From Trichosphaerium sp. ATCC 40318 (Eukaryota > Protista > Tubulinea): a stretch of 64,000 bases of DNA. The DNA is taken from the NCBI GenBank assembly GCA_038496445.1, contig JALMLS010000092.1, positions 1 to 64,000 of the forward strand. Direction: 5' to 3'. Shown here piece after piece: positions 1-64,000 of the stretch (position 1 is its first letter; each line of letters opens with the position of its first letter). Below the pieces are notes generated by a model. It had not been told where the DNA came from. It ran no database searches and saw only the letters and a program-made list of their open reading frames with translations. A program made the translations under genes and the position numbers.

Positions 1-660
1 ATTGGGGAAACTCCAAAGTTGTTACACTCTCGTACTATGTAACCGCGTGGGTTGTGTCACTTGGTGAGCGTGTCCGTAAACGCTATTTGGGGTGTATTGG
101 CTTGGTTCGCGGTAAACCTAGGCAAGAGATCAGAAAAGGCGCGTAGAAATTGCGACATGGCGCTTAGACACATGCATTCGCCTTGTAATAAAAGTATACC
201 TGCTCGTAATCATTCAAGCAGTCTGCAGCTTTAGTTTGCGCGCCAGTATGCTGTGGTTCTTCTACAGCGTACGGTTTCCAAGAGGATAACTGTTGATGCA
301 GTTGTACTACGGATTGCTCGTTAGTAAGCTCATGGTTGCTCATGAGGATATGCTATAAACCGCCTGTCCTTTTTTGGTAACGTTGTTAAGCAAACAGTGG
401 TGTCATATGTGAACTTAAAAAAGAAACCTATTTTAGTCAAACCGCCACACAATGCACCGGTCGATTTCGTTTGGGAGCACGTGTGCCCGTATACAATTCT
501 CATATTAGCGGTACTGGATAGAAGGGTGTAACATAATTATCGCGTAACACAGTTGTGGGGGGTGGAATGTTGTATTTAGCAAAAAAAAAACAACAAGGAA
601 AAATAGTGTTACAACGTGGCCATAAAAATAATCGTGGCACTGGAAGCAAGTACTGACACT

Positions 661-2442
661 CTACTTTGATCTGTAGCACACTCTCTTTACAGCATTGATT
701 ATGTTTTGTGTCTAAAGGGAAGTGTCAACAGAGGATTTGATGGATTGCTTAATTTGTATCAAATGGAGGGTACCTTTGGCATTGCAAGGTCTTCAATAGA
801 CTTGGCATAAGGCATAGGTACATCAGCTCCAGTAATGCGCTCAATTGGGGCGTCTAATTGGTCAAAGCAATCTAATTGAAGCCAATGTTACAACACACCC
901 CTACTAACTTGAAAAAAAACGTACTCTCGTTTATGCGTGCAATAAGTTCAGCGCCAACACCATGTGCAGGAAATCCTTCCTATACAATTTGGGTCAGTGA
1001 CACAAGCGTGAAGTTAGCATATTTCTATACCTCGCATGTGACAACTCTATGTGTCTTGGACACAGAGTTAACGATACCCTCAACATCGAGAGGGCGAATA
1101 GACATCAAGTCCAACACCTCACAAGAGATGCCTTCTTTCTCTAGCTCCTTGGCAGCTTCAAGACAGTCATTCACGATTCTATGTGAACAAAAGTAAGAGG
1201 GGGACCATCTCGGTAAAATAATGTATGCAGTGAACAAAGAGCCACACAACACAACAGAAAACAATATAAAAAGGATGAAGGCACGCACCTGCTAAATCCA
1301 ATGAGTGTTACATCAGTACCCTCACGCTCTACACTGAGTTTTCCAATCGGCAAGACGAACTCTTTGTCCTGTGCCTCTGGGCTCAATTCGAATGAGTAGT
1401 TGTACAACAACTCGGATTCCAAAACCATGACAGGGTTAGGGTCGCGAATAGCAGCCTGAGCAATAACAATGAGAACAAAAAAAGACGTTGCATCATTAGG
1501 AGAAATTGCATTTTTTTTTTTTGTAAACTTTTAGGTTTTTTTTTTCCAAGTGCAAGTGTGTTTGTTTGTTACCTTCAATAATCCCTTCGAGTTGTTGCAG
1601 TTAGAACCAGCAACGACCTTGATACCAGGTACATGTGCCAACCATGCGGCATAACACTGACTGTGTTGTGCACCGGTTGCGGTTGGAGGACCGTTTGGAC
1701 CGCGGAAGGTGATGTCACAAGTTGCCTACGGGACCACGTGTTAATAAAGTTACGCAAAATAACAATAAAATCCCGCAATGCAAAACGGTTTTACGCACCT
1801 TACCACCGCTCATGTAACGTGTCTTGGCGGCTGTGTTGACGATGTGATCGATGGCTTGTGTTGCAAAATTCCAAGTCATAAATTCAATTATTGGCTTTGT
1901 TCCAGCCATGGCTGCACACCGTTAGTAGCCGTTGTGACATAGAATAGCAGCTAAGGTTTTTTTTTACCCTTGTTCCGCTTCCAATTTACAAAAAAACCAA
2001 ATAGTCCGTCGTACCTGCGCCAACACCCAAACCTGCGAAGCCTGATTCTGTAATTGGTGTATCCCAAATACGTTCGTCACCGTACTTTTGCCACAAGCCC
2101 TTGGACACCTTGTATGCACCTACGCTCGTTGTTATTATTTGCGCCTCAATATGCCGTTATTTTACCGTCGTATTGTGCTACTTCTTCACCCATAAGAAAA
2201 ACTCTAGGATCATTTGCTAATTCTTCGTCTAGTGCCTCTCTTAGTGCCTCACGTACTTGCATCTAGTGCGCGTGAGATTACTGAGTATAGTTGAGTTAGA
2301 GCGTACAACTTTTGGTGCAGCACTGTATGTGCGCTTAGCAGTGCGAGTTTGTGACGATAGCGCTGTACGTTGAGCCTAGTGACATACTTACTCCAGTTCT
2401 CAAGATGAGATAATAGTGCCTTACCCTTGCAATACGTATCAT
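661..2442 (-). CDS. PDHB: Pyruvate dehydrogenase E1 beta subunit, mitochondrial (multi-exon)
   Basis: Spliced translation: Arg/Ser-rich leader, then [101 protein letters not shown]. All introns are GT-AG. Confidence 0.97.
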
Positions 2443-2872
2443 GGTGCCTCTTTGTTAGTTTTCAAAACAGAAACTGATTTTTATGCGCACTGGTCACAAT
2501 TCTTCAATAAGCCTCAACCACTCAACGTTACAACAACCAACATGAATAGGACCCACAAAGAGGGTCACAGAGCTGCACCTCTCTTGCCTAATTTTTAACT
2601 TCACGCGTACTGGTAACTTTTGCAGCGTGTAACCATAGTGACTCTTTGCTGTGGCCTATAGCGTTATCGCCACCCAAATACGCTTTGATGGCTGGTTGGT
2701 ATGTGATTGCTGCAGCTAGTTGCAATGACGCAGTTCGCAAGCACAGTAATGCTGTTGTTGATACAATTTTTGATACATTTGGTTTTCTTTTTATAATTCG
2801 AGCTGTTTCATACACTGGAAACGTTATACTGGGTAGTTATTGTACAGGCAAGCATTCTTGACATGCGTCAGA

Positions 2873-3823
2873 TTAGGTTGAAGCATCTTCTGTGGCACGG
2901 TGCGGTAATGCAATTGCATCGTGTTCTAGACGCTGATTGCATTCGTATGCGAGTAAAAAGTATTTGTACAGATCTTTCAGTCGTTCTTGAGCCTCGTAAG
3001 TCAGGTACGTAGCGTGTGGCACTGCATCGCAAACGCTGTGATAAACATCGTTCCAAGCCATCACGTGATTTACCTATAATCAAAAGATGTTTCAGCACTG
3101 GGGATGTACGAAAAGAGGTATTTGCACGTGAATGCACACGCAAGTAAAAATATGAGGTGTGGTCTCTTTGCAACACACGCACGCGTAGAAAACCCCCACG
3201 TGATATCACTTCACTGTACAGCAAATATAAATTAATGTTGTTGTCCGCCACTGAAAAGCAACCAGTTGGCAAATCGTCCAATTCCACCTTTTGACACACA
3301 GTGTTAGCTGGTTTTTTTGATAACTTTTATTTTTTCAACACCTAAAAAATAAATACCTTTCTGTTTGTTTCCATAAAGCGTGTATACTCTCGCCAAAATG
3401 TTGTGGAGTCCTATTAACGGTTTTTAAGTCTAATGGGTGTACAACTAATAGAATTAAGAACCTGAAAAAATAGAAGCGTCTTTTGCGCTTCCTTCTTCAT
3501 TTTTTGCATGCGATCGGCCAGTGCTCGTACTTTTTGCGAGTATTCAGTTGTTTCGCGCTTAAAAGCTGAAATTTACGGTGAATTAACGTCCTACATCTGA
3601 AAATACGAGTTACCTTCAATATTATCAAGCATGGACGGTTTTTCAGGTGCACTTTCAACCGACGCATTTGAAGCGCCAGATTTCGCGTCGTCAGCGCCTT
3701 CCTTTGCGATTTTTTGCCGTTTGGCCGGTTTACTTGTCGAACTGCGTGTACTACGCGTGGAAACTAATCAACGTGAGCCGCAACAGGAGCACAGTAAAGA
3801 AAATAACCTTTTCTCTTGCTCAT
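2873..3823 (-). CDS. ARID/BRIGHT DNA-binding domain protein
   Basis: Spliced FWREYTRFMETNRK...INLYLLYSEVISRGGFLRVNHVMAWNDVY...RLKDLYKYFLLAYE matches the ARID helix pattern. The N-terminus is basic and NLS-like. Confidence 0.8.
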
Positions 3824-4066
3824 AGAGCCATCAATCTAAAAGTGTGGCCACGGAGGTAACTTGAGCAAAAAACTTTAAGTGAGGTGTCAGGCCTAAACAG
3901 AAAACAACCAAACACATGTTAACATACAATTTTAATAACAATATACACTTAGGTACACGTAAAGAAAGTTGGTACAGAGCTTTTTTGGCCTAGTGCCACA
4001 AAAATAGGATAATTGATTGGTGGTTGTTCTTTTTTGCTTTGTCTGCAAATCAAAAAAACAAAAGAG

Positions 4067-5894
4067 TTAGACTGTAGCCCTAACATCAGCACGGTCGCCT
4101 CTCGTAGTCTCTGGCGTGAGCGCTCGCAAAAAGTGTTCTTTGGAGCAAGCGTTTTTCACAAATGGGTGCTAATAATAATAAATGTCAGATACTTGACAGC
4201 TTGTACTATGTATGGAAAGGCTATATATGACACGCACTGAAAGCAATTGATGGGCATCTGGTCTTCGCATTGGGTGCTTCATTAAGCAGTAGTTCTTAAA
4301 TTCCTTGAATTCGTAGCTCCAATACCCCTCGTTAGAGAGTGGAGGTATGCCGTGTATATTCATCAATGTCATAGCACGCATAGGTGCTGATTTAAAGTAC
4401 GGAGGTTCTCCTAAAGTACCAAAGTGTGAGGGACTTACTTTGAGGTTGTTGACAAAAAAAAACAGAAGCAACAAGCCAGCAAGGGTACCTTCTGCCATTT
4501 CGAAGCAAACAATACCGAGACTCCATATATCAACTTTGACGCCATAACCAGCAGGACTCCCCAAAATTTCTGGAGCCATCCAATACGGCGTGCCAACAAC
4601 CGTTTGCCGCTTTTGTTTTTTCTTGGTAAGTTGTGCTGCGAATCCAAAGTCGGCTATTGCGAAAAACCTTGGTCAGATTTTGATAGGCGAAGTCTTTGAG
4701 ATAGATTGTTTAAAACGTACTTATTTTGACGTTGCCGTAAGCGTCAATGAGTATATTATCGCTTTTAACGTCCCTGTGTATCCTTCCCTTTGAATGTAGA
4801 AATTCCAGAGCCTTCAGTATCGACAAACAAACGTGTGCAATAGCGCGTTCTACACAACGGGAATTAGGGCAATGCTACATGCTAGCACTTTATGTTGCGC
4901 ACCATCAAATACAATGCCGTCTGCCAAAAACTCAAACAAAGCGCCTTTTTCCATCCACTCCATCACGACCTACCATCTGCTGTTAGTACAGTGTTTGCTT
5001 CACTTATTTTAGTTCTCCAGTTGTCCATAGTGCCGTACCCATAGTTCGTCGGTGACAATGAAGCTGTCGAGGTAGGTGACAACGTTGTTGTGTCGCTTTG
5101 ACTTTTTCATAACCTGGATCTCGTTTTTCATCATTTGTGGCGTTATAACATTTTCCTTTAGCTTCATGCGCTTTATGCATACCATCTTTTTGGCCTTTTT
5201 GTGAAGAGCTGAAAATATGGTGCCAGACGTACTAAAATAATCATAATGAGCTTTCTCAGGTTGCAATGCGTGTGAGGCGTTTTATTACATTGTTGACGAA
5301 AATGGTTGTTCGGAAATGGATTGTTGTTCGTTTTTTGAAATGAAAAAACCCAAAAAAAACTAAAATAAATAAAATGTCGTACCCATGCTCTATTTGTCTT
5401 AATTGCGTGTATTCATCGGCATGACGGTGAGCATTGTCAGATACAACATCGAACAAAGATTTTTGTGATTGCTTTTTAGGTAGTTTCATCGCGCAGGCTC
5501 TTGTTTGTAGAATAGGTTTCTGTCTTATTGATTGGCGGTGCGTACTCGCAATTCTATCCTACACCAAATTCGTTTAGCTAAACCGATACGAACAATCGCG
5601 TAATGAATAGCTTTTTTGCGTACCCGTCGTGTGGTTTTGGTGAGTTTTTTTTCTGTGCCTCTGTTGTTCGTTGGGCGGTTTAGATCGCTCATTGAACCAG
5701 TCACACGTAGGCGCGATCCAGAGGAGGGGTGCGTAACTTGTTTGTGGTGGGTAACGTGCATTTTTGGTTGGTATCTTTCCGGATACAGGTGTGGGGTGAT
5801 AGTGTTTACTCGTTGTAACGCGAGGTTGGTTTATCAAGGAAGAGCGGACAGTTAAGTGAGTTTTAATTTGTGGTGTAGCAATTTGAGTTTTCAT
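4067..5894 (-). CDS. STE20/PAK-family Ser/Thr kinase (start uncertain)
   Basis: [72 protein letters not shown]. Confidence 0.93.
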
Positions 5895-5948
5895 CGCAGT
5901 ATAAACTGTTACCCAAGCGTAATATTGGCAAATCGAACAGGAGCATGC

Positions 5949-8900
5949 ATGAGTGAAGAACAGGAGCGTTTAGACGGATCACCTCGCAAATTGGTTGCTG
6001 CGGTGGCAGTAGCAGGTACGCGCGCACTTTGGGTAATTAAAAGAGGGTTGTTGTGACAAAATTAGAGTTCGACATTAATGAAGGCAATACAATATCTAGC
6101 AGCTACCCTGACAACGTACGTAATGTTCCTATACCGTTAACACAGTATCTTACAGCCTTTTTTGACGGTATTTGCTGTAGTTCGACTTCCTTGGTTACTC
6201 CATTAATTATATAGCCGATCTTTGTCTCCCAGATAGGGTACAGTGTTTCCTCTACGCGCAACCAAGTTGATTTCCCATTATTTTGTGTTTTCGCTGTTTC
6301 AGGCCATTTATTCGCGGATCAATGGTAGTGAAACGCTGACGGGTTGTACTGTTAGGGCCACTTACTGAAAGAAGATGGAACAATGCTATTCTTGCCGCCC
6401 CAAAACAATCCACAAGGCAAACCAGCGCTGTATGGTATAGCGCTCTTTAGAAACAAATCGGACGCAACAGTGAAGCGTGGTGCTATCCAAAAGAGTCTTG
6501 GTATGCATCAGTCAAAGTGTCATTGTGTACACTCATTTTTATTTTCATAGTTATATTTGGACGCGAACCCTATTTTGATGTGTTTGGCCCTATTGGTCGC
6601 GAGGCTGTAAAACAATACATTGTACGCATATGATGTGTTTGTCATTTAACCATTATTGGTGTTGACACGTGCCCAGGACAATCCTGATCCCAATATCCTG
6701 CAAGAGGTCTACGATAGCCTCAACTCAGGCTGGATATCCGGCAAAACTACCGTCACATTTCGAGAGCAGCAATTCAAAGTGGATGTACCAACATTGGAGG
6801 TGAATGTATACCCCGGCGCGTCATTAGTTAGTATTATTACACAATTCGGTCCTGATACAATGCACCTGTGGTATTCAGTGTTATTGGGTTACAGGTAATT
6901 TTATTTCGTCAGTACTTTTGTAAGAAAGGAATTCTAATTGTTGTCTTAAAGAATCCTTTTCGTTGGTGCACCTGCGGCTGCAATATGTGCGATGGCTATA
7001 GCTTGTCCGTTATTTGTGCATCCTCTGCAAGGTACTGTCAAGCATTACACTCGGGTGGTAGTTAACTGTTGTTGTTGCAATAGGTGTTGGCGACAAAATT
7101 AGACCGTATGTTGCATTGACAAGCGCTGAGATCATGCTTATACCAGGAACAATCTCGTCCACCACAAACTTACTTTTCGAATCAAAACCACAGTGGTACG
7201 ACACCTGTGCATCCTTCAATACAGGTATTATTGTAAAGGGAGAAAAGACATTAAGCAGTCAAGCCAAAAAGTTCATTACGAACATCATAAAGTGCCTGGA
7301 AGAGAGGGATTGGAAAACATCCGATAAAAAGGAGGAATGGTGCGTATCTCTCGCTTGCATTTTGGTTTGGTATCTATTTTGTTGGTTAACATGTTGTTTC
7401 TATTGGTGCAGGGTGAGACAACAGTTTGTTACGTATACGCGTAGATTTTTGTCGGGCGTGGAATCACTAGAATTTGATGACATGTTGCACAAGCAATTGG
7501 CCACTGTATTTAGAGGAGGGCCTCTATACGCCAAGTACGTATCCTTATACAACCGCGCTCTTTGTGTAATTGTGTGCTCATGTTCGCCTCAAAAGATGGC
7601 AAGAGAGAAGAGGCAAGCAACAGACTGCTCCAGATCAAGCAAAGGCCACTAAAGCGCTAGGCATGCTTGGCACCCTATCACAGAACCCTGAAATGAAATT
7701 AAGTAAAATGCAGGTCCTCACCTGTATGTTGGATATACAGCGTGCCTTGAAAGATTTAGAAACGGCTGATGAGGTACGATACCCACACGCACACTCAACG
7801 CTTTTTTTTTCCCTTCTAACTTATTTTCTAGCTTGTAGAGCAGGGCGTTGTGGTTACCATTTGTCACATGCTGGGAAACCAAGGTTCAGGCGTACGCAAG
7901 TATTCTTGCGAGATACTAGGCCAGTTGGTGGATAGCACAAACGGCATGTTTCATATTATTGCTGGTAGTGTTGTACCACAAGTCAGCAAGCTCCTAGACG
8001 TACGTTTGAACTCGTATTCTCTTTTGGTTTTATCGACTAGAGCCATGCTTTCCCTAACAGGTGTGGTTATAGGACCACATGCCCAACGTGAGACAGGCAG
8101 CTGCACAAACTTTGACAAAATTTGCAACGTCGTATTGTGGATTTTATGCGATGCGTGAAAACAACTTGCAAAACACATTGACAGATATATTATTGTCTGA
8201 GTCTGGTTTGAATCTGAAGCGCCATGCTGCTTCAGCCTTATTGGAGGTACGAACCCGCCTTTTTGACATCGTGTGCCTTTTGTTGTAGATAGATACTCAA
8301 CCATGAGCTTTAGATGGTATCTATGGGACAGTGCGCAGTTCAGAGGCTAGATGAGCTGCGTGGGTTTGTAAAGCGGAGTACTCTCGATTACGATTTCGAG
8401 GGGAATTTGTACATGATATTTGATGCCATAGGCGATCCTTTGAATTGCCTTCCTGTCAGTGAGGCTACATCGAAACTACTTGGCGTGCGTAATTCTTGCA
8501 ATTATTGGCAATTACATTGACGCTGGCGCAATAGGCCCTGCGTAAAAGTGACGGATCGCGAAATGAAGTCGCAGACAGCTTACTAGGATGTACGCTTCCG
8601 TATTGTTGTTTTTTTTTTGATTTGCAAACAAAATCTGACCTTTGTTGCACTAGCCATGAAGACAGACAATCGAATAGTATTAGAAGTCGTTGGTGGCGGA
8701 GGTGTTCAGACCTTGTTGGCTAGTATTCAAGAAGCTGGGCCAGAAGATGCGCTCAGTCGCACTTGCTTTCAAGTACAACCATTTCTTTACATTATTGTCA
8801 ATTTGTTTACTGTGTATTGTAGGCTATTGCATTGATTGCTGATGTTTGTATTGGGAGAAAGAGTTTATTAGGCAACAAGGTAATTGAGAAGACGCTAGCT

Positions 8901-9593
8901 AGAATAGAGGAGGCTAGTGCACGGCCGTTATTCTTGTACGTTGTTATTGCATTGATCGGTACTGGTTTTGATAGTTTTCTGAAACTTGTTTTGTTTTTCA
9001 GGTATTACATTGTACGCTTCCTCCACATATGTGCACAACATCAAGAAACTGCACAGTGCTTTGCTGACTTGAACGGTATTTCTTACCTGGTACCAGTAAT
9101 CAAACGATATTATAGACAAGAAATTGTCAATACAGTATGTGTGCCATGTCTTGGCACAATCAAAGAAATACTCACCAGTGATTCCTGCTTATATCCGCCC
9201 AAAACACACATTACTGTTGTGTTGGAGCCTTTAAAGGGTTTACATGATTGGATACAAGAGGATATAAACAGTAGATGTCCTAATCAGGTACCGTTGGTGT
9301 CTTCCAATATACTTTTGTCTGACTGCGTGTACAATAGGAAATATGGGACTTATTGGACAGTGTAGTCACCCTGTGCTATGACAATACTAAAGCCACTACA
9401 GAGGTATGTAAAAACGGTATGGTTCGTTAGTGCTAATTTTAATTAAAAGACTGCAGACTTGCTTGCCAAACTGCAAACAACGTCACCTGTTGTTGCGCCC
9501 AAAACAAATAAACAGAACAAGCAAACATTTACAGACATCAACAACATTGTAAATGATTTGTTGAATGATGCAGAGGGAGTAACAGACATATAA
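5949..9593 (+). CDS. Afi1/MesA-type DENN-like domain protein with C-terminal ARM/HEAT repeats
   Basis: Spliced AEFDINEGNTISSSYP...IADLCLPDRGH, LYGIALFRNKSDATVKRGAIQKSL, RILFVGAPAA, RPYVALT (Afi1/SPA pattern). ARM-like repeats follow (VVPQVSKLLDDHMPNVRQAAAQTL). Confidence 0.8.
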
Positions 9594-9766
9594 CATTGTA
9601 AATCATATAAATACGTTGTATATTGTAGTTTATTGGTACCCCAATATTCAAAATGTTACATATATCAATTGGGCGAGTGGTGTAATTGGTATCACACGCC
9701 CTTAGCATGGGCGAGGTACCGGGATCGAAGCCCGGCTTGTCCAACCATCTTTTTACATTTTTTTTA
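9498..9766 (+). repeat. Left arm of a ~270-bp inverted duplication (last ~31 codons of the DENN-ARM gene, 3' flank, tRNA-Ala, T-tract)
   Basis: Reverse complement of 14881-15150, with only about 2 substitutions plus T-run length differences. Confidence 0.97.
9671..9743 (+). tRNA. tRNA-Ala(AGC)
   Basis: Cloverleaf with GGGCGAG/CTTGTCC acceptor stem including G3:U70, anticodon arm CGCCC-TTAGCAT-GGGCG and ATCGAAG T-loop. A T-run terminator follows. Confidence 0.97.
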
Positions 9767-10418
9767 CTTTAGTGGTGTTTTGCAATCCTTTTTAATACTG
9801 TACATTTTTGCTTTAATACAGTTTATCAGACTTTTATGGTATTTTGAGTGGCAAAAACAAAGCTTTGTTCAAATCCTTAGTTAGTTTCAATTCAGTGTCA
9901 GATAAAATATTGTCCATTTCAGTCAAGTTGGTCAAAATTTAACTGGTTGTGCATGAAAGTTAATTATCTGGCAAAAATTTCTATGCTAACCAGTGCTTGT
10001 AATTAATTGACAAAAATATTCAAATTTCAAGATGATGCAGAAGCCAAGAGAACACTTTCAAGAAAAAAAACCCTCCACATATACAAAATAAGAAATTTAT
10101 TTTAACTCTTTTAAACAGTGGTGGAATCAAACAAAATACCTGTGCCTAAATGGTGCCATTTGCATGGAAAATAAATGTGCCCAAAATGTGTAATTTGTGT
10201 CCAATTCCACCACTGAAAGACAAAATCTGCACCTTCAACAATGCCAACTGCTCATGTAATGCTTGTGCTTGGTATTCACGTTGTTTTATTAATTCAGCGT
10301 GAACATGGTGTTTTTGCCAGCGAAAGAACCCACAAGTGTGCCACATGAACAATTGTAGTACCACTTTCCTGGGTTTTTTCCACTGTTACTAAGCTTTGCA
10401 ACAGTACTGGAATCGGGA

Positions 10419-10610
10419 TTTTGACCCGTACTAAACCCGTACAGAACCCGTACTTTTGACCCGTACTTAACCCGTACGGGTTCCGTACTTTTGACCCGTA
10501 CTAAACCCGTACGGAACCCGTACTTTTGACCCGTACTTAACCCGTACGGGTTCTGTATTGTTGACCTGTACTCTACCCGTACGGGTTACGTACGGGATCC
10601 GTACGGGTAG
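10419..10610 (+). repeat. Tandem 35-bp array (TTTTGACCCGTAC-TAAACCCGTAC-GGAACCCGTAC), left subterminal
   Basis: ACCCGTAC periodicity is directly visible, with internal CCGTACGG palindromes. Confidence 0.95.
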
Positions 10611-11273
10611 AGTACAATTAAATAATATGAAAAATTGGATACAGAATATACTCCTCTTTTTCCATACAATGTATGTGTACACATATATCACATGTGTGCC
10701 AAAACCACAACCATCAGTATACACTTGCAATCAAAAAAAAAATTTGGCCATCAAATTTTGTTTGGATTTGGCGATCAAAAAATCCAAAAAAAAATTACTG
10801 CAATTAAATGGCAGCTTGTAATCGTAAGGTACAAAAACATGTATTATTAATAGATGAGGGTGTTTTAAGGTTATTAGGGCATTTACTTAAAAAGTAGAGG
10901 AGAAAACTTAATAAAGTGCAAAATGTAGCTTTTTGCTGAATTTTGTTGTTTTATTGAATAACTTTGGTCTGACTGTACAAACTGCTCAGAAAATGTAGCA
11001 TTAGGTATATTTAGGTACAATGCATGGTTTCATGATGGTTTGGGGATCAACTCACCATTTTTAGGCAAAAACGACAGAAAATATGTATTTGGAGTAGTTT
11101 AAGGATATTATGGCCTAATAGCTCTATTAAACCACTTTTTAAAGGCGATTATGGGTTTCAAGCATTTTTCTGAAGTAGTCGTTAAGTTGTGGATATTAAG
11201 TTGGGTTTTAGGACAATTAAGGCATGATGTCTAAAATATCTCCTCAAACAGGTCAAAAACATGGTCGTTTAGT

Positions 11274-11338
11274 GGTAATGGGGTTGTAATGTAATGTAAT
11301 GTATTGTAATGTGTTGTAATGTAAATGTACTTGTAATA
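11274..11338 (+). repeat. (GTAAT)n degenerate microsatellite inside the element
   Basis: gtaatgtaatgtaatgtattgtaatg. Also present in the other two copies. Confidence 0.85.
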
Positions 11339-11408
11339 GTTAAGAAAACAATAAACCAATCCATCGTTTTTACTATTTTGTGTACACAATTATAACTGCT
11401 GACACATA

Positions 11409-11655
11409 TTTTGACCCGTACCTAACCCGTACGGGTTCCGTACTTTTGACCCGTACAAAACCCGTACGGAACCTGTACTTTTGACCCGTACTCAACCCGT
11501 ACGGAACCCGTACTTTTGACCCGTACTCAACCCGTACGGGTTCCGTACTTTTGACCCGGATTAAACCCGTACGTAACCCGTACTTTCGACCCGTACAAAA
11601 CCCGTACGGAATCCGTACTTTTTGACCCGTACTCTACCCATACATTATCCGTACT
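11409..11655 (+). repeat. Tandem 35-bp array, right subterminal (about 6-7 units)
   Basis: Same unit and same orientation as the left array. Confidence 0.95.
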
Positions 11656-12041
11656 CCCGATTTTACTACTGAACAAGTGTTAGCCCATAATAACATGTTC
11701 ACTTTTTGGTGCTTTAATGAATATAGCCACTAATAAAGGTAAGTTTAAAGTAGCATATTCAATGCACCTAATTCGTTTGTAGGGTACAGCAATGGCGTAG
11801 TATTGACCAAAAATAGTGTGTTAGCATCTGCAGGATATAGTGATGGCTTTGTGGTGTGCACATTAACTGGTGATGAGATTTGTGGCATTTTGGTGAGTTT
11901 GGGTTTTTATACAACCTTTTTAGCATGTATCAATAATTTACTGATGTATTTTGCAGGTTGTGGTAAAAGTGGTGTTGATTTTCTTTTGTGTGTCTTAAAG
12001 TCACTTGCCTTTGCTGGACAATAGTTTGATAGCATAAAAGA

Positions 12042-13094
12042 CAGTAGTAAAATCGAAAGTACGTGTGAAGTACGTATATTGTACGTGTGAAAAGTACGTG
12101 CCACGTACGTATATTGTACGTGTCAAAAGTTGGAATTTTGCCTCGTTTTGAACAAAAAATACTAAAAACGATGGATTGGTTTATTGGTAATTACAACTAC
12201 ATATACATTACAATACATTACAATACACTACATACAATACATTACAATACATTACAATACATTACCACTAAACGACCATGTTTCTGGAGATATTTCTATC
12301 ATCATGCCTTACCGACCTACAACTGCAACTTAACCACCACAACTTAATGACTATTTCAGAAAAATGCTTGAAACCCATAATCGCCTTTAAAAAGTGGTTT
12401 AATAGAGCTATTAAGCCATAATATCCTTAAACTACTCCAAATACATATTTTCTGTCGTTTTTGCCTAAAAATGGTGAATTGATCTCCAAACCACCATGGA
12501 ACCATGCATCGTACCTAAATATACCTAATGCTACATTTTCTGAGCAGTTCATACAGTCAGACCAAAGTTATTCAATAAAACAACAAAATTCAGCAAAAAG
12601 CTACATTTTGCACTTTATTAAGTTTTCTCCTCTACTTTTAAGTAATGCCCTAATAACCTTAAACACCCTCATCTATTAATAATACATGTTTTTGTACCTT
12701 ACGATTACAAGCTGCCATTTAATTGCAGTAATTTTTTTGGATTTTTTGATCGCCAAATCCAAACAAAATTTGATGGCCAAATTTTTTTTTGATTGCAAGT
12801 GTATACTGATGGTTGTGGTTTTGGCACACATGTGATATATGTGTACACATACATTGTATGGAAAAAAAGAGGAGTATGTTCTGTATCCAATTACAATTTT
12901 TCATATTATTTAATTGTACTCTACCTGTACGGATCCCGTACATAACCCGTACAGGTAGAGTACGGGTCAACAATACGAAACCTGTACGGGTTAAGTACAG
13001 GTCAAAAGTACAGGTCACATACGGGTTTTGTACAGGTCAAAAGTACAGGTTCCGTACAGGTTTAGTACGGGTCAAAATCCCGATTCCAATACTG
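12042..13094 (-). mobile_element. TIR element copy 2, inverted (tail-to-tail with copy 1)
   Basis: Ends CAGTAGTAAAATCG (12042) and CCCGATTCCAATACTG (13094). 12160-13094 aligns to the reverse complement of 10402-11373. Its right end carries GTACGTGT/GTACGTAT repeats instead of CCCGTAC repeats. Confidence 0.85.
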
Positions 13095-13379
13095 TTATAT
13101 CAACAAACAGTTAAAATTACTAACCCCACCTATATGTAGGTCAAGTAGGCAAAGACACAACTATTATTCAGATGATGAAAGCTCAGAAGAATGGGATGAA
13201 GATCTTTATTTTGAACTATGAAAATATAATATGTAATAAACAGCACAGTGGTTATTGTCGTCCACAGCACAATAAACCCACCTTTTTATAAAAAAAAAAA
13301 AGTGTGATTGCATGGAAAATAAACATGCCCAAAATGTGTGATTTGCATGTTGTCCAATTCCACCACTGCTATTGATAAG

Positions 13380-13760
13380 GTTTAAACAATAATTGATATT
13401 TTTGGTGGAAGAAAAAGTAAGCAATGCATCATCTGCAAACAAAATTTGTTTTAAAAGTAGAAATGTAGCTTTGGCTCTGATAACATCTTGTCATTGGTTT
13501 ATCCTACAATTAAAAGGTTTCAACATGATGGCAAAAAGAGTTGGGGAAAGAGGGTTGCCTCACTCAACTTTGAACATTTTGTTGGAAACAACTCCATTGA
13601 TACAAATAGCTACTTGTATTTGAAGCTGTTTCACAAGGGCAACAGCAACAGTCGTGGGTACTCCAATGTGGATGAGAAGCTTAACTAAAATATTGTGAGC
13701 ACAAAGGCTTTTGTTGCCAAGAGACTAAGAGACAATGGTGTGCTTTTACAATTTCCAAAG
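13380..13760 (-). pseudogene. Degraded non-LTR (L1/Tx1-like) reverse transcriptase fragment
   Basis: Minus strand reads SLLATKAF/frameshift/HNILVKLLIHIGVP...VAICINGVVSNKMFKVE*GNPLSPTLFAIMLKP...INQ*QDV...KQILFADDALL. These are the KAF(D), (RQ)GxPLSP and FADD motifs. Confidence 0.88.
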
Positions 13761-13782
13761 TGGCTATCTGATTGTCAACATA

Positions 13783-14377
13783 GGTATTTAGAGTAGATTA
13801 AGGATATTATGGCCTAATAGCTCTATTAAACCACTTTTTAAAGGTGATTATGGGTTTCAAGCATTTTTCTGAAATAGTCATTAAGTTGTGGATATTAAGT
13901 TGAAGTTTAGGACAATTAAGGCATGATGTCTAAAATATCCTCAAACAGGTCAAAAACATGGCCATTTAGTGGTAATGGGGTTGTAATGTAATGTAATGTA
14001 TTGTAATGTGTTGTAATGTACATGTACTTGTAATAGTTAAGAAAATAAACCAATCCATCATTTTTACTATGTTGTGTACACAATTATAACTGCTGACACA
14101 TATTTGACCTGTAGATTCTGTACTTTTGAGTACAAAAACCCATACAATCCATACTTTTAACCCATACTTTTGACCTGTATTCAACTTGTACAGGTTCCAT
14201 ACTTTTGACACAGATTAAATCCATACATGTGTACTTAACCTGTATGGATTCTGTACTTTTGACCTGTATTCAACGTACAGGTTCTGTACTTTTGACCAAT
14301 ACAAAACCTGTGTGGAATCTGTACTTTTTGACCTGTACTCTACCTGTACATTATCCATACTCCTGACTTTACTACTG
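13783..14377 (+). mobile_element. TIR element copy 3, 5'-truncated and heavily CpG-decayed
   Basis: Direct homologue of 11083-11671, ending ...TTTACTACTG. CCCGTAC units appear as CCTGTAC or CCCATAC. Confidence 0.88.
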
Positions 14378-14880
14378 ATGTGGCACATATATACTAATGC
14401 ATGCACATGTACTCACTTGTAAGGTTGCCAAAGGATCTTGAGAAGAATTGGTTGCAAACACAGCAGTTACAGTTCATACAAAAGGAAACAAGTTTATATT
14501 AGTTGATATGCAAACATGGAGAGTTGTTAATTGATATGCAACAGGTGGCATTGGTGGTTGAACAACCACTAATGTATTGGAATTAGAAACTTAAATCAAC
14601 AACCATTGGGAAATTACTGTACCACACTGTAATGTAGGAAATATAAAAAGACACAACTTGTGATTTGGTGATGTTCAGACAAATGGGAATGTAGATCTTT
14701 ATTTTGAACTATGAAAATACCTGGAATAAATAACCATTTTGGTTTATGCATATCGCACATTGAAAACATGCATAAAACATCACTTTGATATAAGAAAAGT
14801 AAATAACAATTTTTTACAATACATAAATGTGAACAATGATTACAACATTGTTGGTAGACTTAATCAAAACCATTAAAATA

Positions 14881-15150
14881 TAAAAAAAAAATGTAAAAGA
14901 TGGTTGGACAAGCCGGGCTTCGATCCCGGTACCTCGCCCATGCTAAGGGCGTGTGATACCAATTACACCACTCGCCCAATTGATATATGTAACATTTTGA
15001 ATATTGGGGTACCAATAAACTACAATATACAACGTATTTATATGATTTACAATGTTATATGTCTGTTACTCCCTCTGCGTCATTCAACAAATCATTTACA
15101 ATGTTGTTGATGTCTGTAAATGTTTGCTTGTTCTGTTTGTTTGTTTTGGG
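14881..15150 (-). repeat. Right arm of the inverted duplication
   Basis: Reverse complement of 9498-9766. Confidence 0.97.
14905..14977 (-). tRNA. tRNA-Ala(AGC), identical second copy
   Basis: Exact reverse complement of 9671-9743. Confidence 0.97.
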
Positions 15151-15286
15151 TGGTTTTTTACGTTTATTGTTTATTTTGCTGTTCACGTAAAGCCAAAGTC
15201 TCAATAAGTCATTTCGTTGCTGCAATATTACGTAGCAGCCGCCTCCTATGACCAACATAACACCAAACAAGTACTTGATTGCCTAA

Positions 15287-18200
15287 ATGACAGAAGAGTT
15301 GGTTAAAAAGCTTTCAACACGCGTATTCTTAGTTGTACGTGAGTTCCTATTAACTTTCCGTTAATTCAGTTGAAAGCAAGTACGTGAGGTGTATTGGATC
15401 AGATTCGAAGGCCCACCGCATCAGCTGTTTGAATTGTACAGAGAATATATAAAAGCAAAGCAGTTAGTCGCAATAATTGAAGATGACCCGTTGTTTCTGT
15501 TGCTCTTCACATTGGATAATGTCAAGTACGATTCGCAAGACATGCGGGGCGAAAATGGCCTTCTAGATGGCGTTACAGGTGTGTGGTAATAACACGAGCG
15601 CCCGCGCTCTGACTGACACTTTGAACAGAAGCAGCAACGGGTGTTTGGCACTTGAACAAGCCGACAGAGTACCAGAAACTTTTTGGAAGCGCGTTTGAAG
15701 AGGCGTTCGTCAATCTCGTTGACAGGTACCACAAAAAACTCTGAATAGCTTGCAAAACCTAAGTTAGCATTGTAGATATATGGAAGGGTCAGGAGTGGTT
15801 CGTGTTGGGCGACATTTTGTCATGGAAACGCAGGACAGGACAACTGCTCAAGCCCTTAGACTCAATGTTTTTCGACTCGGCACTTGCCTTGGGATTGCGT
15901 TTAGACCAATAGCTCTTCCAATACAAAGATTTCCATCATGTGCAGGCTCTCCAAGTTTCAAGTTGCCAGCACAAGGTAAGTTCTGACTCAACTACCAGCT
16001 TTGAGATATCTAGAAAAGGAAGCCGTATTGTTCATCTTATTTTGTAGGCATTCTCGGTCCCTTTGGCATTGTGGGAGATATGCAAGCTATCTGTCAGGGT
16101 TCTCCTACGACGCAAACCTCTTGGAACGAACTTTTACCAAACTATGGTGTACGACGACATCCAACCTAGTTATTTCTTTTTTGTTTCAGTCAAATTTATT
16201 TTCTAAGCCCAACCAAACAATATCTAACTGACATTGGGCCAATTGTAGAATCAAGCGAATGCAGCAAGCACATCATCATACCTCCCTTATCTACAGTTTT
16301 GTGTCAAAGGCATCTCGTTAAAGGTGCCATTGGATGCCGTGTGGGTCCCTGTGTTTGACATTAATACGAACAACACCGACACTTCTTTTTGTTGTAAACA
16401 CAAACCGAGTGCAACTGGCGACAGAAAAAAACTTCGAGCAGCACATAACTGGCATGACCTCATTGCAAAACAGCAATCCCCTGACGCAAATGGTACAGAC
16501 GACAAGAAGAACAGCAATCGATCATCACCTGGCTTGCAGACAAGCACAGAGAGGCTTAACCGCTCAAAGCGGCAAAGTCGCGCAGGCTCTCCAGGAGGGA
16601 CAGGCATTAGCATTACACCCACACCTCCTAGAAAGCGTAAACTCCACGTGAGTAGTGGTTCAAGCGCACAACCTAAAGCCAAACGGCCGCCCAAGAGCAT
16701 TGTTATCAAAACAGAAGCACCACCGCCGCCTGGGCCATTTAGTCACATTAAAAAGGTCACCTTGTTGTTGCCCAAGTACAACGCACCTCCAAAGAATGTA
16801 CCAATAGTGACGTCTATCAAACTACCAAGTGACTATCAGGTTGCAACTAGTCCAGTGTCAGCACCCCCTCTGGACGACCTTGGCGACATTGACTTGGATG
16901 GCTGGATGGAGTCCTTAAGCTCCAATCCCATACCTACAACGCCTACTGACTTTTGTGTCGTTTCACCTCTAGGTTTTGGTGCACCAACCACACCTATCCA
17001 TCTTGACGTGCGTGAAACAATTTTTTTAGTTTGTTTTGGTTTTTTTTTTGCCACACCACGCGATCCGTTCGTAGTCTTTCCTAATCGCCTTTCCTTTTAG
17101 GCCGGCACACCACTGCAACAAATTGTACATACACCAATCGCTATGAACACAGTTATGGAGCAACCGACGCCTGGGGTGGTTGTACCAGAAACATTTACAC
17201 CAGTCACGTCGCCGCTCCCAAGCCCATTTGTGCGCACAATTCTCCGTTTTTTAGTTTTGCTCCAGCTAAGGTTGATAACACTTGCATTAATAGAACCCAT
17301 ACGAAGGTTACCATCTGGTACCTAAAGATTACACTGCCATGACCCAAGCCGCATTACCTATCAGCGTTCAACAAATGGGATATGTCCCACGACCCGCACA
17401 AACTGACAGCAATGACAATGAAGCCAATAAATCACTAACTGCCACTGCCTTCAACAAAGAACCTGACAAAGGGCCATCGCTTAGTGGCACGTCCCCAGCG
17501 GGACCAATAACAACAAACACTCAAAAATTTATGGAGGACGACGATTACTCATCAGACGAGGAAGTATTAACCTTTGTACAAAAATCAAGCAAGGTTGCAT
17601 TTACGAAGCCGATCCCTTCTTGGGTAGATACTACCGGCACAGTGAATCCTGTTCTTTTGCCTTTGTTCCTGTCTTGGCGTACATGTGATGGTGACAATGA
17701 CACAACACGCCAAGGTCTCGTCAAGGCACAACACAGCACGTTGAAGCGCAGGCTCAAGGTCATTTCACAATCAGCCATGTCAAATTTACCATTACCCTAT
17801 CAGAACGCGATATCAGCGTACTTGTGCAAGATGCTGGCCGCTGGGACGTTTTGTAGTGACCCCAAGTTCACAGAACCATTCGATGCATTGCACCTCCATC
17901 GACGCAATCTGGTCCAGCACAACCATGGGCAAGCACTCGACCTCATCATGGCAAAGATGCTCAATGCACTTCCAGAGTGGATTGTAGGTCCAGAGAAACG
18001 GACCACAACACTTCAAGACATACTCAACATTAAACAAGGTAGAGTGACGTTTATCCTTCCTGGACGTATTTTGACTCAAACCTCTAGATTGCGACCCTGA
18101 ACCTCAACCTCGATCTGATTTACCTCGAGTGGTTAGTCTCAGGGAACCTTGTGTGATGATGGGATATCAATATGGCGATCAAATAGCGATGCAACACCGC

Positions 18201-20102
18201 TACCTGCATCTTTGGGACAAACTGAGCTTAGGTACACAATTTAAGGTTGTGTCATTAATAATATAACGACCTCTCTAGAACCCTATGCGCATGAAAAGCA
18301 TGTGAGTTACATGGTTGTCGCGCCAAAAATAGATAACGAATCGCATATTAGTTTGTTCTTCTCGGAACTGGGTGCTATGTATCAACTATACAACCTGGGA
18401 AACCACAAACCAGTACGCTCAACAATGACACTTATTACATAGTTCACTGCATGTCACATGCTCACTCATCTACCCAAAAAGGCTTCAGTTGGAAATACTA
18501 GAACACCACAACGCCGTGATGGTATCGTATTTGTTGATACACCAGAAAAGACAGAGACCAACACAGCAACCATTATCAATAAATTGAAAAAGGCCGTATC
18601 AAATACAGGTTGCATAACTTTTTAATTATTCTAAAATTAACATATCCATGTACAGGTAAGACAATACGCTCATGGGCTTCTCCTCTATCAAATCACACAG
18701 TAGTGTTGTATTTGGTATGGCCATTGGGCTGGACAGGGCGCGAAGGGCTCGCACTGTTTGACGTCATGGCCGAATTGTACAAAGGACTTGGTGATAAGAC
18801 AGAGATATCCAACACAATCACAACACAGCCAATCCCACTCGACTGGATACTTTCTGATACATTAGACAGCAGTACGTTGTTACTATTCAGTAACTCGAAG
18901 GTTGCGACTAGTTGAACTCACAAGGCGTAGGGCTTGTCCAAGCGATGGCATTCAGCGTGTTTGCCAGGTCAAGGCGTTCGTGCTTGGACCCTTTCACTCA
19001 AACTCTGCGTGAAGTTTTTGAACCGCCAGTTGTACTCCAAACAGAGCATCACATGCTACTCTCGACAGGCCTAGGACAGCAAGCCAAGACCATCTTACAC
19101 ATTGCATTCTTGTCCTATGAACAAGACAATGACCTACCAAATGGGTGGGGTGTTGCAGCAATGACAGACAGCATGAGCGAGATTCGAGATGTCAATATAT
19201 TTGAGGGCAACGTACGTTAGCTGAACAAAACTTTATGTTTCTTTCAAAACATCAAAAATCACTTTTGCCTTTGCGCCCTTATGCTGGAGCTAATGTAAAA
19301 TTACCAGTTCGATTATGCATCGCTACTACAATATCCAAACGCATTCTTGCAAGGCCAAAGTGAGGGGTCCGAGACTCTGGTATTTACCTTTTTGGGTTCT
19401 CCAACCGCATCGCAAGTTAGGCAATTCAAAGAAGCCATAGCAACCGCCAGACGGCAATCGCAACTCACAGGTACCACTCTCGCATTCAGTCATGCAAGAC
19501 AGTTGACTGATGTTCCGACTAGGAACCATTGCGCTTGTATCTGTGTCCATTGAAGAGGACGTCATACTGAGCAATGCCACCACAAACACTGATACGGTAC
19601 GCAAATTAAAACAGTTGGTTTGTGGACTTACCACCAGAGAACATAGGCCGGGTTTGAAGATGCTAGTATAGCAGTATTCCCTCCTTGCGGTTGCTTACAA
19701 CTTGGAGATGTTGCAGAAAAGCCAAAGCAGACAGCATACATACTGCCGCTACCTCACCAATCTCTATCTCCTCATTTGCCGCTCAAAGGTTGGAACAAAA
19801 CTTGCGCTGTTTCCCTTGCTCATTACTTTATTATAGTGGCTCTCTGGGACTGCGAATCCATGGTCGAAAACGGTGTGGTTGATTGTGGCTTAACGCTGAG
19901 GTGCGTCTTTGTTATTGGGTCGACAAAGTGAACGACAGTTTTCTAATTCATTTGTAGGGAAATAGTGTTGGACTTGTATAATTTAGCGTGGGCTGGGGTT
20001 GAACAGATGCCGCACATTAACCACAACAACACTATACTACCCCTACACTTTAAAATGTGCGCAAAAGTAGCCAAATTCGTTGGCAACTGCGTGAACACGT
20101 GA
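15287..20102 (+). CDS. MED13: Mediator complex subunit 13
   Basis: MID-region motif LWDKLSLEPYAHEKHVSYMVVAP...FFSELGAMYQLYNLGNHKP, then AMAFSVF, LHIAFL and C-terminal LREIVLDLYNLAWAG...LPLH. A long Pro/Thr-rich disordered region lies between. Confidence 0.85.
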
Positions 20103-20291
20103 ATGTAAGACATAGAAATCAAAAAAAACATAAAAAAACCAAAATAAGTAATAAAATGCAAAATAGCTCTGTAATCTATACAGCCACTTGATTGATGACC
20201 TGTTTCGCGCATCCCTTGAGTGATATGGATTAAGTCAAAGTCGCTTTTTGATCGATATTGTGCCGATCATACATTTTTTACCCCTACAGTC

Positions 20292-21119
20292 ATGGCAACA
20301 AGTCCTCACCCAACCGCAAAACGTCGCATACGCATGGAACAGTATGTGGGCCCTTTTTTATTTATGGATAACGCAATCATACTTGGTTTTTTTTTTGTAA
20401 AATTTTACAACATTAATCAATCGCCTAGCATACCCCATCAGCTAGTAGCGCTAATGATGCTCCCATATGAGCTACACACAGTCATTCGAAATTTGGACAA
20501 AAAAATAAATGCACAATGGCCGGTTCTGTGTCATCAAGCGGCAGTATCGTCCCGTTACAACAAGGCGCTTGAAAAGAACGGGTGTTTTAAGACCTCAAAC
20601 GGCGAGTTCGTGACCACGACGAATTACAAGAACAACAACATAGAAGGTGATGAAACGGTTCACGACAAACAAGGGCGCCTTGTGGTGTTAACACCTCACA
20701 AACATGGAAAAGTACATGGCATTTACAAACAATGGACGTACGCACGGGACACAACACGTGTACTCCTTGTAGAATACACATACAACAAAGGGGTACGCCA
20801 CGGCCTTCAGTGCAAGTACCATCCAACCGGGAAACCCCGTTCTCGATGCACATTCGTCAACAACGAACAACACGGCGAGTTCATCGCTTGGAACCATAAA
20901 GGTCTCAAAGTCGTACACAGCCACTACTCCCATGGTTTGTTACAAGGAGAATACAGAGAGTGGCACTTTAATGGAAAGCCTCGAATAGCAGCCTCATTCA
21001 ATCAAGGCAAACGGGTAGGCCACTACACAGCCTGGAACTTCCTTGGACAAGCCACTGCTCAGTATAACTTTGCAGGCAAAAACATTGCGCCTGGGCGACT
21101 TATAACACGCAAAAAGTGA
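20292..21119 (+). CDS. F-box-like N-terminus plus MORN-variant (YwqK-type) repeat protein
   Basis: Repeats HGKVHGIYKQW, KGVRHGLQCKYHPTG, HGLLQGEYREWHFNG. Probable 87-nt in-frame intron at 20342-20428. Confidence 0.8.
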   Translation: MATSPHPTAKRRIRMEQYVGPFLFMDNAIILGFFFVKFYNINQSPSIPHQLVALMMLPYELHTVIRNLDKKINAQWPVLCHQAAVSSRYNKALEKNGCFKTSNGEFVTTTNYKNNNIEGDETVHDKQGRLVVLTPHKHGKVHGIYKQWTYARDTTRVLLVEYTYNKGVRHGLQCKYHPTGKPRSRCTFVNNEQHGEFIAWNHKGLKVVHSHYSHGLLQGEYREWHFNGKPRIAASFNQGKRVGHYTAWNFLGQATAQYNFAGKNIAPGRLITRKK

Positions 21120-21232
21120 GCATGCAATTATCGTCGCGCGTTGCCTCTTGTAAAAAATAGAAAAACGGAAAAAATAAAAACAGTCAAAGCGTACAAATAT
21201 GATTTCCAATTTATTGCCTTTACTAACCGACA

Positions 21233-21964
21233 TTAACGAAACGAATTGGTTACACCTTGGAAATATGGTTTAAGTAGGTTGGCTTCTGCTTCCATTTCTT
21301 CTTCAGAGCGCGGCTTCCTTCCATCCTTTTCAATCTATTGCAAACATGACGCTGTTAACACCAAAGAAATAAAAAAACTAAATTGTTATTGGATATTGTA
21401 AAGCCACTGTACCTCACGGTAAATGTCATCATTGTCCGTAAAATCGCCTGGCTTTCGCGGTATGACATGTACGTGTACGTGTTCTACTGTTTGGCCGGCG
21501 TCAGCGCCATCCTACAATTATGCTGGTTAAACCTAACAATTGCCTTTTGCATTTCCGCCTTCGCGATCGTAGTTTTACTAGTGCTGTACGCGAGTGAAAG
21601 TAGTTAACGTACTTGTACAGTTATCGTTAAAGAGGTGCCTTTGAAGTGTTGCTCCATTGCGTTACCGACACTAGAAGGATGTCACTACGCGCATTATAGG
21701 CAAGATACGCACATCTGGGCAGAATGAAACAAATCGCTTATTTCACTAACTGTTAGATCTCTATAACGCTTTACTTTGCGTTTCTGACCAACAAAATCAG
21801 TATACAACACAAAGTGTGCTAAATCGTACAGGAATGAGTAGTACGTGGCCTGGTACAACAGGTTTCAGGTTTACGAAGCCAATAGTCTTGCTAGACTTGT
21901 AGAAAATACAAGTGTCCCGCGGAGTGTACTGACCAAAGACAAATGTTCCTACTTTGCTTGCCAT
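21233..21964 (-). CDS. FHIT: FHIT-type bis(5'-adenosyl)-triphosphatase (HIT family)
   Basis: [58 protein letters not shown]. Confidence 0.93.
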
Positions 21965-22393
21965 CTCTTGTTAAAGTTCAAAAAACTTGTAAAACAACTT
22001 TTTCGGACGAAATTTACGAAATAAAACATTGTAAAGGCACAAAACAGCTCATACGCATTGAACGGTAGTAAAGCGCAAGTGGCTAAGCAAACATGTTTAA
22101 TTAACGGCTACAAACTAAACGAACGTAAACAGTACTACATCACTCGTATAATGTGTACAGGTGATGAGTAGGCATGATAGCGGTAGTGGAGGGCGCTTAC
22201 TTGGCTGTTCTTCGCCGTTCCAGCGTGTAAAAAAATAAGTGTAATCACAAAACAAAAAAAACTAACGGCTACTTCGAACCAGCTTTTATATTTTGTAGCG
22301 CGTGCAAAAACTCGTGGGCTGTTACAAGAAAATGGTCGTACCGCGAATTATAACGATTACTTCCTATTCCAGGCCTACAGATGACTTAACTCA

Positions 22394-22401
22394 TTTGCCG
22401 C
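22394..22401 (+). promoter_or_regulatory. Candidate E2F site upstream of PCNA
   Basis: TTTGCCGC matches TTTSSCGC about 55 bp before the PCNA ATG. PCNA is a classical E2F target. Confidence 0.4.
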
Positions 22402-22455
22402 CAATATCATTTTACAGTTATTCATCTACATAACACAACACCACTCCATTAAAAA

Positions 22456-23651
<1,196 letters not shown>

Positions 23652-23811
23652 ATGTCTTTTTTTTTTGCGCTGATTTTTGCGTTGTTATACTACTACTACA
23701 TGTACATAAGGCCAGAACAAGTTTATTTTTTGTACATAAGTGAAATAAAATTCTACGCTTTTCATTTCTTTAACAACTTGTCCGTTACATGTCAATCCGA
23801 ACAGTGTACTT

Positions 23812-24845
23812 ACTAGTTCCACCCTCCTGAACAGAAATTAGTTTTTTTTTAAAAGCAGTTCGCACCTAGGAGATGGTTCGCTGCAGCGTTGACGTCATTT
23901 GAATAGATTTCCAAGAGTTGCTGTGCCTTTTCTTTGGATGCGCCAAGTTCCATTAAGTTTTGTATGGCTTCTAGAGGCGCTTACCAAAGTGTGAGCATTA
24001 AAAGTCAAAAGAATAGTTACGTACTGCCTGTGATTGCGCTACGGTTGTCAACTGGTCTGTTACCTGTGGCACGCTTAACCGCTGTGATCAAGAGTGCGAT
24101 AATGTTGGCATCATAAGAATCGTCTCTAGGCAGTCGTCCTTTTCTAGAGTTGTTATATTAGCTGACCGACAGTAACGCTTGGAAAAGAGGTACTTGTTTC
24201 TTATTGTGGCAGTAGTGCCGTCCTTGTCCAAGAGAAGCGCAACAATATTTCTGTTTCCTTTTTTTGCTTTTGCAGACGTTAGGAACTGTCAAAACAGCAC
24301 GAAATATTTACCTGCAATGTGTAGTGGCGTGTCACCTTGTTCATCTAGACGAAACGGTTTATTAGAGTGCCTGTACAGAAACGCCAAATGTAAATTAAAT
24401 TGAACGTACTCTGTTGTGATGGTGAGGCGCCGCCACTTAGAAGACGTTGTGTAGCGAGGTAGTGGTCATTTTTACACGTCAAGTGAAGGGCTGACTGACC
24501 TGGAATGTGTAAAAACGTTGTGCTACGTAGGCGCTTATCCAAGTACGAACCGTTAGAATCCTCTAAGTTTAACGAACAAACGTCACATAATTCTTCTATT
24601 ACCTCGTAGTGGCCTAGAAATGCCGTCAATATGGCGTAGAGTCAAGAACTAACCATTTGTACTGGCTAGATGAAGTGCAGAACTACCAAACTAAATAAAC
24701 ATCAGTATGTCAACGAACCACGCGCTAGTACTTCATTAACAGCATCAAATTCAATTGACTTTTTTGTTTTTTCGCTTATCAATTTTTTAACGTATTCCAC
24801 GTCACCACTAGAGCAAGCTTCGAAAAACTTTGCTTGTTCTGTCAT
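23812..24845 (-). CDS. Ankyrin-repeat protein with C-terminal UBA-like domain
   Basis: GSSALHLASTNGHYEVIEEL, GQSALHLTCKNDH, GDTPLHIAAKKGNRNIVALLL, then IQNLMELGASKEKAQQLLEIYSNDVNAAANHLL. Confidence 0.88.
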
Positions 24846-24989
24846 GTTTGCTATGTTTTACTAAAGATTATGTGAAATACAACAACTTAGCAGACTAAGC
24901 CAACTACACTCAATTGGAGCCTGGGCAGACTCACCTCTTATTAATAAGAATACAACTAAACCGTTACTACTTTGTAACGTAATTCGCAA

Positions 24990-27900
24990 ATGGCAGAACA
25001 AGCGCCAGTAACGGGATGGTCTATAGAGCAAGTGGGTGCATGGCTTGAGAGTAAAGGGTTGGGCGAATGTAAAGCGTGCTTTGCTGAAAAACAAATAGAC
25101 GGTGAAAAGCTTCTTACACTTGGTATACGCGACATACAACGATTAGGTACTTTTTGCCGTCCGTTTTACGCTGTTTTACCCTCTGAGCAGATATTCCAAA
25201 TCCTCGATTGTTCAGACGCATAGACTACAACGTAAAGAAGTTAAAGGAAGAACAAGCCACGAAAGTACAAAAAGCAGAGAGTAACTCACGAGAAGTACGA
25301 TTTAGAAAAAATATGTCACTTCTATAATCGACATTGTAGGTACTTGTTATGCAGCGTATGGCGCAAATAAACTCTCAAGTGGACGCTCCAGCAGCTAAGC
25401 CTGAGACGCCAACGTCAAAACAAACTGAGGAGAAGCCTGTCAAGGACGCGTCTACCAAACCAGTTGAAGACAGAGCAGGTACCCACTCGCTCAGGAAAAC
25501 ATCAAGTGAGACAATAATGATAACGGTTTCTCTTTTAGACACATGGGATACACCACAGGTGGTTGCATGGTTCAATAGTATAGGGATGAGCCAGTATGGC
25601 GACACCTGTAAACAGAAAAATATAAACGGCGCTGCGTTGCTGGCGCTGAGTGCCCGTGATATTGTCCGTACCTTCAACATACAGAACTTGAAAGACAGGT
25701 ACCACGTTTCATCGTGTACACGATACACGTTTTATTGAGGATGATTGATAGGCACAAGATATCCCATGAACTCGCAAAGGTAAAAACTAAGGTAACTGAA
25801 AAGAAGAACACATCTGCTGAGGACAATGTGGTGTACGTTGTTGGAGCTTTGAAATGTTTTGCAGTTCTCGCTTGTCAGGCTAATTATATCATTCGTTAAA
25901 GCGTCAATCCAAATGAACAAAGGCCACCTCAATACAAGTACATGAATGGTGTCTATGTACACTACACCACAGCAAACAGTGCTGTTATTTTTGAAGGTGA
26001 GAACACCAAAGATGTTCCAAAGGTTGTCGCATTTACACTGGAACGACCTGTAAATACGGTGCAATCGCACAAGACATACCCAATCCACATCTTTCTATTG
26101 CCAAAGTGCACCAAGAAAGTGTTTTTGCGTGTGGTGGCTCAAGATAAGACTAAACCAATGACCTTTTCTTTCACGTGCACACAGCGTGATGCAGTGATTG
26201 ACGACTATTTAACGGTATGATACAAGTGAGTACTTGATTTGTTCTAAGCTATGCACGCCAGACCAAAGATGAACAAATGTCAGAGGTGATCGCAGCCAAT
26301 AAGGCCTTGTACACAGTCGAAGATAATGTTGATGTGTCCGTCTTGAGAGAGCGATGCGCTTCAATGAAGGCTTCTTTTATAGATTTGGCTTTCCCTCCTG
26401 TGAAAAAGTCATTGTACATTGACCTCAATGACCTCCCTAAAGAAGCGAGTACGCCATTATAACGAAACTGAAATCAAAAACGACTACCATCTCACACGTG
26501 ATCGGTTAGAGCGTTTTCCTATTCAGTGGAAGAGACCTGTAGAGTTCGGTGGCTCTGATTTAAAGTACCACGAGAAGACTCCTTTATTTCCAATAACACC
26601 ACCTGTAGGGTATTTTCAGGTGGTATACAGCCTAGTGATATACAGCAAGGAAAGCTTGGTGATTGTTGGTATGATTAAAAGGAGAGTGCAAGCCGCGTCC
26701 AATAACAAGTTTACTCCAGGTTCCTTGGATCTCTTTCTATTATTGCCGCAAAGCCAGAGCTCGTCTTGAATCTGATGCTCACCAAGGAGTACAATGAACA
26801 AGGTATATATGAGGCACAGTTCTATAGAGGTGAATCTTGGACCAAGGTGGTCATTGACGACTACCTCCCTTGCACACCAATAACAGGGTTAGTACATATT
26901 TATTGCTATTTGAATGCATCCTTCCTCACACTTTTACTCAGCCACATGCCTTGGGATTTGGAAACACAACTTAGAGTAAATCCCTTTGGTCCACGTGGAG
27001 GTTTAGTATACACTCGGACGAACAACAATGCATTGTGGGTTTGTTTACTTGAAAAGGTACGCACCTAGCTGCCAACGCCCACTTGCTGTTTTTATTAAGT
27101 TTTGTGGTAGGCATACGCCAAGTTGAACAAGTCGTACCAAGCCCTAGAAGCTGGTACCCTTGCAGAATCGATGCGAGACTTAACAAGCTATCCGTGTTAC
27201 TACATGAACACGTTGTACTACGACAAGTGCGGTTCATCACCACGGAATCATTGTCTCAAACAATCTGTTGTAGAGAGGTCATTTGGGAGAGATTGTACGA
27301 AGCTCACAGCAATGGATTATTGATTGGATGCTCATCTCGTCACTTGACACTAGAAGAACGCTTTTCTGGATTCTCTTTGGACAAATTTGGAATAGTATCA
27401 GGTCATGCCTATGGTCTTCTAGGCGTAAAGAAAGTGACTCACGGTGGTAAGATTCTGAGGTTATTGCGTGTCAGAAATCCTTGGGGTAATTTTGAGTGGA
27501 AGGGCGACTATGGTAATGACTCCTCTCTGTGGACAGCTGAACTCAAGGCTTTGGTTGATTATAAAAGAGAATCAGGAACATTCTGGATAGAGTGGCGTGA
27601 TTTTACAGAACACTTTAGAGAGGTTACAGGTATGCATGCCTATTGTAGTAGGTTGGTAATAATTATTAACGACTTTACAAAAAGTGTGTTTGTATGGACA
27701 GATAAACGACTGGAAAAAGCAGTCATTTACTGGCGAGTATGACAACGACAATCAATATGGTCCACAATTCGAGTTCACTGTAAAAGAGCGCACACAATTG
27801 TGTGTGACGCTATCAAAGAAGGATCTCAGATTCTCGTGTGGTATGCACCCAAACTGATTCTGTTTGCAAATCAACCTAATGCATTTCATCAGGTGCTGAC

Positions 27901-29361
27901 GTTGATAACAAGCATGGATTGTACCTTCTAAAAGAAGTCAACGACTCTGTTAACTATACTTGCGTTGATCTTGTAGACGGTACAGGTGATTGGACGCGTA
28001 GAGAACTGACACTTGTGCTTGACTTGGAACCTTCTCAAAAAGTATGTTTCTTTGTTTTCAACATTCATTGTATTAGTTTTACCACTCCGTTTAACATGTT
28101 GTGTTTAGCCTTATATTCTGGTTTGCTCTGCGCGTATAGGTAACCTCAAATTCAGCAGTTGCAGCTGGACGTTGGAGATCTCTAGCAAGCAGGACATTCA
28201 AGTCAAACAGCGTACTGTAATCAATCGCGATCACATGTTGCTCAGTCTTGTTGCCTTCCAGAGATACCATATCAAGAAGGAAGATGTACGCACTCATTTT
28301 ATAACAACTGCTTCTAACACGTGGGTGAAACGGAATAGGTGTTCTGCTCCATGTTGTATGCCCTGATGCACTATGCATACTACAATGACAACAGAGTCAT
28401 CATAGCCAAATACGGTGTCATTCCATTCTTGCTAGAACACATACCGTATGAATTCAAAAACATTGATTGTACTGTCTAATGTGCTGACATTGGTTGTATA
28501 CAGGAAGTTTAACGAAAAGAAGACGACACAAAAGATTGCATTGTCTCTCATATGGAATCTGGCTTGTGGCACTGGTACGACAATTTTCGCGGTGATAAGG
28601 CAATGGGAACTCAGTTTTGTGATATTAGATGTTCGTAAGGAATTGGTGTCTCTTGGTGCTCAACAGTTGATTTCTTCGATAACAGCCAAGTACTACAAGA
28701 ATGCTGAAATAAGAGAGATTGCAGCTGTTGCCTCCAGAAATCTAGAAATAGAGAACGGCATTGGTACGACCTCAACAGCTGTGGCTACATAAATAGCGCT
28801 AATGTTAAATATTAGCAATGGATCCTTTGATAGAGAAATGTATCATTGGCGATGCTTGTACATTCACTGTTACAGGAGACAAAACCTTCTTGTTGCAGGT
28901 ATGGTATGATTGCTACACATGCAATCTAAGATCAGGTTATGGTGTATGTGCCACGTGTGCTAGTACGTTTCACAAAGTTGTTACAAGCTGTTAATGACTT
29001 GTTACTAGCTAAATGCCATGCTGGCCACAATCTGAGTCCACCAAAGTTTGCACGATTTTATTGTGATTGTGTACGTCATATTTAACAGCAACATAACAAC
29101 TCTCTACTACAATTCAACTTTGCACTAGGGTTCTGGAGCGCTAAAGGACAAGCTATGTACTTGCGTCAAGAAACCAGAGGATCTTGGACTGCAAAAAAGG
29201 AGAGAACGTGATGAAGACTACATATCCAAGGTTCGTCGCTTAACATATGTTTGCATCCACCTTCAGCTCACCCATCTTAGGACGAACTTAATCCTGATCC
29301 AGACCCCTTCAAATTACCGTTTGGTTTACCGAGTGCGCCACACCATGATTTGACGAACTAG
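24990..29361 (+). CDS. Calpain-family protease: SAM-SAM-CysPc-domain III-like-ARM-UBR-box zinc finger
   Basis: Two SAM domains (WSIEQVGAWL, WDTPQVVAWF). Catalytic QQGKLGDCWFL, SGHAYGLL and RNPWG. The spliced C-terminus reads CTFTVTG...WYDCYTCNLRSGYGVCATCATKCHAGHNL...FYCDCGSG. Confidence 0.9.
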
Positions 29362-29527
29362 CTAACGCTATTTAGAACCTAAAAAACCAAAATCCAAATC
29401 TAACAATATTGCAACGCTGTTTGACTCATAATAAATTGAATGTATTCAATAAACGAAAAAACGTCAGATATGTCCAAATAATACGCAATTGCTCAAAGTT
29501 TGTTGTTAGATAAAGCAAAAGGTTATT

Positions 29528-29609
29528 CGACACGAGCAGGATTTGAACCTGCGCGGGCAGAGCCCAATAGATTTCAAGTCTATCTCCTTAACCACTCGGA
29601 CATCGTGTC
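29528..29609 (-). tRNA. tRNA-Ser(TGA)
   Basis: GACACGA/TCGTGTC-G acceptor, ATAGA-CTTGAAA-TCTAT anticodon arm, long variable arm GGGCTCTGCCC, GTTCAAATC T-loop. Confidence 0.96.
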
Positions 29610-29921
29610 TTGTTCTGGTTAATGAAGCAAAAATTACGCTACCCATTTTTTAAGAATCAATAATTCTTTCTCAAGAGCTGAAAATGTTTTTGTACGTTAA
29701 TATGTTTGCGTACTTGTTTCCAGTGCATCAGCGAGCCGAGCGAATAGACTTGTGACACTTTTTTGTCAGGTAACAACACAGTGGTTATTAATAAGCAGCT
29801 GTAGAATAGCATGGTTGTAAAAAGGCCACAAAGGTTCTGGCATTGAAGAATCTAATGTTTGCGTTTATCGTACACTGTATTATTTACAATAGAGTTTTTT
29901 AAAAAAGGTTGATTACGCCAA

Positions 29922-32900
29922 TCAAGCTGATGTATTGCTGGTTGGATCTGGTCCTGCCAAATATTTCCTGCGATCAACAGTCTCCAACCAGTTATTAATG
30001 TACTCCTCAGGAGCTGATCCACTCATCTACGAAGAAAGCGGTCAGCAATGTTCAAAAACAAAACAAGAAAAGTCTAAACGGGCATTGCCGTACGTTGACA
30101 TTAAAATAGACCAAAATCTTCCGCAAAAAGTAAACCAAATCGCTATTCTCGCTCTTTTTATCAACAAGCATAAGTTTAATCTTCTTGTTGCGTCTTGCAA
30201 GCATATTAACCTAACACTGCATCAGCACGTACTAAAAACACAACACAACATAAAAGAAAAACTAAAGAAGTATGTGTACATTGGTGTCATGAGCATCTTT
30301 GAGGTCATGCAATTCATTATCAAGGTCATTCACTTTCTTCTCCAACTCCTTTATGATCGCACGACACTGTGTCACTTCCATGGTCAGTGCGGAGTTCGAG
30401 GTCATTAAATCAGGAAGCATATCGCATAACTGATCAAACGCCTCCTGTCTCTTTGGGTTCTCAACGTGACTGGCAGCCATTGCGAACTTTGCAATAGTTT
30501 GCACTCTTTGCTGTGACAAATGCGACGCTTCAATGAGTTCAACAAGTGTGTAGTTCTTCAGAGCCAATTCATCACGCTCCTTCTTGGCCTCGTCCAACCT
30601 CAATGTCAACCGTTTTACACGTCCTAGGAGGTGAGCTTTTTGTTCAGCTGTTTGCCTAAAGGACCAAACCGTCAATAACAAAAAAAAAATTACAAAAAGT
30701 TCACAGTGTGCTACTAACCTGGATATTTTATCAAAGTCTGAACGAATACTCTCAATGCTACTACGTTTACTGTGATCCGCTAAGCTCAATAACTTCCATC
30801 TATAAAGGCGATTAATAACAATAATACGACAGGCATATTTTTTGAGTAATAGAAGAGCTGCAGGCGTACTTGTTGGCTTTGTCTAGATAGTCAATCTTTT
30901 TATTAGCAATCTCTAGTGCCCGTTGAAGTGCACTAATCTCTTCTACGTTGTCCTGGTTGCTACTTGCCTGTTGCCTATACAACCAGTGTTAATACACAAC
31001 GCTATCGAACAAACAGAAAATGTGTAATCGTACCCAGAAGTGGTGCGTCTGAGTTGTTCTTCAAGACGCACAATAGTCTCGTTTCTTTCCTTTAACGAGA
31101 ATTCCGCTTCTTGAAGTGACGCTGTCAATTCTTCTTGTGCAGCCTTTAGGTCTGCATCCTTGTCCTTTAGTGCTTGTTGAAGTGTAGCGCTTGTTTGCTC
31201 AAGCTCGGCAACGGATAACTCATTGCGCAGACAAGCTTCATTGGCTGAGCTCAGAGACACTTTTGTCGCAGCCACCTCATCTTCTAGCACCTTATTGGCT
31301 TGTTCAAGTTGGGTGTTGCGTTCCTTCTCTCCCTCTACAACCTTCACCAAAGCCTCCTTCTCTTCTTGCTCTACTTTATAGCTATGCTGCAAGGTCTCAA
31401 GAGACAAGGCAGTGGCATCACTAGCCTGTTTCAGGGCATCGTAGTTGGTTTGGATGTTTTCAATTTCGCGACATTTTGATTCCAAAGCGGCACTCTGTTC
31501 CGCCACAGAAGCTTGTAACGCTCTCAGTTCATCTACATGACCTTGAGCTGAAGCTGATAGGTTCTCAGTGAGTTGTGCCCTTTCGATTTCAAAGGCGTTC
31601 TTCTGTTGATCCATCTCGTTGAACAGTTTGGCGTGAGCCTTTTGCAAATTGACAAAGTCAACGCCCAACTTTTCAACAGCGATAGCCTTTTCAGCCACGT
31701 GACTGGACACTGCAGCGTCTAGTAAGCTAACGGTATTGATCATCTCACGAAGGACATCTATAGATTCACCTTGAGGAGGTGTACTATTGTATTCGGAGCC
31801 AATGGCCTTGAACACATTCTGCAGTTTGCTTTCAATTGAAGAAATGGCATCAAGATGAGCGACATTGCTGGCACTCACTGACTCAGCATGCTGGCGCTCA
31901 GCTTCAGATTTAGCGTTCTTGAGGTCACTGTACTGTCTGGAGAGTCGAGAAAAGCAAAAGTTAAGGCCAACGAGTTGTAGCTGATGGTGTTTTGTCACCT
32001 AACAAATAATTAGTAAAAAGAATTGGGTTACAACTTATTTGACAAAAAAGAAAAAAAGTGGTACTTGAGCCTGTCCTGCGTGTGCTGTTGCTAATGCTTC
32101 CTCTGCATTGGCTAAACGTTCGCTGTAGTCTGTTTCGCAACGCTTGGAAGAGGCCATGAAATTTTCAAGGTTAACCATGGTAGTCTCGGTGATTTTCTTT
32201 AAGGAAGAATTCTCCAAGTTGAGGTATTCAATTTCTTGTTGCAGTTGGGCTTGATGCTCTGTAAACGCTTTTAATTTTTCTTCTGCAGTTACCACTGCTT
32301 GTTCTTTATGTAGTGTTAATTGTATTTTAGACAGTATAGGCGTTACCTGTAGCTTGAAGTGTAGTCAAGGCATGAGACAATTTTCCTTCAATAGTCTAAA
32401 AATAAAGTTAGAAAACATAAATTTAGTGAATCGCCAATGACTATCGAACCTTGCATTCTGAATCTTTGGTTTTTAGTTGCTCTTCTAGCGCTGCACATGT
32501 AGTCCCTTGGGTAGCCAACGATTGTGTCTACAGTAGAGTTAAGGAGATAAAAAAAGAGGTCGCATGAAAAAAAAGAGTACCAGCTGCATTATTTGTTGTT
32601 TGAGGCCGTGATTCTCTTGGAGCTGTCCGTCATATGAGCTTGATACAGTACCAAGTTTAGCTTCGAGTTCACATAGTTCAGCGATTTGCTGCTCAAGATT
32701 TGCTATTGTTTCCTTTCCAGCGGCTACCTTTGAGACTTGTGTCAACTTTTGTTACAGCAAAACAACAAAATGTGTGGATACTTACTTGTTGTAACGTTTC
32801 TTCTAGCACACCATCAACACCAACTTTCTCTTCGGTAAGTGCTTGTAAGGCTCCTTGGGTTTCCTTTAATTTAGCATGATTTTCACAGGCATATTGGCTT

Positions 32901-35365
32901 TGCAAGGCGAGGCGTTGCTCAGTCCTAATCAGACAATGAATCAATCAAACAACAAACCAAGGAGAAAAAAAAAAGAATGAACGTCGAGGACAGTGAACAA
33001 CAAGACGGGTAAATAGGAATTGAATAACGTACGTAGCTAGTTTCTCTTTACATTCTTTCAACTCTGTGTTATTTTGCTCGGCTTTAGAGATGAGTGATTT
33101 ACGCTCACGGTCAAGTGCTTCAACCGCTGCGCTGATTTCGCGTCTTGCTGCCTGGATATCAGCTTCACGTGAGTTAACTCCACTGCGAAGAGTGTAGATA
33201 TGCTATTAAAACAAAGCGTTAGCCACAACGTGCATTAAAAATAACAAAGCCACAGTGGAGTCAAAACGAAAAAAAGTAAAAAACAAAAGCTGACTACCAA
33301 AAAAGCTGCATCCACAAAAAAAAAAAGAGTCCAAGTACCTGAGCTGCTTGTGAGCATTTCGCACTAAAGAGTTCGAGGTGTTTACGCTTAGCTTCTAGTT
33401 GTTGTGATGTTTGAGCAACCTTATCCATCTTTGATAACAAGGCAAGGTATCTCTCCTTGTACTTTTCTTGCTGATACTCGTCTATCAACTTTTGTGTTTG
33501 CTCCTTATGCTCCTTGTACATTACTGTAATATCCAACTCTAGGTCTTTCACCTGACGTTCAGATTTTTGCAAGCGAGCTTCCATATCCTCAAACTCCGCA
33601 TTGCGCTGCTCTGTCAGTGATTCTGTGGCTTTGATCTTTTCTTGAAGGACATTAACTGCTTCTTCCTTTATTGCAAGACACGCTTCCATCTCTGCCATTC
33701 GAGATGAGTACTGACCGAATTGCCTACCACACACTTTAGAACAACAACGAAATCAACGCCGAACAAAAAAAACAGGTCTAGTTTCGAACAGAAACGCGTC
33801 ACAAAAATTAAAAGACAAAAATTTAGGCTATGCTTGAATTAATAGAACATGTCAAAAAAATTGTAATTGGACAAAACTTACTGTTGAGCATCCTCGAGTT
33901 TTGAGGCATAAGCCTTGATTTGTGTATCCTTCTCTTCCAAAATCATGGATTCTTTCTCTACTAGAGTCTCTTGAAGGGAATCAAGTTTCATTTCCTTCTC
34001 TGTGAGCAATAGCTGGTAACGATGATCGAGTTGTTTCACATCTTCCTTCAAAGACTCAATGATATCAGTCTTAGAACTGACTGTCACACGAAGGTTGCGA
34101 TTACGCTCTTCTAACTTTTCATTCTTTTCTCTCAATAACTGCGTCCTAATCATCCAACTCTCATTGCTAGTAGATGTAGGAGAGTCAGCGCCATTATCAT
34201 CAACCTCTGTATGCACTAAGGCGAAAACAAAAGTCAGCCAAGACCATCAACAAAAAAAAAATCAAAAAACTGCCAGCTGTTTTAGATAGTTGGGTTGGTA
34301 CCTTTAGACTCTATTTGTTCTTTCAATGCCAATATTTCTTCATCTTTTTCTCGGCAAAGGCTGTAAATAGGTCAACAAAGGCAAGGCAAGTCCGAATAAA
34401 GAAAACTTACGCTTTCAAGTCCGCTAGTTGTTGTTCTTGATTTGCTATTGTCTGCTGTCTTGTCTGACGCTCTTGGAGCAATATATCGAATCGAATTTCT
34501 TGCGTTGCATACTTCTCTACTTGATCAGCGAGTGCAGTATCGCGTTCTTGGATGGTAGTGATCGCCTCTGAGAGCTGACCACTCAAAATCTCAACTTGCT
34601 CCTTCAGACTCGTCGTATTAGCCAGTTGCTCTGTTAATAACTGATAAAAAGTCAGTAGGGACCTCTAACGATAAGAGGCGAATACAAGGCGCTAGCGGTC
34701 CAGAAGAGAAAAAATGAAATCCATACTTTTAAAATACGCGGACGTGCGCTGTGAGGATTTTTAAAGGTGTTCTGACGTACTTTATTGCCTTGGCCAATGT
34801 TTCCATGTAATCGTTTAGCTGCTCCTTCCCATTCGCTGGTGTTGTCCTTTTCGAGTAATAACTTTTCATTTAGGTTCACTACGAGATCCACGAGAGTTTG
34901 GGAATCCAAATGCTTGGAGAGACGTTGAGAAACGAATAAAGTTTTTCTTTTGAATTATTGTTCAAATAAACAAAACAGGTTGTACTTGGTACACTACCCT
35001 TCAATTGGCCACGTACTTGTAGTTTATCTCGTGAAAGTTTTGGCACGACAGGTGAAGCGTGCAGTTCATCAAATCCAGCACCTTCGCGTGGCGTAGCTTT
35101 AGGAGGTTTACGAGGAGTGCCAACATGAGGTTTCATTATGCGTTTCTTTAGCAACTCTTGTGGCAAAACAGGGTTTTCTCCTGCTTTGGACGCAAATACG
35201 CGTTGGTTGTTGTTTTTTAAGCTAGTTGCGCTTGCCTGGTTACGCGGTTAATTTTTTTTGAAAGTTCAAATATACAAAACGCGGGAGGGTTACCATCATG
35301 TTTGGGTGTATGTTTTCAACGCCATCAGCGCTTACGCCAAGCGTTATTGTGTTGATATCCGCCAT
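29922..35365 (-). CDS. Large coiled-coil protein (multi-exon)
   Basis: Continuous E/K/Q/L heptad-rich exons joined by canonical introns. Probable start MADINTITLG...ENIHPN. Confidence 0.8.
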
Positions 35366-35798
35366 TTGATTATTAGTGCTGTATTAATTACTCGTACATA
35401 CACTAGACACTGGCGTTTAGAAATAACCGATACAAGATTTCTTGTTGAAAGTGGCGCGATTTTTGAGTCAAAACAGCTCGGTGAGAATTTGCCTGGCAAA
35501 ACCTTGGCATGTTCCAACATTATTGTCTGCTACCATGATTGCGTGAGCAAATACCCCTGAAGGCTCTCACTTTACCAAGGGACCCCGAAAAACTGAAAAT
35601 TAGCATAATTGCTTTTGCGCCGTTTGGCAATTTTGCTGTTGGTGAATTTATCAGTTGCACTAATTAATTATGTCGTCAGCTCAGAGGAGGTTTGATAGGT
35701 CAATAATTAGCCATGTATCTGACTGCATTTCTGATAGGAGTCAGAGATCGACCAAAACATCGTATAAACAACGTTATGGTGTGTATGCAAACGATTTA

Positions 35799-38049
35799 AT
35801 GGATGGAGAAGGTAATATATTAAGATGATATCCAATTCTAACTCTCTAAGGCGCGAGTGTACCAACGAACGTTGTCGCTTCAGAAAGTACGTTTTAGCAG
35901 TAACGGCGATGCCAAAAAACCAAAAGAAATTAAAGAATTTTACATGCGAACGCTTTCAGGGACATGTGGGCTACTAGAACCGCCTAATCAAAACCAATTT
36001 GATCCGCTTGCCCGATAGCAAATATCTTTTTCTCAGCCTCCTAGCTCCGATAAAACTACAGAAACGCGTTTTTTTCAACCGCTTTAAAGCGATCTTGGGC
36101 ATTAAAGCAAAACTAAGTCTGTAACTTGCTTTTTTTCCTCTTGATCGCTCTCTTTTAGTGGACTCAAATACTCTTGCGCTAAAATACCGTTAACCGCTCC
36201 GAAATTCCCTATTTGAAGACTAAACGCCTATAATAGTTACACCGACTGGTACAGTTTCACAGCCACCACCTGGGCCTACAAAGAAGAAGGCAAGACGTCA
36301 GAGGCGTCCTTGGACCGAGGCGGTAAGAACAAAACAACTTTCTGCGTACAATATTTATCCACAACACCTGAAAAAAATTGTCCAGGCACTGTGATTTTCC
36401 ATTTGTTTATCCTGTGTACACCTAAAAATTAGTCGTACCAAAAAATTTTATTGATAAAAAAAATGCCCAAAATGAGTACAGTGTACTACTACAGTGTTTT
36501 ACTTTTTTTGGTGCAACAATTTCTGATTTGATCGGAATTCAAGATTTGAAATGAAAAACTTTCGCAAACAACCTTTTTTTGGTGTTTTTTTTTTCAAGTG
36601 CTTCCAACTAACGCAAATACCCACAGGAGGAACAAACAATACTTAAATTCGTAAAGGAAAAGGGTGCAAGAGGATGGGCGGAGTGTGCTAGCTTATTAGA
36701 AAGTCGTACTGCGAATCAAGTGTCTTATCACTACAAAAATCACTTAAAGGACAAAGACACCAAAGGAACCACAAAAAAAGCTGCACCAGCCCGTTCTACC
36801 AAAGAAAAACCAGCGGCACCAGCGAACACAGCCACACGCGTACAACAAAATGTGAAAAGTTCTAAAACACGTGCTGACGAACCGTTAGAAAATAAACAGT
36901 CGTGCACCTCGACAACCAGCACAAGCTCCACCGCCACGCTCTATGGGCAGGCCAATACAAAGACGTCATCCTGGGGCGAAACAAGGACCTCGTGTACAAG
37001 GTACTATGCCTTCAAGACCACCAAGTCATCTCCTCAATGGTGTTGCGCTTAAAAGGAGTCCAGTGCCGGCACCAGGCATGCATCCAGCTTATCATCCCCG
37101 ACAGCGTAGGCCTATACACAGTGCGTACTTTCACCCTTACTGTTAACAGTTCCCCAGTGTGATACTTACGTCTATTTTTCTTTGTAGCTAAATTATTCCC
37201 TTCTACTATGCCTGTGCCTGCAGAGCTTTATCGGTACATGTCGTCTCCAGATCTACAACCAACGACGCTGTTGCCGCGTATGCGTCCTATTCCAACATTG
37301 AAATTAAGACAACCTCTTGAACAAACGCCACCCTCTCGTATGCTGGATGTATTGGATTGGAGCAGTCTACAAATTCCAATAGATGTAAGCTACATACACA
37401 AAGATCGCATTGAGTACGTGCCGTGTGGCTCATTTAATTTTTTTTTCCGCGGGATAAAACTAATGGTTGGGCTTTAGACCTGTAGGTGAAGGCTTATTTC
37501 CTAATGTGGCCGATGCTGTAATGAAAGAAATTGGAAGGCCGGCTGTTGTTAATGGCGCAAAGACGCGGAAGAAATCTGCAGTTGAAAAACCGTCAAGGAC
37601 TCAAAAGAAGCAAAAGAGGCAAACAAAAGCGAGTACACGTACAAAAGCAGCCTCACAAACTGAGGCTAAAATGAAGAAAATGCAAAACAAGATTTTGGCG
37701 CAATCACACTCTTCCAGGCAATCTCGTAGGAGAGAAGCAGCAACCCCTTCTAAATCCGCTCAAGCCGCCCAAGATTCGAGTAAAACGCCTCTACCATTCA
37801 TAAGTGGTACAAACCAACAAAAACTCAAACAAAAAATTAACAGCTTTATTTTTAGGACCTTCCTTTCGTGTACCGCCTGTTATAAACAAGCGCTATCACA
37901 CTGGTAAAGGCCCAGCGGGTTCGAGTGTACCGCCACGGCCCATGACACAGATAACAGAAGATGTGCCGTTTGGTAGTTTCACAATGTCAACATACCAAAA
38001 AAACGGTATCAAGTGGAACAAAAACTACAAGGCGGCAGGCGCGCAATAA
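35799..38049 (+). CDS. Myb/SANT-domain transcription factor with Pro/Lys-rich tail (start tentative)
   Basis: Spliced RRPWTEAEEQTILKFVKEKGARGWAECASLLESRTANQVSYHYKNHLK. Confidence 0.82.
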
Positions 38050-38275
38050 TCTCGCCCTAATTTTTTTTTTTCTGTGCCATACAACAAGAACGAACGAACA
38101 GTCGATATACTGGACAGCTGAGTTTCCTTAGATGAAAAAAAAAAAAAAAAGAAAAAGATCTTTATGCTAGACAACTATTTTGGCTGATATATAGTTCAAG
38201 ACGGATCAGTTTTCGACGGTGTCACACCACTTAATTTTTTATTTTTCCCCTATTTACAGTTGCGCCAGATTACAA

Positions 38276-39487
38276 TTACCAAAGTCCACTCGATGTGATT
38301 GTATTGCGAATAGAGCGCACATACTGTGCGGGTACAAAATACTATAAAGTGTTAGCCGCGATTCAAGTTCAAAACCCCCAACCCATTGTACACTACAAAC
38401 AAACCAAAAAAAAAAAAAAATAACAGACTCAAAGTGGCCCAAAGAAAGAAAGAAAAAAAAATCAAAGTGTATGTAAAATTGTAAATAATCACTAGTTTTT
38501 TCCCCTTATAATTATACTGCGATGGCTTGGTTATTCTAATTTAAAGTGTTTTGACCCAATTGGTAACGTACCATGTGGAGTTTTGAGGTTTCAATGTAGA
38601 GAGTCATGATGTGGTACTCCTCTCGACCTTTGATTGGTTCTGACATAACCTTGCGGATACTACCGAATGGGTACTAGAGGGAAAGGTTACTTAAGAAAAA
38701 AAAACTTGTTCTACTCACTTTTCGCGTAGTGGATGCGCTAGAGATCCACAACATCCTTTCAAATGTCTTGAAAGTCAATCTGATTTTATTTCCTCGTCCA
38801 TCAAGTAGACCTTTTAATGCTGGAGGGTTCGGAAGTGCCACCTGTGGACGATATGAGATTTTTCTATTTTGGAATTTTCAAACATCTGCTTGGTCATTTC
38901 AACTGTTCGTACGTGCTTGTCTTTGATGCCTGGTACGGCTTCTTCAGGAGGACCCATATCACAAACTTTTTTGTGAGGCTAGAAGGTCAGTTAGCGGAGA
39001 TTTTGAATTAAGTTGTCAACAAAAAAAAATCGCTTTTGTTGCTTGTACCTTCTCTTCGCTCATTGGCCCTTTTGATTCTTGTTCTAGCGGTTTTGGAGTT
39101 AATCATTCGCCGTTGATGAATTCAAAAAACATTTAATTGTTTACCTAGCTTCGCTTGCGCGCCTGGGGTTGGCTTTGTATTAACAGCGACTACTTCTTCA
39201 ATGCTAATGCACATTAGCGCCGTTTTTGTTTAAAAAGATGGCTGATGGTACCTAGAGCCTACTAACATGAGCTTGGCACCATTGCGAAGCTTATAATCAG
39301 TGAGTTTCTTCGTGTCCTCCTTTAGAGGCCTTCCTCTGAATACAATCTTCTGAAAAGCTGGATCCACCTTGCTTTCTGCGTACAACAACTGTTTAAAGTC
39401 GTGAACGCTTGCATCTCTAGCAACATTGAGCTTGTAAGTTTTATGGTTGTGCTTTATTTGAAGCCTCATAGTCGTTACGGCTGCCAT
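38276..39487 (-). CDS. UBFD1: Ubiquitin family domain-containing protein 1
   Basis: N-terminal UBL ending KLMLVGS, then HKKVCDMGPPE, KIRLTFK, SIRKVMSEPIKGREEYHIM, YFVPAQYVRSIRNTI. Confidence 0.85.
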
Positions 39488-39781
39488 GCTGTTAATAGTA
39501 ATTGAGGCTAATTTAAATGAAAAAATTAATATTACTTAACTACCCACGCCTTGCGTAATTAGGCGTCTATGAGGTTGTACGTGAAGAATTGACATGAAAA
39601 AAACTGTACCTTAAGTGCCACAATTTGTTACTGGTTAACGATCATGTGTTTGACGGTGGCTAGGATGTAACGTCATTTAGTACATGTACCGAAAAGTTTG
39701 GACAAATTAAGCAAGTAGTAGCAATAAGCCTGCCTTTTATAAGGTGCTGTAGTACAGGCGAAAGTCTATGAAGGTGCTTGC

Positions 39782-42700
39782 ATGAGTGATGATGTTGCGA
39801 TTTCTGTGACGCTTGTCCAGACCAAAAACCACAAAGTAATTGATCTACCGAGTGGTAGTACAATCATTGGTCGACTTATCCAGGCGAAACCGCCCACTAC
39901 AAATTTTGTAGGCCTTGATGACAAAAGGATTTCTAGAAAGCATGTACAGATAACAGTATCGCCTGAATCAGGCACTGTTACGATTTTAGCGGTATTTTTT
40001 GTTATAAACTCGTGTCAATGTATCCTTACGCGACTCTAGCTCGGTCAGAATGCAACCTTTGTCAAAAAGGAGAAAAAACAGCTCAGATTAAAAAAAAATA
40101 TCCCAATATCTCTGGAAGATGGTGATACCATCATGTTTCTTGAAGATGTGCGTGTATATCACCAGAAAGGCAATTTAGAACCGAAAACAAGCGTTGAAAA
40201 GTTGAAAAAAATTCAAGTTTGCATTGGAGGTACTCTAACGCCACTATTAGAAAAGCTTCACATTTAGCGTGAATATTGAAACAGGTGGAAGTTTTGATTT
40301 TGGAGAGGCTGAAGCGACACAGCTTGATAACTATGAAGACCTACAAGGTTCCGAAAGTGACCACGAGAGCCTACCGACGCCGCCTAAGAAAAAGAAGCGC
40401 AAGCTGGAAGCCACTGCACGTGCTTCAACCAACACTTTTTTTTGCTTAAAAGTGTTTGTAATTACAGTTTTTTTTGATATGCGTGGCGTGCACCTAACAT
40501 AACTGTTTAGAACAAGGAAGGTAACAAGAAAAAACGTCCTCGTCTTACTCGCTGTGCGTCCGATTTTGCACAAGGCGCATTGCTCATTGATGAGGCCGAG
40601 TTGGAGCATGTCAAAGCTATTGGTAAGGCGAACACAACAAATTAGTTGAACGAAAAGGCATTAGAATAACGTATTGACATAAATCATAGGGAATGGAAGC
40701 TGTGGTGCTGTGTACCTCTCTAAATGGAATGGCATACAAGTCGCTACCAAGGTGATATTCCGTTCGCTGTTAAAACCAAATGTTGTCGACGAATTCAAAG
40801 CAGAGGCAAAGATAATGAAGTACGTTCTTTGGTTACATCATTTTATACATGACGTTTGTGTGATTGTCTGATGGAGTTTAAAGACAATTGAGACATCCAA
40901 ACGTAGTCTTATTTCTTGGTATTGTGTACGAGAAAGCAACCTCCAAAGAAAGTGCAAAGATGAAAATTGGCACGTGACAAAAAAAACCAACCATTATCCA
41001 TCATTCATTTCTTGTTTTTTGGATTATCTATTATGAGGCGCTGACAAGACGTGTAGTTACCGAGTATATGCGTAGGGGAAATTTAAGACACGTACTAGAT
41101 GACAATGACGTTGAATTGCACTCTGAGTTGATTTTGCAAATAGCTTTGGATATTGCTGCTGGGATGAATTGTATGGACACAAAGAATTGTATTAATTTAT
41201 CTCACCACTTTGACATTTAGACTTACATACATTCAAACCACAAATCATACATCGAGATCTAAAGGTACTTACTTGCAATTTGTTCCCTTTTTTTTTGTAG
41301 AGACTCATTTATTGGTATAGAGCGCTAATTTACTAGTGGACAAGAACTTTCGTATAAAGGGTATGGCCACTTCCAATAAGTACTCATTGACAATGAACTT
41401 TTCGTACCTTTGCCTTTGAGTTGTAATGATGAGAACTCCACTCCAATCAAAAGGAATTGTAATTGACTTTCAATTCTAGTTGCCGATTTTGGGCTGGCAA
41501 AGATGATCAAAAAGGAACATGAGGATGATATAAACAATACTTGTTGTGGTACTACACCCTGGACAGGTACCATCAGTTTCTCCCAACATTACCATTCTGC
41601 ATTTCAAGTGTTCTTTTCGTGGTTCTAACATTGTCGATTTTAAGCTCCAGAGATTCACCTTAAGAAGGGATACACCTCTTCAGCAGATGTATATAGTTAT
41701 GGTATTGTTTTATGGGAGATAATAACACGAGCAGAACCGTTCAAAGGCATGACTCATGCTCAGAGTGCGTTGTTGATCGAAACAAAATGCTTTTTTTTTG
41801 TTTCATCTTATTTTTCAAACTAGTCATTCTCGGTGTTGCAAACAAGTCCCTTCGCCCTGTATTCCCTCCTGACTGTGACCAAAGAGTACGAATAGATCTC
41901 AAGTGATAATATGACTGATTGATATTAGTTCAAAGCACTTGGTGAGCGGTGTTGGTCAACAAACCCAAGGGCTAGGCCTACTTTTACGGATATTTTACAG
42001 AGGCTAAACAATAATAATTCGGAAAGCTCACCCTTCTCGACTCCAAACAAGGAGCTAGCGTATGGAGGACAAAAGTCTCAGAGCGAGATGGAATTTATAC
42101 AATTGAGCTCTGCTTTTGCCACAGACGCTACAAATACAGAGATAGAGGTCCGTCTAACTTAAATCCAAAGAGTGGTAGTTAACTTATATTCCAAAAGGTT
42201 ATATCTGAAAAAGCTCGTAGTCTTCCTGCAGGTGAAATAACGATTCTGGAGGATCTAGGTTTTGACCTGTACAAGGTACGTTTCAACACTACGCTTTCTT
42301 TGAGAGTGTTCCAAACAGATACATTAACAGTATTTGTTGAATAGGCTACATATAATCGAAAAGTGGTATCTATAAAAATCTTTAGAGAAAAAACAGATGA
42401 TGTAAGGGAGAGATTTGTAAAGGAAGCGGAGCTCCTCACGTGCGGTTTTTTTTTGTCCAAATTCAAAATTTATACTCGCTGACATTCCCGACTGTAGACA
42501 ACTCGCCAGTGAACACATTGTTAAATTTTATGGAGCACGCACAAAACCAGAGTTTTGTATCGTAATGGAACACTTTGCGAATGGATCTCTTTATACTGTC
42601 ATGAATAAAACTGGCATGAAGTTTGATTGGGCTGTTGTCATTGCATTTGCGACTGAAAGCGTGAGGTAAGTTATATATTTGTACTCTTAATATGCATTGG

Positions 42701-43545
42701 AAACTGGATTGCTTACAAAAATATGAAAAAGGGCTATGCAATTGCTTCATTCTCAAACACCTCAAATAGTACATGGTGCTATTACGAGCTCTTGTTTGAT
42801 GGTTGCAGATGACTTTAAAATTAAACTTTCCGATTTTTCACAAGCCACTACTTTCCCTCCAAAGGCAGAAGATGGATATAAGGGTAATTCAAATGGTACC
42901 AGCCTTTACTCTGCGCCAGAGGTGTTTAATGGTGAACGTGCGTACATCGCTTTGAGACTCGATTTTTGACGGTTATTTTACAGCCAAAACGACGAAGACC
43001 GATGTATATAGTTTCTCCATTGTCTGTACGTTTTCCACTTTTCTATAACTGTTTTATGCTCACTATACATTACAGTGTGGGAGTTGGTTTATCGTTGCTT
43101 GGAGGGCACATATGAAAAGCCATACTTGTCATGTACAAATGTAAAATTCCCAGTTCAAGTATCTGTTCAGGTCGCCAAAAAAGGTCTAAGGTAATTACCA
43201 TCTTTTTTTTGCAAGTCTAAAATTGTTTCGATTGAATCCCACTAATCACGTGATCAGCGATAATTATTTTTTGTATTTATAATTTAAATCTAGGCCCAAA
43301 CTTGTGTTCAACACTCCGCCACCAGTGGCAGACATATTAAAAAAGTGTACGTTTAAGACTGGTTGAAGAACTTTTTATTGAGCTGGTTTTTTAACGTTTA
43401 CTCAGGTTGGCATGCTGATCCAGCTGAACGACTTTCTTGCACTGATATTTTGCGTGGTATGCATAAGATTAAACAATTGTATTTAGAAGAAAAGCGAAAG
43501 AAGGCCAAGAAGATGTCTCAAAGCATTTCAAAGTCAAAAAAATAA
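39782..43545 (+). CDS. FHA domain, TKL kinase and a second degenerate kinase domain
   Basis: FHA: IIGR...DKRISRKH...LGQN. Kinase 1: GNGSCGAV, VATK, HRDLK, DFG, APE. Kinase 2: HGAITSSCL, DFS, APE. Confidence 0.9.
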
Positions 43546-43802
43546 AAAAAACAAAACCATCCAAGTCCTCTATGCTTTGTTGATACTTATTTCAAGCTGG
43601 TCTGGGAAACTTAGTAAGAATCATGAAGGTTACTGCTTGGATCAAAAGTCAAATTCCTTTAGCCAAATTGACAATCAACAACTCAGTTCACAAGTTGACG
43701 TTTTGGAATTGTGACGACTCTTTTTTTTTTCACCGAGACATTCTTCAAAACAAAGTTGACTTGCACCTAAATAAAGGCTCAGAATCAACAAGTTAGCTAT
43801 AC

Positions 43803-46353
43803 ATGAGCAGTGAGAAGGAAGCGGGCGATAGCGACCGGCCTGTAATTCGTAAATTAGCTACTAGACGTGTATGATATGGCCTTTAGCTTCTCTAATGTTC
43901 CTAATCATGCCTTTAATTAGATAAATACAACTGTAAAGCTTTCTTCGAGCCAAAGAGTTAAATCAACGTTGAATGTCCTATGGAACATAGAATACTTCGA
44001 ATGTGATGAATACCACTTGTATGTTTACAGCAGTATGAAAGATCGGATTCAAAAAAAGCCTGCGAACAGGTTTATTGATCTAAAAAGGATAACAAACGTA
44101 TCAGTACGTTAAAGCAAGCCTCCTTAGGCCTATGAATGTATTTATAACTAAAACACCTTAGAAAGACGAACAACGGCTTCGTACGTCAATAATTCGATAA
44201 TAGAGCGCATTTCCGTTATTCAGATGCAAGTTAAACAATAATCTAACGTTTACCATTTTCAGAATTTACTGTGACGCTTGATAGTAGCGCAACGCAGACT
44301 GTATCATGCGAAACAAAGGAAAAGATGACAGAATGGTTGCAATACATCTCAGACGCAACATCAACAACCAAAACAACTAAGGTACCGCGTCACGTTAAAA
44401 CCATTGCAAAAAAGGAGCGAAAAGCTCAGCCAAAAAAAACAACTATTTGTAATTTTTATCCAAAAAGAAGTGAGGCCGTTTAGCAACTTGGTTGCTTGCT
44501 CCTATATTTATCATTTTTATCTCATTTTGATTATAGAAGCATAAAGTTAGCGTCTACTTTGCGGATAACGATAAGATTTCATTTAGATTAGACAAAGAAA
44601 CTACAACAGCTGAGGACGTACGTATTTTAGTCTTTTTAGCAAAACGTGTTTTGAAACGTTTTTTTTTTGTATGCATTGGTACCATTTTTGTACATTCATC
44701 GGAGTGTCTTCAATTACAATACGCGTGTAAAGACGTGTTTCTAAGGCACCCACATAAGGTGTATTGTATACAATTCCCTCGGAGATGTGGTAGCTGTCAA
44801 ATACGCAACTTTAGATTTTTCTCTGTATTTGTTTCTGTTTCTCCTGACTTTGGTTTTTCTAGCTTTGGTGGAAAACTTGTGAGCATTTACAATTACCTGA
44901 ACTCACTCGTGGATGCTTCTTTATTTGGGCAACAGGTACACAAACCCAAAAAAACCCTGCAGTACACTCATTCGCTGATATATCGTGTAAGGTGGTGAGG
45001 TGGAGGTGCTTTGTTGCAATGATGATCTCATTGTTGACTTGGAAACAAACTGGCCTCAGATGGAAGTGATGTACTCCCAAGGTGGGAAGGCTTCAGGTTC
45101 ATGCCGTTTCGTATTTAAGACGTCGGCTACATTACCGCTTACTACTGAACGGAGTGTAAAGAACAAAAAGGCGATTTCTCTTTTTTATGAAGAAGTAAGT
45201 TAAAAAAAGCAATGATACAAACACAACTACTTTGTTTTTTTTTTCTTTCGTCAGGACTCACTGTATTAAAGGCATGGTATTACCTTCTCAATAATTTCTA
45301 TGTTGTCGATAGAGAGTTGGCTATTGAATTAGCTGGAATACAATTGGTGATTGACTCTGGGCCATACAATCAAAAAAAACACACTCGAGGCTACATTAGG
45401 TGATTCTTTTTTTTTCCTTCCTTTTAACTGGTAAGCTTACCGTTAACAATTATTTTATATAGTGCCCACGTGGATAAATTGGTTCCCTTCGATCTATTGC
45501 AAAAGTACAAGAATGTTACAGCTGCCCAGTGGGAATCAAAGATAGCAAAACAACACAAAAAGTTTAGCTCTAATAGTCCGTTGGTTGCACACTTACTGTA
45601 CTTGCAACGCTTGCGCCAGTTACCATACTATGGTTCTACATTTTTCCGATGTAAGAGTATCACAACTGATTTATTACAATCAAGTAAGAACTGTTCACAT
45701 CACGTGACACGTTGATTTTGATTGAGAAAAAATTAAGCTGAAATATTTTGATTTTAGGTTTCTTTACAAAGACAAATGACGGTGAGGTCATTCTTGCGAT
45801 CAACATGGCTGGCATACATTTTGTGTACCCTAACAAATCTGTACGTTAAATTGAAACCTTATAAAAACTCACAAATCACGTGTTAGCGGCATACCAAGAC
45901 GTTTTTGTTTACTAGCATTTTAAGATGGGATATATCAGATGGTAAGTCATTTGTTTTTATTGCCACTCTTTTGCGATTTACCTTCAGTTCCCCTCCCTTA
46001 CTTCAATTCAGAGGAAGGACTATTTTGGTTTGAAACAAGTAATGAAGACAGACCTAAAGATCCTACTAGAGAGTACACTCTCCGTACTTTCCAGGTATAA
46101 CTTTGTTTTAATTACTGTTTTTGTTGAATCATAATTGTTCTTGTTTGTAATGTTTTTTTAGGTTACGTTGATTGATGATTTGATTAATGACATTGTATAT
46201 GATTTGAAAATGCAAAAGAAAATATTGCGTATTATTAAACGGGAACAAGGCAAAGGACACTTTTTATCAAAGAAACAAGAACAACCAGAACTTGCACGTG
46301 AACGTGCTAATAAAGCATCCAAAAAGAAGAACAAAGGAAAAAAAAGTAACTAA
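43803..46353 (+). CDS. PH plus FERM domain protein
   Basis: PH helix CETKEKMTEWLQYI. FERM motifs LFYEEAWYYLLNNFY...LAGIQLVIDSG, YLQRLRQLPYYGSTFF, VILAINMAGI. Confidence 0.88.
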
Positions 46354-46512
46354 CAAAAAACCCACCTCAGTGTATGCCTACCAAAGCCCCTCCTTTAGAA
46401 TGTATCTTTGTAATATTGTACTTTGATGAAATCCTGCTAGACAATAATAATAAACTTGTAAATACTGTCTGTAGATCATGTACAACGTCTTTTATAAAGT
46501 AAACATGGAATG

Positions 46513-47491
46513 TTACATTACCACACACTTTTTCTTATCCTGGTTCTCGAACAGTCCGTCATTGGCCAGTGCCGTTATTATTGCTTCACCAAACACTGCA
46601 ATAATGTTAAACAATGGTTTAAGCACTTATTTGTATAAGACTTACGTGATGAGACAGCCTTTCCTGCAAGGGCACTACATTCCACATATGAATGAGCCTA
46701 ATGATGCATTAGTGTGTTCTGGTAAGCTTGAGCAACATACACCCATCCTTATTGCCATTTGCTGGGCTTCTTCTTCTGTAACACACTCACATGATTTTGT
46801 TCTCAGATCCATTTTAAGACCTGCAAGAACCATAGGTACATCAGAAAAATGCCTGTGTACATCATATTTCCACTACACTTATACGTAAACAACCAGCAAT
46901 CAAATGATAAACTGTTTTTGGCTGTTTGAGTACCTTGTTAGCAACATTTTTAAAAGTTGCTTTATCAGCAATACTAAAACAAACAAGAAAAACATCTGTG
47001 CCCTTCGATCACGTGTGAGACCAAAAAGAGTGTTGAATTGTATACAATAGAACTCACAGGATAGCACAGTTGCCTAGTGTCATTACTCTTTGCAGCTGTA
47101 TCCCATAGCTCTATGTAGTGAAAGTAAATATTCGAATACAACAGTAGCTAGCCACTACAGCGAACCTATAAGTATTTGCTTGCCAAAAACGTCAATTGTT
47201 GCGCTGTGTAATTATGTGAATGTTGTTTTTCTCTTAGGGAAAAAACCAACCAGTGAGGGTTAAATCTCCCTGGTGTTGTACCTATAATTATCTAGCACTC
47301 TTGGTACTAATTATTAACTATTAGAGCTGTAACTTGGTTAGTAGGGCGTATTGTACTCAGTTGGAAAACTAGAGGTTTTATAGCGCATATCTAAGCATGT
47401 TTTGCCTAATTCAATAACGTCAAAAATAATGTTGTTGAAATACAATACCAACACTCTCATCTCCAACAACCACAATCTTAATACGATACAT
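46513..47491 (-). CDS. Atypical Rho/Rac-family small GTPase with CAAX
   Basis: IKIVVVGDESVGKTCL, LWDTAAK, CYPGTDVFLVCFSI, LAGLKMDLR, YVECSAL, KKKCVVM*. Confidence 0.9.
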
Positions 47492-47671
47492 ACCATATTG
47501 ACCAGGTGTCCACATGAATTAAACCTGATTGTGAAATGTTTCAGCCTTAAGCAGGTTTAAGTTCACCTTTCCGAAAGTTGTTTCTTTTTTTTTTTTTGAG
47601 TCAGCGCTCTTTCGTAGGAATGAATAGTTATAGGCTACTAATTGTTGTGAAATAAAGTACTGAACAGTTGT

Positions 47672-50289
47672 CTCAGTTGGCACCATAATTAGTGATGGCA
47701 TTGTTTTCAACACAACTGTTTTTGACATCTGATTTATATTTATTTATTTATGCACTGCTGTACCTTTGCATTAGCATTGCGCTGTGATCGATAGTTCCTG
47801 AATGGTAACACTGCAACTCTTAATCGTTTGATTGAAAATACAAGTACTATAGCTACGATAGCAAGTACTACAACAGCAGCAACAATGCCAATGATGATAA
47901 ACAGCATACTCTTTGAGTCACACTTTGATTTGTTAACATTAAAAGTAGCTGCAAATGTCCCTGAAAAAAATCGTCAGAACAATACAAGTGGTATGTGTGA
48001 TTGTGTAGCACATACCCATATTTCGAGTTTGATTTGCAGTGACTTCTTCACATTCATTATTTTCTGTTTGAGCTGTAATACTTGAAAATGAGCCACTCAC
48101 ACAATCATTTGTGACATTGTATGTGAACAATGTACGACTATTTCCTGTGTTGACAGCATTATCGACCTTGATAATGGCATTTCCATCCAAGAGCACACAG
48201 CCTAAAATATGATATTAGAAGATATCTTGATGGTTTAGCATCAACGTACTTGTTGCGTGAACAACGGCATTGTCAAATACGATTGTGCTTGTAGGCAGCA
48301 TAGTTAGATTATAAAATTGTACTTGACCTTCAAACACCACTGTCTCTCCAACATCTATAACAAGAGTCTCTCCTGTCGGTTGCGTCCATACACCTGTAGC
48401 TGTATTGCATGTAAATCTAGGTGTAGGTGCATTACCAATACAAGTTTGTGTGCTTGTAGATGTTGGTTGCAATGGAAGTGTAGGTGCGAAAGTTGCAGTT
48501 TTGTTTGGACTTATTGGAAATGATGTAGGGCTTGTTGGAGATAATGGAGGTATGGACGTTGGCGCTGTAGTAGGTACATACGTTGGAGCTATGGTGGGTA
48601 TGATATCGGTTCCATTTCTCTATATAAGTTAGTACATAGGAGAGGAAGAAAAAGGTAAAGTACAAATTGATATGCTCCAACATCAATGGCACTAGCGTTT
48701 CTTATTCTACCACCTAATCATTTGTTATGAGTAATCAAAACTTGTCACTGATTGCATACGTAAATCATACCGAGGGACATCAGTATCAGCCCCTATAAAA
48801 CAAATCAGTACATAGTATTAAAACGATATTTACCTTGAAACAAAAAGACAGGTTGAGATGTATTTGTCAAGTCATAGTTGCCAAAAGTCATGTTGGCAAA
48901 AACATCGACATTATTTAGAAACAAGAATGAAGGTTGAATAGTAGACTTATTAATACTCTCATACTCAGAAGCATTCTTGACCAGTAGAATATTCTTCCAT
49001 GTGTCTATTGTTGATGTAGTGACCAAATCAACAATACCTAATCCAACAGTGACTGACTCTAATGTGGATTCACAGCCCTCTACTACTGTTACAAAGGTTA
49101 GCGCTTCTTTGATTAACAAAAAAGGAGTTGACGGGTGGTACTTGTTAGTGCGTTAGTCACTACACTGTTGTATACTTCCAGTCCATCATTGGAGTAACAT
49201 CTGAATTGCCGTCAGGTTCCCAAATAAGTAGCAAAGATTACCTGAAGACAGTTTCTTTAGTGGCGTTGGTAGCTTTGAAAAGAGACCTATCTTTAATCGA
49301 CTTGTTAGTAATCAAAGTATTTAAAAGCAAAAAACCAGTGTACCTATTGTTACATTCGCTTGTAGTAGACCAAAGACAACTAAAGAAAGCACTTTGTAAA
49401 TATTACCAATAGAAAAATGGTTCTAAGCTTACTTCGACCTTCACCATTTATGCTTAAAGATGTAGCAAAAACTGAGCTTTGTTGCACAAAGAATACTGAG
49501 TCCTAAGAGAAGAGTGAGGTGTACTACAAGTAACAACTGTACATACTGCATAAGACAATGCACCACCTTCATTGATTGATACTGTAGACGCAAAAACATA
49601 AATGCTTGTTCGATTGTGTGGAGGACTTACATCTGTCACTTTCATTTGGTTGAGGGATACTGTAGCTATTGTTTTCAACAATGTTAGTTGATTCAAATTG
49701 CGATTCAAAGGAAAGACGCACATGCAGTAATTCTGAAAGGTATCTCGCTTGAGCCGTTTGCTGCAAGCCGAAATGAGTCAAACACAATACCCGTGCACTC
49801 AGTTATTTCAATGGACTCATACATCCCTCCATTGACAGTAATATTGTCACAATTTAAAATTATGAGATCCAACGCGCTACCCTACAACTTGGTTTAGAAA
49901 AACAACAAAAAAGTGTTCTAACAAATAAGCACGTGACTCTTTTTCGCACTTTTTTCTAGTGCTGGGCTACGTACTTTTACGTTTAATATTATATCATCTA
50001 CTGTGTTTAAAGTGATGTTAATGCTGCTTGTGACATTTATACAGTCAACAGTAGCATTTTCCTAAAGTCGTAAAGTTACTATTTTTAATACTAAAAGAAT
50101 AGTAGCCTTTTTGGGCTTGGTTTTTGCTTTCGTTTGGCATACCAGTGCAACTGTTATGTTGCTAAACTCCACTGAAGGTACTTTTACACAAACTCCGACA
50201 GAATAGTTCACAAATATCGTCAAAGTAATCAATACGCATGGAAATACAGCGCTTAAGAGCGTCCAAGGTAGTTTAGGTTGTTTTGCCAT
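47672..50289 (-). CDS. Type-I membrane glycoprotein, paralogue 1 (3' end approximate)
   Basis: Hydrophobic leader, NxS/T-rich ectodomain, Pro/Thr stalk, TM segment MLFIIGIVAAVVVLAIVAIVLVF, then KRLR. Confidence 0.8.
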
Positions 50290-50627
50290 CAATTTATATC
50301 AAAACCGCTTAAACTGAGTTTTGTAGTTGCAATGTCACTATACGGAAGTTTTGAGTGCGTATTGTTCTGTTTTTGAGCGTTAATCTAAGTCCTAATCAGT
50401 CAGTTTCCGACTTTCAACATGGAACATTGTTGGGTCAAAGAGCAACTCTATGTATGCTTGTATCTTATACTATAAACTGTGCAGATGGCATTGTAGAGAT
50501 TCTAGTGCCTCAAAATTACTTTAATTTCACAGATTGCCTTTCGGCGCACCATCAGAGGATGGTTTTAGGTAAGTACTAGAATGCGTCTCTATCAACACAA
50601 CCATAATAAAGTTCAAACACATTTATC

Positions 50628-51158
50628 GGGGCAGCATCGCTTTTGAGACAGTTTCAGAAATTCCGAAATTGTTGAAAAAGTTTGTTTTGAAAAAAATTGC
50701 TTTGACTGTCGGTACTTTTCCTCCGCACAGCACCAACGAATCGCAAAATGGTTTTTAAACCTATAAGTATAGGATTTGACACGAAATAACATTATTTTGT
50801 TTTAGCGTTAAGCCTGATTTTTCGGGAGTGGTTGTGAGCATAGGTAGCCTTGTGCAACTATGCAAGCTATAACATTAGTATACCCTTATGGAGTACTTCA
50901 AATGAGCATAAAAGCAGAAAGTCACGTGCGTGCTACAAATCAGAGTGGCCTTTTAAAAAGTAGGCTTAGCGCTAAAATAAAATAGTGTTATTTCAAGTCA
51001 AATCCTATAGAATACTAGTTAAATGTTCATAATAACAATTTTTGGTTAAGACGGTTCTGAGGTGAGTAAAAACGTCTCAAAGATTCTCGAAATGCCGTAA
51101 ATATCAAAAATCAAAAATGTCGTAATTTTCGAAACTGTCTCAAAAGCGATGCTGCCCC
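50628..51158. mobile_element. MITE, 531 bp, with perfect 28-bp TIRs and 3-bp TSD (PIF/Harbinger-like)
   Basis: ATC|GGGGCAGCATCGCTTTTGAGACAGTTTC ... GAAACTGTCTCAAAAGCGATGCTGCCCC|ATC. Confidence 0.92.
50770..51007. mobile_element. Nested MITE or internal inverted repeat with ~46-bp arms, flanked by TA
   Basis: TA|TAGGATTTGACACGAAATAACATTATTTTGTTTTAGCGTTAAGCCT versus the reverse complement of the right end, TAGGATTTGACTTGAAATAACACTATTTTATTTTAGCGCTAAGCCT. Confidence 0.75.
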
Positions 51159-51211
51159 ATCAACGATGATTTTATTCATACATTCTTACATTCAACAGTA
51201 CGTTATTTCGA

Positions 51212-51607
51212 CTAATACCCGTATGTAACTGAAACAGCACAATCTACAGGATTAGTACTTCTACATATCTGGTGTGTATAAGAGCCTCCAAATGATTGGT
51301 CATAACGTCTTTGTTTACGCCAAACTTTCCATTGAGATCTGTCAACAAAGCTGAAGGAACGAAGTCTTCCTGACCACTCATACCTACGAGGTAAATACAC
51401 TTGCAAATATTTACGCTCTGTTGTGCGCATTCTTTGTGTATAAATGCACTCAGTATCATAAGTATCACTGTAAGCCTCTACTCCAGCAAATGCTTTTCCT
51501 TTGTATGTTTTTGCACATACAGCAACTACTCTGTCTGTTCTATCACGGTATGCTGCAATTACAGTCAAAGAAACAACAAGAAGAATTGCGTAGAGAGATG
51601 TTGCCAT
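51212..51607 (-). CDS. Small secreted protein, possible beta/gamma-crystallin fold (intronless)
   Basis: Signal peptide, then CAKTYKGKAFAG, WSGRLRSF and YDQSFGG, resembling YxxxxFxG Greek-key motifs. Confidence 0.6.
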   Translation of the reverse strand: MATSLYAILLVVSLTVIAAYRDRTDRVVAVCAKTYKGKAFAGVEAYSDTYDTECIYTQRMRTTERKYLQVYLPRRYEWSGRLRSFSFVDRSQWKVWRKQRRYDQSFGGSYTHQICRSTNPVDCAVSVTYGY

Positions 51608-51833
51608 GCTTGTTTATGGTTTACTGATATGGTAAATAAAAGTACATTTTTGTTCTTCATTTGCCAAATTAGGAACACTGTTGTTAAGCTTCCATTAGTT
51701 GAATAGTTACATAATGTAAAGAGAATGCACAATAAGGTTTACGGTTCTATTGTGTGGACGTTATCCCAAGTGATATCGAACAAAGGGTGGTCTTAGCCTT
51801 GCTTCAACACTGCCAAAAAACACTAATTCCGTA

Positions 51834-52083
51834 CGGACCCACGTTTTTCGAAAGAAAAAATTCGAAAAAATAGAATTCGATACAAAAACCGAATGCCTAT
51901 ACCCACCAATGGATCACTATATGTGAGCGAAGGTCGGGTTCTAGTTCCGAGCACAGCGAGGACCCGACCGTAAGTGAATCAGGCGCTTTCTAGTTTAGTG
52001 GACTGCCCTAGCTATGCATCTTTCTACGAATTCTATTTTTTCGAATTTTTGTTTTCGGAAAATTCGGAAAAAACTATGGCCCC
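51834..52083. mobile_element. MITE, 250 bp, with 8-bp TSD ATTCCGTA and imperfect long inverted repeats
   Basis: ATTCCGTA at 51826-51833 and 52084-52091. AAAAATTCGAAAAAATAGAATTCG is mirrored by CGAATTCTATTTTTTCGAATTTTT. Confidence 0.8.
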
Positions 52084-52435
52084 ATTCCGTATCTTTCAAA
52101 TTTCCTAGCAAATCACGCACATAGGAGGAATATGAATCTTGTTACAGTAAACCGCTTCCCAAAACTTAGGGTTCTCTTCTGCACGCAACAATTTTTTTGG
52201 GTTTTCAACACTAATTGACACGATCAACGTAACATAAAATACTAAGTCACATTTTCAAAAGAGCTACCAGAAGGTATTTGTTTTCTCTTAGAACGTAGTT
52301 GATCGTACGGATATGCATTAAAAGAACGCTATTGCACAAGTAATCATACAACAGAATAGTATCTACTTTAGAAACCAACTATTCATGTGACAAGTCAATA
52401 AAAATGAACAAAAAAAATCAAGTTTGTACAAGAAA

Positions 52436-52904
52436 TCATTGATCATCTTGTACTGTGCGGTCGTTGTACATAGCACGTATCTCAAGCTCATAAACGGGCA
52501 ACGCCTGGTTGGGAGAGTATAAGAACCATTCCATGTATCGAGGGGAGCTGTTACTATCGTATCCAGGAGTAGGTTGCAGTCCAGGTGTTTTCTAAGTAAA
52601 AAATCAAACAATGATCACTTGCTTTGGTTTACATACTTTGTTGACAAGGTTGGTTTTGCCTGGAAGTACGCGAAACATGAGCACTGTAACAGTGTATCCT
52701 GATCTCATAGGCGGTGAGTAATCCATTTGGGCGAGAGTATTTAAGACAGTAGTCCACATATTGTGATACATAGATTCCCTTTGTACTGTCACCAAACCAT
52801 CCTGTTTTTAACAGTTATTAGTCAAAAAGTAAGTACTTCCACTTCCACGCACCACTGTCAGTCGCAGTAGTACTGTTGTTTTCACTATGACCAATAGGAA
52901 GTAG
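52436..52904 (-). pseudogene. 5'-truncated, frameshifted PARP-like ADP-ribosyltransferase domain
   Basis: Spliced LLPIGH...TDSGWFGDSTKGIYVSQYVDYCLKYS/frameshift/VLMFRVLPGK...PTPGYDSNSSPRYMEWFLYSPNQALPVYELE. Confidence 0.75.
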
Positions 52905-52952
52905 CTAAGGGTTTTGACATGCAGTTCAATGAAGGTGTTTTCTGATTTATAT

Positions 52953-55501
52953 TTATTGTTTTAGGCACTGCTGTACCCTTGCATTAGCATTGCGCTGTGA
53001 TCGATAGTTCCTGAAAGGTAACACTGCAACTCTTAATCGTTTGATTGAAAATACAAGTACTATAGCTACAATAGCAAGTACTACAACAGCAGCAACAATG
53101 CCAATGATGATAAACAGCATACTCTTTGAGTCACACTTTGATTTGTTAACATTAAAAGTAGCTGCAAATGTCCCTGAAAGAAAGAGTCAGAACAATAAAC
53201 ATTGATGAGTTTTAGCATACCCATGTTTTGAGTTTGATTTGCAGTTACTTCTTCACATTCATCATTTTCTGTTTGAGCTGTAATACTTGAAAACGAACCG
53301 CTCACACAATCATTTGTGACATTGTATGTGAACAATGTACGACTATTTCCTGTATTGACAGCATTATCAATCTTGATAATTGCATTCCCGTCCAAGAGTA
53401 CACAGTCTGAAATATGATATTAGAAGATATCTTGATGGTTGCATCAACGTACTTGTTGCGTGAACAATGGCATTGTCAAATACGATAGTGCTTGTAGGCA
53501 GCATGGTTAGATTATAAAATTGTACTTGACCTTCAAACACCACTGTCTCTCCAACATCTATAACAAGAGTCTCTCCTGTCGGTTGTGTCCATACACCTGT
53601 AGCTGTATTGCATGTAAATATAGGTGTAGGTGCACTACCAATACAAGCTTGTGCGCTTGTAGATGTTGGTTGCAATGGAAGTGTAGGTGCGAAAGTTGCA
53701 GTTTTGTTTGGACTTATTGGAAATGATGTAGGGCTTGTTGGAGATAATGGAGGTATGGATGTTGGGGTTGTGGTAGGTACATACGTTGGAGCTATGGTGG
53801 GAATGAAACCGGTTCCAGTTCTCTATATAAGTTAGTACATAGGAGGGGAAGAAAAATCTAAAGTACAAATTGATATGCTCCAACATCAATAACACTGCTG
53901 TTTCTTATTCTACCACCTAACCATTTCTTATGAGTAATCAAAACTTGTCACTGATTGCATACGTAAATCATACCGAGGGACATCAGTATCGGCTCCTATG
54001 AATAAATGAGCATATGTCTCGGTGTATCAATATTTACCTTGAAACAAAAAGACAGGTTGAGATGTATTTGTCAAGTCATAGTTGCCAAAAGTCATGTTGG
54101 CAAAAACATCGACATTATTTAGAAACAAGAATGAAGGTTGAATAGTAGACTTATTAATACTCTCATACTCAGAAGCATTCTTGACCAGTAGAATATTCTT
54201 CCATGTGTCTATTGTTGATGTAGTGACCAAATCACGAATACCTAATCCAACAGTGACTGACTCTAATGTGGATTCACAGCCCTCTACTACTATTGAAAGT
54301 GTTAGATTTTTGTATTTCAAAAAAAACTGTGTCAACAATGTACTTGTGAGAGTGTCAGTGAGTACACTGTTGTATACTTCCACACTTTCATTTGACGAAC
54401 ACCTAACTATATCAGTGACCCAATGGCAATAAAAATTACCTGAATATAGAGAACGTGGTGGTATTGGAGCCTCTACAAATAGCCTTATCTTGACTCAATA
54501 TGTAAGTAATCAATAATACTCAGAAAAAAAAACAAAGTGAGCGTACCCAGTGTTACGTTTGATTCTTCTAAAGTAAAGAGAGCTAAAAAGTACATAAATA
54601 TTCTATCAAAAACAATAAAAGTTTACATTTGCCATCACTTATGATATTATACGAAGTAAAATGAATGGAACTGGTTTTCACATAGAATGTCACCTCCTCA
54701 AAAGTAAAGTAAATTTTTACAGAACAATATACTAAAACAACGTACTGCATCAGACTGCGTCTCTCCCTCGGTGATTGAGACTGAAGAATCAGCAATATGC
54801 ATAGTTGTTCGATTATCTGGTATAGCGTTCACATCTATTAATTTCAGTCTCGAAAGTGATGCTGTCGCTATTTTTCTAATAGTTAGTTGATGTAATACTT
54901 AACCCTTTGAAATAACGCACATTTAAACACTCTGAAAGGCACGTGACTTGACCAGTTTGACGAAATCGTAAATGCACTAAACACAACATCCTGGCACCCG
55001 TTTAATTCAACATACTCGTACTTCCCTCCATTGACGGTAATGTTTTGACTGTTTCGAATATCTAGATTGGACAGAGTGGTCTAGAATGAGTTAAGAAAAA
55101 AGAAGACCAATAGGACATTTTTTTTCTCATTTTCTTTTTTGTGCATTGTTGTACTATCTGAAAAAAACCGTTTGGACTACTTCATACTTTTACGTTTAGG
55201 ACTATATCATTCACTGTGTTTAAAGTGATGTTAATGGTGCTTGTGACATTTATACAGTAAACAGTAGCATTTTCCTAAAGTCGTAAAGTTACTATTTTTA
55301 ATACTAAAAGAGAATAGCCTTTTTGGGCTTGGTTTTTGCTTTCGTTTGGCATACCAGTGCAACTGTTATGTTGCTAAACTCCACTGAAGGTACTTTTACA
55401 CAAACTCCGACAGAATAGTTCACAAATAGCGTCAAAGTAATCAATGCGCATGGAAATACAGCGCTTAATAGCGTCCAAGCTAGTTTAGGTTGTTTTGCCA
55501 T
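52953..55501 (-). CDS. Type-I membrane glycoprotein, paralogue 2 (3' end approximate)
   Basis: Direct duplicate of paralogue 1 (homology about 52941-55580 versus 47728-50378) with the same intron positions. Confidence 0.8.
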
Positions 55502-55948
55502 CAATTTATATCAAAAACCGCTTAAACTGAGTTTTGTAGTTGCAATGTCACTGTCGGTGTGTATTGTTCTGTTATTGAGCAGTTAATTCTCAGCGCGTTT
55601 TGTAAGTGACTTGATGTTGACCCAATGCAGTATTCTTTGAATTGGTCGATTGGCTATTACAAAAGTGTTGAGTGCCCGCCATAAGCTTGCGCAGGTGGAC
55701 ACTAAGATACCAGCACACGACATCATCCAGGATTAATGCAACTTCACTGTCTGGATTATACGCAGGAAAGTCTACATTCCGCTTGCCTGTGGTAGGTCGT
55801 CGACATGCCTTGTAGCCTGGCGTTAGCTCTTTACTCACGGCACCTTTTGGTTTGCGGAACACTCAATTTTGGCAGATTCCAGTTTTTGTTATCTGTTGAC
55901 CCACATGGACAATCACAATAACTGTTATAAACCGACCAACGCTTTGAT

Positions 55949-57015
55949 ATGACCACAGTATCCATAAAAGATGTACAAAATACTCTAAGGTAAAAAAATC
56001 AGCTATCTACAACCTTAAAACTTATCAAAAGCGTACTAGTACTCCTGAAAACCTTTTAGAATTGCCCACAGAGGTTCTAGCAACCATACTGAAGCATACA
56101 ACTACCGCTCGCTATGCAGCAGCTCAAAGCTGCCGTATGCTAGCTTCTATCATTCACGACATAACGGGATACTCAATGGCAATGATAAATACCTTATCTC
56201 AGGCCGAAGCACTTTCAAAACACGTGGGCGTTGTAAGACATACAAAAATCATCATGAGATGCCGTTTACCTGATGATTTCATGAGGCACCTTTCGAATGT
56301 TGGGACTATATTCTTTTCTCCAGATTCAGTGACAGACAGTGGCCTTAAACAACTCAAAAATGTGAATTCGATAGTACTAACTAAGAACCCGATATCAGAC
56401 GAAGGCATCAAAGTACTTCCTGGCGCTCATTTAATTTACCTTTCCCATACTTTAGTAACGGATGTTGGTGTAAAAGCACTTGCAGGTGTTCATACAATTG
56501 ACATTTCTCATACTTCGGTGACTGATGAAGGCGTCAAAGCTCTTGCTGGCGCTTATTCAGTGGATCTGTCTTATACTTCAGTGACAGATGAAGGCATCAT
56601 TGCGCTAGCTGGTGTTAGCATTATTCATCTTAAAGGTACAGCTGTAACAGACAAAGGTTTAAAGGCTCTGTCTGGTGTATCGGGTATTGACCTAGGGTGT
56701 TGTGACGGAATATCAGATGAGGGTATTAAGGCACTCGCTGGAGTTCATGTAATTTACCTTCATGATACCTCAGTGACAGACGAAGGCGTCGTGGCCCTTT
56801 CTGGAGTTAAAACAATCAATCTTGCTGCTACTTCAGTATCTGACAGAGGTATAAAAGCACTTGCTGGAGTTTTCATGATTGATCTTACTGGATGCCGGAA
56901 TGTAACGGATGAAGGCATAAAACCTCTTTGTGGTGTTAAATACATTCACCTTAGTGGTACTTTAGTTACAGGTGAATGTGCCAACATCTTGAAAGGTGCC
57001 TACATCGTTAGATAA
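55949..57015 (+). CDS. F-box plus 22-aa leucine-rich repeat protein
   Basis: Short first exon, phase-2 intron, then LLELPTEVLATIL and about 11 repeats of VHTIDLSxTSVTDEGVKALAG. Confidence 0.88.
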
Positions 57016-57223
57016 ATAAAGTAAAAACTATGTGCTTGCTTTTTCTTTTCTTCTACTCCAATGAGGCAACAGGCGTCATGTACTACGTCCAATTGTATGA
57101 CGAAAAAAGTGTTTGTAGATTCAACCTTTTTCATTGCGTGAAAGTCTCAATTGAGCACGTGAGAGGAAAATAATTGACTCTTCATTTCGCCAAAAAAACC
57201 AGATTAGAACAAAACGGCACGAG

Positions 57224-59474
57224 ATGGAGTTGCGCGCAGGTATTATTTTCCTACATACTTACGCTCTCCGTAACTAAATTACTAGTGATTATTGTTATTC
57301 TAGCAAATCTGTTATTAGCTTTTGGATCTAGTGTGACAGTTCAAATTAGTGATACAGTAGTGTCAAAGCCAATAGCACCTAATTTCGCCGGATTTTCAAT
57401 TGAGGTCAGTAAAAAATGAACTGAGAATAGTTAAACGACTTTTTTGCTTTGTCACGTGATATTTTCACACGTGTGACGGATGAAAAGATGACTCATTACT
57501 AATAGGTCAGTGGGGCTATGGGAATGGTAGGACAACATCCAGCACCACCAAAGCCAGCATTTGTTCAACTCGTTAAGAACTTGTGTGTCACCCCTGACCA
57601 ACCAGGAACGATATTACGGTATGTTGATAGTAGTATAAGATACAGGTTACATACTCGTTGCGAAATTAACAAGATTGCAGTATTGGTGGAGATTCAGCTG
57701 ATGTTTCTTGGTAAAACAGCAAATCACTAGTGCACTTTATTTAATACATGTTTTTTCGTTAGGTGGAATCCTGATCACTTACCTCGTCCTCCCTTCATAA
57801 AATATGATATCACAGAACACGACTTGATATCTGTCGATAACTGTGTACGCCAATTTAATGGCTCTTGGATCCCGGGAGTTATTTTCAGACCAGTACGAGT
57901 CCCTATCCTATTGCGCTTTTTTGTAATTCTTTCTGTTCAGGGAAACAATGCTACATGGGCTTTCAATCATGTAAATGCTATTGCCAAGTACACTGGTTGG
58001 AGTCATGTCAATGCTATAGAAATTGGTAATGAAGTAGATCGGTTTGTTGCGGCAGGAATACGGTAATTCTTTATACTAGTTTTACCAATAACGTATTGAC
58101 ACTTTGAAAGACCATCAAATTGGACGTATGATGACTACCTTAAAGAGTTTAAATTCTTTGCAGAGTCAATATATAGTACAACAACAATACCTAAGAAGAA
58201 AATCCAAGGTGCTACTTATGCAGGTGGAGAGGAGGCGTTCGAAAAAGGTTTGCGTTTTCTAGCAAGTGCTTTTTCTGATATTTTCCCTGACGTCAGGTTT
58301 GCCTTCATACATGGCTTCAAATTTAGATTTTTTGAAAACTGTATCGTATCATAGGTACGCTGAAAACAAGTGCACTGGCCATCCGACGATTGATATACTA
58401 ATGGAAGACCACTCAACAATACATTTGGTGCGTTAGGACTTTTCATATATTTTCCATAAATGTACAAATCCCGAGACCTCTTTTATAACCTCTAGCCTCA
58501 ATTCTGTTTTTTAAATCACATCGCAAGCTCATCAATGTTAGGCAGAGTCAATGGAAAAGTACATTCAAGCCGCAGATAAACTTGGACTAAAGTACTTTAT
58601 TGGCGAGTCGAATTCAGTTGCTTGTGGTGGAATGAAAAATGTCAGGTTCGTACTCCTCCAACTGGCATGTGTTTACTAAAATAAAACGTAGTGATGTCCT
58701 AGCAGCCTCTCTTTGGGCAACAGATTTCATGTTCAACTTAGTAAAAGTACTGTCAAAAAAATTAAATTTTACAAAAAGTAGTTTCTTTCTGACAATAATT
58801 TTGAGGTTGGTGCAGCAGGTATAAATTTTCATGGTGGTCCTCATGGTATATACGGTGCTATTAATTTTGATTATACCGATATAAATAAACCAGATGTTCG
58901 TCCTTTATACTATGGTACCACAACTTGCTTTTTTTTTTTTTCAATCGAAAGTAACTAAACAAAAAAAAAGCAATGTGGCTTTTTGCGACAACAACAAGTC
59001 ATCACTCGGTATTATTGGATGCTTCAGTGCAATCTGATGATAGTTTGATTAAAACATGGGTTGTGAATAATCAAGATCGGTACATAGTCGTCATCATACA
59101 CAAGAACTACAAAGGTACATTTTGAACAACTTTCCGAAAGCAACTTATGGACGTATTTTGTAGGATCAACTGCTTCTGTATCTGTATCCGCTCCTGGGAA
59201 AACAGCCCCCAAAGCTACCTTAAAAGTATTAGAAGGGAAAGAGGGCATTCTTTCTCACTACGGTATCACCTACGCTGGTACATGATGTCACTTTTAATCA
59301 AAAACAGAAATCTGCTAATTACTCTTCTGCTTCTTAGGACAAACTTTTGATGGCACTACAGATGGTCTCCCTATTGGTACCATATCTCCTCTTTATATTG
59401 AGCAAAAATCTGGACTCTTTGAGTTCAGTGTAAAGCCGGCTACTATCGCAGTGCTAGAAGTCACCAAAATGTAG
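57224..59474 (+). CDS. Secreted glycoside hydrolase family 79 (beta-glucuronidase/heparanase-like)
   Basis: FAGFSIE, LRIGGDSAD, EIGNEVD, IGESNSVACGG...VSDVLAASLWATDFMF, GINFHGG, VRPLYY. Confidence 0.92.
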
Positions 59475-60101
59475 AAGAGGACAAAATCCAAAATAACTAA
59501 TTTGTCCATGATTCACAAAACAATACAATATTCTCAGCCGCTTTGCGCAAGTTCATTCTCTCTGACTATATTCTAATCACGTGCGCTAAGATTTCCTGGT
59601 GTGGAAGTGTACAACTAACGCGGATTAAATAACTCTTTTACTGCACTTGAAAAAGATTCGTTTTGTGGGTGTTCTTAAGTCGATGACGAATCTTTGTGAC
59701 CTCGCTGTGACAACTTTTCTAAAAAATCATTCAAAACCAACCGCCTAAGCTCCAAAACTCTTCAAAAACAACTCTATTACTATCACACGCGTAAGGGTAC
59801 CAATATCAACGTTTAACGCTAGTTTAGCTAACCGTTGGTTTAAAAATAGCTATAAAATGCTTTATCCCTATTAGATAATTTAGTTATCCGTACAAGGCCA
59901 TTTTTAACGTTACTTAGCTGTCGCTAGTAAGGCCTTAACTAAAATATCAATTAATCAAAAAAAACTTAACGTGAACGTCATACGAAGCGTTAATAAACAA
60001 AACAATCTATAAATCTATTCAATAGCCCCTTTTTTTCGGTATAAAGAGCGAAATTCACAAACCTCTCCTCACATAGTCTTAAATTCTCGAAGTATAACAC
60101 A

Positions 60102-61659
60102 ATGGACGTCAACAACCCATCACTACGGTTTGGGTACGTATTAATGTCCGATTGGCGATAGTCGTTTAGCTGACTTGAACGCAGGTATTACACAGCAACC
60201 CGCAAAATGTCTCTGTGCCACGCATTTGCCTCTTGGGTACAAGAGTGGGCATTATCACAAGGTGTTAGCATAGAAACAGTGCCTATTAACCTTGAAGACG
60301 ATCTAGATCGCCAGGTAATACTATTATCAAGTGTTTAAGCTTATGACTAATCTAGGGACCATTCGATGTTGTTGTAACAAAGGTAACACACCTTACAGTA
60401 AAGCAAGACCAAGACAGAAAGGCAAAAGAGGCATTAAATAACGTTGTAAACTATTTAGAGCGCCACAAAGGTACAATTTCTTCAAACTGCGGAAAAAGAA
60501 AAAAAAAAAATCAAATTTTTCATGTTAAAAAAGAACCCGTGTATCGTACTCCTAGATACGTATTTAATAACTACATTTTAATATTAAGCCTTAATTTTAT
60601 GGTTAATTTCATTTTCAGCTAACTTTTTTTTTTTTTTCTCTCAGAAGTCGTTCAGCTTGATCCAGTATCAGCTCAAGTAGCCTGTACAAATAGATTTGAG
60701 ATGACTTACATTTTCGAGTATTTGAACCGAAAATTGGCGTCTATTGACGTTTATTGTCCACCTACTACGCTTGTACCTGATGATAATAAGCCTCTTACGG
60801 CGTATGTAAACTCAGAATTCAAATTCCCCGCAATTGCAAAAACTGTACAGGTACTCTACGCGCAAAACCATTCTCAAAGCATTTTCTGACCTATAAAAAC
60901 CCACAGGCCTGTGGCGCTAAATGTGCACATGAGATGGTGCTTGTATGGTCTTTAGATGATATAAATCGGTTTAAACGCCCTTTAATAGTACAACCATACC
61001 TGAATCACAACGTACGACGAATTTAGCGACTTTTTGTTCAATCTTTTGTTTTTATTGTTTCTTTTCTCTCTTCTTTTGGTTTACTCATGTCTTATAGGCT
61101 ACAATGGCGAAAGTATACGTTGTTGGATCTGATTCTACGGTTATTAAGCGTAAATCTCTACCAAATCTAAAACCAGAGCCTCAGCATGATCCTGTCTTTT
61201 TTAATAGTCAGAAGTATAAGCATACTGTACGATTTGAAACTTGACAATAACTTTTTGACTAAAACTTCCTTTTTTAGGTTCCTCCTGGACTTGTTGAAGC
61301 GGCAGATGCCGGTAAGGCTCAGTTACCTTCTCAAGATGTTATAGACGCAATCACAAAGGTATAGAGACGCTCTATTTTTCTAAAACAAACTAAAAAAGTC
61401 TCCATCTCTCCGTTGCTTTTTTTTTTTTTTTGACGAGTTTTCGTACTGACTTAAGTAGGCCCTATCTGATCTATTAGAACTGTCTCTTTTCGGATATGAC
61501 CTTATTACTGATAGTGAGACTGGAAAGCATGCTATAATTGATATTAATTACTTTCCTGGTTACTCAGAAGTGGCCAATTTCAATTTGAAACTTTTTCACC
61601 ATATGTTGAGTATGTATAAAAAAAAGCACGGTAGTTTACCGTTTACAATTAAGGAGTGA
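60102..61659 (+). CDS. ITPK1: Inositol-tetrakisphosphate 1-kinase
   Basis: QGPFDVVVTK, FPAIAKTVQACG...AHEM, VQPYLNHNATMAKVYVVG, RKSLPN, LSLFGYDLI, IDINYFPGY. Confidence 0.92.
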
Positions 61660-61881
61660 ATGGTTTGGTGGTGTATAAAATAAACATGTACTGTAGCGTT
61701 TTAAAAGGGGTCCTCCGTGTCGTATTTATTTTTATCCGTATTTTGCTTTTATGTTTGTTTTAGAAGGTATGAGTTACCGGATTCGCGTATATATGGTATG
61801 GTCTTTCTGTTGCGCGTACAGTAGCAAGTAACGGTTCATGTTTTACATTTGACTTTTATGGTACTGCTTAAAAACTGTTAA

Positions 61882-64000
61882 ATGAGGAACCTTCAGCGAA
61901 GGCGGTATACCCAGGGTAGGTTTGGACGTAAACAATGGCCTTGCCTTTGGATGTTAACCGACATGCGTGTCGTTTGCTTTGGATGCTTGTTGATGTATAT
62001 GGCGGTCACTGTCGCGTTTTTGGCACAGAACGGATCTTTGTACGGCACAGAGATTACCACGCCGAAATTACTAGTCGGGTGCGGTCAAAACGCTTGTGAG
62101 TACGCTAACAAACCGTTAGAAAACCTATGGCATCTCCAGCTGAAAATATTTATAAAACAGCCACGTTTTACGGGTACTATCGGTTTTTTCAACTGCTTCT
62201 TCGTAATAGCCGCCTGTAATTGACGCTTGACATTTACTTATTTTATAAATCAGCTACGCACGGTTAGTAGGACTTTTAAGTGGCGAAATAAAGAGCGGAG
62301 CACCATCAGAGTACGAACTACAGCATTATTAATCAATATAAGCTTATTTTATCAAATCAGAACGATAGACGCTCTTGGTATACTAGAAGTAGCGTTATAT
62401 TCACTAAGAAACGCTAAAATATGGCTCAAAAGCCAGGAGACTGAGCTGGCAAAAATAAACGCTTTACAAAGGCAAGAATTTTTTTTTCTTTTCAAATTCG
62501 ACTTTGTTGTCGCCCTGAAAGGGTCACCAGCGATAATTTTTTATAATTGGGTCTTGAAACTACTAGTTACTAGTGTGTTGCAACTATTAAAAATGCACAT
62601 TTGTTGATACACGACATACACGTGATAATTTCGATTTTTTTTTTGTTTTGATTTTTGGTTTTTTTGTTGACCTTTCTGTATAGTGTCGTTGAGTCAACTC
62701 TTAAGGACTTTACAACTGGTGTTATTAGAGATGTTCCTAAACTTATGCAAGTATCAAAGGATGTATTAGAAGGACTTGCTGTCCAGCTGAATGACCTAAA
62801 GTCCTTAAAACTTCCAGAAACAAAACGCAATAAAATTCAGGTGAATCAAATCTCAAGCGAAGAAAAAACCTACGGGGAAATGAGGACATTAAATGATGGA
62901 AACAAAATGGTAAACAAAAGCTCAATCTAAAGATGATTTATCTTTTTCTTCGAATTTTTCTTGTTTTTTTCTAATCCGCTTTGTACTAGCCTACAGTTGG
63001 TCTTGGTAAGTATAAATTACATAAAATAGTTTCAGTATATTTATATTGATGGTAAGGAACGTGGCAGTTAGTAGGGAAGACATGTCAAGAAGCAGTTAAG
63101 CAATAGTTTCAGTTTTTTTTATTTTCGATTTCTTCTCGTATTAAAGTTTTCTCAAGGTGAAGCACGCTCTGAAGAGCGGTTATCAACGTATATCCACGGC
63201 TGGTAATTACCAAAACGAAGCAGATATCGGTATTGGTTGGACTAGTAGTGGTGTACGAACCGTTGAAAAGAACTTCAGTGAACAACACTTCATAATAAGT
63301 TTCATAGGCAAAAAGATCAGATTTCTTCTTATCTACAATGATAGAAGCTCCAGATTTTGGAACTGATAAAGCAAAACAAAAGTTTGAACAGCAACTGAGA
63401 GAATTAAAGACAGATTACATCGATCTGTACATGCTACATTCACCAGGCACGTGAACACGTTTTTTTTATTAAACAAAGATATTTTTGAGTCCTTCAACGT
63501 TTTGGCACGTGAAGCGTGCCTTTAAGGAAGTTTGGAGGGTTTTTTGTGTACTTGCTGTTGTTCTGATTGTATTCGTTTCTTTAGGTGCCGATAACCTGCA
63601 AAGAGAAACGTGGGCGTTCCTGGAGTCTATGGTTGCAGCAGGGAAGATAAAGTCTCTTGGGATATCAAACTTTCAAGTTCCTGAGCTTCAACATCTACTC
63701 AGTTATGCTAAAATCAAACCTGTTCTTCTTCAAAACAAGTACAGCATATACCACAGAGGTACGTATCGATAATTGGTGACAAAAGGGTTTTTTTGTGAAG
63801 GTGTCTCAATGCTTTTGTTTTATTATTCAGTGTTGATGTTCTAACCATGTTTGTAAGGTGCTCAACTTCGTTTTAATGCGAAAGAAGATGTGTACACATT
63901 ATGTGAAACCAATAATATTGTCTTAGAAGCATACAGTCCTAATAGGTACGGACTAAAGGGATTTTTTTGTAACCTTTTTTTTAACACATTGTAGTGGTTG
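61882..64000 (+). CDS. Aldo-keto reductase-like protein with N-terminal signal anchor and stem (runs off the window)
   Basis: LNDGNKMPTVGLGTWQL, ALKSGYQRISTAGNYQNE, DYIDLYMLHSP, KIKSLGISNF, KPVLLQN. Confidence 0.88.

Follow-up and report, generated by a model that had tools for sequence, protein, structure and literature searches.

A probable nest of decaying transposons between convergent tRNA-Ala(AGC) genes in Trichosphaerium sp. ATCC 40318

A 64,000-nucleotide stretch of the Trichosphaerium sp. ATCC 40318 genome (JALMLS010000092.1:1-64000, referred to hereafter as the window) contains a gene-free island which is very probably an intergenic nest of partly decayed transposons, flanked by two copies of one tRNA-Ala(AGC) gene that converge on it. 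Two of its insertions, a 100-bp MITE and a 1270-bp DNA transposon (E1), were proved by an uninterrupted empty site in paralogous sequence.

Results

The island is framed by two arms of 268 nt (9498-9765 and 14883-15150), which are 98% complementary as inverted repeats and are spaced 5117 nt apart (Table 1). This confirmed the original prediction of 5.1 kb without an intact gene, framed by inverted arms of ~270 bp with an intact tRNA-Ala(AGC) in each. The longest interior open reading frame (ORF) is at most 108 aa, and the 10 interior ORFs that were scanned, including the longest, gave no match to any Pfam family. ARAGORN placed the tRNA genes at 9670-9747 (+) and 14901-14978 (-), and Rfam RF00005 was aligned over the full model at 9671-9743, with the G3:U70 pair present. 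A T5 run at 9751-9755, 8 nt past the left gene, is likely to be its Pol III terminator. At the sequence level, the cloverleaf, the AGC anticodon, G3:U70 and a terminator expected of a functional tRNA-Ala are thus all found.

Table 1. Positions of the arms and of the interior features in the window
Feature	Position	Strand	Details
Left inverted arm	9498..9765	+	172 bp upstream sequence, tRNA-Ala(AGC), likely terminator; inverted repeat, 98%
tRNA-Ala(AGC) gene, inward-facing	9671..9743	+	ARAGORN; Rfam RF00005 48.7 bits (threshold 29 bits)
Repeat X, left part; old, low-copy, CpG-free	9902..10115	+	81-84% identity to C374:22770-22986 and C537:5469-5678
100-bp MITE within repeat X	10116..10215	+	Ends CAGTGGTGGAAT...CCACCACTG; target duplication AAA
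Repeat X, middle part	10216..10401	+	94% identity to C374:22984-23165, contiguous with both neighbours there
E1, full-length non-autonomous DNA transposon, 1270 bp	10402..11671	+	Ends CAGTACTGGAATCGGG... / ...CCCGATTTTACTACTG; target duplication AA
Repeat X, right part (the '370-bp core' of the original prediction)	11672..12041	+	CpG o/e 0.19; paralogs on C374 and C537
E2, 1053-bp E-family copy, inverted	12042..13094	-	Termini by pattern search; 87% to E1
Retroelement 3' tail	13095..13301	+	Poly(A) at 13290-13301; 98% identity to C17:114907-115123
CAGTGGTGG MITE fragment, right end	13305..13368	+	Direct repeat with 10160-10197, 92%; dispersed matches
Old fragment of another dispersed repeat	13370..13776	+	81% to C110:129766-130210; weaker on C17, C454, C568
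E3, old E-family 3' fragment	13777..14377	+	CpG o/e 0.06; 82% to E1 positions 677-1270
Old retroelement-tail copy (14589-14750) and small dispersed repeat (14748-14826)	14589..14826	+	74-76% and 80-84% to dispersed copies
Right inverted arm	14883..15150	-	Inward-facing tRNA-Ala(AGC) at 14901-14978

A search of the 70-Mb genome returned six copies of the 268-bp arm, all of them at this locus and its haplotigs. The tRNA sequence is identical across the six and contig C111. By similarity, the only tRNA-Ala(AGC) genes found were the two here and one on C111, the remaining tRNA-Ala matches being TGC or CGC isoacceptors. C111 carries an inverted duplication of the same tRNA-Ala, free of transposons and with one copy truncated. 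In both haplotypes of the present locus, the inverted duplication measures 324-353 bp or more, taking in the tRNA together with 172 bp before it and ~85 bp after it; in haplotype B it forms a 353-bp inverted repeat of 99.15% identity, prolonged there by the sequence that lies beside the right arm in the window (14830-14882). The arms and interior were also considered as a composite mobile element, which was ruled out by the lack of other copies and of a target duplication.

Inside the arms, two elements of 1270 and 1053 bp do lie tail-to-tail around 11672-12041, as predicted. The second level of symmetry that was read into this arrangement did not hold, however: the elements are two independent copies from a mobile family that is dispersed through the genome, and the core between them is a fragment of an older repeat (repeat X) split by E1. 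The core was aligned with C374:23169-23564 and C537:5861-6256 at 82-83% overall identity (87-91% in BLAST-aligned blocks). In both paralogs, the right part of repeat X directly adjoins its middle part; the core is assigned to repeat X because of this uninterrupted empty site, against which the AA target duplication of E1 was also read. The C374 paralog is similarly uninterrupted at the position of the MITE, for which more than 40 dispersed matches were found. The retroelement tail of 13095-13301 has at least 25 dispersed copies that share their 3' end and begin at varying 5' positions. Beyond the E copies and repeat X, the interior is mostly dispersed repeat too, except for 9766-9901 and 14378-14588.

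The E family has exact termini, CAGTA...TACTG (CAGTACTGG... / ...TACTACTG), common to all copies. Full-length copies are 90-99% identical and occur on at least 12 contigs, and nine of 10 are flanked by a 2-bp target duplication. A genome-wide search with the terminus patterns located ~70 copies of the 5' end and 51 of the 3' end, spread over more than 40 contigs, while the reversed patterns, used as a control, gave no matches. TRF analysis of E1 revealed subterminal arrays of a 35-bp unit, ACCCGTAC, at 10419-10593 (5.0 copies) and 11409-11633 (6.4 copies); the 35-bp unit of the original prediction is therefore real. E1 is judged to be young from its CpG o/e of 1.19. In E2, the 3' part (12042-12714) belongs to a variant subfamily with GTACGTG repeats and is 94% identical to variant copies on C454 and C108. 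E2 probably arose by recombination between two copies, since it lacks a target duplication (its flanks are GA and TT). One E-family copy has a counterpart of 99% identity at a different locus, and island content differs between the haplotypes. As judged from these sequences, the family is recently active. Matches in public reads consisted only of short contigs from small sets, covering parts of E1 and nothing unique.

In several respects the E family resembles the CMC (CACTA/Mirage/Chapaev) transposons. Its termini begin CA(G/C)T, its CA-initiated terminal inverted repeats are accompanied by short subterminal arrays at both ends (the 35-bp unit), and there are deletion derivatives of 100 bp to 1.3 kb. 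The target duplications are 2-3 bp long and variable in sequence (2 bp in the nine E copies, AA for E1, AAA for the MITE), within the 2-4 bp characteristic of CMC elements. Unlike in CMC elements, no match to Transposase_21 (PF02992) was found in the whole genome, a search in which the control genomes were silent too. A candidate transposase gene (on C86, C49 and C630) matched no Pfam family, and for one of its exons, of 124 aa, there was no HMMER match among 1.84 billion proteins. When 20 ORFs from candidate autonomous copies were compared with Pfam, the only matches were two reverse transcriptases from other elements. Protein-atlas searches of the candidate gave weak, sub-threshold language-model leads to Transposase_21, Plavaka and the RAG1 RNase H. 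The E family may thus be regarded as a candidate member of the CMC superfamily.

The CpG content of the island differs between its old and young pieces. There is no CpG in the 346 bp of 9766-10111, and CpG o/e is 0.19 in the core, 0.10 in 13095-13776, 0.06 in 13777-14377 and 0.08 in 14378-14882, which has a single CpG. The large elements are undepleted (E1 as above; 0.89 for E2), and o/e for the whole interior is 0.59 as compared with ~0.8 in the flanks. The predicted CpG-depleted island starting just inside each tRNA therefore stands in part: depletion begins just past each tRNA terminator and affects the old pieces (o/e 0-0.4), but E1 and E2, as young copies, retain CpG (0.9-1.2). In E3, 32 of 60 CpG positions were changed (53%), 29 of them by transition, as against 41 of 513 other positions (8%). 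This CpG-to-TpG/CpA signature in the old parts of the interior is typical of methylated, silenced transposons and fits transposon-targeted methylation, and DNMT-type genes occur in the genome. The pattern is like the 5mC deamination of methylated repeats in vertebrates, plants and many fungi, with C>T/G>A excess at CpG in old copies and retention of CpG in young copies and selected genes; unlike in those systems, methylation is read here from mutation spectra alone. A CpG-poor zone at 46-49 kb was rejected as a second nest, because it arose by local duplication with 52.9-54.6 kb (88%) and does not consist of the nest repeats.

Contig C454 is, by sequence, the other haplotype of this locus. Outside the island, its entire length aligns at 98.2% with the island flanks in the window. 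It keeps both arms, while its interior is 10.4 kb rather than 5.1 kb and differs almost completely in order and content. Away from the island, at 45.5-49.5 kb, no second-haplotype contig was found, which is what would be seen if the assembly separated alleles only where they diverge in structure. Telomere repeats were absent from all 23 contig ends examined; the assembly is fragmentary, and nests are not countable per chromosome. A 351-aa ORF from the window had no homolog; the nematode SL1 sequence is absent, and a search for a nuclear receptor domain gave none.

Discussion

The analysis favours successive insertion over a dedicated chromosomal structure. The inverted duplication, probably produced by fold-back or template switching at the tRNA gene, is present in both haplotypes, and one insertion after another (repeat X, retroelement tails, the MITE and three copies of the 1.27-kb family) occupies the space downstream of both tRNAs. 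Such insertions may survive because they spare both the neighbouring genes and the tRNA genes, the latter having internal or upstream promoters that face outward. The nest would grow because further insertions into resident transposons are harmless. Its copies would be CpG-methylated and would decay by deamination; old pieces would therefore be CpG-poor, and CpGs would persist in young copies and in the tRNA genes, which are under selection. The tRNA genes may be kept intact as the sole tRNA-Ala(AGC) genes found by similarity, together with that on C111. We infer both the 'safe harbour' and the fold-back steps.

Other E-family copies sit in similar nests without tRNA genes. Eight of the nine other full-length copies are flanked by other repeats and low CpG, and none of the nine has a tRNA within 1.5 kb. 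Nor was a tRNA found in the stretches fetched from seven repeat-bearing contigs (C5, C7, C245, C630, C81, C49 and C86). Insertion targeted to tRNA genes, of the Dictyostelium TRE type with its fixed distances from the tRNA, was ruled out by these observations. Among the nearest known counterparts of the island are the nested transposon islands of compact genomes, including the tRNA-associated clusters of Dictyostelium (TRE5, TRE3, DGLT-A, Skipper-2). The island differs from these in that DNA transposons of the cut-and-paste type, instead of retrotransposons that target tRNA genes, are its main elements, and that its families have no general link to tRNA. The tRNA neighbourhood here looks like a one-off.

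In both fission and budding yeast, as in mammals, tRNA genes are established barriers. The Pol III-transcribed genes here could likewise limit the spread of methylation or heterochromatin into the adjacent genes, and the duplicate could have been retained partly for that reason. This reading is compatible with a transposon nest and adds a function to its arms. It would accord with the near absence of CpG directly after each tRNA terminator, with the retention of both arms in both haplotypes despite wholly different interiors, and with the right arms, in which the haplotypes differ only at a T-run, as against 1.8% in the flanks. The CpG boundary, however, is trivial in that it coincides with the start of old transposon DNA; the arms outside the tRNA contain two CpG sites in all and are uninformative on methylation; the same families form nine further nests with no tRNA nearby, so that tRNA borders are not needed; and retention is explained by the finding of just one other tRNA-Ala(AGC) gene. 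We therefore consider a barrier role doubtful. Still further from likely is the stronger proposal that the pair is a selected boundary device, confining a methylated nest of fast turnover and shielding the flanking genes, with such nests as possible sites of heterochromatin nucleation or even centromeres.

The island had also been put forward as a small regional centromere, bordered by the tRNA arms, with a kinetochore-forming centre made up of the core and the two transposons on either side of it. There is a superficial likeness to the centromeres of fission yeast, Komagataella and Candida tropicalis, in that tRNA-Ala inverted repeats bracket a gene-free domain that bears apparently silenced repeats. 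The nests are strongly clustered, no contig having two separate clusters of E ends, although this pattern is not significant, given that the 30 largest contigs have ~12 clusters between them. These resemblances do not extend to the structure itself. The domain spans 5-10 kb, as against tens of kb in those centromeres, and has no conserved unique core, its core being a fragment of a dispersed repeat that is missing from the other haplotype. Its inner arms, far from being homogenised inverted repeats, are independent mobile copies of different subfamilies, 87% alike, one of which has its own target duplication. The interior is built differently on the homolog, and more than 40 contigs carry nests of this kind. 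In place of one structure per chromosome, all six arm copies belong to one locus and its haplotype contigs, although this count, in an assembly whose examined contig ends lack telomeres, is not absolute. Many scattered islands, which the original prediction had named as evidence against itself, were found in part: the same transposon families nest on dozens of contigs, for which chromosome placement is not possible in this assembly. We conclude that a centromere is not supported, as the sequence marks nothing in the island as one, and we regard this reading as extremely improbable.

It is equally improbable that the island is mis-assembled, with arms that stem from chimeric long reads folded back on themselves. 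Palindromic repeat contigs do exist in the assembly (C515, C630), as does at least one probable misjoin (C108, whose 99.9% match to C454 breaks off within a copy of a transposon), but C198 (this haplotype) and C454 were assembled separately, both with inverted arms around different, non-palindromic interiors, the same flank and arm recur independently at the end or the start of C134 and C108, and the C198 arms are inexact, differing at 4-5 positions, one of them a CpG-to-TpG change.

None of these results is surprising biology. A transposon nest at this locus removes one centromere candidate, which helps annotation and the search for the real centromeres of this genome. The decay of the old copies is clean sequence evidence that CpGs in repeats mutate, and are probably methylated, in this organism. 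The E family is now defined, with exact ends, a target duplication and empty sites, as a family of apparently recently active and structurally polymorphic DNA transposons in a poorly studied protist.

A gene-free island framed by tRNA-Ala genes

Inverted arms, two tRNA-Ala(AGC) genes and a gene-free interior were found as the original prediction had described them. The longest interior ORF has no more than 108 aa, and none of ten interior ORFs, the longest included, matched Pfam. In a focused search with the Rfam tRNA model, the left tRNA (9671-9743) scored 48.7 bits over the full length of the model and shows a G3:U70 pair; a T5 run lies 3' of the tRNA-Ala gene. A search of the whole window at the Rfam gathering threshold missed both genes (9671-9743 and 14905-14977) through a filter effect. 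As the short-range search recovers the same tRNA-Ala genes at that score, the whole-window blank is no evidence against an RNA gene.

Features of the island and related loci (window coordinates unless a contig is named)
Feature	Position	Strand	CpG o/e	Remarks
Inverted arms	9498-9765 and 14883-15150			268 nt each, 98% complementary, 5117 nt between
tRNA-Ala(AGC), left	9670-9747	+		ARAGORN
tRNA-Ala(AGC), right	14901-14978	-		ARAGORN
Interior segment	9766-10111		0.00	
E1	10402-11671	+	1.19	complete copy
Core	11672-12041		0.19	
E2	12042-13094	-	0.89	second copy
Retroelement tail with poly(A)	13095-13301			at least 25 copies
Interior segment	13095-13776		0.10	
E3	13777-14377	+	0.06	old 3' fragment
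Interior segment	14378-14882		0.08	
Older retroelement-tail copy	14589-14750			
Small dispersed repeat	14748-14826			
Further dispersed repeats in interior				MITE fragment; fragment matching C110
Flanking genes			~0.8	
Sister E subfamily	12042-12714; C454:13353-14311; C108:9015-9935; C5, C110, C595, C234, C621			
Second tRNA-Ala(AGC) inverted duplication	C111:132169-132837			head to head
Candidate transposase-like gene	C86:248251-251167			also on C49 and C630

The interior is a nest of mobile elements

At least 12 other contigs carry the segment 10402-11671 at full length (query 1-1270; 90-99% identity); it is one copy (E1) of a dispersed non-autonomous DNA transposon, the E family. Ten full copies share identical ends (CAGTACTGGAATCGGGATTTTGAC... 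and ...CCGTACTCCCGATTTTACTACTG), and nine of them lie between direct 2-bp duplications that vary in sequence, for which the chance expectation is 1/16 per copy. Pattern searches of the genome found 70 5' ends and 51 3' ends, while reversed control patterns gave zero matches. TRF detected 35-bp subterminal arrays at both ends of E1. With a 3' part from a variant subfamily and no target duplication, E2 is probably a recombinant. Two copies of this recurrent transposon thus make up the inner symmetry, which is no designed palindrome.

On contigs C374 and C537, the sequences corresponding to window 9902-10115, 10216-10399 and 11675-12037 run on uninterrupted, lacking both a 100-bp MITE (10116-10215) and E1; the core is therefore the remainder of an older repeat, repeat X. 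The junctions in the paralog consist of a single AAA at the MITE site and a single two-base site for E1, classical empty sites that are proof of both insertions. Outside the E copies and repeat X, dispersed repeats make up most of the interior, and nothing else matched the stretches 9766-9901 and 14378-14588.

CpG depletion, originally attributed to the whole island, holds for the old segments (o/e 0-0.19) but not for E1 and E2, which are undepleted. When E3 was compared with E1, 32 of 60 CpG positions had changed (29 through C>T or G>A transitions), as against 41 of 513 other positions. This spectrum appears to be the signature of methylated-CpG deamination in repeats; the genome carries DNMT-type genes. 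The values by segment, together with the E3 spectrum, thus indicate that the island is an age series of transposons and that its depletion is not uniform. CpGs are retained in the arms mainly because 6 of the 7-8 present there sit within the tRNA.

The island differs between haplotypes

Contig C454 (22.9 kb) carries the other allele, matching window 20128-14589 and 9765-2424 at 98.2% over its entire length outside the island. Both arms are kept. The 10.4-kb interior is built from the same families in another arrangement and in other numbers, and also contains reverse-transcriptase fragments. Inside the arms, the haplotypes stay highly identical for only ~55 bp, and the inverted repeat of the second haplotype is 353 bp long (99.15%). 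C134 ends, and C108 starts, with the same left flank and arm, so all six copies of the 268-bp arm in the 70-Mb assembly represent one locus. No second contig was found for window 45.5-49.5 kb, away from the island, which fits an assembler that split the haplotypes only at structural differences.

Over 9.6 kb C108 follows C454 at 99.9% identity; at C108:9958, within a transposon copy, the two part and C108 continues in unrelated sequence, probably through an assembly misjoin or as a third structural variant. Among the repeat contigs, C515 and C630 are palindromic. Both haplotypes carry a copy of one retroelement tail at the same position, ~130 bp downstream from the right tRNA (window 14589-14826; C454 sub-stretch L011:5247-5550). 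These copies are only ~73-84% alike within flanks of 98%, reflecting either independent insertions or conversion by a younger copy.

The E family and tRNA-Ala duplication elsewhere in the genome

Eight of nine other full-length E copies are flanked by other repeats of the same set, at low CpG; nested islands are therefore the family's normal home. Insertion targeted to tRNA genes was rejected, as none occurs at these nine loci or in the examined repeat-bearing stretches of seven other contigs (C5, C7, C245, C630, C81, C49 and C86).

The family resembles CACTA/Mirage/Chapaev elements in its termini, subterminal repeats and 2-3-bp duplications, by which it is here called CMC-like, a possible member of that group. 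A sister subfamily, 77-78% identical to E1, has the 5' end CAGTAGTGAAATCGGG and the subterminal motif GTACGTG in place of GTACGGG, a change that suggests co-diverging transposase binding sites. On C630 and C49, rearranged E-type ends enclose a multi-exon candidate transposase-like gene; on C86 the gene adjoins a related CAGTGGTGG terminus. Its N-terminus is zinc-finger-like, its motifs include AWDDFTFD...NL, and the genome contains ~28 paralogous matches to it. The gene matched no Pfam family, PF02992 was not found in the genome, and one 124-aa exon had zero homologs among 1.84 billion proteins; a protein atlas gave weak leads to Transposase_21, Plavaka and RAG1 RNase H. On both C86 and C49, a second gene in divergent orientation and a proline-rich tandem-repeat region lie beside it.

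Beyond this locus, the exact tRNA-Ala(AGC) sequence was found only on C111 and as fragments on C539, other similar matches being Ala(TGC) and Ala(CGC). Of the three intact genes found, the island locus thus carries two, and this accounts for their being intact. C111 carries one intact gene and, ~600 bp away, an inverted copy truncated after ~58 nt; each has ~110 bp of upstream sequence, and the ~310 bp between them contain no transposon. Local inverted duplication of tRNA-Ala(AGC) has happened twice, and C111 may represent an early stage of the window's history. A local direct duplication, unrelated to the island repeats, was also seen in the window (47728-49384 and 52941-54587; ~1.65 kb, 88% identity; CpG o/e 0.4-0.55).

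Origin of the island

That the tRNA genes act as barriers, as proposed originally, would be compatible with the mechanism favoured below, and we hold it to be rather unlikely. That the gene-free stretch between inverted tRNA arms is a centromere is very improbable: the genome has this arm structure at one locus only, mobile DNA makes up the core and the inner arms, homologs have not conserved the interior, and similar nests occur on over 40 contigs. As telomere repeats were absent from all 23 contig ends examined, nests are counted here by contig and not by chromosome. An assembly artefact is very unlikely, as independent contigs show the structure and the arms are not identical; public reads yielded neither structural nor expression evidence.

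We consider it probable that a tRNA cassette underwent inverted duplication, followed by nested transposon accumulation, silencing and decay. Fold-back or template switching at the tRNA gene would have produced the duplication. Insertions into the gap so opened, on the downstream side of both convergent Pol III genes, would be harmless. Transposons then gathered there and nested into each other, as is observed. The mutation spectrum suggests that the copies are silenced by CpG methylation and decay, and the difference between alleles shows that turnover of the island's content is fast.

Follow-up and report, generated by a model that had tools for sequence, protein, structure and literature searches.

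The question raised by this locus is why CpG dinucleotides have almost vanished from much of a transposon island of about 5.1 kb (9766-14882), flanked by two inward-facing tRNA-Ala genes. The window, i.e. the whole stretch of 64,000 nucleotides of Trichosphaerium sp. ATCC 40318 DNA that was analysed, had been described in a preliminary way as holding three element copies that lose CpGs with age, either by repeat-specific cytosine methylation (5mC) and deamination or by a directed mutagenesis resembling RIP. The features of the island and of its borders are listed below, with the number of CpGs and the CpG O/E where relevant.

9498..9765, + strand: left boundary arm, consisting of an inverted repeat of 268 nt, with tRNA-Ala(AGC) at 9670-9747; CpG-normal, O/E 0.80.
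9766..10401, no strand assigned: old repeat debris, 3 CpG, O/E 0.17; from about 10216 it is the left half of the repeat hosting copy 1.
10402..11671, + strand: copy 1, young and full-length, with CAGTA..TACTG ends and 2-bp target duplication AA/AA; 55 CpG, O/E 1.19.
11672..12039, no strand assigned: right-hand part of the host repeat, which copy 1 divides in two; 2 CpG, O/E 0.19.
12040..13100, - strand: copy 2, a hybrid between subfamilies A and B; 27 CpG, O/E 0.89, 37% of family CpG sites gone.
13100..13301, no strand assigned: member of a repeat family of about 200 bp, often found near CAGTA..TACTG elements in other islands and CpG-poor in every copy.
13370..13776, - strand: fragment of a non-LTR-type reverse transcriptase (RT; ..NPLSPTLFAI..FADD..), with two TGA stops and a 12-nt deletion.
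13777..14378, + strand: copy 3, 5'-truncated, family positions 677-1270; 1 CpG, O/E 0.06.
14379..14882, no strand assigned: mixed debris, 1 CpG, O/E 0.08.
14883..15150, - strand: right boundary arm, sharing 98.9% identity with the left one and containing tRNA-Ala(AGC) at 14901-14978; CpG-normal, O/E 0.88.
15151..15750, + strand: CpG-rich beginning of the adjacent gene region, used for contrast in the preliminary description; 30 CpG, O/E 1.11.

The extent of the depletion was evaluated by exact counts. Those made earlier by eye, 4 CpGs in 13141-14880 against roughly 30 in 600 bp at the start of the neighbouring gene, proved correct in both cases; the depleted stretch has an O/E of 0.084, vs 0.84 for the whole window, and a TpG/CpA O/E of 1.54, vs 1.21. 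The old parts of the island range between 0.06 and 0.19, and depletion starts and stops exactly where the tRNA arms begin, at 9766 and 14882. When 400-bp windows were scored, O/E fell below 0.2 in 9 of 27 within the island and in 185 of 668 in other transposon loci, but in none of the 388 of a control set that pools, genic and intergenic DNA together, the window outside the island and 20 kb of genic sequence taken from two further contigs. Ordinary DNA is not equally depleted, and the genes, described earlier as CpG-rich, are CpG-normal. The neighbouring gene had been named MED13; Pfam and solved-structure searches of the large ORFs returned no match, and a six-frame search with Pfam Med13_N and Med13_C was blank, as were its controls.

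The element represented by the three copies is a non-autonomous DNA transposon of about 1.27 kb, present in at least 40 copies in the genome, with CAGTA..TACTG ends and 35-bp subterminal repeats. Terminal inverted repeats of the 5'-CA..TG-3' type (CAGTACTGGAATCGG ... CCGATTTTACTACTG) are found in all full copies, and a 2-bp target-site duplication in 9 of the 10 full-length ones. Such termini and arrays of subterminal repeats are shared with the CMC(T) clade of cut-and-paste transposons, which comprises CACTA/EnSpm, Mirage and Chapaev, and the 2-bp duplication falls within the 2-5 bp range of the clade (PMC12730594); the element described here differs in being non-autonomous, without a linked transposase, and its assignment to CMC(T) is therefore provisional. 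The CpG-rich CCCGTAC subterminal units presumably are transposase binding sites.

These units are kept in copy 1, partly converted in copy 2 and erased in copy 3, as the preliminary description had it: 42, 7 and 0 intact CCGTAC units were counted, respectively, copy 3 showing 8 CTGTAC, 7 CCATAC and 3 CTGTAT in their place. Loss at family CpG sites is correspondingly graded, at 13%, 37% and 94%, with 29 of 31 sites gone in copy 3 (18 to TG, 9 to CA, 2 to other dinucleotides). The proposed age series is not a clean one, because copy 2, which has GTACGTG-type units in one arm, is a hybrid of two subfamilies. Its divergence from every relative, measured at non-CpG sites, is 6% or more, vs 5.5% for copy 3, so that CpG loss does not match non-CpG divergence.

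The mutation spectrum was determined over 44 family copies, aligned and tabulated by dinucleotide context as the preliminary description had suggested. C>T changes are concentrated at CpG, where they affect 17.1% of cytosines, vs 0.8% at CpA, 3.0% at CpC and 2.2% at CpT, transitions at A/T being 0.8% (Fisher odds ratio for CpG 10, p = 3e-177). Within the internal region, where alignment is unambiguous, the corresponding values are 20.6% vs 0.8, 2.3, 2.3 and 0.5%. The two strands are hit equally, with 254 TG and 232 CA outcomes; there is no trinucleotide preference (ACG 14%, CCG 19%, TCG 19%), and runs tests on five decayed copies revealed no strand clustering (p = 0.26-0.76). CpG-site loss per copy spans the range from 0% to 100% without gaps, and correlates only weakly with divergence at non-CpG sites (Spearman 0.33-0.40).

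Such a spectrum is probably the product of 5-methylcytosine deamination in a silent, CpG-methylated transposon island, a reading based on sequence comparison. The island between the tRNA-Ala genes would be, or would long have been, CpG-methylated, as its mutational footprint suggests, and spontaneous deamination would turn CG into TG or CA. Long-resident sequences (host repeat, RT fragment, copy 3 and unclassified debris) would in this way have lost nearly all of their CpGs, recent insertions (copy 1 and, in part, copy 2) still retaining their CpG-rich CCCGTAC units. Of the two processes originally envisaged, methylation and deamination fit all of the sequence tests, namely CpG transitions, TpG/CpA excess, equality of the strands, range of decay, CpG-normal genes and presence of DNMT1 and SRA genes.

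The set of methylation genes was searched for, again following the preliminary description. A DNMT1-type gene, located on contig C7, carries intact motifs DLFAGCGGLS, GGPPCQGFSGLNRF, ENV and QIGNAV; when its last exon is compared with solved structures, all of the top matches are DNMT1 (E = 7e-16), and an upstream ORF matches the BAH domain weakly (23.3 bits vs a Pfam cut-off of 30.8 bits), exons having been searched singly and not joined. A second complete C5 methylase is found on C59. Solved-structure and Pfam searches of its single exons assign it to no subfamily; its motif IV reads GGPPCQGFS, which we take to be of the DNMT1/bacterial type. Only these two PF00145 loci were found; no DNMT3-like gene turned up, and no enzyme of the RID/Dim-2 type, as in fungal RIP, was identified. 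SRA-domain genes occur at three loci or more. The enzyme acting on the island would likely be the DNMT1-type maintenance methylase, together with SRA-domain readers.

The other process, RIP-like mutagenesis, would require an enzyme, e.g. the C59 methylase, able to sense duplicated DNA and to deaminate CpG cytosines in bursts. Fungal RIP likewise consists of C>T hypermutation in repeated DNA; its classical target is CpA (CpA>TpA), and CpG- or TCG-biased variants are reported in basidiomycetes. Here CpA is the least mutated context, no trinucleotide is preferred, and the (CpA+TpG)/(ApC+GpT) index of the depleted stretch is 1.24. Near-identical and linked duplicates are spared: copy 1 and a copy on contig C461 share 99% identity and are both CpG-intact, despite the abundance of the family, and adjacent inverted pairs (copy 1/copy 2, and a pair on C95) retain 63-88% of their CpGs. 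A local 2.7-kb duplication (47728-50384 and 52941-55587) shows 28 CpG-type vs 353 other differences, about a 2-fold excess per site. Changes on the same strand do not form runs, unlike in fungal RIP. RIP-like mutagenesis is thus unsupported, and we regard it as very unlikely, in spite of the uneven decay of the copies and of a C59 methylase that has no subfamily assignment.

The unevenness is best illustrated by two copies with 14 non-CpG differences each. The first, on C2 (L012), has lost 46 of 58 CpGs (79%) at 1.3% non-CpG divergence, and the second, on C585 (L003), 5 of 62. Either the rate of decay varies strongly among copies, or the clock used, divergence from the family majority, is an unreliable one; counting private substitutions instead brings little gain, and copies standing alone in their subfamily, like copy 2, appear falsely old. 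L012 also shows an excess of TG over CA (32:12), as does a copy on C17 (L010, 19:5), with nominal p-values of 0.004 and 0.007; corrected for 13 tests, these rise to 0.05 and 0.09. The bias is nominal, is not accompanied by clustering, and was not counted as evidence for an enzyme. In decayed copies the CpG:non-CpG rate ratio is about 15-60, and rises further on private changes alone; in mammals it is roughly 10-15. An active, CpG-specific C-to-T conversion, driven by an enzyme (the C59 methylase is one candidate) in bursts on some silenced copies, would explain the over 40-fold difference in the odds of CpG loss at equal background divergence, the one-strand bias of the two copies and the ratio above the mammalian one. 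If true, it would be an analogue of RIP outside fungi, but we hold it to be very improbable.

It can also be imagined that methylation plays no part: master copies would keep CCCGTAC units for the transposase, and dead copies would drift under an AT-biased spectrum. Subterminal binding sites could plausibly be under selection, which would explain why CpGs are retained in diverged subfamilies (B copies, copy 2); a general AT bias is indicated by non-CpG C>T changes (2%) exceeding A/T transitions (0.8%). However, CpGs of the internal region, beyond the repeat arrays, are lost equally fast (20.6%, as reported above), and unrelated families of the island are equally depleted. The CpG excess of only about 2-fold seen in ordinary duplicated DNA of the window is insufficient for a loss of 94% at 5.5% background divergence, and drift of this kind appears very unlikely.

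CpG-specific loss recurs in a second family, that of the host repeat, whose uninterrupted paralogue on contig C374 provides the empty site of the copy-1 insertion. TG or CA is found in the island at 21 sites where C374 has CG (at 12 sites for the right half, 11672..12039), and the reverse at 2 sites, on a non-CpG difference of about 5%; the C374 paralogue has kept its CpGs, with an O/E of 0.85. Location, and not family, would thus set the fate of the sequence. Four or more repeat families, moreover, contribute fragments to the depleted old sequence of the island, which also includes 210 bp (14379-14589) with no CpG at all and no second copy detectable in the genome. The label repeat-specific, as originally proposed, is to be taken with a qualification, the erasure spanning the whole mixed island up to the flanking tRNA genes, and what is targeted may be the region and not the single element.

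In its full form, this idea takes the mark as regional heterochromatin: the domain between the two tRNA-Ala genes, barrier-bounded or resembling a centromere, would be methylated throughout, and whatever it contains would decay, repeat or not. It is a variant of the preferred reading, differing only in how targets are chosen, and we consider it possible but the less probable form; the coincidence of the depletion edges with the tRNA arms argues in its favour, together with the mixed families and the C374 paralogue. On the other hand, the apparently unique 210 bp could be an old repeat decayed beyond detection, the C374 copy could merely be younger, and all of the depleted stretches inspected are transposon-derived, so that region and repeat are inseparable in these data. 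The comparison of CpG O/E in 1-kb flanks with the CpG loss of each copy is confounded by neighbouring young transposons, and separates the two no better.

The RT fragment had been cited as a further trace of CpG loss. Both of its in-frame stops are indeed TGA, at 13560-13562 and 13491-13493 on the minus strand, and the one in VE*G does occupy an Arg position; yet three related copies have AGA there, not the expected CGA, and relatives carry TGT, TGC or AGC at the second stop. An origin from CGA was rejected, and neither stop supports CpG deamination.

Decay of CpGs in methylated transposons is well known in vertebrates and plants, e.g. in ageing Alu and L1 copies. CpG-specific transitions, TpG/CpA excess, equality of the two strands and stronger decay of older copies are common to those systems and to the island, which differs by a much sharper contrast to the rest of the genome, its genes being CpG-normal, and by an apparently higher rate ratio, at least about 15-60-fold. 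The footprint would then be the usual mark of DNA methylation on silent repeats, with no new mutation system or mechanism involved. As to hypermethylated repeats in Physarum, the literature search yielded no directly citable paper.

The closest comparison is with the amoebozoan Acanthamoeba castellanii, where CpG methylation is repressive and enriched in repeats, gene bodies being free of it (PMC12344493). Both amoebae have a DNMT1-type enzyme; in Trichosphaerium, too, the footprint lies on islands of repeat and intergenic DNA, genes and introns are spared, and nothing points to methylation of gene bodies. In A. castellanii, in contrast, the mark itself is described, rather than a mutational footprint alone, DNMT3 accompanies DNMT1, and DNA transposons as a class are not enriched (PMC12344493), whereas a DNA transposon family is strongly decayed here. 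CpG methylation in Trichosphaerium very probably affects transposon islands and not genes, matching the picture of repressive 5mC as ancestral drawn from Acanthamoeba. Silent islands of this genome can be mapped by their CpG O/E, the tRNA-bounded island is a convenient site to test tRNA genes as limits to the spread of methylation, and the CAGTA..TACTG family, with copies at every stage of decay, is useful for rate estimates.

The CpG loss in the transposon island between the two tRNA-Ala arms is real and striking. The 4 CpG counted by eye in 13141-14880 in the preliminary description proved exact (CpG observed/expected ratio, O/E, 0.084; TpG/CpA O/E 1.54), and its figure of about 30 in 600 bp is matched by the 30 CpG of 15151-15750, in the neighbouring gene region. 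The window, contig C198 of the searched genome (70.3 Mb, 642 contigs, genes rich in introns), has an overall GC content of 0.40 and a CpG O/E of 0.84.

CpG O/E within the island and in adjoining DNA
9766-10401, island piece: 0.17
11672-12039, island piece: 0.19
13101-13776, island piece: 0.10
13777-14378, element copy 3: 0.06
14379-14882, island piece: 0.08
tRNA-Ala arms, left and right: 0.80 and 0.88
15151-16150, adjoining 1 kb of gene DNA: 0.88

Depletion begins and ends exactly at the two bracketing arms, which may act as a barrier. The arms (9498-9765 and 14883-15150, 268 nt each) are inverted, 98.9% identical, and each contain an inward-facing tRNA-Ala(AGC) gene. The depleted pieces derive from at least four repeat families, namely an older host repeat, a ~200-bp family, a reverse transcriptase (RT) family and the CAGTA..TACTG element; for 14379-14589 (210 bp, depleted, 0 CpG) a second copy was not detected in the genome. 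Targeting may act on individual repeats or on a whole region with the tRNA genes as its bounds. A CpG O/E below 0.2 was found in 9 of the 27 400-bp windows of the island, in 185 of 668 from other transposon loci, and in none of 388 taken outside the island and from 20 kb of genic DNA (contigs C7 and C59). The equal depletion of ordinary DNA, foreseen as an objection, is not seen in these controls, which count genic and intergenic DNA together. Ordinary genes with normal CpG content surround the island:

22456-23192 (+), PCNA, N- and C-terminal domains
27083-27742 (+), calpain protease domain
4169-4579 (-), protein kinase domain

The sequence context of the changes was analyzed by projecting 44 element copies onto copy 1 and polarising differences by the majority state; results were tabulated for all positions and for the internal region, outside the subterminal arrays.

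Changes by context (all positions; internal region)
C>T at CpG: 17.1%; 20.6%
C>T at CpA: 0.8%; 0.8%
C>T at CpC: 3.0%; 2.3%
C>T at CpT: 2.2%; 2.3%
A/T transitions: 0.8%; 0.5%

Transitions are concentrated at CpG (17.1%, against 0.8-3.0% elsewhere; for C>T, CpG versus all other contexts, odds ratio 10, p = 3e-177), and therefore the objection that they might not be enriched there does not hold. The base 5' of the CpG matters little (ACG 14%, CCG 19%, TCG 19%), and TG and CA outcomes are balanced across the family (254:232). At 21 positions the host repeat reads TG or CA against CG in its paralogue on contig C374 (CpG O/E 0.85); the reverse holds at 2, with a non-CpG difference of about 5%.

Judging from these sequence patterns, the footprint would quite probably have an ordinary explanation, the deamination of 5mC in a silent transposon island. 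RIP-like directed mutagenesis had been proposed as an alternative; an active CpG-directed mutator of this kind appears very unlikely, since CpA is the least mutated context among C>T changes, near-identical element copies retain their CpGs, adjacent inverted copy pairs retain 63-88% of them, and changes are not clustered by strand, no same-strand runs being found in five decayed copies. Furthermore, in a local 2.7-kb duplication, used as a control for duplicated non-transposon DNA, CpG-type differences are 28 versus 353 others, about 2-fold per site. This direct duplication (47728-50384 / 52941-55587) is 82% identical and moderately CpG-poor (O/E ~0.5-0.6). Separately, two decayed copies display a one-strand bias in TG:CA outcomes, 32:12 in L012 (G000:C2:1148304-1149534) and 19:5 in L010 (G000:C17:113427-114646), with p-values of about 0.05 and 0.09, respectively, after correction for 13 tests; replication or transcription direction may be reflected.

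The three island copies had been described as an age series, with progressive loss of CCCGTAC units. The loss is evident: copy 1 has 42 intact CCGTAC units and copy 2 has 7, while none are left in copy 3, where 8 CTGTAC, 7 CCATAC and 3 CTGTAT are found instead. The series holds loosely: nesting fits the age order, but CpG loss tracks non-CpG divergence weakly (family-wide Spearman 0.33-0.40). Copy 1, which shares 99% identity with a C461 copy, lies within the decayed host repeat. Copy 2, a hybrid of two subfamilies, diverges from every relative by at least 6% at non-CpG positions, yet only 37% of its CpGs are gone; in copy 3 the loss is 94%, at a non-CpG divergence of 5.5%. L012 and L003 (on C585) have 14 non-CpG differences each, and have lost 46/58 and 5/62 CpGs. 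Divergence between master lineages probably accumulates under selection keeping the CpG-bearing, putative transposase-binding units, and would therefore date the silencing of a copy poorly.

Both in-frame stops of the RT fragment (13370-13776, minus strand) are indeed TGA, at 13560-13562 and 13491-13493. The first, in VE*G, does occupy an arginine position, but three related copies have AGA there, not the CGA supposed; at the second they have TGT, TGC or AGC. On these codons, a CGA>TGA origin would fit neither stop and was rejected.

A PF00145 search of the genome, with exons searched singly rather than joined into a spliced model, matched two loci. The C7 gene has intact catalytic motifs (DLFAGCGGLS, GGPPCQGFSGLNRF, ENV, QIGNAV); its last exon, in a solved-structure search, has best matches that are all DNMT1 (E = 7e-16), and an upstream ORF gives a weak BAH-domain match (23.3 bits, under the Pfam cut-off of 30.8). 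The other, on C59 (~70560-73085; L051 4560-7085, minus strand), is a second, multi-exon C5 cytosine methylase gene. Its catalytic domain is complete, every motif being intact (ELYCGAGG, GGPPCQGFS, ENV, QRR, GNA/VPPPLARAIG), and it has no recognisable N-terminal domain, save a weak SPOC-like match upstream; single-exon searches assigned it to no subfamily. Three or more loci carry SRA-domain genes.

In vertebrates and plants, methylated transposons are known to lose their CpGs by decay, and hypermethylated repeat DNA is known in Physarum; the island would be a further instance of such decay. Methylation at CpG in Acanthamoeba castellanii has a repressive role: it is concentrated on repeats and intergenic DNA, and gene bodies lack it (PMC12344493). 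There methylation itself is reported, whereas in the Trichosphaerium island what is seen is its probable mutational footprint.

The element is a non-autonomous, cut-and-paste DNA transposon of about 1.27 kb, of a protist and not viral, with ends CAGTACTGG...TTACTACTG and arrays of 35-bp, CCCGTAC-based subterminal repeats on both arms. A 2-bp target duplication surrounds 9/10 full-length copies (AA at copy 1, 10402-11671, inserted in the host repeat, whose paralogue on C374 is uninterrupted). Termini 5'-CA..TG-3' together with target duplications of 2-5 bp characterise the CACTA/Mirage/Chapaev/Transib clade (PMC12730594); the element shares both features, but its placement there is provisional, because no transposase is linked to the family. 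The genome contains at least 109 matches, about 38 of them copies with 85% or more identity to copy 1; a second subfamily is ~78% identical. In subfamily B (e.g. L035-L040; also copy 2 at 12040-12140) the CCCGTAC units of one arm are replaced by GTACGTG-type units, still CpG-rich. Copy 2 joins a B-type to an A-type arm, which suggests subfamily recombination or changed transposase-binding units. The internal region contains an imperfect TGTAATG-type microsatellite (11262-11330, 12200-12270). The ~200-bp family (13100-13301, 14589-14720, and many other contigs) lies ~0.3-2 kb from element copies on C17, C585, C66, C99, C12, C2, C606 and others; both may belong to one larger composite element, or share an island preference.
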